This document shows positions 1 to 64,000 of a DNA stretch of 64,000 nt, one piece after another; the stretch's first letter is position 1, and each line of letters starts with the position of its first letter. The translations under genes were made by a program, and so were the position numbers. The DNA is from Torpedo marmorata (taxonomy: Eukaryota), in contig OZ360221.1 of NCBI GenBank assembly GCA_977017645.1, forward strand, positions 134,478,001-134,542,000, written 5' to 3'. The notes under the pieces are model-generated. The model ran no database searches, was not told the origin of the DNA, and worked only from the letters and a program-made list of their open reading frames with translations.

Positions 1-361
1 GTGGCCTAACTACTATTGTATACAGTTCTAACATAACCTCACTGCTCATATATTCCATGCCTTCCTAGTAAGGGAAACCAGTATGTATTTTTAAATACCT
101 TATTAACCTGTTGTGCAACCTTTCAATATTTATGGGCATAAACTCCAAAGTCTTTCTGTTCCTCCACACTTTGCATTATCTCCCCATTTATTGTCTATTC
201 TCATGCTTTGTTCCATCTCCCCAAATGCATTAGCTCCCACTTACCTGGATTGAATTCCATGAGCTACTGTTCTGCCCATCTGACAACTCCAATGATATAG
301 TTGGGTTCAATGAATGCATTACAAAATGCCAAATCCGACCAAATAGCAGCCAGAGGCACAA

Positions 362-1053
362 TATAAGTAACGGTGACTTCGCTCCACCAATAGTCACCTG
401 GAGGCTAAGTGTGGTCCTTGCTTTTGACGCGTTTTATTTAATTTACTGACAAAGTCCAATATGTTCAAAACCTTTATTTTCACACATGACTTGCAGTAAT
501 CTTCAATGACTTTAATATAAACAGTTCTTGTAAACGATGTATGATAAGTTCCTTTAAATTATTCTTTAAACAATTCCAAAACTATATGAAACACTGTAGA
601 TGATGTTAAAAGTTATAAAAACGATATAAAACGGTATAAAACGGTCAATAAAGATGTGGAGACCAGACTCACCCCCCATACATCTCTATCCTTTCTTTGT
701 TCTCTCTCTCCAATGGTTCTGCGCATGCTCCAACGCGCATACTACAATTCCCAGCCTCCCACGCGCACTATGACGTCACTTTATACTGCGCATGCGCCCG
801 TCGGCACTCCCGCGCATGCGCATATCAAAGAACGGGCCGACGACGGCCCACAGAACAACGCAAGCGCTCCAAGGCCCGACGTGGCCTCGGAGCGCGCTGA
901 GGACGGCACAGTAAACAACGCGAGCGCTCAATGGCCCGACGTGGCCCAGGAGCGCTCCGAGGACGGCCCACCGAACCACGCGAGCGCTCCATGGCCCGAC
1001 GAGACATCGGAGCGCCGCAACAACGGTAAGTTAACGAGCCTACGGCTCTTACA
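362..1053 (-). repeat. 3' LTR of BEL/Pao element
   Basis: Direct repeat of 5691-6382; begins TGTAAGAG on the minus strand directly after the PPT. Confidence 0.95.
842..1025. repeat. About 3 copies of a 60-bp CpG-rich tandem repeat within the LTR (also at 6171-6354)
   Basis: Units start gacggcccacagaacaacgc / gacggcacagtaaacaacgc / gacggcccaccgaaccacgc at 60-bp spacing. Confidence 0.85.
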
Positions 1054-1257
1054 CCGGCCCCTAATTATTATAATTAGACGTAATGTCTTGAATAATAATT
1101 ACACTATAAATTATAAATAACAATAACCACAATATTCAAAACAATACAAATCTTCTTTCTTCCTTCTTCATAAATCTAGAGTTTACCATAACTCTGATTA
1201 AACAAAAGTCTGTAACCTGTGAAATGTACAACAACAAATAAAGTCAGTTTACATTTA

Positions 1258-1460
1258 TCAAAGTTCCTCTGTCTCCAACAAAAGGCAGACCTTATTAATA
1301 GGTCTGTTTAGAAAACCAGTCTTAGTTTTAATCCGCACTTGACGCACAAGTCCTCTTTGTCTTGAAAAGTCTCAATAATCTTTTCCAAGTAACCAGGAAT
1401 TTCTTGAAGTTGAATTATCCATAATAATCACAATGTCTCTTTAAAGTTCTTTATCTTCAC
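1258..1460 (-). pseudogene. Frameshifted remnant of the BEL integrase C-terminal region (DUF5641-like)
   Basis: Minus-strand translation across frameshifts gives DIVIIMDNSTSRNSWLLG...IIETF...RGLVRQVRIKTKTGFLNRPINKVCLLLETEEL*, the typical C-terminus of BEL Pol. Confidence 0.8.
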
Positions 1461-1475
1461 AATCCGAGTCAAACG

Positions 1476-4400
1476 TCAACCAGTAAACCTCAAATCCTCC
1501 TCAGACAAAATAGATACAGTTTTTCTTTTGAATTTAACACAAGGCACTTCTTCAGCACGTCGTTTCACTTTTTTCCTTTCTTCAGTACTCCACTTCTCAT
1601 GTGAAGAATTTAAACTCTTAGAATTAGAATTTGAATATTTATCTGATTCTTTCGATTTTAAACAGGTTCGTTTAATCACTCTGGTTTCTATTGCTCTTTC
1701 CTGCAATTCTAAATCCAATTTCGCAACTTTCAATTCAGTCTCAGCTCCTTCCGAGAAATTAATAATTTGGTCTGAAGTAAAAATATCATGTGGGACATTG
1801 ATATTTCCATTGTCAATCCTGTCGCGACAAACTTGAAATTTTTTAATTTCTTCATCTTGCTTGTTACATTTCTGCAATGCAATCTCACATTCTTTCTGCA
1901 TTGTTAATTGTTGAACATTCAATTTACATTCTTGATTGGTTTTAAAAGTCAACTGTTTTGTGTTATTAACCAATAACTTGATCTCTTTCAAAACATTAAT
2001 CTCTTCCTCCAACCTTTTACATTTTGATAATGCTGAATCTCTTTCCTCAATAACTGTATTCATTTCTTCAGCAGTTATTCTTTTCTTCCGCTTTCTAACT
2101 TTGCGAGTTTTACTTACAATTAAATCTTTCTGTTTACTGTTTTCTTGCTTATTTAATATTTCCAATTCTCCTTTCAACATTTTGTTCTCTGGATTCAATT
2201 GCATTGAATTATCATTCACATTATTCTTTATTCCATCAGCACAATTTTCTGTGTTTTCCAGTTTTACATCACATTGTAATATTTCTTCATTAGCTTTGTC
2301 TGTTGTAATCTCTGAACTACAAAATCTACATTCAGATTTGTTTTCAGTCACTTGTTTTATTCCTGTATCTGATTCAATTACACATGAATGATCAATAGTA
2401 TTATTTGCAACATCTTTTAATACTTCACTTTCATCCTCTAACACTTCACTTTCATCCATTTCTGACGAAATTAATTCCTTCAATGTTGTTTTAAATACCA
2501 TTGATTTATTTTCACATTGATCTGTTTTCTTTTCTTCATAAGTGATTTTCTTATTCACGGTTTTTTGCTCTTCTTTTAACTCTTCAAATTTCTCAACTGA
2601 AATTTTATTAACATTTATCGCTACCTGTTCCTGAGCAATATCATTATTTCTTTCCATTGGCCCATTGATTGCCCAACCAAGTATGGTTCTAATAGCGTAA
2701 GGTCCATTCCTTTTACTTTCTATTACTTCTTTTGGTACCAAAACCTTTGGCACATCTGAACCAATCAGCATTTCTATCTCAGAATTAATTTCAGGTAAAT
2801 AAACCTTCCACAGATAAGCTAAATGATGGATATCACTTTGATGAGGAATATTTCCTTCGTTCACAGGCATAGTCTTCTGAGTATATACACTTGGAAGATC
2901 ACAAAATTTTTTGTCATCCAATCCAGCAACCTCTAAGCCTGAAACAATGTTAGTTTCAACAACCTTTTCTTGTCCCATGGTTTTTAACATAATTCTTGAT
3001 TTTCTTCCTTGAATATTAAGTTTATTCATTAGTCCTTCCGTGCAAAAAGATGCAGTGCTACCTGGGTCTAGAAATGCATATGTTTTTACTATTGCATCCC
3101 CTTTCTTGGCCTTAACTTGTACAGGCACTATTGAAAGTTTGCAGTTATTCACCCCGGCCCCAGTAAGACCACTTGTCTGCACCGAGGTTATAACATTATT
3201 TTCTGTTGTTTCCTTTGTTTCTGTTTGCTCCTTTTCCAATTCCTTGTTTCTGTTATGGATATGCAAAATTCTAGGATGTTTAAAATTGCATATGTCACAA
3301 TTAATTTGCTTCTCGCAGTTTTTACTGATGTGCCCTTTACACAGACAGCTAAAACATATTCCATTTTCCTTTAAGAAAGCGATCCTTTCTTTATGTTCCT
3401 TCCTTTCCAATTGTAAACACATTTCCAAAGCATGTCCACCTTTACAGAACAAACAACTCTTTTCATTAGGCAAACTTTCCTTTTCCTTATTTATTTTGTC
3501 CTTTTCTTTACTTATAACTTGCACATTAGTAGCAAAAGTACTCCTTTTCACTTTCGGACTAGACTGTGAATTAGACTTCCTTACATCTTTGCTCATTGAA
3601 TTATCTCTGGTATTTCCATATAGTGGATCTGTTTCAACATACACTTGTCGTTCAAGAAAATTTACCAAATCCTTTAAAGTAATTCTTCGACCATAATTTA
3701 CTTGTAAATCACAAGCCAAATTTCTCCATCTATCCCATACCTTGTAAGGTAATTTTTCTAAAATGATTCGCATATTACTATGCACATCAAGCTCACGAAT
3801 ACCATCGATTTCTTCCATAGCATTACAACATCCTCTTAAAAACAAAGTATATTCTTGCAAAGCCTTTACATCATTTTGTTTTATTGATGTCCATTTAAGA
3901 GCTTTATCCATATAAGCTAAAGCAATTCGATGTTTGTTGCCAAAATATTGTTCCAATAAAGCCTTAGCTTTATCTAATCCTCTTCCTGAAGACATTTGGT
4001 TACAACTTTTTACCAGTTCTTTTGGATGTCCCTTTGTGAACATTTCCAAATAATAAAGACATTCATCTCGATCTTGGCATTTATCTTCAATATTGCGTTT
4101 GAAAGATCTCATAAACGATTGATATTGAAGTGGATCACCATCAAAAGTTTGTATCTCTTTCTTGGGTAAAGAAGAGAGAGACTGTAACTGAAACAATGAT
4201 GCAGCAATTTCATTTTGTCTTTCCTTGGATGACAATACATTGCTCTGCTCACTGTTTCTTGTTGCATGCAATGTATCTGGAAACCTTACTGGTGTAGTTT
4301 CCTCCATATTTCTGATGCTTGTCTCATATAACAAAGAAGCTGCTTCGTTCGACCGTACCCAATCCGCAGCTTTGCTTTCAGATGTTATTATTGGTACATG

Positions 4401-5246
4401 TGACTCGATACCAATATGCTCTTGAAAGGTTTGTCTTTGTATATGTAAGTTTTGTATCCTTGGTTCTAAAATATCTATCCTTTTGGTTGGTTTCTTTTCC
4501 TGTGACTCCTTTTTTAAATATGACCTTTTATCATCAGACAATTTAGATGATTTACTGCTAACACCAGATACCATTGAGCCTTCGATTGCTTTCTTTTCTG
4601 CCTTGGCAATAGCAATGTTTGCTTCCAGCTCCTGCAGTTCTTTTCTCTGTCTTAGCTGCTCCTTCTCTTGTCTTAGCTGCTCCTCCTTTTGTCTTAGTTG
4701 TTCCTCTTCTTGTTCTAATATAAATTTATCCTTAAGCGTTTTTTGTTGTGCAAGAAGAGTAGCCAATTTAACATCAACCTTTGTACGTGACGATGCAGAA
4801 CTTGAAGTACAAGAAACTCTGGAGCTTGAACCAGAACTTCTTTTGCTTCTCCTGCTTACAGCATTTGAGACACTGTCACTCGCTTGTATTTCGTCCTGCA
4901 GTTCATATGTTGTCTTCATACTTACCTCTTTATCCAATTCAAATTGTATATCCTTTGCATCTTCAACCACTTCAATTTCTTCAACATTTGGTGACACAAT
5001 TTCAGCCATTTCCACGTTATCTTCTTGTTCAACTAATGAAGCTGCCTCTTCATCCTTTGCCAGCTTCAATCTTTCGATAAGAACCTTTTTATTTCCACTT
5101 ATGTCCTTTTTCAGTCGCTTCAATTCTTCTTTAATATCTGAAACCTTCATGTCTTCAATACGTTGGTCCTCAACAGCAACATCAGCGGTTGCTGCGTCAG
5201 CTGCTGATAAATCAGTAGCTGCTGTATCAGTAGCTGCTGCGGCCAT
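1476..5246 (-). CDS. Chimeric BEL/Pao polyprotein: SAP domain - Gag (DUF1759-like, Cys/His knuckles) - aspartic protease - foreign coiled-coil C-terminus (MIPOL1-like)
   Basis: Uninterrupted ORF; ATG at 5246 in good Kozak context (gtaaaATGG); SAP at ~5057-5163; LPKKEIQTFDGDPLQYQSFMRSF gag motif; CLFCKGGHALEMC, CFSCLCKGHISKNC, CDICNFKHPRILH knuckles; YAFLDPGSTASF protease site at ~3045-3080; no RT motifs follow. Confidence 0.9.
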   Translation of the reverse strand: MAAAATDTAATDLSAADAATADVAVEDQRIEDMKVSDIKEELKRLKKDISGNKKVLIERLKLAKDEEAASLVEQEDNVEMAEIVSPNVEEIEVVEDAKDIQFELDKEVSMKTTYELQDEIQASDSVSNAVSRRSKRSSGSSSRVSCTSSSASSRTKVDVKLATLLAQQKTLKDKFILEQEEEQLRQKEEQLRQEKEQLRQRKELQELEANIAIAKAEKKAIEGSMVSGVSSKSSKLSDDKRSYLKKESQEKKPTKRIDILEPRIQNLHIQRQTFQEHIGIESHVPIITSESKAADWVRSNEAASLLYETSIRNMEETTPVRFPDTLHATRNSEQSNVLSSKERQNEIAASLFQLQSLSSLPKKEIQTFDGDPLQYQSFMRSFKRNIEDKCQDRDECLYYLEMFTKGHPKELVKSCNQMSSGRGLDKAKALLEQYFGNKHRIALAYMDKALKWTSIKQNDVKALQEYTLFLRGCCNAMEEIDGIRELDVHSNMRIILEKLPYKVWDRWRNLACDLQVNYGRRITLKDLVNFLERQVYVETDPLYGNTRDNSMSKDVRKSNSQSSPKVKRSTFATNVQVISKEKDKINKEKESLPNEKSCLFCKGGHALEMCLQLERKEHKERIAFLKENGICFSCLCKGHISKNCEKQINCDICNFKHPRILHIHNRNKELEKEQTETKETTENNVITSVQTSGLTGAGVNNCKLSIVPVQVKAKKGDAIVKTYAFLDPGSTASFCTEGLMNKLNIQGRKSRIMLKTMGQEKVVETNIVSGLEVAGLDDKKFCDLPSVYTQKTMPVNEGNIPHQSDIHHLAYLWKVYLPEINSEIEMLIGSDVPKVLVPKEVIESKRNGPYAIRTILGWAINGPMERNNDIAQEQVAINVNKISVEKFEELKEEQKTVNKKITYEEKKTDQCENKSMVFKTTLKELISSEMDESEVLEDESEVLKDVANNTIDHSCVIESDTGIKQVTENKSECRFCSSEITTDKANEEILQCDVKLENTENCADGIKNNVNDNSMQLNPENKMLKGELEILNKQENSKQKDLIVSKTRKVRKRKKRITAEEMNTVIEERDSALSKCKRLEEEINVLKEIKLLVNNTKQLTFKTNQECKLNVQQLTMQKECEIALQKCNKQDEEIKKFQVCRDRIDNGNINVPHDIFTSDQIINFSEGAETELKVAKLDLELQERAIETRVIKRTCLKSKESDKYSNSNSKSLNSSHEKWSTEERKKVKRRAEEVPCVKFKRKTVSILSEEDLRFTG

Positions 5247-5690
5247 TTTACTCGTCTTGTTCCTCTTTCCTTCAAGCATACACAACACTAGTCAAACAAC
5301 AGTCCCCAATGGACCAGCGGCAGCAATTCCAATCTGTGTTCTTACTTGCTAAAGATACACAGAAGGAGTCCACAGACTTATGCCTACCACTTCTAATGAC
5401 TGTAATGTGCTGCAATCCTTAAACGAGTTTCAACCACAACATCCGTCATTAATATCACTGATTTTCCAAAAATAGTTTCTCCAACGTATTTATAGGACAC
5501 TTTATTATAAGATTTGAAGCTTTAAATCCCTCTCTGGCTGTTATTCATGGCAGATGGATGTAGATTACAAACTGCCCCCAACTCGAGGCATCTCCAAAAT
5601 GGCCACCAATTTATATCAGTCCAAAGCACAGAGTTTTTTCTATCTTCTTTCCTTCAAACTTCTGTTCCAAACAGCCAGCCCTTTATTGAC

Positions 5691-6382
5691 TATAATTAAC
5701 GGTGACTTCGCTCCACCAATAGTCACCTGGAGGCTAAGTGTGGTCCTTGCTTTTGACGCGTTTTATTTAATTTACTGACAAAGTCCAATATGTTCAAAAC
5801 CTTTATTTTCACACATGACTTGCAGTAATCTTCAATGACTTTAATATAAACAGTTCTTGTAAACGATGTATGATAAGTTCCTTTAAATTATTCTTTAAAC
5901 AATTCCAAAACGATATGAAACACTGTAGATGATGTTAAAAGTTATAAAAACGATATAAAACGGTATAAAACGGTCAATAAAGATGTGGAGACCAGACTCA
6001 CCCCCCATACATCTCTATCCTTTCTTTGTTCTCTCTCTCCAATGGTTCTGCGCATGCTCCAACGCGCATACTACAATTCCCAGCCTCCCACGCGCACTAT
6101 GACGTCACTTTATACTGCGCATGCGCCCGTCGGCACTCCCGCGCATGCGCATATCAAAGAACGGGCCGACGACGGCCCACAGAACAACGCAAGCGCTCCA
6201 AGGCCCGACGTGGCCTCGGAGCGCGCTGAGGACGGCACAGTAAACAACGCGAGCGCTCAATGGCCCGACGTGGCCCAGGAGCGCTCCGAGGACGGCCCAC
6301 CGAACCACGCGAGCGCTCCAAGGCCCGACGAGACATCGGAGCGCCGCAACAACGGTAAGTTAACGAGCCTACGGCTCTTACA
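5691..6382 (-). repeat. 5' LTR of BEL/Pao element
   Basis: Direct repeat of 362-1053, flanked by TSD CACAA. Confidence 0.95.
6049..6151 (-). promoter_or_regulatory. Putative LTR promoter: NRF1-like motifs, ZNF143/THAP11-type motif, CRE palindrome, TATA
   Basis: ACTACAATTCCCAGC 6070-6084; TGACGTCA 6100-6107; TATAAA on the minus strand at ~6109-6114; TGCGCATGCGC 6116-6126 and CGCGCATGCGCA 6140-6151; same motifs at 720-822 in the 3' LTR. Confidence 0.6.
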
Positions 6383-7038
6383 CACAACATAATTCATTAT
6401 TCACATTAGTATTCCCTCTTAATTGGGGTAGGTCCAAAGCATGCTTCATCTAACTCTCATATATGTAATACACTGCAAGCCCCCTGTCCAAATCCCGCAA
6501 TTTCCACACTCTGTCAACTCTTTATTCATGTCACTCAAACATATTGCAAGACATTGACACACTCATTGCTGTAAGATAAGGCACATAAAGGTAGCAGACG
6601 TCAAGTGGAGGTGGGGACATGAGCCAGCACTTTCTAACTCTCTGGAAAGAACTTTATTGAAAGCCTGGGTTATGACACTCCAAAATAGTTGCACAGGTGT
6701 AAAATTCACTTTTCACACCATTTAGTATCTTGATATAATTGCTCTCCACACTTTCTTTAAAAACCAGAAATTAACGGTGTGCATGGTAGTGCTATTTACT
6801 AATATGGTATCTGAGGTGCTACACATCAGGAATGTGTTGCTGGAGGTGTTGCTGTCAGAAAGGCATGCTTTCATACATTTAACATGAATTGTCTATTGAG
6901 AACAGCGCTAAGACATTACATCATATCTTGGTTAGACTCAGGTTATGTCTCATTCTAGGTCTCTGATTCATAATCTAGAGAGGTGAGGCAATAAAAGTTT
7001 GCTGATGGTGGAATAAATGAATTGATGAATGATAGTTG

Positions 7039-10000
7039 TGTGGCGCCCCGCCACCGCGGAGATCGAGCTGACACATCGCGCGGCGCGCACGGTAGTAAAC
7101 AGCGGCATAACACACTGTAACGCGACCCTTAGCATAGCGAACCGGCGCGGTTGAAAGCTGGAGCAGTACAAGACCAGCAGCCCTAAAATGGCACTGGCCA
7201 AGCTGCCCAGCTAACAGATCAATACCAGGCTGGGGAAGAAGGGTATTCATATGCAAGAACGTTCCCGCCCGCTGTTGTTATTCATGCGGCTGATGTCAAC
7301 CCATCAACCAAACGGCGGGAACTCCAACTGTATAAAAGAAGCATTTCCAGCGTCAATAAAGCAGAGAGCTTAACCTTCCACACTGCGTGTGTGTGTTTCT
7401 TCGTAGCAGTCGGCTACAATTGGTGACCTTGACGGTTTAGACGGCATCTAAACCCAGCGATGGATAGCGAAGCAGCGATCAGCGCAGTCGGCTTCAAACT
7501 CCCGACCTTCTGGACAGTTCGACCCGGCGTGTGGTTCGACCAGGCTGAGGCTCAGTTCCAGATTCTGGGCATCACAGCTGAGACCACACGGTACTACCAC
7601 GTGGTCAGCGCCCTGGATCCAGAGACTGCAGACATGGTGGCCAACTTCATCCAGAGGCCACCATCGGAAGGCACTTACACTGCCTTCAAAGAGCTATTGA
7701 CTGAGACCTACGGGCTCTCGCGGTGAGAGAGAGAGGCACAGCTGCTCCACCTGGATGGGCTAGGGGACAGATCCCTGTCAGTGCTCATGAACGAGATGCT
7801 AGTCCTCCTGGGAGACCACGAGCCCTGCGTCATGTTCGAGCAGGCGTTCTTGGAGCAGCTGCCCGAGGACATCCAACTGCTCCTGGCTGACGCAGATTTC
7901 AGCGACCCCCGGAAAGTCGCAGCACGGGCAGATATTCTATGGAAGCAGAAACAGAAGTGCTCGGCTACCGTGGGGCTCGTCATGAATTCTCGCAACCAGA
8001 CCAAGGCAGGCCCTGGAAAGGAGCAGCAGGCAAGAGGCAGGGACGAGTCCAAGGAGAGATGGTGCTTCTACCACCAAAGATGGGGCTCCGAGGCCCGCTG
8101 ATGCTGGTCGCCCTGCGAGTTCCATGGAAACGACAAGGCCAGCCATCGCTGATGGCCACAGCGGCTGGCCATCGACAGCCTCCTGAAGGAATGGGATCGC
8201 CTTTCTGGTAGACGATTCTTGGTGGATACAGGAGCGGAGGTCAGCGTGATGCCCCCGACAGGTTTGGACACTAGATGCAGGCAAGCAGGCCCCACGTTGA
8301 GGGCTGCCAACAACAGCAGCATATGGACCTATGGCAAGCGTAGGTCCGAGCTGCAGTTTGGAGGCAGTCACTTCTCGTGGGAGTTCACACTGGCCACAGT
8401 GGAACAGCCACTCCTCGGAGCCGACTTCCTGCGGGCCCACAGCCTCCCAGTGGACCTCAAGAGCAAGAGACTCATGCACGCGGAAACGTTCCAAACCTTC
8501 ACACTGAGGGGCGCCGGGCTCCCGGCACTGCACCTGGACTCCGTCCACAGCTTGGACGATGAGTTCTCCAAAGCGCTGGCCGAGTTTCCGGCAATCCTTT
8601 CCCCTCAGTTCATGGTGGAGGTGCCCCGACACGGCGTCAGGCATCACATCCTTACCAAGGGCCCACCTCTCCATGCAAGGGTGAGACGACTTCCCCTGGA
8701 GAAGCTTCAACTGGCCAAGGAGGAGTTCCGCAAGCTCGAGGAGTTAGGCATCGTTCGGTGGTCGGGCAGTCCATGGGCTTCTCCCCTGCACATGGTGCCC
8801 AAAGCATCTGGGGGCTGGAGACCGTGTGGCGACTACCACTGGCTTAACGAGGCCACCACTCCAGATCGTTACCCCGTGCCGCATATCCAGGACTTTGCGG
8901 CAAACCTGCACGGAGCGACGATCTTCTCCAAAGTGGACGGTGCGAGGGTACCACCAAATCGCGGTGCACCCTGACGACACCCCCAAGACAGCCATCATCA
9001 CTCCATTCGGGCTGTTTGAGTTCCTGAGGATGCCATTCGGGCTCAAGAACGCGGCACAGACCTTCCAGCGACTGATGGACGTGGTGGGCCGAGACCTGGA
9101 CAGCACCTTCGTCTACTTAGACGATATCCTGGTGGCGATCAGAGCCCGGCAGGAACATCTACAACACCTCCGAAGCCTCTACAGTCACCTACGTGAGTTC
9201 GGCCTTACTATCAACCTGGCTAAATGCCAGTTCGGGCTGAGCACGATTGACTTCCTGGGCCACAGGATTACCAAATGCGGGGCCACGCCACTACCCAGCA
9301 AGATGGAGGCTATCCGCAACTTCCCGAGGCCCAGTACAACCAACGACTGCAGGAGTTCGTGGAGATGGTCAACTTTTATCGCAGGTTCATCCCCACAGCT
9401 GCTCGAACCATGCGCCCACTCTTCACCCTGATGACCGGCAAGGCGAAGGACTTGACCTGGGACGATGACTCCGCACGAGCGTTCGTGGAATCAAAGGAAG
9501 CCCTGGCTAATGCCGCACTCCTAGCCCACCCAAGGTCAGACGCACCCACAGCCCTCACGGTCGATGCCTCAGGAACGGCGATTGGTGGAGTTCTGGAGCA
9601 GCAGATAGAAGTAAGTTGGCGTCCACTAGCTTTCTTCAGAAAACATCTGCGGCTCCCTGAGCTAAAGTACAGTGCTTTCGACAGAGAGCAACTGGCGCTG
9701 TACTTAGCCATCCGCCACTTCCGGTACTTCCTAGAAGGAAGGGCTTTCATGGCTTTCACGGACCACAAGCCACTGACACTCGCCCTGCCCAAGAATTCCG
9801 ATCCATGGTCAGCTTGCCAGCAGAGACAACTGTCTTACGTCTCGGAGTACACCACCGACGTAAGGCACATCTCGGGAAAAGACAACGTGGTCGCGGACGT
9901 CTTGTCGAGACAGAGCATCCACTCTCTGGCTAACGGACTGGATTTCGTGGCACTGGTGGAGGCACAGCAGCAGGACGACGAGATGCCTCAGTACAGGACC

Positions 10001-11597
10001 GCCGTCACGGGGTTGCAGCTTCAGGACATCCTAGTCGGCACAGGTAACACTACCCTCTTGTGCGACGTGGCCATCGGGTAGGTTCGACCTATCATCCCAA
10101 CGGCATGGAGGCGACGAGTTTTTGACTCCATCCACGGGCTGGCACATCCATCAATCAGGACCATGGTCCGCTTGGTGGCCAGCAAGTACGCGTGGCATGG
10201 ATTGCGGAAACAAGTCAGCGGGTGGGCCAAGACATGCACACAGTGACAAACAGCCAAGGTACAGCGGCACACCAAGGTCCCCCCGCAGCCTTTCGAGTCA
10301 ACGGAGCGAAGGTTTGACCACATTCACGTGGACATAGTGGGACTCTTACCAGTTTCACAGGGTTTCCGCTACCTGTTCACGGTGGTCGACCATTTCACCC
10401 GGTGGCCAGAAGCAATCCCCCTGGCCGACACATCCACCAGGTCCTGCGCCAAGGCACTCGTCTCGTCCTGGGTAGCAAGGTTCAGGCTACCATGCCACAT
10501 AACCTCCGACAGAGGCGCACAATTTATATCCAGCCTGTGGACCGACGTTGCCAACTTGTGGGGCGTTCAGCTACAACACACAACAGCATACCACCCGCAG
10601 TCTAATGGGCTGGTTGAGCGCTTCCACAGGCACCTCAAGGCCGCCCTTATGACCAGACTCAAGGGCCCCAACTGGGTTGACGAACTGCCATAGGCACTGC
10701 TGGGGATTCGTACAGCCCCGAAGGAAGACCTCCACACATCCTCCGCCGAGCTCGTCTACGGAGCTCCACTCATGGTCCCCGGGGATTTCGTCCCACCGGC
10801 CAGAGGTCAACAGGAGGATACAACCACCTTCCTGGACAGGCTGCGGGAAAAGGTCGGTAACCTGGCTCCGATCCCACCCTCCAGATATGGGCAAGCCAAG
10901 TTCAACATCCCTAAAGAACTCCAAGACTGTGAGTATGTGTTCGTACGCAGAGGGCCACTCCGTCCACCGCTACAGAAGCCCTACGAAGGCCCCCTCCGAG
11001 TCGTCCGGAACAACGGGGCCACCTTCGAACTGGACATCGGTGGCAAACCAGAGGTCTTCACCACAGACAGGCTCAAAGCGGCACACACGGACCTGACACA
11101 ACCCGTGGAGACGCCAGCACCTCGGCGCAGAGGCAGACCACCAAAGACATTGGGGACTGCATCCATGTACACTATGAACTGTAGCGCCAGTTCTGGGGGG
11201 GAGTTCATGTGGCGGCCCACCACCGTGGAGATCGAGCCGGCACATCGCGTGGCGCGCACGATAGTAAACAGCGGCATAACACACTGTAACGCGACCCTTA
11301 GCATAGCAAACCGGCGCGGTTGAAAGCTGGAGCAGTACAAGACCAGCAGCCCTAAAATGGCGCTGGCCAAGCTGCCCAGCTAACAGATCAATAGCAGGCT
11401 GGGGAAGAAGGGTATTTATATGCAAGAACGTTCCCGCCCGCTATTTTTATTCATGCGGCTGATGTCAACCAATCAACCAAACGGCGGGAACTCCAACTGT
11501 ATAAAAGAAACATTTCCAGCCTCAATAAAGCAGAGAGCTTAACCTTCCACACTGTGTGTGTGTGTGTGTGTGTGTTTCTTCGTAGCAGTCGGCTACA
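7039..11597 (+). mobile_element. Gypsy/Ty3 LTR retrotransposon (CsRn1-like), full-length but decayed
   Basis: LTRs 7039-7418 and 11208-11597 (TG...CA); 4-bp TSD GTTG; degenerate tRNA-Trp-like PBS TGGTGACCTTGACG at 7421; PPT GGGGGGGAG before the 3' LTR; PR-RT-RH-IN order. Confidence 0.93.
7460..11200 (+). pseudogene. Gypsy gag-pol, disrupted by stops and frameshifts
   Basis: Gag KLPTFWTVRPGVWFDQAEAQF; protease LVDTGAEVS; RT YLDDILV; RNase H LTVDASG...FTDHKPL; integrase ITSDRGAQF...YHPQSNGLVERFHR; split over many ORFs. Confidence 0.9.
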
Positions 11598-14447
11598 GTT
11601 GCAATTTATGATTGCAGTTTACTTTTCTTCAATAAATATTTAGCAAAATAAATTTTGGCCTAGTCCCCTCTTCAGGAAAATTAAGAGCACTTAATTGCAG
11701 TTAAAATGCATAAGAAGTCTGTTGGGGCATAAACTCAGGAATACAAACACATAAATGCAGTGAAGTTGAATACTGAAGTTATTTTAATGATCACTACGAT
11801 ATCTTTAATGACTAATACAAGTGGCATAATTTAAATGAATCCATATTTTTGCAGATTATTTTCTCCCTTCGTAGTTGAATCTCTTCAGTATATTGAATTA
11901 TGTCAGCATATTGGAGATATGTCACCAATACTTTGTTTGAATTGAATTAGTATTCAAGGTTGACATCTTCCATGCCATCAAATCTGATTGCCTTTTATGT
12001 TTTACATTCATAGATTCATTATACTGCAAGGAAGCAGGCGCTTTGGCCAACTGCTCCAAGTCACACAAGATGCTTATTTAAGCGAATCCCATTTGTCTGT
12101 GTTTGGCCCATATCCTCTGGAGCTTTTCTATGCATTGTCTCTGATTAAATGATTTTTAAGTGTTGTAATTATACCTCTGTCTGTCACCCTCTCTGGCAGC
12201 TTGCACCATATCAACCACCTCGATTTCTCCACTCCCCTAATCCACTCTAACCTCAATTCCTCAGAACACACAGCACTGAACTCTCTTTGCACCAACCCTA
12301 ACCTCGTTACCACCCTTGGTCTTGATGAAGGATTCTGACCTAAAACCTCTTCTCAAGGTGGGACTGTGTGATCAACCCCTCCATATATTTTGCTGTGGCT
12401 GCTGCCCCCACAGGGTCTCTTATGCTAAAGCTTCTTAAAGATTCACTGAGAGTAAATGCAAAACAACCTAACTATATTTTGGACCCAAAACAGCTGCATC
12501 ATATATCACTCTGTGCCCAGTTACATGCAGATGCTTAAATAGAAGTTAAGCTTTAGTTAATTGATTATCAGCATTGGATCAAAGGGCTGAGTGACCTGTG
12601 TCCATGCTGTATCTCTATGATTTTGTGACTCAAATATGTTAGTTCCTCTCTATTAAACTGATCACTGATGTGCAGAAACCTAACTGGCTTAATATTCTGT
12701 GGTGAAAGGCAAGCCCAGCTGCCATCTAAAGGTAACTTTTTATTCAGGCTAATTTTGAAGCCTCTCTGCTTGGACAGAAAGGTAGTTTCTCCTCTGCCTC
12801 CCCTCCATTTACTCCTGATGTTCACACTCTGGTGAGTTAGGCTGCCTGAGATGAGTAAGGTACCTATGGGAGATGTGTCTGACCCTTGCAAGTAGCACAG
12901 AATAATTAACTGAAGGCCAGGGGCCATTCTGCAAAGGCATGTGCTGTTCATGCATTGTCAAGACCAGACCTGTAAGTAGATTAATTTCTACACCCTGTGT
13001 CATACATCTTTTTCTCCTACTTCAAACAATTTAAGGTTTAAACATAATCTTCCTTTTAGAAATGCTCCCTCATTAATTTTTACCATATTCTCTACCTCTT
13101 GATAATTTGTTATCGGATCTTTGAGGAAATGTCTACCTCTTCTTCACCACCAACATTAAGATAACTGGTCTATTCTTATTGACAGAATGAAGCAGAAACA
13201 TCCCTGATATAGTAGGGATGTTTTATAATAGTACAGGTAACTGTCCTGGAGTTGCAATATGTGTTAAGAACAATCAAATGCACAAAAATTTCTGACACTC
13301 ATTATTTTCTATTTAAGCCATTAGATCCAATTGTTGAGGAGATATGCAATGGGTCATACATTTACAACAAAAGCCGTCTCCTCTTCACAGCATGTAATGG
13401 AATGTAATTACAGATATTAATGGAAAGTGCCTGACTTCTTACTTCACCACCATCGCTTCAATGTGGGGCTATAGAGTCATCTCATGATGCTTGAAATAAT
13501 ATTTGAGTGTAATGCCTTTAAAGCTTCTATATGTCAAACTCCTTTGTGTCTTACGAAGGCTGAGACCTCACTATTGGCAGCTGCCTAATTTAAATTTGGT
13601 TAATTACCAGTAATTAAATACAAATGGAATAAGAATTTACTGTCAGTAGAGGTGACAGTGAAACAACTGGATTTTCATTTACACCACACCTAATTCACCA
13701 ATGCCCTCCAGGAAAGGGAATGTCTTATCCCTCCAGCATTTGAAGCCAGACTAACAATAACATGGTTGATTCTTGGTGCTCAAAAAAGCTTATCAACCTC
13801 TTAATTCTATCAAAACTCCTATTAAACTCTACTATAATTAAACCAACAGGGTCATCAATCTAACCAGCTGATTCAATCCTGCCAACCTTCAAAGATGTAA
13901 AAATTAATATGTAGACATTTTAGCAAAATTGGGGAAGAAATATTTCACAGACAAGCAATAGCCCAACATATTCATACTTAGAGAATCAGAACTTCAGCCA
14001 TCAGCATAGACTGTACACTGCAAAAGAGTGACTACACAGTGGTATGTCGTCAAGAAGAATGTCCTGGAAGCCCTCAACATTGACATGGGACACAATGAAG
14101 TCTCACACAATAAGGTTGAATATAGGTGAGGAAACATCTTTCTGATTACCACCAACCACACTCTCTCAGCTGATGAATCAACACTCACTATTTTTGAAGA
14201 CCATTTGAAAGACTCTCTGAGGGTAGCAAAGCCATCCGAACCTATGAATATGATTTAAGGTCAATGAAACATTGTCACTGCTGTAATACAGGACAAATCA
14301 GGAATGGCCACAGTGGGGGGCGTGGTTTGATGGCGTAGGTTGGAGACGTGGAAATACACCTCTCTCCACAGATTTAATCAAAAACTGTTTATAAGAAACT
14401 TTATTTAGTTTTAAAATAAGTTAAGAGTGTTTAATAAAGGCTTAAGA

Positions 14448-15835
14448 ATGGCTACAAGAAAAACGAAAGAACAAAAGGCAAGGAAAGTAGTGCTTCAACA
14501 AAGTTTATTTCAAGAGGAAGACCAGCCTACCTGCTTGATGGAGCCTCAGGTTCAAGTTTCTCTCCCTCCCAGGAACACTCGGACGAGGGCGCCTAGAGCT
14601 ATTGAAGCGCCGGCGCTGCCGTCCCGGGGAGCTGGGGAAGATGGTGCTGGTGCTCGAAGGAAGATGACAAAACTCCAAATTTCAAGTGAGCAACCGCGCA
14701 TGCGCGATAGACAATAGGAGCTGTCAGCTAAGGCTGACAGCAAAGGAGACGTCCCACAATCATTACAATATGATGTGGGACTTGAAACTTCATCAGATTC
14801 AGAAGAAAAAAAGAGAGAGAAGAAAGAAGTAATGGAGGAGGAAATAGAAGAAATGGAGGGAGAGGCTGAAGAATCAAGTGGAGAAGAGATTGAAGTATCG
14901 GTAGCTCAACAAATACTTAAGGCTATTGATAGCTTAACAAAGAAGATGTCAAAGATGGAACATCGTTTGGAACTTAGACTTAATGGAATTGAAGAAGAAA
15001 TGAAAGCTAACAATCAAGATATGAGAAGACAGATAAATACTGTGAATATAGTAAAAGTGAAAGTTCAATAAATTGAAAAGGATGTTAAAGAACATTATGA
15101 AGAAATGGTGGATTATAAAGATAGAGTTGATAAAGTAGAAGATTCATTTACAGGTTGGGAGCAGCAAAGAAATGAACTTTTACAAAAGTTGGATGTATTG
15201 GACAATCAGAGTCAGAGGAACAATATTAAAATTGTGGGATTACCTGAAAACTTTGAAGGGTATGATACGACTGCATTCTTTCAAAAATGGATTCCAGATG
15301 CTCTGGTTATTGATAATTTTCCGTATGGACTGGAGTTAGAGAAAGCACATAGAGTTGGTAGGGGAAAACCGTATCTTGGTCAAAGGCCACGTTCAGTTTT
15401 AGTTAAATGTCTTTGATATCCGGATAAAGAGAAGGTATTGAAATTAGCTGTTTAAAACGCTAAGTCGCAGAATGGTCCACTGATGGTTCAGAAGAATAGA
15501 GTTTTCTTTTATCCTGATTTAAGTTCAGTTATAGTTAAAAAACGAAAGGAATTTAATCCAGCAAAAGCGATTTTTTGGAATAAGGGATATAAGTTTTCGT
15601 TTAGATATCCTGCGGTTTTGAAGGTTCAGTCTACAGGGAATCAATCTTGTTTTTTTACGGATTGTCAACAAGCTTTCCAACATGCAAATTCTCTTCCATA
15701 TTTGAAGAAAGATCAAGATTTGAAGGAACATCACCAAGTTCAAGTTTCTTTGCCAAGTACTTCAGAAAAAGAGGATGAGGCCGGGATTGAGATTGATGAC
15801 GACCAAGTTCATTAGGACCTTGAAGAAGCTAAATG
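14448..15835 (+). pseudogene. L1 ORF1p (coiled coil, RRM, CTD) with in-frame stops
   Basis: NQSQRNNIKIVGLPE, LELEKAHRV, RPRSVLVKCL, RVFFYPDLS, FRYPAVLKV motifs. Confidence 0.88.
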
Positions 15836-16120
15836 AAGATATGATAATAAATGTTGTGTAAAATCTATTGGGGGGGGGGGGGGTGGACTTTTTGTTTTCT
15901 CCTTCCTAGCCGCACACCACTTTAGTGGTGAGGGCCACTTCCCGAGTAATGGAGGGGGCTAATACTGGGGTAATTTTGCCAGTATTGTATACAGTGGGAT
16001 TTTGTTTCTTTTTTATTTTCTTTTTCTTTCTTTCTCTTTTTAAGGAGATGTCAAATAGATTACGAATGTGGAGCAGGGTGCTGGTGGATCTGATGGAGAG
16101 AGAGTTATTAAGAATTAGTA

Positions 16121-19100
16121 ATGGTGGATAGTAAATCAATAAATGTAGTAAGTATTAATATAAATGGGCTAAATAACCCGATTAAAAGGAAGAAAACTTT
16201 AGCGTATATTAAAAAGTTAAATGTAGATATAGCTTTTTTACAAGAGACACATTTGACAGATTTAGAACATCAGAAGTTGAAGAGAGAATGGGTTGGTCAA
16301 ATGGTTGCATCTTCATTTAATTCTAAAGCAAGAGGAGTTGCTATATTAGTTAATAAAAAGTTATCTTTTAAAATACAATCTGTGGTTATAGATGTGGTAG
16401 GTAGATATGTTTTAATACATTGTCAGATATATTCAGAAATGTGGACACTTATGAATATATATATGTACCAAATATGGAAGATGAACAATTCATTCAAGAT
16501 TCTTTTATGCATTTGTCAGAAGCTAATGACAATATTTTAATTGGTGGGGATTTTAATTGTTGTTTAGATCCGATAATGGATAAAACATCGAAATCAGTTG
16601 TTAAAACTAAAATTGCTAAAAGAATTCTTATTTTGATGAAAGATTTAAATTTAATAGATATTTGGAGAAAGTTGAATCCAAGAGAAAAAGATTATTCTTT
16701 TTATTCTTTTAGACATGATTCATATTCTAGGATAGATATGTTTTTGTTGTCCTCACAAGTACAAGATAGGGTAACACAAGCACATTTTAAAGCAAGAATA
16801 ATTTCTGATCATTCGTCTTTATTAATGTCTTGTATAATTCCAGAAAAATAAAAAAACTATATATAGGTGGAGATTTAATTCCTCTTTATTAAAAAGAATG
16901 GATTTTTGTAATTATATAAGAAGAGAAATTCAAGAATTTTTACAGATTAATTCTAATTCGATTGATAATAAATTTATTATTTGGGAAGCTTTAAAGGCTT
17001 ATTTAAGAGGCCAAATAATAAGTTATTCAGCAAAAGTTAAGAAGGAATATGTTCGGGAGGTGGATAATTTGGAGTGGGAGATTGAATTCTTGGAGAAGGA
17101 CTTGCAAAAAAAGAGATCAAAAGAAAAGAGGAAAAATTTAATTGGGAAAAAAATTGTATTATAATATGTTACAAACACATAAAATGTAAAAATTAATTGA
17201 AAGAACTAAGCAAAGATATTATGAATTGGGAGAAAGAGCACATAAAGTGTTGGCGTGGCAATTAAAGAAAGATCAAACCTCAAGAACTATAAATGCTATA
17301 AAAAAGAATTCCAAGAAAATAACATATAAACCTCGAGAAATAAATGGTTCTTTTAAGGATTTTTATTTGAACATATAAATTTCAAATTGATAAAGATGAT
17401 TCGAAAATTAATGAATTCCTATCTAAAATTAAATTACCTAGATTAAATACTCAAAGTAAAGAACTTTTAGATTTGTCTTTTTCAATGAGGGAAGTTAATG
17501 ATGTTCTTAGTTCTTTAACGAGTGGTAAATCTCCAGGGGAGGATGGTTTCCCATCAGAATTTTATAAGGAGTTTAAAGATTTATTGATACCTCCATATAT
17601 GGATGTGTTGAAACAAATAACGGAAACTCATTCATTACCGGAAACATTTTTGAATGCAATAATTACAGTTATACCTAAAAAAGGTAGAGATGTGTTGAAA
17701 ACAGAATCATATAGACCAATTTCATTGTTAAATGTGGATTATAAGATAATGGCAAAAAAATTAGCAAATAGAGTGGATAATTATTTACCAGATTTAATCC
17801 ATGTAGATCAAGCTGGTTTTATTAAGAATAGATACTCAAAAGATAATATAGCTAGATTAATTAGTTTAATTAATGTAGCACAAAAAAAGAGGACCTAGCA
17901 TTAGTATTAACATTAGATGCTGAAAAGGCTTTTGACAGATTAGAGTGGAATTATTTATTTGAGGTATTGGGGAAATTTGGTTTTGGAACTACATTTATTG
18001 ATTGGATTAAAACTATATATAAAGAACCATCTGCTAAAGTGGTGACAAATGGACAAATTTCTTCAAAATTTTCTTTGACTAGGTCAACTAGACAAGGATG
18101 TCCTATGTCGCCTGCATTGTTTATTTTAGCAATAGAACCTTTAGCAGAATTAATTAGACAAGATACTAAGATTGTAGGCATTAAAGTTGGAAGAGAAGAG
18201 CATAAAATTAGTTTATTTGCAGATGATGTATTGATTTATATGACAAAACCTATTATTTCTTTAATACAATTGAATGTTTTATTGAAAGAATATGGGGAAA
18301 TATCTGGTTATAAGATTAATTCTGATAAAAGTGAAATTATGGCATTGACACAAGGGGATTATAATAAATGTAAAGAAATTACACAAATTAAATGGTCAAA
18401 TGAAGGAATTAAATATTTGGGAATAAAGATTGATACAAAATTAGCTAATTTATATAAATTAAATTATTTACCATTATTTATGAAAATTAAAAAAGATTTA
18501 GAAAGTTTGAAGGATTTACCTATAACTTTAATAGGAAGGGTAAACTGTATTAAAATGAATGTCTTTCCAAGAATTCAATATCTTTTTCAATCAATTCCTT
18601 ACAAAATCCCTTCAAAATTTTTTAAGGATTTAAATTTAATTATTAGGAAGTTTTTGTGGAAAGGAAAGTTGGCTAGAGTAGGTATGGAGGAGTTAACTTG
18701 GAATTGTGAAATGGGTGGTTTACAACTTCCTAATTTTCAAAATTATTATAAAGCAGCTCAATTAAAATTTGTTAATGAAATGTTTGATTTAGGTAAGTCT
18801 TCTGCTTGGATTAGAATAGAACTAAATAATATAGGAGAAGATTTGAAAGAAGAAGATATTTATAAATGGAATTCTAAATTATTATTAACAATTGGCAAGA
18901 ATTCTCCTATTTTTAAACATTTGTTAGAAATATGGAATAGAGTGGATAGGGAGATAGGAGGGAAAGGGTCGATTTCTCAAAAAATGCCTTTATATCAAAA
19001 TAAACTTATTCCATTTACTGTTGATAAAATTTGGTTCCAAAAGGGAATTAAGAAAATAAATGATTGTTTTGAAGCTAGTAAATTTATTACTTTTCAAAGA

Positions 19101-19899
19101 ATGAAAGATAAGTTTAATGTATTGAACAATACACTTTTTGCTTATTATCAAATTAGAGCATTTTTAGTTGGGAAGTTAGGTTATAGTTTGACTCTACGAA
19201 GACAGAGTGAACTAGAATTATTAGTTACTAATGGAGGTGTAAATAAATTTATTTCTCAAATGTATAGATTGTTTCAGAGAAAAATCCCTAAAGTAGGAAT
19301 TCATAAATCAAGATTAAAATGGGAATCAGATTTGAATGTAACAATAGATGAAGAACATTGGAAAGAATTATGTAAACTAAGTATGACGAAGATTATTAAT
19401 GTTAGATATAGATTAGTGCAATATAATTTTTTTCATCAATTATATTTAACGCCTAAAAAATTAAAGAAATTTAATTCGACATTATCAGGTTTATGTTTTA
19501 GATGAAATAGAGAGGAAGATTCTTTTGTACATTCTACATGGTTTTGTCCAAAGATATATGATTTTTGGTTGAAAGTTTAAAAACTTTTTAGATAAAGTAT
19601 TGAGTATTACACTTCCAATGGACCCTATGATATTTTTGTTTGGAGATATTAAAAGAACTAGTATTAAGATGAAATTAAATATGTATCAAATAGAATTTTT
19701 GCGAATTGCTTTAGCTGTTTCTAAGAAATGCATTGCTATTACTTGGAAATCTGATGTAGATTTAGGGTTAGAAAGATGGCATGCAGAACTTCGTTCATGT
19801 ATACCACTTGAAAAAATTACTTATAATTTACGTAATAAATATCATTTATTTTTGAAAATATGGAGCCCATATATAAAAATTGTTGGTTTAAGGATTTGA
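16121..19899 (+). pseudogene. L1 ORF2p (APE endonuclease, RT, Cys-rich C-terminus), fragmented
   Basis: SININGLN, FLQETH, GGDFN, ISDH endonuclease motifs; KSPGEDGF, TRQGCPMSP, LFADD RT motifs; CFR...H..W.CP C-terminus. Confidence 0.92.
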
Positions 19900-20818
19900 A
19901 GATCTCTGGACATCGGATCTGACTGGCGAACCTATCTTCCACAATAAAATCAGTTTATAGTTGTTTTTTTTTTAGATTGACATTCTCCTTACTCTATCTT
20001 TTTCTTTCTTTCTTTCTTTTTTATTTTAGTAGATTAGTAGGGGTGGGAGGGTTAGGGAGGGGAGGGAGGGGGGGGGTGAAAATGTATCGCATGTATTTTG
20101 ATAATTTTATATTTTAACTTAAGTATTTTGTGATTTAAAAATTTTAAATAAAATATTTTTTTTAAAAAAGGAATAGCCATAATATAATCTCTTCTGATAA
20201 TGTACTCAAAGCTCTGGAGAGGGCATCAAACCTTTCACCTTGTAGCCTCAGACAAGAAAACCATCACTCGACCAAGGCTGCTATTCACCTTGTCGTCATA
20301 TGAAATACGTGGTGCTATTAAATGAATTAGTTCTGCTCTTAATTAATTGCCTTAAGTAATATTTTAACCAGCTGGGTTAAAATATTTTGTTGTGTATGTA
20401 ATATCTAGTTTCAAATATGGAAATCTGCATTAATACAAATTAAAGTCAATACCAAGGCTCTCATTTTCTGAAATATGACAAATCAACATAAAACTAATAG
20501 TTTTTTCTCTTTATGTTAGACTTTTTAACCCTGAAAACATTTGTTTGTTAAATGGAAAAAAAATAAATCATCTTTAATTGTGTTCAAATGTCTTGTAAAA
20601 TGTTAATAGAGAAATGAAGAACATTTCCTAACATGCGTGAACTGTTGGCATTTAACTGAGTGCTGGCAATATTAACTGAAGGGAAAATAAGAAGTCAGGT
20701 TTCATCATGAACATTGTACAACACAACAATTTCTGTTTCAGCTGATTGAGCTGCATTGTTCAGCTCCCTGTATAAATCCCTTGAATGTCCTGTATTTGCT
20801 TTCTCTTCTGTGTAACAG

Positions 20819-20934
20819 AGTGATGAAGTGAGTACCATCCGAATGAAAGAACAAGGCCATGATGTACTCATCCTGAAAAAGGTGTCGTCATCTAGCCCAG
20901 CCCCCGTGGCAGGGAGTGCCCTGAATGATATGAG
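20819..20934 (+). CDS. RAPGEF5: RAPGEF5 coding exon (long isoform)
   Basis: Pyrimidine tract and cag acceptor, gtaagt donor; encodes SDEVSTIRMKEQGHDVLILKKVSSSSPAPVAGSALNDMR, matching recalled RAPGEF5 DEVTTVQVKEQDQSVLVLKKV...PAPTAGSA; phase 2 joins 21283 in frame. Confidence 0.85.
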
Positions 20935-21076
20935 GTAAGTGGTTCACATACTCTGCAGAGCACACAGCAGCCAGATGGATCATATCAGCTGAAGACTCTC
21001 AGTAGTGTAGAGCAAAATACAACACGCATATTACTTAATTCTCTGACAGTTAGGAATGAAATAATAAGAGAACACA

Positions 21077-21371
21077 ATGGGAAGTTCAATACTAAGACTT
21101 TTTCATCCATATTTAGAAGATGAAAGGGTTTCGAAAATCTTTGCAGATAGTAATGGCATGACCTTGCCTGCTTTTGATGTGCCTTCTTTTAAATACATTG
21201 ATGAGGATTCAGAGGATGAATGGAGTAATCCTTCACTATCCTCAGCAGAAGAAGATATAGTCAAATCTTCACTGTCTAACAGGTATGTGGTGGTGGCTGG
21301 AACCCCTGAAAAAATTCTGGAGCACCTGCTCAATGATATACACCTGGAGGAAGGTGAATGCAAAGAGGCAG
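21077..21371 (+). CDS. RAPGEF5: RAPGEF5 short-isoform first coding exon; internal acceptor at 21283 used by the long isoform (start of REM domain)
   Basis: MGSSILRLFHPYLE...LPAFDVPSFKYIDEDSEDEWS...RYVVVAGTPEKILEHLLNDIHLEE closely matches the recalled N-terminus of human short RAPGEF5 (MGSSRLRVFDPHLE...LPTFDVPYFKYIDEE...RYVVVSGTPEKILEHLLNDLHLEE); gtaagg donor at 21372. Confidence 0.92.
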
Positions 21372-21934
21372 GTAAGGGCAATAATCTTGCCTTTAAATCA
21401 AATAAATACATTTATATGTGACTATTACTTAAAATGTTTTATCTGTGACCACTGCTGAATGCTGTATTTCAGGTCATCATTATTTTGATATCCCTTTGAA
21501 TCAATATCGTTGTTAATTGTTTAGTAGAATACACTCATGGTGGACCACACGAATGTCAAAATGCCTAGGATTTTACTGGTTTCTGAAGTGTTAGCAAAGA
21601 TTTTATTACTGTTTGCAGAATGTCAAATTCAAAGTGGTAATTTTAAATGAGCCATTGTCTGCTGGCATTTCTTCATTCCTGTAATACAAACTGTAAATCC
21701 AAAGCAAATAAGTGCTCAGAGTAGAAAAACTAGTGAAAACAATAGGAAAGGTGTGACCCCAGAATTTATTTGTGATATATTGAGTTAAACAACATTGCAT
21801 TGAGCTGAACAATATTGCTGTTTTATAATAGTTACTGCAAGAAACAAGAGCATGCAAACATGATGATGATTATATTGAGAAAATAAAAGATTCCAAACCT
21901 TCAAACTTGAACCCTACTCCTACAATCTTTAGAA

Positions 21935-22050
21935 GTAAACACGAAAATCTGTAGACACCGTGGTTAGAGTAAAAAACACAAAAGCTGGAGAACTCAGCAG
22001 GTCAAACAGTGTCTTTTATGTAGCAAAGGAAGAAATACATAACCGACTTT
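21935..22050. mobile_element. Penelope-like terminal repeat fragments (related pieces at ~24865-25255 and ~29808-29945)
   Basis: Shared sequence acacgaaa(g/a)tctg..agac...gtaaaaacaca...gctggagaa.ctcagcaggtcaaacag; hammerhead-like core at 25163-25190. Confidence 0.5.
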
Positions 22051-23577
22051 TAGGGTGATCCAATTAATCACTTTACATTTCATGTTCTCCATCTGGATGT
22101 AATGTATCTCTGTGAAGAAAATAAACACGATTCAGAATTAAGGTAAATGCAAGTCATTCATTACTGTTGAACTTTAAATATGATGAATATCATGCCAGAA
22201 ATCAATTTGCAGATATAATGGTCCCATTAAACTCTCATTTAAACAGATACTTCCTTCATCGTGCAGTGGGTCAGTTACATTCTGTTGATGCACTTGAAAC
22301 TGAATTATTCTCTGGTTATTCGAAAAGTTTGAATTTTGAATTCTAACATAATAGTCAAGTCTGTGGGATTATAGAGAATGAATTGAAAACTGACTTTAGA
22401 TTTTGAGTTTACTTGCCAGATTTGTGAATAATGTTGGAAAAAATCCTAAATCCTGTTTGTTTTAGAATAAATAAAAAATGCTGTGGAGAGGAGCCCTGGA
22501 TCAGGGTGGAGAGGAGCTTCCTTCCATCTCACCTGCAGTCTGCATCCTTCTGAGACTAGGATTTGTTTCTGGCAAGCTTCTCCTGATACTTGCATGCTAC
22601 GTCTGAGTGAGGAAGAGATGTTCCTGTGCCACAATGTTGATGGGAAGTGGAGGGGGTGTGGCAGAAATTCACCAGGAAGTTGCTGGGAATGAAGTGTTTT
22701 TGTCATGAAAAGGGATAGACTAGATATGTTTTCCATAGCACGGGAAAGGCTGACAGGGGTCTTGATTGGGGTGTACAAAATTATGCATAGCATGTATAGG
22801 GTGGGCGGTGAGAATCTTTTCCTCTCATCAAAGGTGCTTATGACCAAAAGACATAGATAGACTTAAGGTAAGAAGTAGGAAATTTAGAGGGGATTCAAGG
22901 AAGATTTTTTTTCATCGAGAGGGTGGTTTAAATCTGGAACTCACCATCTGAGTGGCTGTGGAGACAGGTATTGCAACAACGTTTAAGTATTTTGAAGAGC
23001 ACTTGACTCAAGGCTATGGACGAAATGCAGGGAAATGAGATGAATATTGAAAGATGGCTGGCACAGACATGGAGAATTAACAGGCCTGTTTCTGAATGTC
23101 ATGACTATGACTTTATCTGCATGCACACGGGCACATTAAATGGTTATTATGCGGCATTCCATCAACTCTCTTAGTTTCGGCCCTGATGATAGTCATGTGG
23201 GAGATGGCTGAATGGGAAATACAGGGTAGAGGCCTTTCCTTTGTGAACTGCATCATCCTGGAAGGCACAAAGGACAATAGAAGATGTCTGGAGCTGGAGC
23301 TTGTCCAGAAGTGGAAAGATGTAAACTGAGCAAGAGCATGAGAGAGAAGTGCAGAGGGATGGGCTGGTGAGGACTCATTAGAGAAGAATGGTGCTGTAGG
23401 TCATGGGATTAGCCTGATGAGCTGGAAACAAAGCCTTGGGGAGGATTAGGGGTGAGATGAAGGAGATGAAATCTGGGGGAGGATTGGGGGTGAGATGAAG
23501 GAGATGAAATCTGGTTGTAGGACTGGTTGTTAAAAAAATCTTGAGCTTGGGAGGCAGTGAGAGGAGCAAAATAGTTG

Positions 23578-24322
23578 GGAATAGAAAGAACGTACACGGT
23601 AAATGGTAGGGCACTGAGGAGTGCGGTAGAACAGAGGGATCTGGGAATACAGATACATAATTCCTTGAAAGTGGCGTCACAGGTGGATAGGGTTGTAAAG
23701 AGAGCTTTTGGCATATTGGCCTTCATAAATCAAAGTATTGAGTATAGGAGTTGGAATGTTATGTTAAAGTTGTATAAGACATTGGTGAGGCCAAATTTGT
23801 GCAGTTTTGGTTACCTAACTACAGGAAAGATATCAATAAGATAGAAAGAGTGCAGAGAAGATTTACTAGGATGTTGCCCAGACTTCAGGAACTGAGTTAC
23901 AGGGAAAGATTAAACAGTTTAGGACTTTATTCCCTGGAGCGTAGAAGAATGAGGGGAGATTTGATAGAGGTATTTAAAATTATGAGGGGGATAGACAGAG
24001 TAAATGTAGATAGGCTTTTTCCACTGAGGGTAGGTGAGATACAAACCAGAGGACATGGGTTAAGAGTGAAAGGGGAAAAGTTTAGGGGGAACATGAGGGG
24101 GAACTTCTTCACACAGAGAGTGGTGGGAGTATGGAACGAGCTTCCAGCTGAAGTGGTGAATGCAGGCTCAATTTTAACATTTAAGAGGAATTTGGACAGG
24201 TACATGGATGGGAGAGGTATGGAGGGCTATGGTGCAGGTCAGTGGGACTAGGCAAAAAAAATGGTTCGGTGCAGACTAGAAGGGCCGAAGAGGCCTGTTT
24301 ATGTGCTGTAATGTTCTATAGT
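23578..24322 (+). mobile_element. CR1/HER1-like LINE 3' fragment
   Basis: RT C-terminal motifs EQRDLGI, ERVQRRFTRMLP, RRMRGDLIEVFKI, TRGH, FFTQRVVGVWN; typical 3' UTR. Confidence 0.9.
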
Positions 24323-25915
24323 AGAATAGACACCTGAGGAGGAGGGAATAGTATATAAAGGAGCCTAACTGGTTCCTAGTGCCAGGTGAGGACCTGGCCA
24401 GGCAAGTCACCTTAAATTAAAGGAATTGCAGAGAATGCGATGCCACTAAATTCTTCAATAAAAATCGACAATGCTAGAAATAGTCATCACGTCAGGCAGC
24501 ATCCACAGAGTGAAATATAAAGTTGACTTTCAGGTCAATGACATTTCATCAGAGTCTTTATGTTTTGCAAGTTTCCAACAGCAGGCAAGCCTCAGAATCA
24601 GATTGTTCCCTAACAAGGCTTCAAAGGGACCGATGGCATTCGGTGCACATCTGATGTGGAAAATGTATCATCTGGAAGGGTTTGATTTGTAATCAGAAAT
24701 ATCAGAGATATGGTGTAAGTGCAGGAACATGACATTGAATTAAAGGGCCAGCCACAAACACTTGAATGGTGGAGCGGGCATGAGGAGCTGAATGACATAC
24801 TCCCGCTTCTGTGCCTTTTTTTGCCAAATTGAATTTCAGAGTGGATCCAAGAGACTGCAAATGTAAAACACGAAAGTCTGCTGACTCCATGATTGAAGTA
24901 AAAACACAATGCTGGAGAAACTCAGCAGGTCAAACAGTATACTTTATCTAGCATACCTTCGTCAAGGTATGAGCCAACATAAAAGAGACTGCAGATGCTG
25001 GAATCCGGAGTAACAAACAATTGACTGATTGAACTCAGCAGGTCAATCAGCTGCCTCTGTCCGTCATCCTTCACCCCACCCCGGTTCTCCAATCCCCACT
25101 GTCCTCTGTCCAACCCCTCCCACCCCGTCCACATTATACCAGCTATCTCTACCCTCTCAACCTTGATGAAGGGTTCCAGCTCGAAACGTCGATAATTCTT
25201 TTTCTCCCACTGATGTTGCTCAACTCCAGCAGATTGTTTGTTGCTCTGAATTCCAGAATAGCTTGATTAGTGCCAGAAATCATTATATTTAAATTCTGCT
25301 CTGAAAAATAACAATATTCACATACATAACAATGGGAAAAAAGTGTCTGAATTTCCAAGCCTGCAACTTCAGTTTAGAATTTTGGTTTGCTATGTAAATG
25401 ATTGACTGCAAAAGTCAATTATCTGGCAGGAGAATGATGCAATGAGGCTAATGTGAATACTCAGATTTATGTTCATGCGGGGAAGAGAGATGTTCTACAG
25501 GGAGTCTTTGGGTCGCCTCATTTCCTACTTATCACTTACAACCTCCTTTTAAACTCAGGAACTGTTATGAATTTTCCTAATGTCTTCAGTTTTCCCTTTC
25601 CATGATTCCTCCTGTCCACCAGCCCTGACATCAAATTTATCTTTTGCTGTCCACTTTGAATGTGCAATAAGTGGGGCTTGCATGATGTACCCTGGTTATG
25701 AAATTTGATTCTATTGATTTTAGAAGAGTTCATTTCAGAACCAGAGTACACCACATCTGCAGCTATATCTCATGTATAATTCGTGACCACAGATGAATCT
25801 CTACCTCTTTGTCTTAAAAATACAAATTCTCTGAGGAAACTTCCAACAGCAAACAGAATATGGTGACAAAATAATATTAATGTCATTACTTTTAATTTTG
25901 TAATTAATATTATGT

Positions 25916-26419
25916 AAAAGGTGGAGAGAGTGCAGAGAAGGTTTACCAGAATGTTACCTGGGTTTAAGAATCTAGAGTACAAGGAGAGATTGAGCATATT
26001 AGGTCTTTATTCTTTGGAGCGTAGAAGGTTGAGAGGGGATTTGATAGAGGTATTTAAAATTATGAAAGGGATAGACAGAGTGGATGTGGATAGACTATTT
26101 CCATTAAGAATAGGAGAGATTGAAACAAGAGGACATGAGCTAAGAGTTAAGGGGCAGAGGTTTAGAGGTAACATGAGGGGGAACTTCTTTACTCAGAGAG
26201 TGGTAGCGGTGTGGAATGAGCTTCTGGGAGAAGTAGTGGTGGCAGAGTCAATTTTATTATTTAAGAAAAAGTTGGACAAGTATATGGATGAGAAGGAAGT
26301 GGAGGGTTATGGGCAGGGTGCAGGTAGGTGGGACTAGATAGGAATGTTTGGTACGGTGCGGACTGGAAGGGCCTAATGGCCTGTTTCCGTGCTGTAATTG
26401 TTATATGGTTATATGGTTA
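25916..26419 (+). mobile_element. CR1/HER1-like LINE 3' fragment
   Basis: ERVQRRFTRMLP...FFTQRVVAVWN; (TATGGT/TATATGG)n tail. Confidence 0.9.
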
Positions 26420-26542
26420 ACAAATTGAATGATGGGAACACTCATCGAGATTGAGACCAGCCTTTGAACTTCTTTTCATCAGTCATTGAATTACTTACTC
26501 CCATTGTTTACAGGGCATCATTCATTCTCTAAATAATGATGT

Positions 26543-28585
26543 TCAGAATCAGAATTTATTGTCATGAACAAGTCATGAAATTTGGTCTTTTGCGGCAGCA
26601 TCATAGTGCAATTAACATTCATATTAACCATCTTACGACATTACTAAAAAAATTATAAAAAATAGTGCACGAAAAGTAAGGCAGTGTCTTTGGTTCATTG
26701 ATTATTCAGGAATCTGATGGCAGCGGGGAAGAAGCTGTCCTTGTGCCGTTGAGTGCTCGTCTTTAGGATCCTGTACCTTTTTCCTGATGGTAGCAGGGTG
26801 AAGAGGGCACGGCCTGGGTGGTGGGGGTCTTTGAGGATAGAGGCTGCTTTTTTAAGACACCACCTCATGTAGATGTCCTCGATGGAGTGACGTTTGGTGC
26901 CTGTGATGTCACAGGTCGAGTTAACAACCTTCTGGAATTTACTCTTGTCCTGGGAGTTGGAACCTCTATACCAGGCAGTGATGCAACCGGCCAGAATGCT
27001 CTCCACGGTACACCTGTAGAAGTTTACGAGAGTCTTCGGTGACATACCGAATCTCCGCAAACATCTCACAAAGTATAGCCGCTGACGAGCCTTCTTTGTG
27101 ATTGCATCAACGTGGATGCTCCAGGACAGATCCTCGGAGATGTTGACACCCAGGAATTTGAAGTTATTGACCCTCTCCACGACTGAGCCCTCGATGAGGA
27201 CTGGATCGTGTTCCCCTGACTTCCTCCTGAAGTCCACAATCATCTCCTTGGTTTTGCTGACGTTGAGCTCAAGGTTGTTGCCATTACACCATTCAACGAG
27301 CTGATCTATCTCCCTCCTGTACGCTTCCTCATTGCCGTTTGTGATTCTGCCAACAACTGTGGTGTCATCGGCAAACTTGTAGATGGTATTGGAATTGTGC
27401 CTGGCCACACAGTCATGGGTGTATAACGAGTAGAGCAGTGAACTAAGCACGCATCCTTGGGGTGCGCCTGTGTTGATAATCAGTGAGGAGGAGACGTTGT
27501 TTCCAATTCGTACTGACTGTGGTCTTCCGATGAGAAAGTCAAGGATCCAGTTGCAGAGGGGGGTACAGAGGCCTAGAGTTTGTAGCTTCTTGACCAGCAC
27601 TGAGGGAATAATGGTATTGAAGGCCGAGCTGTAGTCGATGAAGAGCAGCCGTATGTATGAATTGCTGTTTTCGAGGTGATCCAGAGCTGAGTGGAGAGCC
27701 AGCGATATTGCATCTGCTGTGGAGCGATTGTGACGATAGGCGAATTGCAGTGGGTCCAGATCTTTGCTTAGGTATGTGTTAATTCTGGCCATGACCAGCC
27801 TCTCAAAGCAGTCGTTGAGGCAGCCCGCACTACTCTTCTTGGGTACTGGGATGATTGATGCCCTTTTGAAGCAGGTGGGAACCTCTGACTGCCGCAATGA
27901 GAGGTTGAAAATGTCTGTGAACACTCCGGCTAGTTGGTTGGCGCAGATTTTCAGTACCTGCCAGGTACGCCGTCAGGGCCTGACGCCTTGCGAGGGTTCA
28001 CCCTCTTGAATGATGTTCTGACGTCGCCCTCAGAGACAGATATCACAGGGTCCTCAGCCTTTTCAGGGATTCTAGTAGGCACTGTTTTGTTCTTCTTCTC
28101 AAAGCGGGCATAGAAGGTGTTCAGCTCATCGGGCAGTGAAGCATCACAGCCATCTATAGTGTTCGCCCTCGCTTTGTCGGCTATAATGGCCTGCACTCCC
28201 TGCCATAGCTGGCGTGTATCTGTCTCTGTCTCTAGCTTCCTCCGGAATTGCCACTTTGCTTCAGAGATGGCCTTCCGCAGGTCGTGCCTGGACTTCTTGT
28301 AAAGATCCTGGTCCCCGGCCTTAAATGCCCTTGTTCTCGTCCTCAGCAGGTTGCTAATTCTCTGATTCATCCAGGACTTCTGGTTGGGGAACACCCGGTA
28401 TTTGCGCGTGGGGACACACTCATCCACGCAGGTCTTGATGAAGTCGGTGACACCTGTTGCATATTCATTTAGGTCTATGGCTGAGTGCTTGAATATGTTC
28501 CAGTCCACCGATTCAAAGCAGTCCTGCAGACGCTCCTCCGCCCCCCCTCGACCACACTTTCGCCGTCCTCACCGCTGGTGCTGTG
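26543..28585 (-). mobile_element. Rex1/Babar-like LINE, 5'-truncated
   Basis: RT with [38 protein letters not shown] and C-terminal [17 protein letters not shown]; short-repeat 3' tail; carries a 36-nt in-frame deletion relative to the 53.3-54.7 kb copy. Confidence 0.88.
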
Positions 28586-29149
28586 TTCTGCGATTCTGTA
28601 TTTTCATGCGCAATGTAATGTCAAACATGTGCATGATACACAATATATTTATTAACATGATGCAGGTGCACACTGTAACATGCAATATCAGAAAATAACA
28701 ATCTCATTAACAGATAATTTAATTTGCAAAATCATATTTAGGTTTTGAATATTCGAAAATCACAAATGTGCCTTTAGTACACTTATGCTAGTTGATTAAA
28801 ATATATGATAAAACAGCCATAAATATTCCGTTATGTTTCAGCGTTATAATCAAGGATTGGAAGCTTCTCACTCATCTCCTTAATTTTAACAATATAAAAG
28901 AAATGTTTTTAAGTTATAGAGACACCTGAACTATACAGTTCCTAATTTATACGGTGAAGCCAAAATATCTTCTAGCATCATTTGAAATAACTTTACAACA
29001 ATATTACAGCAGAAAGAATATACAGGATGATTACTGTTACTGTTTGTTTTATACATTGCCTGTGGAACTTGCTTTTGACACAAATAAAGTAACAGATTGA
29101 GAAAAAGAACAAAGCAAAACATGGTATACATATACTCAATTAAAATATA

Positions 29150-29370
29150 CAGTAAAAAAATCCCTGTTATCCAGAATTTATGCAACCGGCAAGCTCAATC
29201 AACCGGAAAGAAATCGCGGAAAATAAATGGGTAAAAAATACGGAACTTTAAAATTGGTGCACCTCGCCGTTGGTTCTCTATTCACGCAATACGCAGTCTC
29301 AAGCAATGGGAAAAAACACTTATCCGGCACCTACCAATCCCCGTAGGTGCCGGATATGAGGGGTTTACTG
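29150..29370. mobile_element. Tc1/mariner (pogo/Tigger-like) MITE
   Basis: TIRs CAGTAAA...TTTACTG flanked by TA; inverted sibling copy at 37898-38364. Confidence 0.7.
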
Positions 29371-29391
29371 TACTGTCCTTTTAATGGCCAA

Positions 29392-29766
29392 CAGTGGTTT
29401 TCAAACTGCCCCCCTAAACTCACATTCCACCTTAAGTAATCCCTATGCCATAAGTGCTCTGTGATTAGTAAGGGTTTGCTTAAGGTGGTATGTGAGTGGA
29501 AATAAAAAGTTTGAAAACCACTGTTTTAATCGTACCTAATTGACTCGTTATGTGCACGGTTTCATAACTCCAAAGGAAATGGGCCAATGACAATTTTTCT
29601 CAAGCAAAATATTTCAGTAACAATTGGGTCAAGAGCAGTGGTTCTCAACCTTCCCTTCCCACTCACATACCACCTTAAGCAATCCCTTACTAATCACAGA
29701 GCACTTATGGCATAGGGATTGCTTAAGGTGGAATGTGAGTTTCGGGGGGCAGTTTGAAAACCACTG
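29392..29766. mobile_element. hAT(Charlie)-like palindromic MITE
   Basis: Ends CAGTGGTTTTCAAACTGCCCCC / GGGGGCAGTTTGAAAACCACTG; two ~130-bp internally palindromic arms; no clear 8-bp TSD. Confidence 0.7.
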
Positions 29767-30458
29767 GCCTAGATTATAGACAGGAGATATTTCGAGATGT
29801 GAGTGAAACACGAAAGTCTGCAGACGCTGTGATTGTAGTAAAAACACACCGAAATGTGGAGTAACTCAGCCAGTCTTTCAGCGTCCATAGGAGACAACGA
29901 TATATTGCCGACATTTCAGGCCTGAGCCCTTCTTCAAGGAATAAGCAGAATCTAGATGTCCTTTGTTTACTTTTAGCTGTTTATTCACACCTTTGCACTA
30001 TCAGCTGTTGATTTGTAAATGACATTATTCTATTGTTTTATCTTAACTCTTTTCTTAAGGTTTAATAATGATCAGACAAAATAAAGCTGGCATTGTTGAT
30101 TTTTAAAGCAAAACCTAAATTCCCAGAACAAGCTTTAAAGCTATCAATAAGGTTTGGCTACTGTATAATATCTCATTAAGTCTCTGTGGTTAAACCACTG
30201 TAAATACATGTATATATGTTCATGGTTGTCTGGACACGCCCCTTACTGGCTATACCTGTGGCTCCTCCCACAGACTCCTTAATAAAGATTATTGTGCCAC
30301 AGCTCCCTCCCCATTCCAGCTCAGATGACCACCAGGAGTGTACATCCATTCCAATGTGAATAAAAGCCTATCGGTTCCTGTCTAACTTCTAGTCTTTGGA
30401 GTTATTGATGGTGCATCAATTTTATTCACATTGTTTTTCGATAATGGATCAGTATCTG

Positions 30459-31331
30459 TGTTACAAACTCAAACCAGCAACGACAGAAGACGCAATGCAA
30501 AAGGGGTAAAATTGAAATTTATATTTATTAAAGACAATTAAACATATAATTTCACAACAATTAACCCCACTATAAACGTCTATAAAAACTATTCTTATCT
30601 AAAGAGTGTGTGTGTATGTGTGTAAAGCCCAGACCATTACAGTCTGTGCCCAACCCTCATGAAAAAATGGAAAACCTTCCCCAAAACCCCCAGGTTAGTC
30701 ATAAAAATAAGACAGTCCCAAAAATACAGTCCACAAAAATTCACTCTATGTTCAGGGTCCAAATTCAGCTCTGTGTGCTGGCAAGAAGGACTTCTTAATG
30801 AACGTTGGAGAGAGAGACAATGACTGTTTATGCTTACGAATGCTTGGCCTGCTTTTCTTCTCTGATGACTTTCCCTTTTGGTAGATTTACGAGGATTGCA
30901 ACTCCAAATCAGTATACCACTGATTGAGACGTGTACTTGGATCTCACAGCCGGTCTCGCTGATCTCTCGCCTGTTCTTCACAAAAGTGGTTTTAACTCAG
31001 GATTTTCCTGAGACAGGAGGCCATGTGCTATTCTCCCAGCCTTTTCCCCTGGGATGCACAAGCCTGGATTTTGCTGTGTTCTCCAGCCTTTGCAACTCCA
31101 AAAACACAACTGAACCTCAATGCTTTTTGCAGAGGTTTGCACCTGCTTTTGCAAAAATGCAACAAAGTATCTCTCCACAGACTGTCTCTCTCTGGTGTCT
31201 CTCTCTCTGTGAGTACAAGAAGTCCTGGGCGAGTTAACTCTTTAAGTACCAGGTCCCAGTGTGTACTCCAAAATACTTCATCCTTCCTGCTGTCCGTCCG
31301 CAGTCCAAATGGTCAGTCATAGTCCATAACA
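30459..31331. mobile_element. Solo LTR (873 bp) of an unrelated family inserted into Gypsy gag codon 5
   Basis: TGTTA...TAACA ends; 4-bp TSD TCTG/CCTG (1 mismatch); removal restores MDQYLKPEKLELDPRSPEASNCFEHWLR, homologous to the gag N-terminus at 46146. Confidence 0.8.
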
Positions 31332-32119
31332 CCTGAAACCAGAAAAGTTGGAGCTAGACCCTCGATCACCTGAGGCATCCAACTGTTTCGAGCACTGGCT
31401 GCGTTGATTCGAGGCATTCTTGAGGGCCTCCGCTGCTGTCGTCCAATCGGAAGACGACAAACTACAACTACTACATTCCCGAGTCGGGCACGGGTGTACT
31501 TGATGATCAGCGGCGCTGAACCTTACGAGGAGGCTATGGATACGCTAAAAGGCCAGTACCTGAAGAAGGTAAACCAAGTCTACACAAGACATCTGCTAGC
31601 TACCCGAAAACAGCGACATGGAGAATCGAGTGATGAGTACCTACTAGCCCTGCGAACCCTCGGACGGGCCTGCAACTCTGCGGCCGTTACGGCCGCGAGG
31701 TACACAGAGGACCTCATAATGGATGCCTATGTCGCCGGTATCCGATCGAACTACATAAGGCAGAGACTGTTGGAGCAAGGTGAGCTCGGCTTGCGGAGGG
31801 CTGTGAACCTAGCGGACACATTAGAAGTGGCCCTCCAAAACATGGACGCGTACTCGGCCGATAACGCGGCCGCACTGTGGTTGCCGCGGGGGGCGTCGCC
31901 GTCTTGGGACGCGGGAGGGTTGCAAGCCTGTGGAACACCGTCACGTTCCGTTACCGACTCGACCACGGCTGCTATGACCCGCAACCAGCCGAAGTGCTAC
32001 TTCTGCAGATTGGATAAGCACCCCCGGAAACGCTGCCCGGCGAAAGATGCGGTCTGCGCTAACTGCAGGAAGAAGGGGCACTACGCGAAAGTCTGTAAGT
32101 CCCAACCACCCGCTAGACC

Positions 32120-32345
32120 CATCAGCGCCACGTGCGAGCAGAGGGCGCCGCCATCTTTGATGACATCATCTTCACAACCCAGCAGCGCCGCGTGTGAACC
32201 ATGGGGGCCGCCATCTTGGATGACGCCATCTTCCCAACCCAGCAGCGCCGCATGCGAACCATGGGGGCCGCCATCTGGGACGTCGCCATCTTCCCAACCC
32301 GGCAGCGCCACGTGCGAAACATGGGGGCTGCCATCTTGGGACCGA
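32120..32345 (+). repeat. Four 60-bp (20-aa) tandem units between the gag knuckles and protease
   Basis: CEQRAPPSLMTSSSQPSSAA / CEPWGPPSWMTPSSQPSSAA / CEPWGPPSGTSPSSQPGSAT / CETWGLPSW. Confidence 0.85.
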
Positions 32346-32759
32346 ACACCCGAGCATCGCATCACCCCTACAGAGTCTGACAGCGACTCTGTACTGGCCT
32401 CCATCACTCTCGATCAAGGGAGCCCCCATCAACTGGCCAATTCGTTGATGGACATTGAGGTGGATAGCCACTGGACGAGCTGCCTTTTTGACAGAGGGAG
32501 CACAGAGGGCTTTATACATCCCGACACGGTACAGTGTTACCGACTCGCGGTAATGCCGGTAAGCCACAAAGTCTCCATGGCTTCCAAGTCCCACATAGCA
32601 GAGATCCGCGGGTACTGTGTAGTGACCCTGACTGTACTGGGCACAGAATATAAAAACTTTAAATTACTGGTCATGACACAGCTCTGCGCAGACGTGCTAC
32701 TGGGGCTAGACTTCTAATGTCACCTTAAAAGCGTGACGTTGGAGTACGATGGGCCCCAC

Positions 32760-33971
32760 TGCTTGTGTTCTCCTTGTCAAGGGAGGAACACAGAATTGCA
32801 GTGGCTTCAGAAAGGATGGCCACTTTGCTGCTTCTCTTGGTAAAGAGAGAGTGCTGTGGTGGCATTTTAAATAGCCACTTGTGACTGACCCAATTCTGGG
32901 TAAAAGAAAGCAAGATTATTCTTGTTTCTGGATCATAATCATTTTGATGGTTACTTCGTTTAACCCTTGCCTGGGTTTGTGAAATCATCGTGATAAGTTA
33001 TACTTATTAACCAAATGTTCAAAAGTAATAAAATTAGAATCTATAAACAAGTTTTTAAATGAACATATACCGTGATCTTGCCAAATCTGGAACCCTCTAT
33101 CCTCACTTGCTGGGGTAAAAAAGGAATTTTGGAATATTTAAAGAATGAAGGCATTCCTAATATGGATACTAAAGAATCGCTCCCGCGAGGAGCCAGGAGC
33201 GGAGATAGAGCGCTCCCGCGGGGTCCAACCGCCCAGTCGACTGCCGTCAACTCCGCACGGACTTTGAACGGCCCGTTAAAGGAGCCGACAGTAGTTTTAT
33301 TTAAAATCCCGCGACTATGGGGTTTGCGCCCAAGATGGCAGCGCCTCTGATTGGCAGCATCCACGAGGGGTTGCAGACTCCAGGGGAGCGGAGGACTGGC
33401 GCAGGGCACCAGAAAACGGGGAGACCATCCCCCATCTGAGAAGGAGAAGCAGAGGAGACGACCCACAGGACGGTGACCACGGCGGCGGACCAGTGAGGTG
33501 GCTCTGCGGCTGAAAGTCCAATGCATGCGGCGGGCTGCTGGTGACTCGAAGCGAGGAACCCGCGGAGGCTGTAGGTTGCTGGAGACTGCTGTTGGGAGAC
33601 TCGCGCCGGGCTGCGGACTGCTGGAGACTGGCTCAAACTGACTGAAGGGGTACCAGGTATCGGAACCGGGATGCGAGGGGGTGCTGAAGGTGCTGAAGGG
33701 TTCCTGACCGTGTCGGAGGTTCAGATCTGGAGCTCGGGTTGCCAATGGTTTGGACTGGACTCTGTGTGGCTGCGGAGGCTGCGGAGGTGAATCTACAGAC
33801 CCTGGGTGACTCTGGGGGGACTCTCTTTTGCTTCTCTTTCTCTGACTGTAAGAGGCGCTTCAGGCAATTTCTGCCGAAGGCGAATCTGTCTGCCTTACAG
33901 CAGGCAAAAGGAATTTCGTGTAATATGACACTTTTATTGCATGACAATAAGTTGAATCTTGAATCTTGAAT
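32760..33971 (+). mobile_element. Composite non-coding retroposon-like insertion in Gypsy pol, ending in a (TTGAATC)n tail
   Basis: Interrupts YDGPH|PPLTVCNPQF (compare YDGPHPAITVANHQF in the 41.9-46.4 kb element); AT-rich 5' part, GC-rich 33175-33870 part, 3' end atgacaataa(g)ttgaatcttgaatcttgaat resembling Rex1-like LINE tails. Confidence 0.65.
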
Positions 33972-36900
33972 CCCCCTCTTACCGTCTGTAATCCGCAGTT
34001 TGTAAACTGCCCATCGCAAGTCACCCACAGAAGCTCCCCGGGTCCCCCTCCCATCGCGTCCAGCCAGCGACCCGCCGACCGCCCACCACGCGCGACCTGC
34101 GGCCTTTCTACCCTCCAGATCGCCCCCCCCACCGTTGTTCGCTAATCGTACCCCCGACTGCCAACCCATGGCCACCAAAAGTAGGTGATACAGTGTCGGG
34201 GACAGGGCCTTTATCAGGTCGGAAGTGCAACGGCTGTTGAAGGAGGGGATCATCGAAGCACAAGTGGTAGTGGTAAAAAATGGGGTAAAGAACAGGATGG
34301 TCATCGATTATAGTCAGACCATCAACCGATATACGCAGCTGGATGCGTACCCCATCCCCCACATAGCCGACATGGTGAAACAGTTTGCCAAATACCGGGT
34401 ATTCTTCACCATCGACTGAAAGTCGTCAGACCACCAACTCCCTATCCGACCGGAGGACAGTCAATACACTGCCTTCGAGGCAGCTGGCCGCCTCTATCAT
34501 TTACTGTGGGTCCCCTTTGGTGTCACCAACCGGGTCTCGGTCTTCCAGCGGGAGATGGACGGCATGGTCGACCAGCACAGGCTGCAGGCCACATTCCCGT
34601 ATCTGGATAATATCACCATTTGCGGCCATGACCTACAGGATCATGAAGCCAACCTCCAAAAATTCCTTCAGACCGCCAAGCTCTTTAACCTTACTTATAA
34701 TAAGGATAAATGCGTGTTTGGCACACACGCCTGGCCATCCTTGGCAGTGTCATACAGGATGGAGTGATTGGCCCAGATCCAGACCACATGCGCCTTCTGT
34801 TGTAATTCCCATGTCCCCACAGCCTCAAAGCCCTGAAAAGGTGCCTGGGCTTCTTTTCCTATTATGCCCAGAGGGTCCCCAATTATGCGGACAAGGACCC
34901 CCCCTCGTCAAATCCACCTCTTTTCCCCTGACGTCAGAGGCCCATGCGGCCTTCAGCCACATCAAAGCGGACATCGCCAAGGCCGCGATGCACGCTGTGC
35001 ACGAATCCACCCTGTTCCAGGTGGAGAGCGATGCGTCCGATTTCGCCCTGGCCGCCACCCTTAACCAAGCGGGCAGACCCATAGCTTTCTTTTCCCGCAC
35101 CCTCCAGGGCCCAGAAATCCGACACTCCTCTGTCGAGAAAGATGCCCAAGCCATTGTTGAGGCGGTGCGGCACTGGAGGCACTACCTCGCCGGAAAACGG
35201 TTTACCTTGCTAACTGACCAATGTTCAGTTGCTTTTATGTTCAATAACCAAGAGCAAGGTAAAATTAAGAACAACAAGATTCTGAGGTGGAGAATTTAAC
35301 TTTCCACCTACAATTATGATATCTTGTACTGGCCTGGTAAATTCAATGAGCCCCCAGATGCCCTTTCCCGCGGAACAAATAGACCGCCTACAAGCCCTCC
35401 ACAGCGACCTCTGCCACCCCGGGGTCACCAGATTCTTCCATTTTATAAAAGCCTGCAACCTTCCTTATTCCATCGAGGAGATCAGGACCATGACCAGGAA
35501 CTGCCAGATCTGTGCAGAGTGCAAACCGCACTTCTACCGACCAGACAGAGCGCACCTGATAAAAGCCACCCGCCCCTTTGAACGCCTGAGCGTTGACTTC
35601 AAGGGACCCCTCCCTCCTCTGACCGCAACGTGTACTTCCTCAACATTATTGATGAGTACTCACGTTTCCCGTTCGCCATCCCCTGCCCGGGCATGACCAC
35701 AGCCACAGTCATCAAGGTCCTACGCAACCTTTTCACCCTCTTCGGGTACCCCTGCTATCCATAGCGACCGGGGGTCCTCTTTTATGAGTGATGAGCTGCG
35801 TCAGTACCTGCTGGCCAGAGACATCGCCACGAGTAGGACCACCAGTTATAATCCCCGAGGGAACGGGCAGGTGGAGAGGGAGAATGCTACCGTTTGGAAG
35901 GCCACCCTCCTAGCCCTAAGGTCGAGAGGTCTTCCAGTCTCCCACTGGCAAGAGGTACTCTCCGAGGCACTCCATTCAATCAGATCACTCTTGTGCACAG
36001 CCATCAATGCCACTCCACATGAGAGAATGTTTTCCTTCAGGGACCACGCTGCCGTCCTGGCTGACGTCCCCAGAGCCGGTCCTACTCCGGAGGCACGCGA
36101 GGAGCCATAAGCAGGACCCACTGGTCGAAAGGGTCCATCTCCTCCACGCCAACCCCCAGTACGCCTACGTGAGATATCCTGATGGGTGGGAGGACACGGT
36201 CTCCGTTCGGGACCTGGCGCCCTCAGTAGTCCCTGACACCACTGACGACCGCCCTGCCCCCTCCCCACCCACCGCCACCCACGATGCACCCTTACCATGG
36301 CAAGTCACCCCAGCTCCGGGGGATGGCTTTCCAGATACTTCGCCGCCATGCATCCACCAAGACAGAGCCGACAACAACACACAGGTGGTCCACTCAGGAC
36401 TGGTTGCAACAGCTCTGCCGCAGCCGGTACTACGACGGTCGCAGCGGCAGACCAGATCACCTGAAAGACTGAACCTGTGAGAACTTTAATTCACTTCACC
36501 CCGCAGGACTCTTTTTAAAAAGGAGGGGTGAATGTGGTAAACCACTGTAAATACCTGTATATATGTTTATGGTCATCTGGACATGCCCCTTACTGACTGT
36601 ACCTGTGGCTCCTCCCACAGATCCCTGAATAAAGGCTATTGTGCCACAGCTCCCTCCCCAGTCCAGGACAGACGACCACCAGGAGTGTACATCCATTCCA
36701 ATGTGAATAAAAGCCTATCAGTTCCTGTCTAACTTCTAGTCTTTGGAGTTATTGATGGTGCATCAGTCTCTCAGAAATATTAAGCACCAATGTAAATCTA
36801 ATGGATTGATCCATAATATAAGCTACCTTAGTTGCTCTTTTGTACTTAAAATGTGATTTGAACTTACCTGTAATGAGGAAGTGGTTTGCTTGATGTCACA

Positions 36901-36972
36901 CTCAGGAAATAAAATGAGTGCAGTGTACGAGTTCTTCTGAATCTTTTATATCCCTCTCCTTTATATATATTA

Positions 36973-37795
36973 ACCATTGAACCGTAGAACACTGCAGCAC
37001 AGAAACAGGCCCTTCGGCCCTTCTAGTCTTTGCCAATCCATTTTTCCATCGTTGCACACTCCCACCACTCTCTGAGTGAAGACGTTCCTCCTTATGTTTC
37101 CCCTAAACTTTTCCCCTTTCACCCTTAACCCATGTCCTCTGGTTTGTATCTCACCTACCCTCAAGTGGAGAAAGCCTACCTACATTTACTCTGTCTATAT
37201 CCCTCATAATTCTAAATATTAAATCTCCCCTCATTCTTCTACACTCCAGGGAATAAAGTCCTAACCTGTTTAACCTTTCCCTGTAATTCAGTTCCTGAAG
37301 TCTGGGCAACATCCTAGTAAATCTTCTCTGCACTCTTTATATCTTATTGATATCTTTCCTGTAGTTAGGTGACCAAAACTGCACACAATATTCCAAATTT
37401 GACCTCACCAATGTCTTATACAACTTTACCACAACATGCCAAAACCTCTTTACAACCTTATCTACCTGTGACGCCACTTTCAGGAAATTATGCATCTGTA
37501 TTCCCAGATCCTTCTGTTCTACCACACTCCTCAGTGCCCTACCATTTACCGTGTATGTCCTTTTTTGGTTTGCCCTTCCAAAATGCAACACCTCACACTT
37601 GTCTGCATTAAATTCCATCTGCCATTTTTCCGCCCATTTTTCCACCTGGTCCAGATCCCTCTGCAAGCTTTGAAAACCTTCTTCGCTGTTCACAAAGCCT
37701 CCAATCTTAGTGTCATTTGTAAACTTGCTGATCCAATTTACCACATTATCATCCAGATCATTGATATAGATGACAAACATATGATCCATTTTCAT
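36973..37795 (-). mobile_element. CR1/HER1-like LINE 3' fragment
   Basis: IYINDLD, SKFTNDTKIGG, WQMEFNADKC, QRRFTRMLP motifs. Confidence 0.9.
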
Positions 37796-37897
37796 CTACA
37801 TCAGTTTCTAAATCCGGTACTTTAAAAAATGCTTATTCAATGTATTTCCTCCTTTGCGACAGACCCCTACTATGTGCTCTTCATCTATATTTAATTA

Positions 37898-38364
37898 CAG
37901 TAAAACCCCTAGTATCTGGCACTTATGGGGATTGGTAGATTCTGGATCAGTGTATTTTCCATTTGCTTGTGATTGTGTGTTGCGTGATTGGTGAACTAAT
38001 GACGAGGCACGCCAATTTTAAACATGTATTTTTTACCTCTTTATTTTCTGCAATATTTTTGCCCGTTGTTTGTGGTAAACCACTGTAAATAGGTTGTGGC
38101 TGTGTAAGCTGTCTGGACATGTCTGGACATGCCCCTCTGCTGACTGTTCCTGTGGCTCCTCCCACAGACCCCCTGAATAAAGACGATTGTGCCACTGCTC
38201 CTACCCCAGTCCAGGACAGACAACCAGCAAGGACGTGGCACCATTCTATTGTTAATAAAAGCCTTTCAGTTCCTATACAACTTATAGTCTTTTGAAGTAA
38301 TTGATGGCGCCTCATTGCTTGAGGCTGTCAGTTGCTTGAATTCAGGATAACAGGCGTTTTACTG
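37898..38364. mobile_element. Tc1/mariner-type MITE interrupted by a solo LTR
   Basis: TA-CAGTAAAACCCCT ... GTTTTACTG-TA; similar to 29150-29370 in inverted orientation. Confidence 0.7.
38071..38314 (+). mobile_element. Solo LTR of the Mag-like Gypsy group
   Basis: TGTGGTAAACCACTG...TTGATGGCGCCTCA, similar to the LTRs at 30185 and 36533; TSD TTGTT/TTGCT. Confidence 0.85.
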
Positions 38365-39346
38365 TATATTGATAGTCTTTTTTTTATCACATCATCTAGT
38401 GGGAGATTGAGGTTCAAAGTAGCCAAGCTTAAAGGAAATTAGTAAAGTGATTGTGATTGTTGGCTTTCACAGCCTTTCCCCCTAATGCCAGATGAATTAA
38501 ATTTTACTCAACGAGATCTAAATTTATAACCTCTGTGTTGCTAGTCCTGTGTCATACCTCCTCTGTCAACGTGCATCACCCTGCCTTCTCAGATTTCCGT
38601 TTGTCCATTCATCATCATCAGATGCATCCCTTGTGAATGTTATGGAAAGATGACGGGGCAGCAACTGTTTTTCGAACTAATAGTTATTGTCAAAATATCC
38701 ATTCAGGCAATCACATTTTTATTTTCATAATTTAATTTGATAGTTCAATTAAAATATTGGAATTTTCACACAATTAGTGGTCTTTTGAAAACCCACTGAA
38801 AACTGACAATTTTGATTGAAGCAGGCTTTATGAGATTTTTTTCTAAATATGTAATAGAAATAGTAATTAAACCCTAATATGCTGTTTGCTTCACCTTTCC
38901 AGTCTAGTCACTATTTTCCCCTACATACTGGTATGTGTTTAACTTGCTTGTAAATCAATGCAGTATTGGGAGGCATTGCAGAAATAATCCATTGGCTTTA
39001 ATACCAAATTTAAACTCCTCACTTAACTGCTGGCACCTTAAGGCGCAACCAGCATTCTTTACATCAATAATTGAAGACCATCTGGCAGCTTACCAGCAAG
39101 TTTTACAATCTATTCCACAAAATAGTGTTGCAGTGAGCTGCTCTGGACATAAAATGTTAGATTAAAAAATCACAAATCAACACGGGTTTGTAAAATCTTT
39201 AGCAGCTAAAGTGATTCTGTTGGTACATATAACTCTGATAAATCATGATTTGAAGTCTCTCCAGTCTAGTTCTAAATGCATTAATTATCTGCCATACATA
39301 AAGCACTTCAGTCTTTTCTCAATGCTCTTTTGAGTGTGGTGTCATC

Positions 39347-39478
39347 CAGTGGTTTTCAAACTGCCCCCCTAAACTCACATTCCACCTTAAGCAATCCCTT
39401 TGCCATAAGTGCTCTGTGATTAGTAAGGGATTGCTTAAGGTGGAATGTGAGTTTAGGGGGGCAGTTTGAAAACCACTG
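39347..39478. mobile_element. Short, near-perfect hairpin derivative of the hAT-like MITE
   Basis: About 52-bp arms CAGTGGTTTTCAAACTGCCCCCCTAAACTCACATTCCACCTTAAGCAATCCC and its reverse complement. Confidence 0.8.
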
Positions 39479-39699
39479 CATTGTTGATGGATATCTTCCA
39501 ACTCAAGACAATCCCAAATATCTGCATGAAATATTATTTTCCAAGTAAAAGTAGTATAGCCCTATTTATTGGTTACTGATGATCATATAATATTTTGTTG
39601 ATTGATAAAAAATTAGCTAAACTATTTTTGTTACATGACGGCACCTTTGTAGGAATTCAATCTATGTGGCTGCAGGCAATTCATCATATTTGGCAAATT

Positions 39700-40677
39700 C
39701 TTTTTATTTATTTATTTATTATTTTATTTAAACTTTTAAATCACAAAATACATAAGACAAAATATAAATTTATCAAAATACATGTGATACATTTTCACCC
39801 CCCCACCCTCCCCCCCAACCCCCCATCCCCACTAATCTAATAAAAATATAAAACTAAAAATAAAAATTAAAGTAAAATAGAAAAAAGAAGAAAAAGAAAG
39901 AAAGAAAAGAATAGAGTGAGGGGAATACCTTCTAAACTAATTCTATTATGGAGGTCAAATATGCCAGCAGATCTGATCTCTAGAGATCTTCAAATCCTTA
40001 AACCTACAGCTCTCATATATGGGCTCCAAATTTTCAAGAGAAAATGATATTTATTGCGTAAATTATAAGTAATTTTTTCCAGTGGTATACACGAACGGAG
40101 TTCTGCATGCCATCTTTCTAATCCTAAATCTAAGTCAGATTTCCAAGTAATAGCAATGCATTTTTTTGAGACAGCTAAAGCAATTCGCAAAAAATCTACT
40201 TGAAACATATTTAATTTCTTTTTAATACTAAATTTTTTAATATCTCCAAATAAAAATAACATAGGATCCATTGGAAATGCAGTATTAAATACTTTATCTA
40301 GAACATTTTTAACTTTCAACCAAAAATCTTGAATTTTTGGACAAAACCATGTAGAATGAACAAAAGAACCTTCCTCTCTATTGCATCTAAAACATAAGCC
40401 TGATAATGTCGGATTAAATTTCTTTAATTTTTTAGGTGTTAAATATAATTGATGAAAAAAATTATATTGTACTAATCTATATCTAACATTGATAATCTTC
40501 GTCATACTTAAATTACATAAATCTTTCCAATGATTTTCATCTATATTTACATTTAAATCCAATTCCCATTTTAATCTTGATTTATGCAATCCTATTTTAG
40601 GCATTTTCCTCTGAAACAATTTATACATTTGAGAAATAAATTTATTAACATCTCCATTAGTAACTAATAATTCTAAT
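39700..40677 (-). mobile_element. 5'-truncated L1 of the same family as 14315-20168
   Basis: ORF 39990-40628 is very similar to the L1 ORF2 C-terminus; T-rich tail at 39700; 13-bp TSD TATTTGGCAAATT (39687-39699, 40678-40690). Confidence 0.92.
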
Positions 40678-41069
40678 TATTTGGCAAATTTCTTGAAACT
40701 CTTGCCAATTATCAAAGTTATCAAGGCTCCCATGAATCGGTCATTATTTCCAAATAAAAAAAAGGAAACTCTATTATACAAAGTGTACCATCAACTGCCT
40801 TTTACTTCCTGTGGATGCTGTGTGGCCTGCTGTGTTCCTCCAGCACTTTTGTGTATTCCATTATACAAAGAACTAATTTTGAGAAAAGTTGTTTATCTGC
40901 AGATGATCATGCATATTGTAATTTTCTTCCTTGTTTCAAAAGCTTCAGCATCAAATCCATGTCTTTGGAAGGAACAGGGATGAGCAGGGTCAGGGTTAGG
41001 GAGTTGGGAAGCAAATTCTGGGATGAGACATTTGCGGTCTGACAATCCAAATTTGATTGGGGAGAGCAA

Positions 41070-41260
41070 TACCATCCGAGACACTCATATTTACGAAACA
41101 ATATTTATTTATTTGTATATATGAATACTTGTCCTGCATATGTATTGTTTGTCTGTATGTGTATTATGTCTGGTTGTGTGTCTGCATGTTTTGCACGGAG
41201 GACCAGAGAACGCTGTTTCATTGGGTTTTACTTGTGCAATCAGATGATAATAAAGTTGAC
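41070..41260 (+). mobile_element. 3' tail fragment of the Rex1-like LINE family found at 50.5-52.9 kb
   Basis: Aligns by eye with 52658-52855 (accatccgagac...caatcagat.a.aataaa.ttgac). Confidence 0.7.
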
Positions 41261-41496
41261 AATATTTATCATCCTGATAAATTCAGGCAAGATGAAAATG
41301 GAGAGCTGTAGATTCCCAGAGAGTGAGGTCACACGTGGATTTACGACATTAGAGTCAGAAGAGTTTCAAATAGGCAGAATGGAATGGAAAATTAAATTCT
41401 TCATAGGGAAGGTTATCACAGATAAATTCAGACTGAGGTTACAATAAGATAAGCCATGATCTATTGAATGGCACAACAGCATCAAGGGACTGAATG

Positions 41497-41905
41497 TCAT
41501 ACTGATCGATATGTTTGCAATACCACCTCACTAAAGTTCTTATCTTCAGCATGCAGAATGATTCGCTGTGCATCCAGCTGAAAGTCCAGCTCCTCGATCT
41601 GGCCAGTCAGGAGTTGCAGCTGCATACACTTCTCACAGGAGTAGTTGCCAGGGACACTGGAAGGTTCATTCTGCATGAGGAGCACTGGACAACCCTAAGT
41701 GCCACCTCATCTGCACTAACCACTGAAAAGAAAAGCAATGTAGTAGGCCTTTCCCTTATCTGACCTGCTGTAGCCTTGCAGCCTCTGCTCACTGAAACCT
41801 CTCTAGCCAAAGCCTCAACGTCCCATTCTTACGCTGGCCAATCTCAAAATGGCTATTCCGCTTAGCGTTACCTTGTTATTGGCAGCTGTTAATTAGCTAA
41901 TTAGG
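41497..41905 (-). mobile_element. CR1 5' UTR/ORF1 remnant, target of the Gypsy insertion
   Basis: VVQCSSCRM...YSCEKCMQLQLLTGQIEELDFQLD zinc-finger/leucine-zipper-like CR1 ORF1 N-terminus. Confidence 0.65.
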
Positions 41906-41909
41906 TAAG

Positions 41910-44900
41910 TGATAGGCCTATCAATGATTACAGAGAGGCGAGAAGTAGTGCAGGAACAGTAGACTTTTATTAGCTATAAAAGAGCACGGCAGTTGACCTG
42001 CTGATCTATCCCGGACTGAGGGCGGAGCAGTGGCACAAGGGCCTTTATTCGGGGTAGGAAGGGGAGGAGCAACCGGGACAGACAGCAGGACATGCCCAGA
42101 CCTATCCTCAGCCCACAATACACATAACAGTGTTTTACCACATTCACCCCTCCTTTTTAAAAAAGAGTCCAACGGGGTGACGTGGCCACTGTGGTTATCT
42201 TTACAAATACAAAGTGTAAAACAGATATAAATGAATACATACATATATACATTCACATTTACAGGTCGAGCCGATCAGGCGGTCAGATCCGCCGCTGCGA
42301 CCTGCGCAGTACCCGTGGTGACGGGGCGGGCTGTGGTGGTTGTGGCTGGGTTGCCTCCTGCCTGGCTTGCAGTACATCCGGCACCAGCGAGGGTGCTGGG
42401 GCTGTCGTGCTGGGGGGGGGGGGGTGGGGGGAGGCTGCGACATGGGGTTTTCGTTGTCGAGGGCCTCTCCCGGCGCTCCTGCGGGCGCCAGGTCGCGTAT
42501 CGATACGGTGTCTTCCCGCCCATCAGGGAAGACCACGTAGGCGTACTGGGGGTTAGCATGGGCTAACTGCACCCTCTGGACCATGGGTTTGTATTTGCTG
42601 CTCCGTAGGTGCTTGCGGAGCAGCACAGGTCCCGGGGACGTCAGCCAAGCAGGTAGGGTGGTTCCGGTGGTCGACTTCCTGGGGAAGGAGAAAAGTCGTT
42701 CGTGAGGGGTGGTATTCATAGAAGTGCACAGTAGGGACCGGATGGAGTGGAGGGCCTCTGGGAGAACTTCCTGCCAGCGGGAGACCGGCAACCCTTTTGA
42801 CTTGAGGGCCAAGAGCATGGCCTTCCAGACCGTGGCGTTCTCCCTTTCCACCTGTCCGTTGCCCCGTGGGTTGTACCCCGTGGTCCTACTAGTGGCGATG
42901 CCCCGGGCCTGCAGGTACTGTCGCAGCTCTTCGCTCATAAAAGCTGATCCCCGGTCGCTATGTATATAGCTGGGGAAGCCGAATAGTGTAAATACCTGGC
43001 GAAGAGCTTTAATGGCCGAGATGGCCGAGGTATCGGGGCAGGGAATGGCAAAGGGGAACCGCGAGTATTCGTCAATGATATTGAGGAAATACACATTGCG
43101 GTCCGTGGAGGGAAGGGGGCCCTTGAAGTCGATGCTGAGACGTTCAAAAGGGCTGGTAGCTTTGACCAGCTGTGCCTTGTCGGGGCGGTAGAACTGTGGT
43201 TTGCACTCCGCACAGACCCGACAACTGCTGGTCATTGTCCTGACCTCTTCCAGGGAGTAGGGCAGGTTCCTGGCTTTCACGAAGTGGAACAGCCTGGTAA
43301 CTCCTGGGTGGCAGAGGTCACAGTGGAGGGAGTACAATCGGTCGATCTGCGCGCTGGCGCACGATCCCCGGGATAGAGCATCGGAGGGCTCATTGAGCTT
43401 CCCGGGCCGGTACAGGATATCGTAATTGTAGGTGGAGAGCTCTATTCTCCACCTCATGATCTTATCGTTTTTGATCTTACCCCACTGCTGGTTGTTAAAC
43501 ATAAACGCAACAGAGCGTTGATCCGTCAGCAGGGTAAAGTGCTTACCGGCGAGATAGTGCCTCCAGTGCCTAATAGCCTCCACTATGGCCTGGGCCTCTT
43601 TCTCAACTGCGGAGTGCCGAATTTCGGGGCCTTGGAGGGTCCGTGAGAAGAACGCCACCGGTCTTCCCGCCTGGTTGAGGGTAGCAGCCAGCGCGAAGTC
43701 CGATGTGTCACTCTCCACCTGGAAAGATGTTTATTCATCCACCGCGTGCATTGCTGCTCGGGCAATGTCCCCTTTTATAAGGTCAAAAGCCTTATGTGCC
43801 TCCGATGCGAGGGGAAACGTGATGGACTTGACAAGGGGTTGGGCTTTATCGGCGTAATTAGGGACCCACTGCGCATAGTACGAGAAGAACCCAAGGCATC
43901 GTTTAAGGGCTTTGGGGGTGTGGGGAAGCGGAAGTTCCAGCAGGGGCCGCATGCGGTCGGGGTCGGGTCCAATAACCCCGTTCTCAATGACGCACCCCAG
44001 AATAGCGAGTCGGGTGGTCCCGAACACGCATTTATCTTTGTTGTACGTGAGGTTTAGCGCCTTGGCCGCCTGCAGGAACCTCCGAAGGTTATTATCATGA
44101 TCCTGGCGATCATGACCACATATGGTGATGTCGTCCAGGTATGGGAAGGTGGCTTTGAGTTTAAATTGGTCAACTATTCTGTCCATCTCCCGCTGGAACA
44201 CGGACACCCCATTTGTGACTCCGAAGGGGACGCGCAGGAAATGAAACAGCCTTCCGTCCGCCTCGAAAGCGGTGTACGTGCGGTCCTCCCGACAGATAGG
44301 GAGCTGGTGATAAGCTGACTTAAGGTCTATAGTCGAAAATAGCCTGTACTGGGCTATTTGATTCACCATATCCGCTATTCGTGGTAGCGGGTATGCGTCC
44401 AGTTGTGTGAATCGGTTGATTGTTTGACTATAGTCCACCACCATCCTGCTCTTGGCCCCGTTCTTTACCACGACTACTTGGGCTCTCCAGGGGCTATTAC
44501 TTGGCTCGATGATCCCCTCCCCCAATAGACGCTTCACCTCCGCCCTGATAAACACTCTGTCCCCTGCACTGTATCGCCTGCTCTTAGTTGCCACGGGCTT
44601 ACAGTCAGGGGTCAGGTTGGCGAATAGCGACGGGGGCGAGACCTTAAGTGTGGAGAGGCCACAGGTAGTCTGAGGCGTGTTGTTAAGGAACTGGTGGTTA
44701 GCTACCGTGATTGCAGGGTGGGGCCCGTCATAGCGCATCGTGACACTTTGTAGGTGACTCTGGAAGTCAAGACCCAGTAATACCGGCGCACACAAACGAG
44801 GCATAACGTAACGAAAAGTGCCGATATTCTGTGCCCTGTACTACAATGTTTGCCACACAACCCCCCCGGATGTCCGTTGTGTGCGACCCGGACGCCATGG

Positions 44901-46401
44901 CCACCCTCTGGCTTACCGGTACGGTAGTTAGGCCACAGCGCTGTACTGTGTCCGGGTGTATAAAGCTCTCCGTGCTGCCTGTATCGAACAGGCAGGTGGT
45001 CTTGTGCCCCTCAACCAGGATGTCCATCATGGATTGGGACAGCTGGTGGGGCGCACTCTGGTCGAGGGTGACGGATGCTAGGGTCGGGATGTAATCTTGA
45101 TCCGGCGCTGAAGAAGATGACCGCCTCCGTGAGTCGCACGTGTCGCGGCTGGAGCTGCAAGATGGCGGCGCCGGAAGTGCTGATGTGGAGCTGTAAGATG
45201 GCGGCGCCGGAAGTGCCGGAAATGCCGGTGTCCAAGATGGCCGCCTCCACTCCTCACACGAGGTCGCAACCATGGGAGAATACGACGCCGGAAGTGACGG
45301 AAGGTAAGATGGCCGCTCCCATATCTCACACGCGGTGCTGCTCGGACCCGCTCGCGGCTTAGAGCGGCAGGCCTTTGCGTAATGGCCTTTCTTGCCGCAG
45401 CTGGAGCAGGTCGTGTCTCGGGCCGGGCAGCGTTTGCGTGGGTGCTTCTTGAGCCCGCAGAAATAGCATTTCTCGGGCTCTCAGTTAACGGCTGCGGCGG
45501 TGAGTTCACGGATGGCGGCGGCGGCGATCGGGTCGCGGCAGACGGCGGCAGCGGTCAGATCGCTGGCAGGGTTGGGGGACGGGGCTGTCCACGAGGCCGG
45601 CTGGAGGTCGCGCGCTTGCATAGCGTCAGAGTTCCGCAGCGCGGCCTCCAGCGTGTGGGCCATTGCAACCACGGTACGGAGGGTCAGGTCGGCGTGCTCC
45701 AGCAGCCGCTGGCGCACGTATACCGACCTGATCCCCATGACGAAAGTATCTCTCCCCAGCAGTTCCGCATGTTCCTCTGCCGTCAGTGCTTTGCAATCGC
45801 ACGCCCGCACCAGCGACTGTATATCTCGGACAAATTCGGTGATCGACTCCCCGGGCCGCTGATGCCGCGTTGATAGCCTGTGCCTCGCGTAGACCGCATT
45901 CACGGGCATTATGTATAGTCTTTTCAGGGCGTCCATAGCCTCCACGTAAGTTTGACAATCCCGAATTGTCGAATATACCCGAGGGCTTACCCTGGACACG
46001 AGGACCGTCTGTTTTTCGTCCTCGTTTTCCACCCTGATCGTCCTTAAGAAGGACTCAAAACAACGCAGCCAGTGTTCGAAAGCGTTACCGGCGTCTGGAG
46101 CTAGAGGATCGATGTCCAACTTATCCGGTCTCAGGATGCTCTCCATCAGATTTTATAGCTAATAAAATTGATAGGCCTATCAATGATTCCAGAGAGGCGA
46201 GAAGTAGTGCAGGAACAGTAGGCTTTTATTAGCTATAAAAGAGCACTGCAGTTGACCTGCTGATCTATCCCGGACTGAGGGTGGAGCAGTGGCACAAGGG
46301 CCTTTATTCGGGGTAGGAAGGGGAGGAGCAACCGGGACAGACAGCAGGACATGCCCAGACTTATCCTCAGCCCACAATACACATAACAGTGGTTTACCAC
46401 A
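41910..46401 (-). mobile_element. Gypsy (Mag-like) LTR retrotransposon, full-length, lightly decayed
   Basis: 233-bp LTRs 41910-42142 and 46169-46401 (about 6 differences by eye); 5-bp TSD GTAAG; PPT on the minus strand at 42143-42158. Confidence 0.95.
42256..46146 (-). pseudogene. Gypsy gag-pol with a few stops and frameshifts
   Basis: Gag from ATG 46146; knuckles; protease LFDTGSTESF; RT YLDDITI; RH; integrase LSIDFKG, HSDRGSAF, GNGQVERE. Confidence 0.9.
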
Positions 46402-46534
46402 GTAAGCAAAGAGTCTTGCCTTTTAAAACTGCTCCCCTCTACTATGATAGCTCAGGAGCAATCTGTCAGGCAAAGTCACTAAAGGAATTTGCAAGATTAA
46501 TGAGTTAATACTTCCATGAAATATGGCATTTCTT

Positions 46535-47072
46535 TGATTTTTAATTTGGCTGGTCACCTCATCACAGGAAAGATATGAAAGCTATGGAGAGGGTGCAGAG
46601 GAGATTTACCAGGATGTTGCCTGGATTGGAAAATAAGTCTTATAAGGCAAGGTTAGCAGAGCTAGGGCTTTTCTCTTTGGAGCGAAGAAGGATGAGAGGT
46701 GACTTAATAGAGGTCTAAAGATTCTGAGAGGCATAGATAAGGTAGACAGCCAGTGCCCTTTTTCCCAGGGCGGGAATAGCAAACACTAGATAGAATCTGT
46801 ACAAAGTAAAAGGAGGAAAATTTAGGGGAGACATCAGGGGAGACATCTATGAGTTTTTTACATAGTGGGTGCCTGGAATGTATTGCCAGGGGTGGTGGTG
46901 GAGGCTGGAACAATAGAGGCATTTAAGAGACTCTTAGGCAGACACATGGATGAAAAAAAAATAGAGGGATATGAGGTAGGACGGGTTTCATTTTTTTTGG
47001 TAGATATGTATAGGTCAGCACAACATTGTGGGCCAAAGGGCCTGTACTGTGCTGTAATGTTCTATGTTCTAT
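46535..47072 (+). mobile_element. CR1/HER1-like LINE 3' fragment
   Basis: gagagggtgcagaggagatttaccaggatg and typical 3' UTR with (TTCTATG)n tail. Confidence 0.85.
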
Positions 47073-47897
47073 TTATTTTGTGTTAGTGGTTTCACATTGT
47101 GGCCAAATAAATGATCAGCAGTAGAAGGAATGCAAAATGAAAGATGTTGATGATTAGGGATTAGGCATTGCACATACTGGTTTAGCAGATTAGAAAAATG
47201 ATAGACAACTCAGCAACAAAGGTGTGCTCCCTCCTTCCACCTTCGTTCCTGTGCCACTGTGCTCACTACAGATGGTGGTAAAAGCTGTGCTCTCATGTTG
47301 GCTGTGAAGTTGGAGGCCATTTTGTTGATCAACATCTATCTTGTTTCTATGTCTGTTGATGAATACATGGCTCCTGTAGGGCTGTGCGGACAGTGCAGGC
47401 AGTGTTTATGCTTGCCTCTCTTCTTCTCTATGATATACAGGTTGGTCAGTAAGCCTTATGTTACATATGTAGATGGATTATATTAGAGTAACATCAGATG
47501 TGTCATTTGTACATCCTTCATGGCATAGCCTTGTTTTGTTGCAGAGACTAAAAAGTAGATGGCACTGTGAACAGCCACAGTCAACCATCAAGTTTATTGA
47601 CACACGTACCAAGATGAAGGTTGTTTTGTGAGCAGACCAGTTTAACATCTTACACATCGTACAACAAGTAAGGCACAGAACAAAAGTGCAGTTACAGAGA
47701 GATATCAGTTTGACAGGAGCAAAAGCCTTTACTATTTTGGGGTTCGTTCAGGAGTCTGATAATGGTAGGAAATTACCTGTCCTTAAATATGGCAGTGCAT
47801 AATCTTCTACTTGTAAATGTTCATGATGGGAGCAGGTGAAGAGAGCATTGCCGGGTTGGATAATATGTTGGCTGCTTTTCCAAGGCAATGGAAATAA

Positions 47898-48035
47898 NNN
47901 NNNNNNNNNNNNNNNNNNNNNNNNNNNNNNNNNNNNNNNNNNNNNNNNNNNNNNNNNNNNNNNNNNNNNNNNNNNNNNNNNNNNNNNNNNNNNNNNNNNN
48001 NNNNNNNNNNNNNNNNNNNNNNNNNNNNNNNNNNN
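47898..48035. other. Assembly gap (Ns) inside a decayed Rex1-like fragment
   Basis: Run of N. Confidence 0.99.
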
Positions 48036-49779
48036 ACCCTCTGCAATTTCTTGCACACTTGCTCAAGTGCTTCCTGTACCAGGTAGTGATGTATCCTCAG
48101 ATACTTTCAGTGGTGCACCTGTAGAAATTGTAAAGTAAAGCACGTGACATGGCAAATTTCCTCAGGCCTCTGAAGAAGCAGCTGCTGCAATTTCTTGGCC
48201 TTGCATTGATGTGGATGCACTGAGTGCTGGTGGCTTATCAGGCATCCTTTCCTGTGGCACATTTAGTGCAGGACAAACAGAATGATGATCGTCCAGTCAA
48301 TGGCAACTTACACCATGCAGAAGTTTCCAATCCTCCCAAAGCGGTATGCCTGCTCTGCCAACTGCTCTATGAATAAGAGATTAAAATGTAAAATGTGGCC
48401 TTCCTTATGTAGATATCCCCAGTACAAGTTTGGAAGGAGCCTGAAGGATAAATTCTAATGGCCACCATTATTTTTTACAACTAATGACAATGTAGATTTT
48501 GCTTTGCTGGGTTGTGGCGATTTTAGTCAATACTGCTTCTCCCTCTATTCCTTGTTGTGAGAATTGCTCCTTAAACATCCCTGAAGATTAAGCCTTCTCA
48601 TGAGAGTTTATCCAACCCCTCCCTCCTCTCCCCTTAGCTGCTTGCCTTGTTCTGCATTCCCTCTGCTCATTCTCCCTGTCATGTTCCATTCCTGGAGGAA
48701 TGCCTGAGAGCAACTTGTTTGGACAAAACCCTTGAACTCAGAACAAAGCTATTCATCATATAGTGTGCCACTCCCTGTAGACTTCAGCAACTCCACAGAA
48801 CTTCACACAGCACGAAAAATGTGTCATTACAGTACTGCCAGTAGAAATCAGTCAGCAATTAACCTAAAAGTAGTGGATGATTACTTTAAGTTGGACTTAT
48901 GGGAAGTTTTTAAATCTATTACTAAACTGTATATACAGCTATGTGAGGATAATAGTCTGTATGAGATAGAGCACTGTGCTCCAAAATGGCAGCAATGCTT
49001 GCCAATTGGCATTGGGGTCAGCCAACTCTGCATACTTTCAGTAGACATTAGTTGTGTATGAGGAAAATCCTCTAGCAAAATGACATCTGGCATGAATTGT
49101 ACCACAAATATGTATGCGTGGATCAGAAATCAATTTTGGAGCAATGTAGAAAGGGCACTTCCATAAGGAATGGAAGACAATAGAAATGTTTGTTTATCTA
49201 CAGGCTGGTTAATTGGGGATGCCTGCCACAAGCTAACCTGGCTAAGTTGAGATGAAATTTTGCAGTTCTACAATAATTGATTTTGGAAAGGAGCAACTAA
49301 AAGCACACATTGCATGTGTATCCAAAACAATGTAAAGCACGGGACAAGCCTTTCACTTTCAGACATTGATTTGATTCAGTATTAAGTCATTCAAGGGATT
49401 TAATTAATCATTTATAAAGAGACAGTTTAAAAAAATAAACTTTCTGGCAAGATAGAAATCCTGGCATTTTGCCCCATGCTTGCTTCAGACTGGTAAAGAC
49501 AAACCATTAGTACAAAATAGTGTTTCCATGTCTCCTTCCAGCTTTCACAAAAGACTCATACAAAGGTATTAAATATCATCACACAAGGATATTCAAGTAC
49601 AGATGGAATCAATTTCCCCATTTAGTCGGAAGGGAAATGAACAGCTCAGCCCTGTGAACTCAGCTGGAATAAAGAGCAACTGTCTTACATCAAATAACTC
49701 CTGTCCAAGAGCAGCAGAGTGCTATGCTTTCGGGGATGCCTTATTTTGGATGAACTATTCTCTGGATTGGACATTAAAT

Positions 49780-49950
49780 ATGCTATGGTGTTACACCAAG
49801 GAATGATAGTGGGGTTAGCTCTATTGTCAAATTCAATATTTATCCTTCAATTGCCATTACTGCAACTGATAATCTGATAATTATCACATTGAATCAAATC
49901 TTGCTGGCATGGACCTGTTTTCTGAAATCACTGTTGACAGTCATCTCATA
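49780..49950 (+). mobile_element. Ancient Deu-domain SINE remnant
   Basis: caatatttatccttcaa...gataatctgataattatcacattg resembles the recalled Deu core (caatatttatccctcaacc...gattatctggtcattatcacattg). Confidence 0.5.
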
Positions 49951-50289
49951 TCTTTGAGAGGCCAGACAGGTTGGGCCCGTATTCCTTGCAGTTTGGAAGA
50001 ATGAGAGGTAACCTTATTCAAACATACAACAAAGGGGCTTGACAGGGTAAATGTTGAGATGTTTTCACTCATGGGGGAATCACAAACAAGGGATCATCAT
50101 TTAAAAACGAGGAGTGGAGATTTTTTTTCTGTGTCAGAGGGTAGTCAATCTCTGGAAGTAGAAATATTTAAGGTGGAGCTAAATAAGTATTTGAAAGATC
50201 CAGGAATTGAGGGTTATGGGGATACAAGGAGAGGTTGCATAGGCTGGGTCTGTTTTCCCTGGATCAGAGGATGCTGCTGAGAGGTGATA

Positions 50290-50500
50290 TTATATATATT
50301 AAAAAATAAAAAAAAAAATATATATATATATATACACACACCCACTCATACACATATGTGTGTATATACTGTATATACAGGTATATACATATGTGTATTT
50401 ACAGTGTATATATACAGTATATGTACATATATTATAATATATATGATATAATATTTATACACACACAGATAGATAGATTAGATATGAATGCATATATAAA
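50290..50500. repeat. A/TA/CA low-complexity microsatellite within a CR1 fragment
   Basis: (TA)n, (CA)n and poly-A runs. Confidence 0.9.
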
Positions 50501-50535
50501 ATATGTCATGAGAGGGATAGCTAGGGTAAATAGCC

Positions 50536-52855
50536 AGGGAAGCCATGAAGGAGTTGAAGCCATGAAGGAGCTTTACGATGACATCTGTGAAGCCCAGACT
50601 TCCCACCCTGACGGTGCCATGATTGTCAACAGCATGTGAACTTTGCCACCAGAGGAGAGAACACCCTGGATCAGGTGTACACCAACGTCCCTGGTGCATA
50701 CAAGGCTGCACCTCGCCCCCACCTTGGTTACTCAGATCACATATCTGTCCTGCTAACCCCGGCGTACAGACCGCTGGCAAAGCAAACTAGGTCAGTTTGC
50801 AGGACGTGACCGAGGGCAGCCACCTACAATGGTCGTGTAAACATTGAAGAGTACACGAGCTCAGTAATAGGCTACATCAGCAAGTGCATTGAGGATGTCA
50901 CCGAGATCAAATGCTTCACAACCAGGGCTAACCAGAAACCATAGTTGGATGCAGAGGTCCGGGCCCTTCTCAGAGCTCATGATGCTGCCTTCAGGACGGG
51001 GAGAGGACGGCACGAAGATCAGCCAGGGCTGAACTCTCCCGTGCAATCCAGAAGGCAAAGCATGGATACGCACAGAAGATCCACAGACAGCTGTGTGACG
51101 CCGGCGACAGGAGGCGCATGTGGCAAGCGATCAAGACTATTATGGATCACAAATCAACCTTGCGAGTTAAGGACAATGACACCCCCCTTCCGGACAGACT
51201 GAACATCTTCTATGCACGGTTTGATGAGAAGAACAGGATGACGCCAAAGAAAGCTCCGTGTCCACCTGATGAATGGGCCTCCTGCATAGCCGCAGCTGAG
51301 GTGAGGTGAACCCACACAAGGAGTCGGGAACAGACAACATACCTGGTCGGGTACTGAAAGACTGCGCAGACCAATTGACGGAGGTCTTCATGGACATCTA
51401 CAACACCTCACTGCAGCAGTCCATCACTCCCGCAGGGTTCAAGACAGCCACCATCATCCCAGTACCCAAGAGGGCGACAATAACAGGCCTCAATGACTAC
51501 CGCCCTGTGGCACTGACCTCCACCGTTATGAAATGCTTCGAGCGTCTGGTGATGGAACACATCAAAGCACACCTCCCAGAGACGCTGGACCCATTTCAAT
51601 TCACCTATAGAAGAAACCGTTGCACAGACAATGCTATAGCCTTGTCGCTTCACTCCGTCCTGGCCCACCTGGAGAACGACGCCTCATACGCCAGGCTGCT
51701 GTTCATTGACTTAGATCAGTGTTTAATACAATCATTCCCCAGAGGCTGGTGGAGAAGCTGTCCTCGCTGGGACTCAACACCCCTCTCTGTAACTGGATCC
51801 TGGACTTCCTAACGGAAAGACCACAGTCTGTCCGGGTCGGCAGCAGAATGTCGAGCCCCGTCACGCTGAGCATTGGCGCACCTCAGGGCTGTTTGCTCAG
51901 CCCACTCCTGTTCACGCTACTGAACCTTGACTGCATTGCCAGATCTAGCTCCATCAGTGTCATCGAGTTTGCAGGTGACACAACAGTAGTTAGCCTCATC
52001 AGCAACAACGATGAGTCGCACTACAGAGAAGATGTAGATAATCTTGTGAAATGGTGCGAGAGTAACAACCTGAGTCTCAACGAGGACAAGACGAAGGAGA
52101 TGATCATTGACTTTAGGAGGACCAGGAATGAATACCCTCCACTACACATCAACAACTCTGTAGAGAGTGGAGAGCACCAAGTTACTTGGAGTTCACTTAA
52201 CTAGTGACTTATCATAGACACAGAACATCTCCTCACTTGTCAGGAAGGCGCAAAAGCGACTGCACTTCCTGAGAAGACTGAAGCGGGCAAGGCTACCGGC
52301 CACCATTATGTCAACCTTCTATAGGAGCTCTATCAAGAGCGTCCTGGCCGGCTGCATCACAGTGTGGTATGGTTGCTGCAGAGAAATGGATCAGAGGTAA
52401 ATCCACAGGACCATAAGAGTGGCAGAGAGGATCCATGGAGTCTCCCTCCCCCCCATCGACGTGATCTACCAGGATCGTTGCCTGAAGAGGGTGCGCAAAA
52501 TCATTGAGGACCCCTACCACCCCGTACACAGCATCTTTCAGCTGCTCCCGTTGGGGAACAGATACAGGAGTATCAGAGCCAGCACCACCAGGCTGAGGTA
52601 CAGCTTCTTCCCATGGTTAGTGAGAATGCTGAACAACCAAAGGAACTGCTCACACTAACCATCCGAGACTCTCATCTGCACAAAACAATATCTATTTATT
52701 TATTTGTATTAATGAGATACTTGTCCTGCGGATGTATTCTTTGTCTGTATGTGTGTTATGTCTGATTGTGTGTCTGCATGTTTTGCACCGAGGACCGGAG
52801 AACACTGTTTCGTCAGGTTGTACTTGTACAATCAGATAACAATAAACTTGACTTG
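50536..52855 (+). mobile_element. Rex1/Babar-like LINE (second subfamily), decayed, inserted into a CR1 fragment
   Basis: [39 protein letters not shown], (D)TTVV motifs; (CTTGA)n tail; CR1 sequence resumes after 52860. Confidence 0.85.
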
Positions 52856-53276
52856 TTAGGTTCCCACGGTAGGGCATAGGTTTAAGGTGAGAGGGAGGAG
52901 GTTTGAAGGGAATGTGCAGGGTCAGTTTTTCATACAAAGGATAGTGCATATCATGAATGAGCTGCCAGAGGGAGATGATGGAGGCAGAAATATGCAGATA
53001 GTGAAACTTTTTTGGAATTCTCCACTCTACTGGAGAGCTCTGGAGGCTGACTCATTGAATTTATTCAAAACAGAGATTAATCCATTTCTGGATATTAAAG
53101 GAATCAGGAACTGGGGTGGTGCAGTTAGAAAATTGTCATCATCCTGATGAATGCAAGAGCAGGCTAAGAGTTATACCTGAGTATACCTTGAGTTATTCAA
53201 AAGGTAGTCATTTGCTTGAAGAGGCAAACAGCCTACTCCTGCTAATATTTCTTATGTTCCTATTTAATGTGTTATT

Positions 53277-54731
53277 ACCAGAGGGTACTGAAAATCTGTG
53301 CCAACCAACTAGCCGGAGTGTTCACGGACATTTTCAACCTCTCATTGCGGCAGTCAGAGGTTCCCACCTGCTTCAAAAGGGCATCAATCATCCTGGTACT
53401 CAAGAAGAGTAGTGTGAGCTGCCTCACCTACTACCGCCCAGTAGCACTAACTTCTACTGTGATGAAATGCTTTGAGAGGCTGGTCATGGCCAGAATTAAC
53501 ATGTACCTGAGCAAAGATCTGGACCCACTGCAATTCGTCTATCGTCACAATCCCTCCACAGCAGATGCAGTATCGTTGGCTCTCCACTCAGCTCTGGATC
53601 ACCTTGAAAAGAGCAATTCACACATACTGCTGCTCTTCATCGACTACAGCTCGGCCTTCAATACCATTATTCCCTCAGTGCTGGTCAAGAAGCTACAAAC
53701 GCTAGGCCTCTGTACCCCACTCTGCAACTGGATCCTTGACTTTCTCATCGGAAGACCCCAGTCAGTACGAATTGGAAACAATGTCTCCTCCTCACTGATT
53801 ATCAACACAGGCGCATCCCAAGGATGCGTGCTTAGTCCACTGCTTTACTCGTTATACACCCATGACTGTGTGGCCAGGCACAATTCCAATGCCATCTACA
53901 CGTTTGCTGATGACACCACAGTTGTTGGCAGAATCACAAACGGCAATGAGGAAGCGTACAGGAGGGAGATAGATCAGCTCGTTGAATGGTGTTATGGCAA
54001 CAACCTTGCGCTCAACGTCAGCAAAACCAAGGAGATGATTGTGGACTTCAGGAGGAAGTCAGGGGAACACGACCCAGTCCTCATTGAGGGCTCAGTAGTG
54101 GAGAGTGTCAAGAACTTCAAATTCCTGGGTGTCAACATCTCCGAGGATCTGTCCTGGAGCCTCCACGTTGATGCAATCGCAAAGAAGGCTCGCCAGCGGC
54201 TATATTTTGTGAGGTGTCTGAGGAGATTCGGTATGTCACCGAAGACTCTCGTAAACTTCTACAGGTGTACCGTGGAGAGCATTCTGGCTGGTTGCATCAC
54301 TGCCTGGTATGGAGGTGCCAACTCTCAGGACAAGAATAAACTCAAGAGGGTTGTTAACTCGGCCTGTGACATCACAGGCACCAGACTTCACTCCATTGAG
54401 GACATCTACACGAGACGGTGTCTTAAAAAAGCAGCCTCTGTCCTCAAACACCCCCACCACCCAGGCCATGCCCTCTTCACTCTGCTACCATCATGAAAAA
54501 GGTACAGGAGCCTAAAGTCGAGCACTCAACGGCACAAGGACAGCTTCTTCCCCGCTGCCATCAGATTCCTGAATAATCAATGAACCAAAGACACTGCCTT
54601 ACTTTTCGTGCACTATTATATATATTTTTTATAGTAATGTCGTAAGATGGTTATAATATGAATGTTTTCACTATTATGCTGCCGCAAAACACCGAATTTC
54701 ATGACTTGTTCATGACAATAAATTCTAATTC
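53277..54731 (+). mobile_element. Rex1/Babar-like LINE 3' part, near-identical inverted sibling of 26543-27960
   Basis: 409-aa RT ORF highly similar to ORF 26695-27924; same 3' UTR. Confidence 0.9.
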
Positions 54732-55269
54732 AATATTATATGTATAACTTTGGTCAAAATATATGCGACACTGCCCACTAAAGGCTATAAGACAAGGCAT
54801 ACTAATGCACCGTGTGTTCTTTATCAGATCATCATTTTATATTTCTCTAAGAAAGGTCATTTTCATTTTTGTGGCATTTTATAGAAAAAGAAACACACAG
54901 TGGAAACTCAAAAATCAACTGCAAACAGCCATAATTTGAATAATGCTAGATGTATCCAGCTAGGATTTTTAGCAAACAGGATATGTGTTGCAACATCAGT
55001 CTTAATAAATAAAGATGTCTTCTGGTCCTATTAAGTACATATTGGATTAAGGTAAGTTGTGTAATACTGACTCTTTTGGTTTTATTCTTTAACTTTTTGC
55101 AGATGGACGTGATTGGGCAGCATTGATGAATATTGTTGCTGTCGTGTTAAAAGTAAATAATCATTTTGATTCTTCAATTTGCAGGGTTAGTACATTTTGT
55201 GCAGTAAAGAATTAAATGATGGAAGATGTAATGTTGAGACATTTTAGTTTAACAAATTTTCTTTTGCAG

Positions 55270-55348
55270 ATATCTTGCTGGATGATTTTCTTCTCACGTA
55301 CACAGTGTTCATGACAACCAATGACTTATGCCATGCATTACTGAGGCA
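55270..55348 (+). CDS. RAPGEF5: RAPGEF5 coding exon (REM domain)
   Basis: ttttgcag acceptor; phase-1 join with 21371 gives EA-DILLDDFLLTYTVFMTTNDLCHALLR(H), matching recalled human TLLDDFLLTYTVFMTTDDLCQALLRH. Confidence 0.93.
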
Positions 55349-55357
55349 ATATCCTTT
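55349..55357 (+). promoter_or_regulatory. U12-type (minor spliceosome) AT-AC intron 5' splice site
   Basis: ATATCCTTT exactly where RAPGEF5 homology ends; matches the U12 donor consensus RTATCCTTT. Confidence 0.85.
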
Positions 55358-56489
55358 CAGATGTCTACAAGTATTAATAAAGTAGAGAATTATCATAGAA
55401 TGATAATTTTCAAAAGAACCAAGCCCTTGTGGTCTTAGAAAGAAATAGATTAAAATGTTCTCCTTCAACACCTTATTTTGGTGAGTACTATTGATTAGAG
55501 CAAAACAGATGCTGTTCAGTCACTCATCAGGAATCAAAAGATGATGTTTGAGTACTGTTTGTATTATTTTAATTTTGCAATTTATAATATGCAGTTTTAA
55601 TCGATGATAATAAAATGTTTGGTTGACTGTAGTTGCACAAGTGAAACTAATAAATGCAAGCACTGAATCCAGCGATAACAGTGTGAAGAATGAAAATTTT
55701 GTTAATGACATATTCAAGAACAGAATTGCATCATTCTGTTCTGACAGGTCAGTTGTACATTTTGGTATGCTGTACATGTACTGTGGAGTGTGCTAATGCC
55801 ATCATGGATTTACCAAAATAATTTGTATAAATGGCCAAAATACAAATAAATGAAACAATAAAATGAGACCCACATCGTTCCCATAAGATCTGCATGTAGA
55901 TCTCACAGCTGCCACATCGCTGTTGTGGTGACTGCCAGAATGTGAGGCGATGGAGCGGCAACAACGATTGTCATGGAGATGAGGGAGAGTGTGGGGAAGG
56001 GGGAGGACATCATGCTCTCCTTTGTCCCTGAGTGGACACTGCAGGATTATCTGGCCCAATTGACCACCATGCCATGAGTGGTGTCACGCCTCTACAAGTT
56101 GTGGGCTGGTTAAGGGCCAGTGATTGCAGCATGTGGCTTAGATGCGAGCTGAATGAAGAGGCTGTGAAGGGAGAACCAGTTCATTGTTAAACCTTGAAAA
56201 GTGAGGCTGAAAGAAACTATGCACAAGATATAGATGTGACAGTGCAGAGCCTGAAGGGCCAATATATGTATGATCTGGTTTGTCTGAGTGATTGATGAAG
56301 TACATGAAGTTTCCACTTCTGTCAGCAATGGAGAGAATGCACACTGTATGACCCATGACATCATAATGCATGGCTGACATTGGGGAAATGAGCTCCCTCA
56401 TGAAGTAAAATATGAATAGTGCTTGGGATAATTTCATAGTGTGTTCACCCTGAAATGATCAACCCCAGATGAAATTCCAATAAATATTT

Positions 56490-56712
56490 GGCAGCATGGA
56501 TAGCGTAGCGGTTAGCGTGACTCTATTACAGTGCCATTGACCTGGGTTTAAATCCAGCACAGTCTGTTCGTTCTCCCCATGCCTGTGTGTGTTTTCTCTG
56601 GGTGCCTCAGTTTACTCCCATTTTCTAAAGACATTCAGGGGGTAATTAGGCAGCGCACACTCGTGGGCTGGAAGGGCTTGCTATCATGCTGTATCTCTAA
56701 ATTTAAATTTAA
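56490..56712 (+). mobile_element. tRNA-derived V-SINE
   Basis: A-box-like tagcgtagcggttag, B-box-like ggtttaaatcc, V-domain-like ttctcccc..tg.g.g..tttctctgggtgc.tc.gttt.ctccca, (TAAATT)n tail. Confidence 0.75.
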
Positions 56713-57024
56713 GAAAACATTTTTAATTGAGGCGTTGTTCCTCTAGTTTAGGTTGGGCCTTCTCTGGCAGTGGAGAAGGTCCCAAAATAGGTTCAATTTC
56801 TACAAAAAGCAATATGGATTGCTTGAAAAATATGAGGTATATTTGTTAGGTAATTTTCCAATCCAGTAGACATATTTGGTGAGTTTTTAAACCAGCACCA
56901 TTCTGGAGGTTAGCAGAAAACATGCCTAATGTTGTGCTTTTCACTAACTTGGGAAACCCCAAGGTACTTAACAATGATTAAAGTTTTTTTTAAATGCATT
57001 CACATTTTTAAATGTATGTAATAG

Positions 57025-57620
57025 CCATATTTTGCACAGAAAACTCCAATATACAGCAATGAGATAAGATGATAATTTGTTGCAGTGTAGTTCAATGTTG
57101 AATAAGTAATGGCCAGGAACAAAATCCTGCTCTTAGTCAAAGTACCCTATATACTCGTGAAATAGTCGATCCCGTGTAATAGTCAACTCCCTTTTTAGGC
57201 CCAAAAATTGTGTGTTTTCCATACGACCCGTGTAAGAATCGACGACCCCCCCCTCCCCCTATTTTTGGCACTGACCGCCCACCCATCTGAGCTCCCGACT
57301 CCCCGAACGCGGACTTACCACCTGGTCCCGGTCATCCGAGCTCCCAATGCCTTCAACGATGCAGGTACTTACCGCAGTCAAAAGTATGACCTGTGTAAAA
57401 GTCGACTCCCCCCCCAAATTTGACACGAAAAATTGGTCCAAAAAACTCGACTATTACACGAGTAAACACGGTAGTGTTATGTGATCTTTTTTATTGACCT
57501 GACAGAGCAGACAGTTTAATGTTCTTCCATCAAGATATTGGATTGGAGTGCTGAAGTTCTGAAATAAAAATTAATCCACAACTTTCTGACTCAGAAGTGA
57601 GATTCCTAATTTGAACAACA
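57025..57620 (-). mobile_element. Ancient Deu-domain SINE remnant split by a MITE
   Basis: tttgcacag...cagcaatgagataa...taatggccagga...tcctgctctt | gatcttt..cctgacagagcagac..gtttaatgt resembles the reverse complement of the recalled Deu core. Confidence 0.5.
57145..57471. mobile_element. Tc1/mariner-superfamily MITE
   Basis: TA-flanked TIRs CCCTATATACTCGTGAAATAGTCGA / TCGACTATTACACGAGTAAACACGG; internal gtgtaa..gtcgac repeats. Confidence 0.75.
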
Positions 57621-57814
57621 GATGACATGTTTAATAAACCTCAAGGAATGCACATTGAGTTAGCAATAATAAAGAATTACCTATTAAAAACATGTATTTG
57701 CCTGGGTATTTGGAAAATAGCTAAACATATCAGAGTCTTGTAGATTCTCCACTCACATTGTTCCAAAAAGCTTATAAAGATGCGCTGCGCAATTACCACA
57801 ACAGATTGCAAAAA

Positions 57815-59995
57815 GCATAGAACATAACAGTAAAGTACAGGCCTCCATGTTGTGCCGACCGATATATTCCTACCAAAATATACTAAACTCTTCCTACTTT
57901 GTAACCCTCTATTTTTCTTTCATCCATGTGCCTGTCTAATAGTCTCCTAAATGCCCCTAATGTTTCAGCCTCTACCACCACCCCTGGCAAGGCATTCCAG
58001 GCACCCACAACTCTCTGCGTAAAAAACATGCCCCTGATGTCTCCCCTAAACTTTCCTCCCTTCACTTTGTACAGATGTCCTCTGGTGTTTGCTATTCCTG
58101 CCCTGGGAAAAAGGTGCCAGCTGTCCACCTTTTCTACGCCTGTTGGAATCTTGTGGACCTCTAATAAGTCTCCTCTCATCCTTTTTCTGCTAACCTTGCC
58201 TCATAAGATTTATTTTACAATCCAGGCAACATCCTGGTAAATCTCCTCTGCAACCTCTCAACTCTTGAACTCAATCCCCCTATTAATGAAGCCCATCATC
58301 CCATAGGCCTTCTTAACTATCCTATCAACCTGAGCGACAACCTTGAGAGATGTATGGATTTAGACCCAAGGTCCCTCTGTTTCTCCACACTATTAAGTAT
58401 CCGACCATTAACCCTGTACTCAGCCTTCTTGTTTGACCTTCCAAAATGAATCACCTCATACTTATCCAAATTGAACTCCATCTGCCACTTTTCCGCCCAA
58501 CTCTGCATCCTGTCTATATCCTTTTGTAACCTACGACAACCTTCAGCACTATCCACAACTCCTCCAACCTTCGTATCATTCACAAACTTACTGACCCATC
58601 CTTCCGCTTCTTCATCTAGGTCATTTATAAAAATTACAAACAGCAGGGGTCCCAGTACAGATCCCTGTGGAACTCTACTAGTCACTGACCTCCAGACAGA
58701 ATACTGTCCATCCACTACTACTCTCTGCTTTCTACATGCAAGCCAATTTTTAATCCACACAACCGAGGTTCCATGGATCCCATGCCTCATGACTTTCTGA
58801 ACGAGTATCTCATGGGAGACCTTGTCAAATGCCTTACTAAAATCCATATAGACTACACCTACCACTCTACCCTCATAAATTTATTTTGTTACCTCCTCAA
58901 AAAACTGAATAAGCTCGTGAGGCATGACCTTCCCCTCACAAAGTCACGCTGACTATCCCTAAGAAGACTGTACAAATGCTCATAAATACTATCCTTAAGA
59001 ATCCTCTCCAAATAAATTTCCCTGAATCCTCCCTATTACTTTTTTTAAACAAGGGGACCACATTTGCCATTCTCCAATTGTCTGGCACCTCCCCTGTGGC
59101 CAAGGAGGACTCAAAGATCATAGCCATGCCCAGCTATCTCTTCTGTCCCTTCCCACTGCAACCTGGGGTATATCGTGTCCAGCCCCGGGGACTTATCAAT
59201 CTTAATGTTTTTAAGAAGATCCAACACTTCCTCTTCCCTAATCTCAACATCATCCAGCATACAAGCCTGTTCTATTCTGACCTCACCCTGATCAAGGTTC
59301 ATTTCTCGGGTGAATACTGAAGCAAAGTATTCATTTAGGACCTCCCCAACCTCCTCCGCCTCCAGGCACATGTTGCCTCCTTTATCCTTAAGTGGCCCCA
59401 CCTTCATTCTCGTCATCCTTCTGTTCTTCACATAAGCATAGAATGCCTTGGGGTTCTCTTTAATCCTACTTGCCCCCTTTGAGCTCTCCTAAGTCCTTTC
59501 TTAAGTTCCTTCATGGCTACCATATAATTCTCATGAGCCATTCCTGTTTCCTACTTCCTAAATCTAATGCATGTTTCCTTCTTCTTCTTAACTAACTGCC
59601 TCACCTGTTTTGTCAACCACGGTTCCATTTTTATACCATCTTTTCCCTCTTTCAGTGGAACAAACCTATCCTGAACACGGTGCAAGTGGTCCCTAAACAT
59701 CCACCACATTACTTCTGTACTTTCTCCCATGAACATCTGTTCCCAATTTACTCGTCCTAGTTCCTGCCTCATCCCATCATAATTAGTCCTTCCCCAATTA
59801 AACACTTTCCCATTTTGTCTGCTTTTATCTTTGACCATAGCTCTGCTAAAGCTTAGGGAGTTGTGGTCACTATCACTGAAATGCACCCCCACTGAGGGGT
59901 CTGCCACCTGACCAGATTCATTACCCAGTACTAGATCCAGTATAGCCTTTCCTCTCGTTGGCTGGTCCACATACTGGGTCAGGAATCCTTCTTGG
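57815..59995 (-). mobile_element. CR1/HER1-like LINE, 2.2-kb 3' portion with internal deletions
   Basis: PTRGKAILDLVL, SDSDHN endonuclease end; KSPGLDTIYP, WRMANVVPLFKK, YMDFSKAFDKV, VPQGSVLGPLLF RT motifs. Confidence 0.92.
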
Positions 59996-61859
59996 AAGGA
60001 TTAAATCTCTTTCTGATTTTTTTCCTGATGTGATGCCCATGTTGTTTTATCTGTAATTTCTTGAAACTTCAGACCAGATGTGGATGGACAGTTTCAAAAG
60101 TTGCCTGCAGAGTGTCATCACAGTTCCAGGGGCAGAGTTTCTTTGGGCTTTGACCTAGGGCCAACCACCTTGGCCTGTTCCACCAATGCCTCTTCTTGCA
60201 TCACAAGATAGGATGCTTGCTGATGATTGTAAAATGTTCAATTCAATTCACAATTATCAAACTCAAAGAGTTCTGTGCCTGTATGCACCAAGACATAGAC
60301 AACATTCATGTATAAGCTAATACATAGGAAGTAACTCTCGTGCCAAACATGAGCCAGAAGATTATCATCAACAATCTATTCTTGGCATTCAAAGGCAATA
60401 TCTTTGCCAAGTCCCCACCTTCAGTGTTTTAGTGGTCACCCTCAAACTCTGTGGCAACATAGTTTCACAGAGTGCTGGCAACACTTGAACACTCTTGTGA
60501 CACCCTGCCAACAGTGTCTTTCAGCCTCACTTTTAAATGTTTAACATTGTATACAATGATTCGCTGGTTCTCCTGTTGACATTTCAAAATGTCCCCTCCA
60601 TCCACAAGTCAGGAGCACCTGGATGAGTGGAGTTCTAATAACACTCAAGAAACTGGACAACATTCAGGACAATGTCCATTTAATTGGCACTGCATTCCTT
60701 ACTTTAAATATTCATTCTCTTCACAATGCACATTGCTTTGTTGTGTCACAGCTACAAAATGCATTGCAGTTATTCATCAAGGTTACCATGACAGCACTTC
60801 TGAAACCATTGGCCTTTACCAAAAAGAAGGACAAGGTCAACAAACAAATGGGACTTTTCCACTACAGGTTCCCCACCAAGTTGCACAGTATCCTGCCTCT
60901 GGGTTTCATCATCGTTGCTGGACATAAATCTTGAAACTCTCTAATCAACAACACTGAGAGTTCCATCACCCTAATCACCTTTCATGGGCCTATCCTGCCC
61001 TATCACTATAGTGTTCTCCAGCTCTACAACCCACTGAGAAATCTGTGCTCTTCCAGCCCTGGCCACTTGTACATTCCAGATTTCTTTTACAATCTCATTG
61101 TCTTCAACTGTCTGGACATAATGCTCTGGAATTCCCTCTCTGGAAGACTCTGTCTTTCTAACTCATTTTCCACTTTTAAGATGCTCCTTAAAATCTGGCA
61201 CATTTACAAAGCATTTAATCACCTGGCATTTTGTTAACTTTTGTCCATTACATCTCCTGTGAAGTACCTTGGGATGTATTACTGTGTTTAAAATGTTATT
61301 ATGTTTGATGCACTCTGTTAGGAGCCTTCTTAAAGATGTTTTATAAATACCAATTGTTGTCTGAAGGCCAGCAAATACGTTTTGAAAAGCTGGAAAAAGC
61401 TGGTATAATGTTACAAAAATTGAATCTCGGAAAGGCATTGGAAGAAAAAAAATGACATGAAAATTGTTAGGTATCAGAGTGAACAAGCGCAGTAAAGAAA
61501 TGTAAAATTAAGCCTAACAAAAAAAGACTAATGATAGAAGGGAAAGGGTGAAGAGAATTGAAGGAACACCTGAGGTCTCAAATTCTGAAGTAACTTCCCT
61601 CATTCAATGGTCTTCATCTTTTCAATTCTGGCTTCAAATAACATTTGCTCCATCATTTCTAGAAGTTTTTTTTCCCCCTGGTCTTTTTTATTGATTTTGG
61701 GTAATTAATGCAGGTATCCAGTTTCAAGAAGCAGATTTCTGAACAGAAAAAGATGGATTGATAATCCCCTAAATACTTTTTAATTAAAAGCTATTCATGG
61801 AAAGGCATTTCAGCATGGCTGTCTAGTTTGAATTCAGCCAATTAATAATTATAATATGT

Positions 61860-62045
61860 TTATTACCTAGAAGTGTTGTTCTTCAGGTTTCTGTGCCTTT
61901 TGCCTGAGGGTAGCAGTAAGAAGAGGTTATGACCAAGGTGATGGGGCTCCTTTATGATGTTGGCTGTCTTTTTGAGGCAGTGCCTCACATAGAAGTCTGA
62001 AGTGGATGGGTCAGAGCCATTTACTACCTTCTGTAGCCTTAATGA
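61860..62045 (-). mobile_element. Rex1-like LINE 3' fragment
   Basis: CLKKTANIIKEPHHLGHNLFLLLPSGKRHR motif. Confidence 0.7.
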
Positions 62046-62467
62046 TAGCAATCTGACAAATTTTACCACAATCTGATGTTTATTTACTGCTATCAGAATT
62101 CATGTAAAGGATTACAATTACAGAAACTGCATTTATTCATTTCTTTTTAATAGTTGCTTCATTTTACACTTTAAAGATGTGCAGGGGACCGGGAATGTAC
62201 TAAGTGCACATTCCATTGATCATACACTCATCTCATTGAATTGGTGCACTGTGGGCTAGACATTAATCTAGAAAATGCTAAATCTGTTAACTGCTAAGAT
62301 TTAATTTATGGCTGGGTGTAAAAAATGAGGAAATCCTCAGAGCTACTCCCATCACCACTAGTTTTATGACATTGCAAGTCTGAAGCCTCATTTGCATCTG
62401 TAATCTTCATCTTCTAACACAATCCTCGTAATGACAACAGATCTTTAAGAAATGTCTTTATCGATGT

Positions 62468-62774
62468 GGAGGGGAGGGTTCGGAGTCGGGCGTCGGGAGC
62501 TCCGGTGTGCGGTAGGCCAAGGGGAGGGTTTGGAGTCGGGGTGTCGGGAGCTCCGGTGTGCGGTAGGCCAAGGGGAGGGTTTGAAGTCGGGGTGTCGGGA
62601 GCTCCGGTGTGCGGTAGGCCGAGGGGAGGGTTTGGAGTCGGGGCGTCGGAAGCTCCGGTGTGGGGTAGGCCGAGGGGAGGGTTCGGAGTCGGGGCGTCGG
62701 GAGCTCCGGTGTGCGGTAGGCCGAGGGGAGGGTTTGGAGTCGGGGCATCGGGAGCTCCAGTGTGCGGTAGGCCA
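62468..62774. repeat. G-rich 51-bp minisatellite, about 6 copies
   Basis: Unit ggggagggtttggagtcggggcgtcgggagctccggtgtgcggtaggcc(a/g)a. Confidence 0.92.
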
Positions 62775-64000
62775 ATTCTAATTTTGATTTTAAATATAAA
62801 TAACAATTATGTACTTCCTTTAAAACTGTATCTTCCTTAAGTTTCTTAAGTTCCTTGTGTTTTGGTGTTAAATACAAAATAAAAATGTATAATTAATTTA
62901 AAATTTGGTATGCATCGTGGATGTGCGCACATTAATTTCCTTTGTGCGCTGGTTGCAAAACGTGTGTGCGCGCGCACACGCGCAGACCTTTGAGGGAACA
63001 GTGGTCGTGGCACCTTTTTTATGTGCTCGTTTCCACGGACCTTAAAACCTGGCTTCGCCCCTGGTTATGTGTTGATATTTTAAGCAAGTATCATGACCGT
63101 AAGCATGCTGGTTACTAGATCCAAAACTTTAATAGATGTAATAATGTGTTTGCAGGATTCCCCAAGTATTTGCTAAATGCACTGCACAATGTGGAACTGA
63201 ACTAGTCTTAAGTTTGATCACTGCTTTTGGTTACAAATGGTTAACATTTGCTTAAATGCTTTAGGCAAAGGGGAGGTGAGCAAATCCATCAGTTTTCAAA
63301 TAACGCAGATAGTTAATGCAGTGAAAGCAACTGTGTGTCTGAAAACAACATCAGGTTGTGCCAGGATGTGTCTTAATTTTTGAAGTGACTGTTTTACTTA
63401 CTGATGAGCTGTTAATAAGAAGTGTATCTATAGACTAGATGATGCTTGATGCCAATTAGTCTTTAATCTACCAATTTAATTTTTTTAATATAACAAAATA
63501 TGGTGACCAAAGCAAGAAAAAGACAAACTGAATGTAATTTAGTATTTTGAATCCCCTTGCAATGATTGAGAAGAGTTATCCACATTAGCGACTGGATTTA
63601 CAAGAGAGCAAATTTACCTTCCTCACCAATTATTGTCAAATAGCTGAACATTAATCTTATAACTGTTTACAAGTTAACAGCTTCCAAGAAGACAAGGGGA
63701 ATCCACAAAAATTAGTGTTAGGAAATCTATCAGTTCCTTCAGACTCATTCTTCTCTGAAGTAGGTGAAATATCAGAGCTATTATTAATCATTTGTCGTTG
63801 CCTTAGGCAAAGTCACTAAAGCAGTAGAATGCTTCTCAAAAAGATAAGCGGAGACTAGATTTAATCGCAAACCTTCTTAGTAAATTTATTGAAACTTGAT
63901 GACATTTTTTCAATCATTTACAGTAAGATGGTACAATTGATTTGGGATATCATTGGTGGGAACTACAAGAGATAAGGCTTGAGATGTTATCTTCCAGCTT

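Follow-up and report, generated by a model that had tools for sequence, protein, structure and literature searches.

The window analysed here, 64,000 nucleotides of the Torpedo marmorata genome, carries on its minus strand a 6.0-kb BEL/Pao element (6382–362) that almost certainly captured RNA of three host genes. BRCA1, MIPOL1 and Elongin A (ELOA) sequences lie in this order, intronless, at the usual place of pol. Our overall model, to which we give a probability of about 0.7, is that of a non-autonomous BEL/Pao element whose pol was replaced by an in-frame, spliced BRCA1-MIPOL1-Elongin A cassette with a back-to-front join from a circular RNA, mobilised by a helper and retained as a spacer. 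An earlier note on this DNA had claimed that host MIPOL1 was fused in frame to Gag-protease in place of pol. This was borne out by MIPOL1 matches without any pol families, and the peptides it quoted are present in the translation. Its account of the extension was incomplete, since BRCA1 and Elongin A had been missed and three genes were captured.

Structure of the element

The element has two LTRs, a 5-bp target-site duplication, and a BEL-type Gag and protease within one ORF (Table 1). This ORF (1476–5291, minus strand) spans 1,271 amino acids from stop to stop, with an ATG at 5246. We take the triple Cys/His knuckle pattern of its Gag to be typical of BEL elements. The LTR termini were TG...TA in the young family and TG...CA in several old copies. 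RT, RNase H and integrase families were absent from the ORF in a Pfam scan; judged by its sequence, the element is a non-autonomous BEL/Pao derivative devoid of RT, Pao RNase H and integrase. What had been read as a frameshifted integrase tail turned out to be a broken DUF5641 remnant, not an integrase core.

Homology to a pol-bearing partner family stopped at 2565, with an identical breakpoint in 11/11 intact partner copies, and resumed from 1439; about 3.2 kb of pol lies between these points in the partner. The Gag-protease region was mostly 92–96% identical to the partner and most partner copies matched the stretch 1439–362 at 96–98% identity. Alignment of an intact relative's protein to the window protein was confined to amino acids 1–1011 and 2076–2126 of the former.

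Table 1. Features of the BEL/Pao element, in window coordinates.
Feature	Position	Strand	Remarks
Target-site duplication, 5' side, 5 bp	6383..6387	-	Same 5-mer on both flanks
5' LTR, termini TG...TA	5691..6382	-	99.57% identity to 3' LTR over 693 nt
Single Gag-protease-cassette ORF	1476..5246	-	1,256 aa counted from ATG
SAP domain, Gag N-terminus	5064..5159	-	PF02037, E 4.4e-08; SAP also in pol-bearing partner
BEL Gag domain DUF1759	3723..4145	-	PF03564, E 4.2e-05, slightly short of curated cut-off
Three Cys/His knuckles, BEL-type Gag	3258..3452	-	Read from translation
Aspartyl protease (DPGS at ~3065) and post-protease segment	2565..3140	-	Weak PF13650 match, E 0.14
Captured BRCA1 mRNA piece	2128..2569	-	Host exon join kept at 2456|2455; 120-nt deletion blurs 3' edge
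MIPOL1 exon F, 3' part	2022..2127	-	
MIPOL1 exon G	1917..2021	-	
MIPOL1 exon H	1822..1916	-	
Back-splice-type junction, exon H end to exon B start	1821..1822	-	Gap-free in 54/54 copies
MIPOL1 exon B (5' part) and exon C (3' part)	1671..1821	-	81-nt in-frame deletion between
Elongin A (ELOA) remnants	1471..1661	-	ORF stop near their end
Broken BEL 3' tail, DUF5641 remnant	1261..1439	-	E 1.6e-4, 22.3 bits against a cut-off of 23.1
3' LTR	362..1053	-	
Target-site duplication, 3' side, 5 bp	357..361	-	5-mer same as 5' flank

Captured MIPOL1 sequence

The last 368 amino acids of the ORF matched MIPOL1 (49% identity at the best E, 3.5e-28), with rays and sharks giving the strongest matches. The search returned 192 proteins at E ≤ 0.01 from 4,243 candidates; all of the 120 matches listed had two precomputed Pfam domains in common, and those with a name were nearly all MIPOL1. 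A PDB sequence search with the window tail gave weak vimentin matches only, and the Pfam scan gave no MIPOL1 family match there. In pairwise alignment, the main block corresponded to MIPOL1 amino acids 313–466 (E 2e-29) and the downstream block to amino acids 262–290 (E 4e-06), in reversed order.

A full-protein search and an exon I search each pointed to one host MIPOL1 locus, on contig G000:C40 (the 49,865 first-look candidates of the protein search at this step are not a copy number). Exons B–H were mapped within 320 kb between a large exon (A) and exon I. They measure 136, 106, 130, 34, 171, 108 and 95 nt, all with AG/GT ends; they sum to 780 nt, and read as a circle they contain no stop. 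The captured MIPOL1 sequence in old copies is a 587-nt arc that consists of the 3' part of F, then G and H, followed by B, C and 18 nt of D. Its identity to the host exons was ~95% in old copies and 78–90% in the window copy, which carries the same arc minus 81 nt internally. Four cassette-bearing copies (L066, L067, L075 and L082) lie inside host MIPOL1 introns.

The joins F|G, G|H and H|B were gap-free in 21/21 young, 29/29 old and 4/4 intron-resident copies; in old copies, B|C was gap-free in 25/26 and C|D in 23/25. The arc thus crosses host exon-exon joins without introns, which agrees with the RNA-level capture that the earlier note had proposed to check. The H-to-B join fuses a host donor to an upstream host acceptor. 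In 15 of 29 old copies, an 18-mer of host H end and host B start was preserved letter for letter, and the host-predicted H-to-B 19-mer occurred 239 times genome-wide (control 0). The MIPOL1 blocks, previously described as shuffled, are therefore indeed reversed, but by an exact exon-to-exon join of the back-splice type and not by random shuffling. Exon B has a tandem NAGNAG acceptor, and the captured junction takes the upstream AG (L056:383-390). At L091:7835-8954, beside a second copy, parts of the arc are tandemly repeated within one copy.

BRCA1, Elongin A and the assembly of the cassette

The segment upstream of MIPOL1 was identified as BRCA1 (7/7 matches; best E 1.2e-56, a ray) and the downstream segment as Elongin A (PDB 8oev_M, E 6.5e-32; PF06881). 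In long old copies, the BRCA1 piece comprises four host exons, in normal order, from contig C61; the Elongin A piece comprises five host exons on contig C41. AG/GT exon ends were mapped in the host for MIPOL1, BRCA1 and ELOA alike. Among the 11 old copies examined, exon joins were gap-free in 5/5, 5/5 and 3/4 of the copies covering them for BRCA1, and in 3/3, 5/5, 10/10 and 8/10 for ELOA. Two cassette-bearing copies (L186, L187) were seen in host sequence upstream of the ELOA exons that were captured. The annotated ray BRCA1 isoform P0121 showed no RING match and is possibly a gene-model artefact; its first ~190 amino acids resemble a retroelement Gag.

The BRCA1|MIPOL1 and MIPOL1|linker joins are common to all 11 old copies, which indicates that the cassette arose once. 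The linker, 17 nt between MIPOL1 and ELOA, equals the start of an old LTR at 16/17 bases, which suggests that assembly was tied to the element's own reverse transcription. Unlike the joins between exons, the gene-to-gene joins BRCA1|MIPOL1, MIPOL1|linker and ELOA|tail fall inside exons. Microsimilarity of 2–3 nt was found at BRCA1|MIPOL1 and linker|ELOA; at pol|BRCA1, the pol-bearing relatives are too diverged to compare. Inside the particle, the element's RT would have switched templates across co-packaged host RNAs, with one switch hopping over the start of the element's own LTR. The features are those of LTR-mediated chimeric retrocopies, namely intronless partial host RNA in a discontinuous LTR element and secondary retrotransposition with shared switch points.

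Origin of the back-to-front join

A circular RNA is quite probably the source of the MIPOL1 arc. As in circRNA-derived pseudogenes, the join is non-colinear and lies at exact splice sites, and the exons come only from inside the circle: the arc holds F-G-H-B-C-D, all within B–H, and exon I was seen once, in the host gene. Contigs of four sequencing runs were aligned on host exon B, and loose ends matched exon H in X1, X5 and X7, whereas X9 gave no alignment; none of these runs is registered as RNA, and the rows listed included no end matching exon A. Since element copies carry the same join, such ends fit circular RNA or element copies alike.

The same element and the same capture by RT could also have begun from a linear transcript carrying the H-to-B join, either through a since-lost tandem duplication of the 206-kb B–H block or through trans-splicing of two pre-mRNAs. 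Splicing across a tandem duplication yields an identical junction, and circularity is not proven by any rolling-circle repeat, since the arc, at 587 of 780 nt, falls short of a full turn. Exon B is preceded and exon H followed by long direct repeats (5,259 bits near the two exons, against 61 bits for an inverted repeat), and across the whole introns A-B and H-I repeats occur in both orientations, direct exceeding inverted. The few inverted and strong direct repeats give no support for back-splicing, and tandem duplication stays a rival source. However, the direct repeats belong to a common family (21 matches in 320 kb) and are not specific to the B/H pair; exons B–H are each single in the 320 kb examined, within the one host locus. 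The duplication must also have existed and then vanished, and a circular RNA from mouse Mipol1 has been reported, its exons not being given in the available part of that paper (PMC9888537). We consider a linear source unlikely.

Far less probable is that RT switched templates by chance while copying linear MIPOL1 mRNA. On that mRNA the join has a microhomology of 3 nt, and the remainder of the cassette was demonstrably assembled by RT switching. However, a random in-frame backward join meets two exon boundaries in only 9 of 248,869 cases, or in 3 of 6,286 (~5e-4) when at least 3 nt of microhomology is required, and the joins between the captured genes lie inside exons. That the whole structure is an assembly chimera, or the similarity that of generic coiled coils, has a negligible probability: the nucleotide identity to the host exons speaks against both, as do thousands of copies and the presence of the element and its H-to-B join in independent runs. 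The earlier note had named both as grounds for rejecting its claim, and both were ruled out.

The circular RNA reading can be extended: a vertebrate circular RNA may have been reverse-transcribed in a BEL particle and become part of a lasting parasitic cassette that recombines onto each helper generation, outnumbers the helper ~11 to 1 and is translated in the germline as a Gag-protease fusion. We hold this fuller version tentatively, at somewhat less than even odds. If it is true, thousands of loci would be sources of small RNAs matching BRCA1, MIPOL1 and ELOA.

Copy number and age groups

Copy number, which the earlier note had proposed to determine, was estimated with an exact 21-mer across the young junction, which occurred 11,487 times in the 6.2-Gb genome (control 0). 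It was present in 21/21 young and 0/20 mid copies in hand; since it matches no mid copies, the count is a floor for the whole family. If all these young copies were full length (6 kb each assumed), they would make up ~1% of the genome. For the partner family, a pol 21-mer present in 17/17 pol-bearing copies and 0/41 carriers occurred 1,050 times, so that carriers exceed pol-bearing copies ~11 to 1 by exact 21-mer counts. By the counts made, the window family ranks with the most amplified of this genome.

LTR identity was 99.6–100% in young, 90–98% in mid and 82–92% in old copies where a pair was found; these values describe selected subsets only, in which the 20 young and 20 mid copies were those that scored highest against their queries and the old ones those that scored highest against the MIPOL1 protein. 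The whole ORF was kept in 17/21 young copies, and the cassette frame in 21/21 young versus 13/20 mid copies. The window element had 40 scored genomic matches at 98–100% identity. The element, including its MIPOL1 part, was covered by contigs from four runs that belong to four studies and carry four different organism codes, although X4 covered it thinly. No run listed as containing the element is registered as RNA, an outcome that is neutral on transcription from the LTR. No fused protein was found at E ≤ 0.001 in 366 candidates (proteins of 690–2,198 amino acids searched). Five junction matches spaced at exactly 4,964 nt in G000:C1:1498502-1518378 suggest a tandem array of the element.

The pol-bearing partner and a probable renewal of the backbone

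A Pao RNase H search found intact elements, 11 of which were analysed (ORFs of 2,018–2,134 amino acids). In one partner copy that was scanned, RT, Pao RNase H and integrase matches were obtained. The partner LTRs were 91–98% identical to those of the window element in 10/11 copies, and the shared LTRs and termini make this family the likely donor of RT and integrase. The earlier proposal of mobilisation in trans thus gained a co-resident family that could accomplish it.

In a knuckle-protease tree of 43 copies (copy L196 was left out for coverage), old, mid and young carriers interleaved with pol-bearing copies, and a single clade for the 25 carriers was rejected (p-AU 3.4e-41). The Gag-protease dS between the window element and old carriers was 0.66–0.71, against a cassette dS of 0.37. 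Young carriers share their 3' tail with the partner, whereas old carriers are without most of it. Given a single origin of the cassette and carriers that are not monophyletic, repeated recombination with contemporary helpers is the simplest reading, and the cassette was likely handed to newer backbones in this way. Mobilisation in trans by the pol-bearing family, combined with such a hand-over, is very probable. The defective RNA would go on supplying Gag and protease while RT and integrase are borrowed from the helper, and recombination with the helper would repeatedly renew Gag-protease, 3' tail and LTRs.

Selection on the cassette

The reading frame of the cassette is conserved; the amino acids of MIPOL1 are not (dN/dS ~1). 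Compared with the host, the window cassette had 206 substitutions in 351 codons and no stops, the terminal stop inside the ELOA remnant being omitted from the test. A neutral simulation with the same spectrum predicted 11.2 stops, and 0/20,000 runs were stop-free. Seven internal length changes in the window lineage (24, 30, 120, 3, 81, 3 and 111 nt) were all multiples of 3, two small gaps at alignment edges being artefacts of BRCA1-derived sequence. Among the private indels of old copies, 3/13 were multiples of 3.

Against the host, dN/dS was 1.04 for MIPOL1 (range 1.0–1.35), 0.56 for BRCA1 (p 0.10), 0.38 for ELOA (p 0.07) and 0.72 for the whole cassette (p 0.11), so no part was significantly below 1. 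Host-side purifying selection lowers the ratio in such comparisons. Gag-protease and pol gave 0.36–0.44 and 0.17–0.21, respectively. The net cassette dN/dS between subfamilies was 0.97 (0.55–1.75) and 1.16 (0.80–1.75); for Gag-protease, the corresponding values were 0.79 for young versus mid copies (CI 0.49–1.23, not below 1) and 0.51 (0.39–0.66). In pairwise fits, the window cassette against an intact mid-age copy gave 0.51 (p 0.027), and two further fits were not significant (0.59 and 0.75); the cassette value among young copies was 0.44. The 0.51 and 0.44 make recent constraint possible. Over window positions 1476–2569, substitutions from host to element were strongly A-biased (G>A 58, C>T 46, A>G 30, C>A 26 of 206), and codon models fit poorly. 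Purifying selection on the captured protein, the mark of a transduced functional gene, thus appeared in one pair and neither in MIPOL1 nor in the net cassette values.

We hypothesize that the cassette is a translated spacer rather than a functional protein, which these ratios make probable. The open frame would hold the stop codon near the 3' LTR and thereby likely protect the RNA or the Gag output, while the amino acids drift; avoidance of nonsense-mediated decay may be the benefit. The cassette protein might instead serve the element, either as a coiled-coil spacer that aids particle assembly with the helper polyprotein or as a dominant-acting BRCA1, MIPOL1 or Elongin A fragment that favours spread, as with transduced oncogenes. 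The frame was kept through ~20% nucleotide change, carriers far outnumber pol-bearing copies, some recent comparisons gave 0.44–0.59, and the BRCA1 and ELOA parts lie below 1 against the host. Yet those against-host ratios are the ones lowered by selection in the host, MIPOL1 stays at 1.0–1.35, the net values between subfamilies are ~1, and in the window lineage deletions removed the segment of Elongin A that is best conserved, along with much of every piece. A functional protein therefore seems rather unlikely, while retaining an appreciable chance. The element has a parallel in acutely transforming retroviruses, which are replication-defective and helper-dependent and encode Gag-onc fusions. 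As in these, host coding sequence stands in frame with Gag in place of pol and a helper is needed; unlike them, the window element has no env, is germline-resident and shows no sign of lasting constraint on the captured protein sequence. The acute-retrovirus comparison of the earlier note, in its oncogene-like sense, is left unsupported by the MIPOL1 dN/dS of ~1 and the internal 81-nt loss.

Relation to known systems

The family is not described in the open literature searched. The earlier note knew of no such family, and this stands for its scale, its back-splice junction and the hand-over; multi-gene capture by LTR elements, in contrast, is already in print. Tan et al. (2016; PMC5131818) reported LTR elements that capture several genes; their cases include a Pao BATUMI chimera of two genes in Drosophila and, in mosquito, a BEL18 retrocopy. 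Their chimeric retrocopies likewise contain partial spliced host RNAs of several parental genes in a discontinuous LTR element and re-transpose non-autonomously. Those cases are young and low-copy, whereas the present family numbers >11,000 recent copies; its cassette contains a back-splice-type junction, continues the frame of an intact Gag-protease and was probably handed between backbones. The word "circular" is absent from the main text of that paper. Maize Bs1, as treated there, also fuses three unlinked host genes in one ORF within an LTR element, with switch points common to all copies (PMC5131818). Bs1 has 1–5 copies and is viewed as a functional gene, in contrast to the drifting amino acids and vertebrate host seen here.

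A non-colinear exon-exon junction was named the signature of circRNA-derived pseudogenes by Dong et al. (2016; PMC4897178). Such junctions in genomic DNA are shared with the window family, as is an association with LTRs: LTR sequence was enriched around the 33 mouse circRFWD2 copies. In the available passages of that paper, the parent circRNA is known and the mechanism is called mysterious; here the carrier, the RT donor and the LTR-start linker are visible and the parent circle is inferred. Compared with the circRFWD2 copies, the frame is open and the copy number >300-fold higher (PMC4897178). The family would thus suggest a concrete route for circRNA retrotransposition, which the available text of this founding paper leaves open (PMC4897178), and preserve an ancient back-splice-type junction as a genomic fossil.

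MIPOL1 is among the top retrocopy parents in cartilaginous fishes (bioRxiv 10.64898/2026.06.26.734816). That signal is probably the same as ours, and the window family probably explains why MIPOL1 tops such lists. The preprint reads it as germline-driven retrocopies tied to non-LTR elements, with no LTR carrier in the passages found, and neither "circular" nor "circRNA" appears in its main text. Retrocopy pipelines and circRNA callers will miscount families of this type. With its old, mid and young copies, the system resembles a defective-interfering pair in a vertebrate germline, and the age series makes it possible to measure recombination with the helper and selection that keeps a frame open without constraining its amino acids.

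Other repeats in and beside the window

A second, broken LTR element lies at 7039–11601 (plus strand), with terminal repeats 92.9% identical and gag/pol-like frames that we take to be of the gypsy type. A common LINE-like repeat, with which the MIPOL1 introns are filled as well, has a copy at 15944–18443. On the opposite strand, ~5 kb left of the window, lies an old member of the same cassette family (L084:4773-5356).
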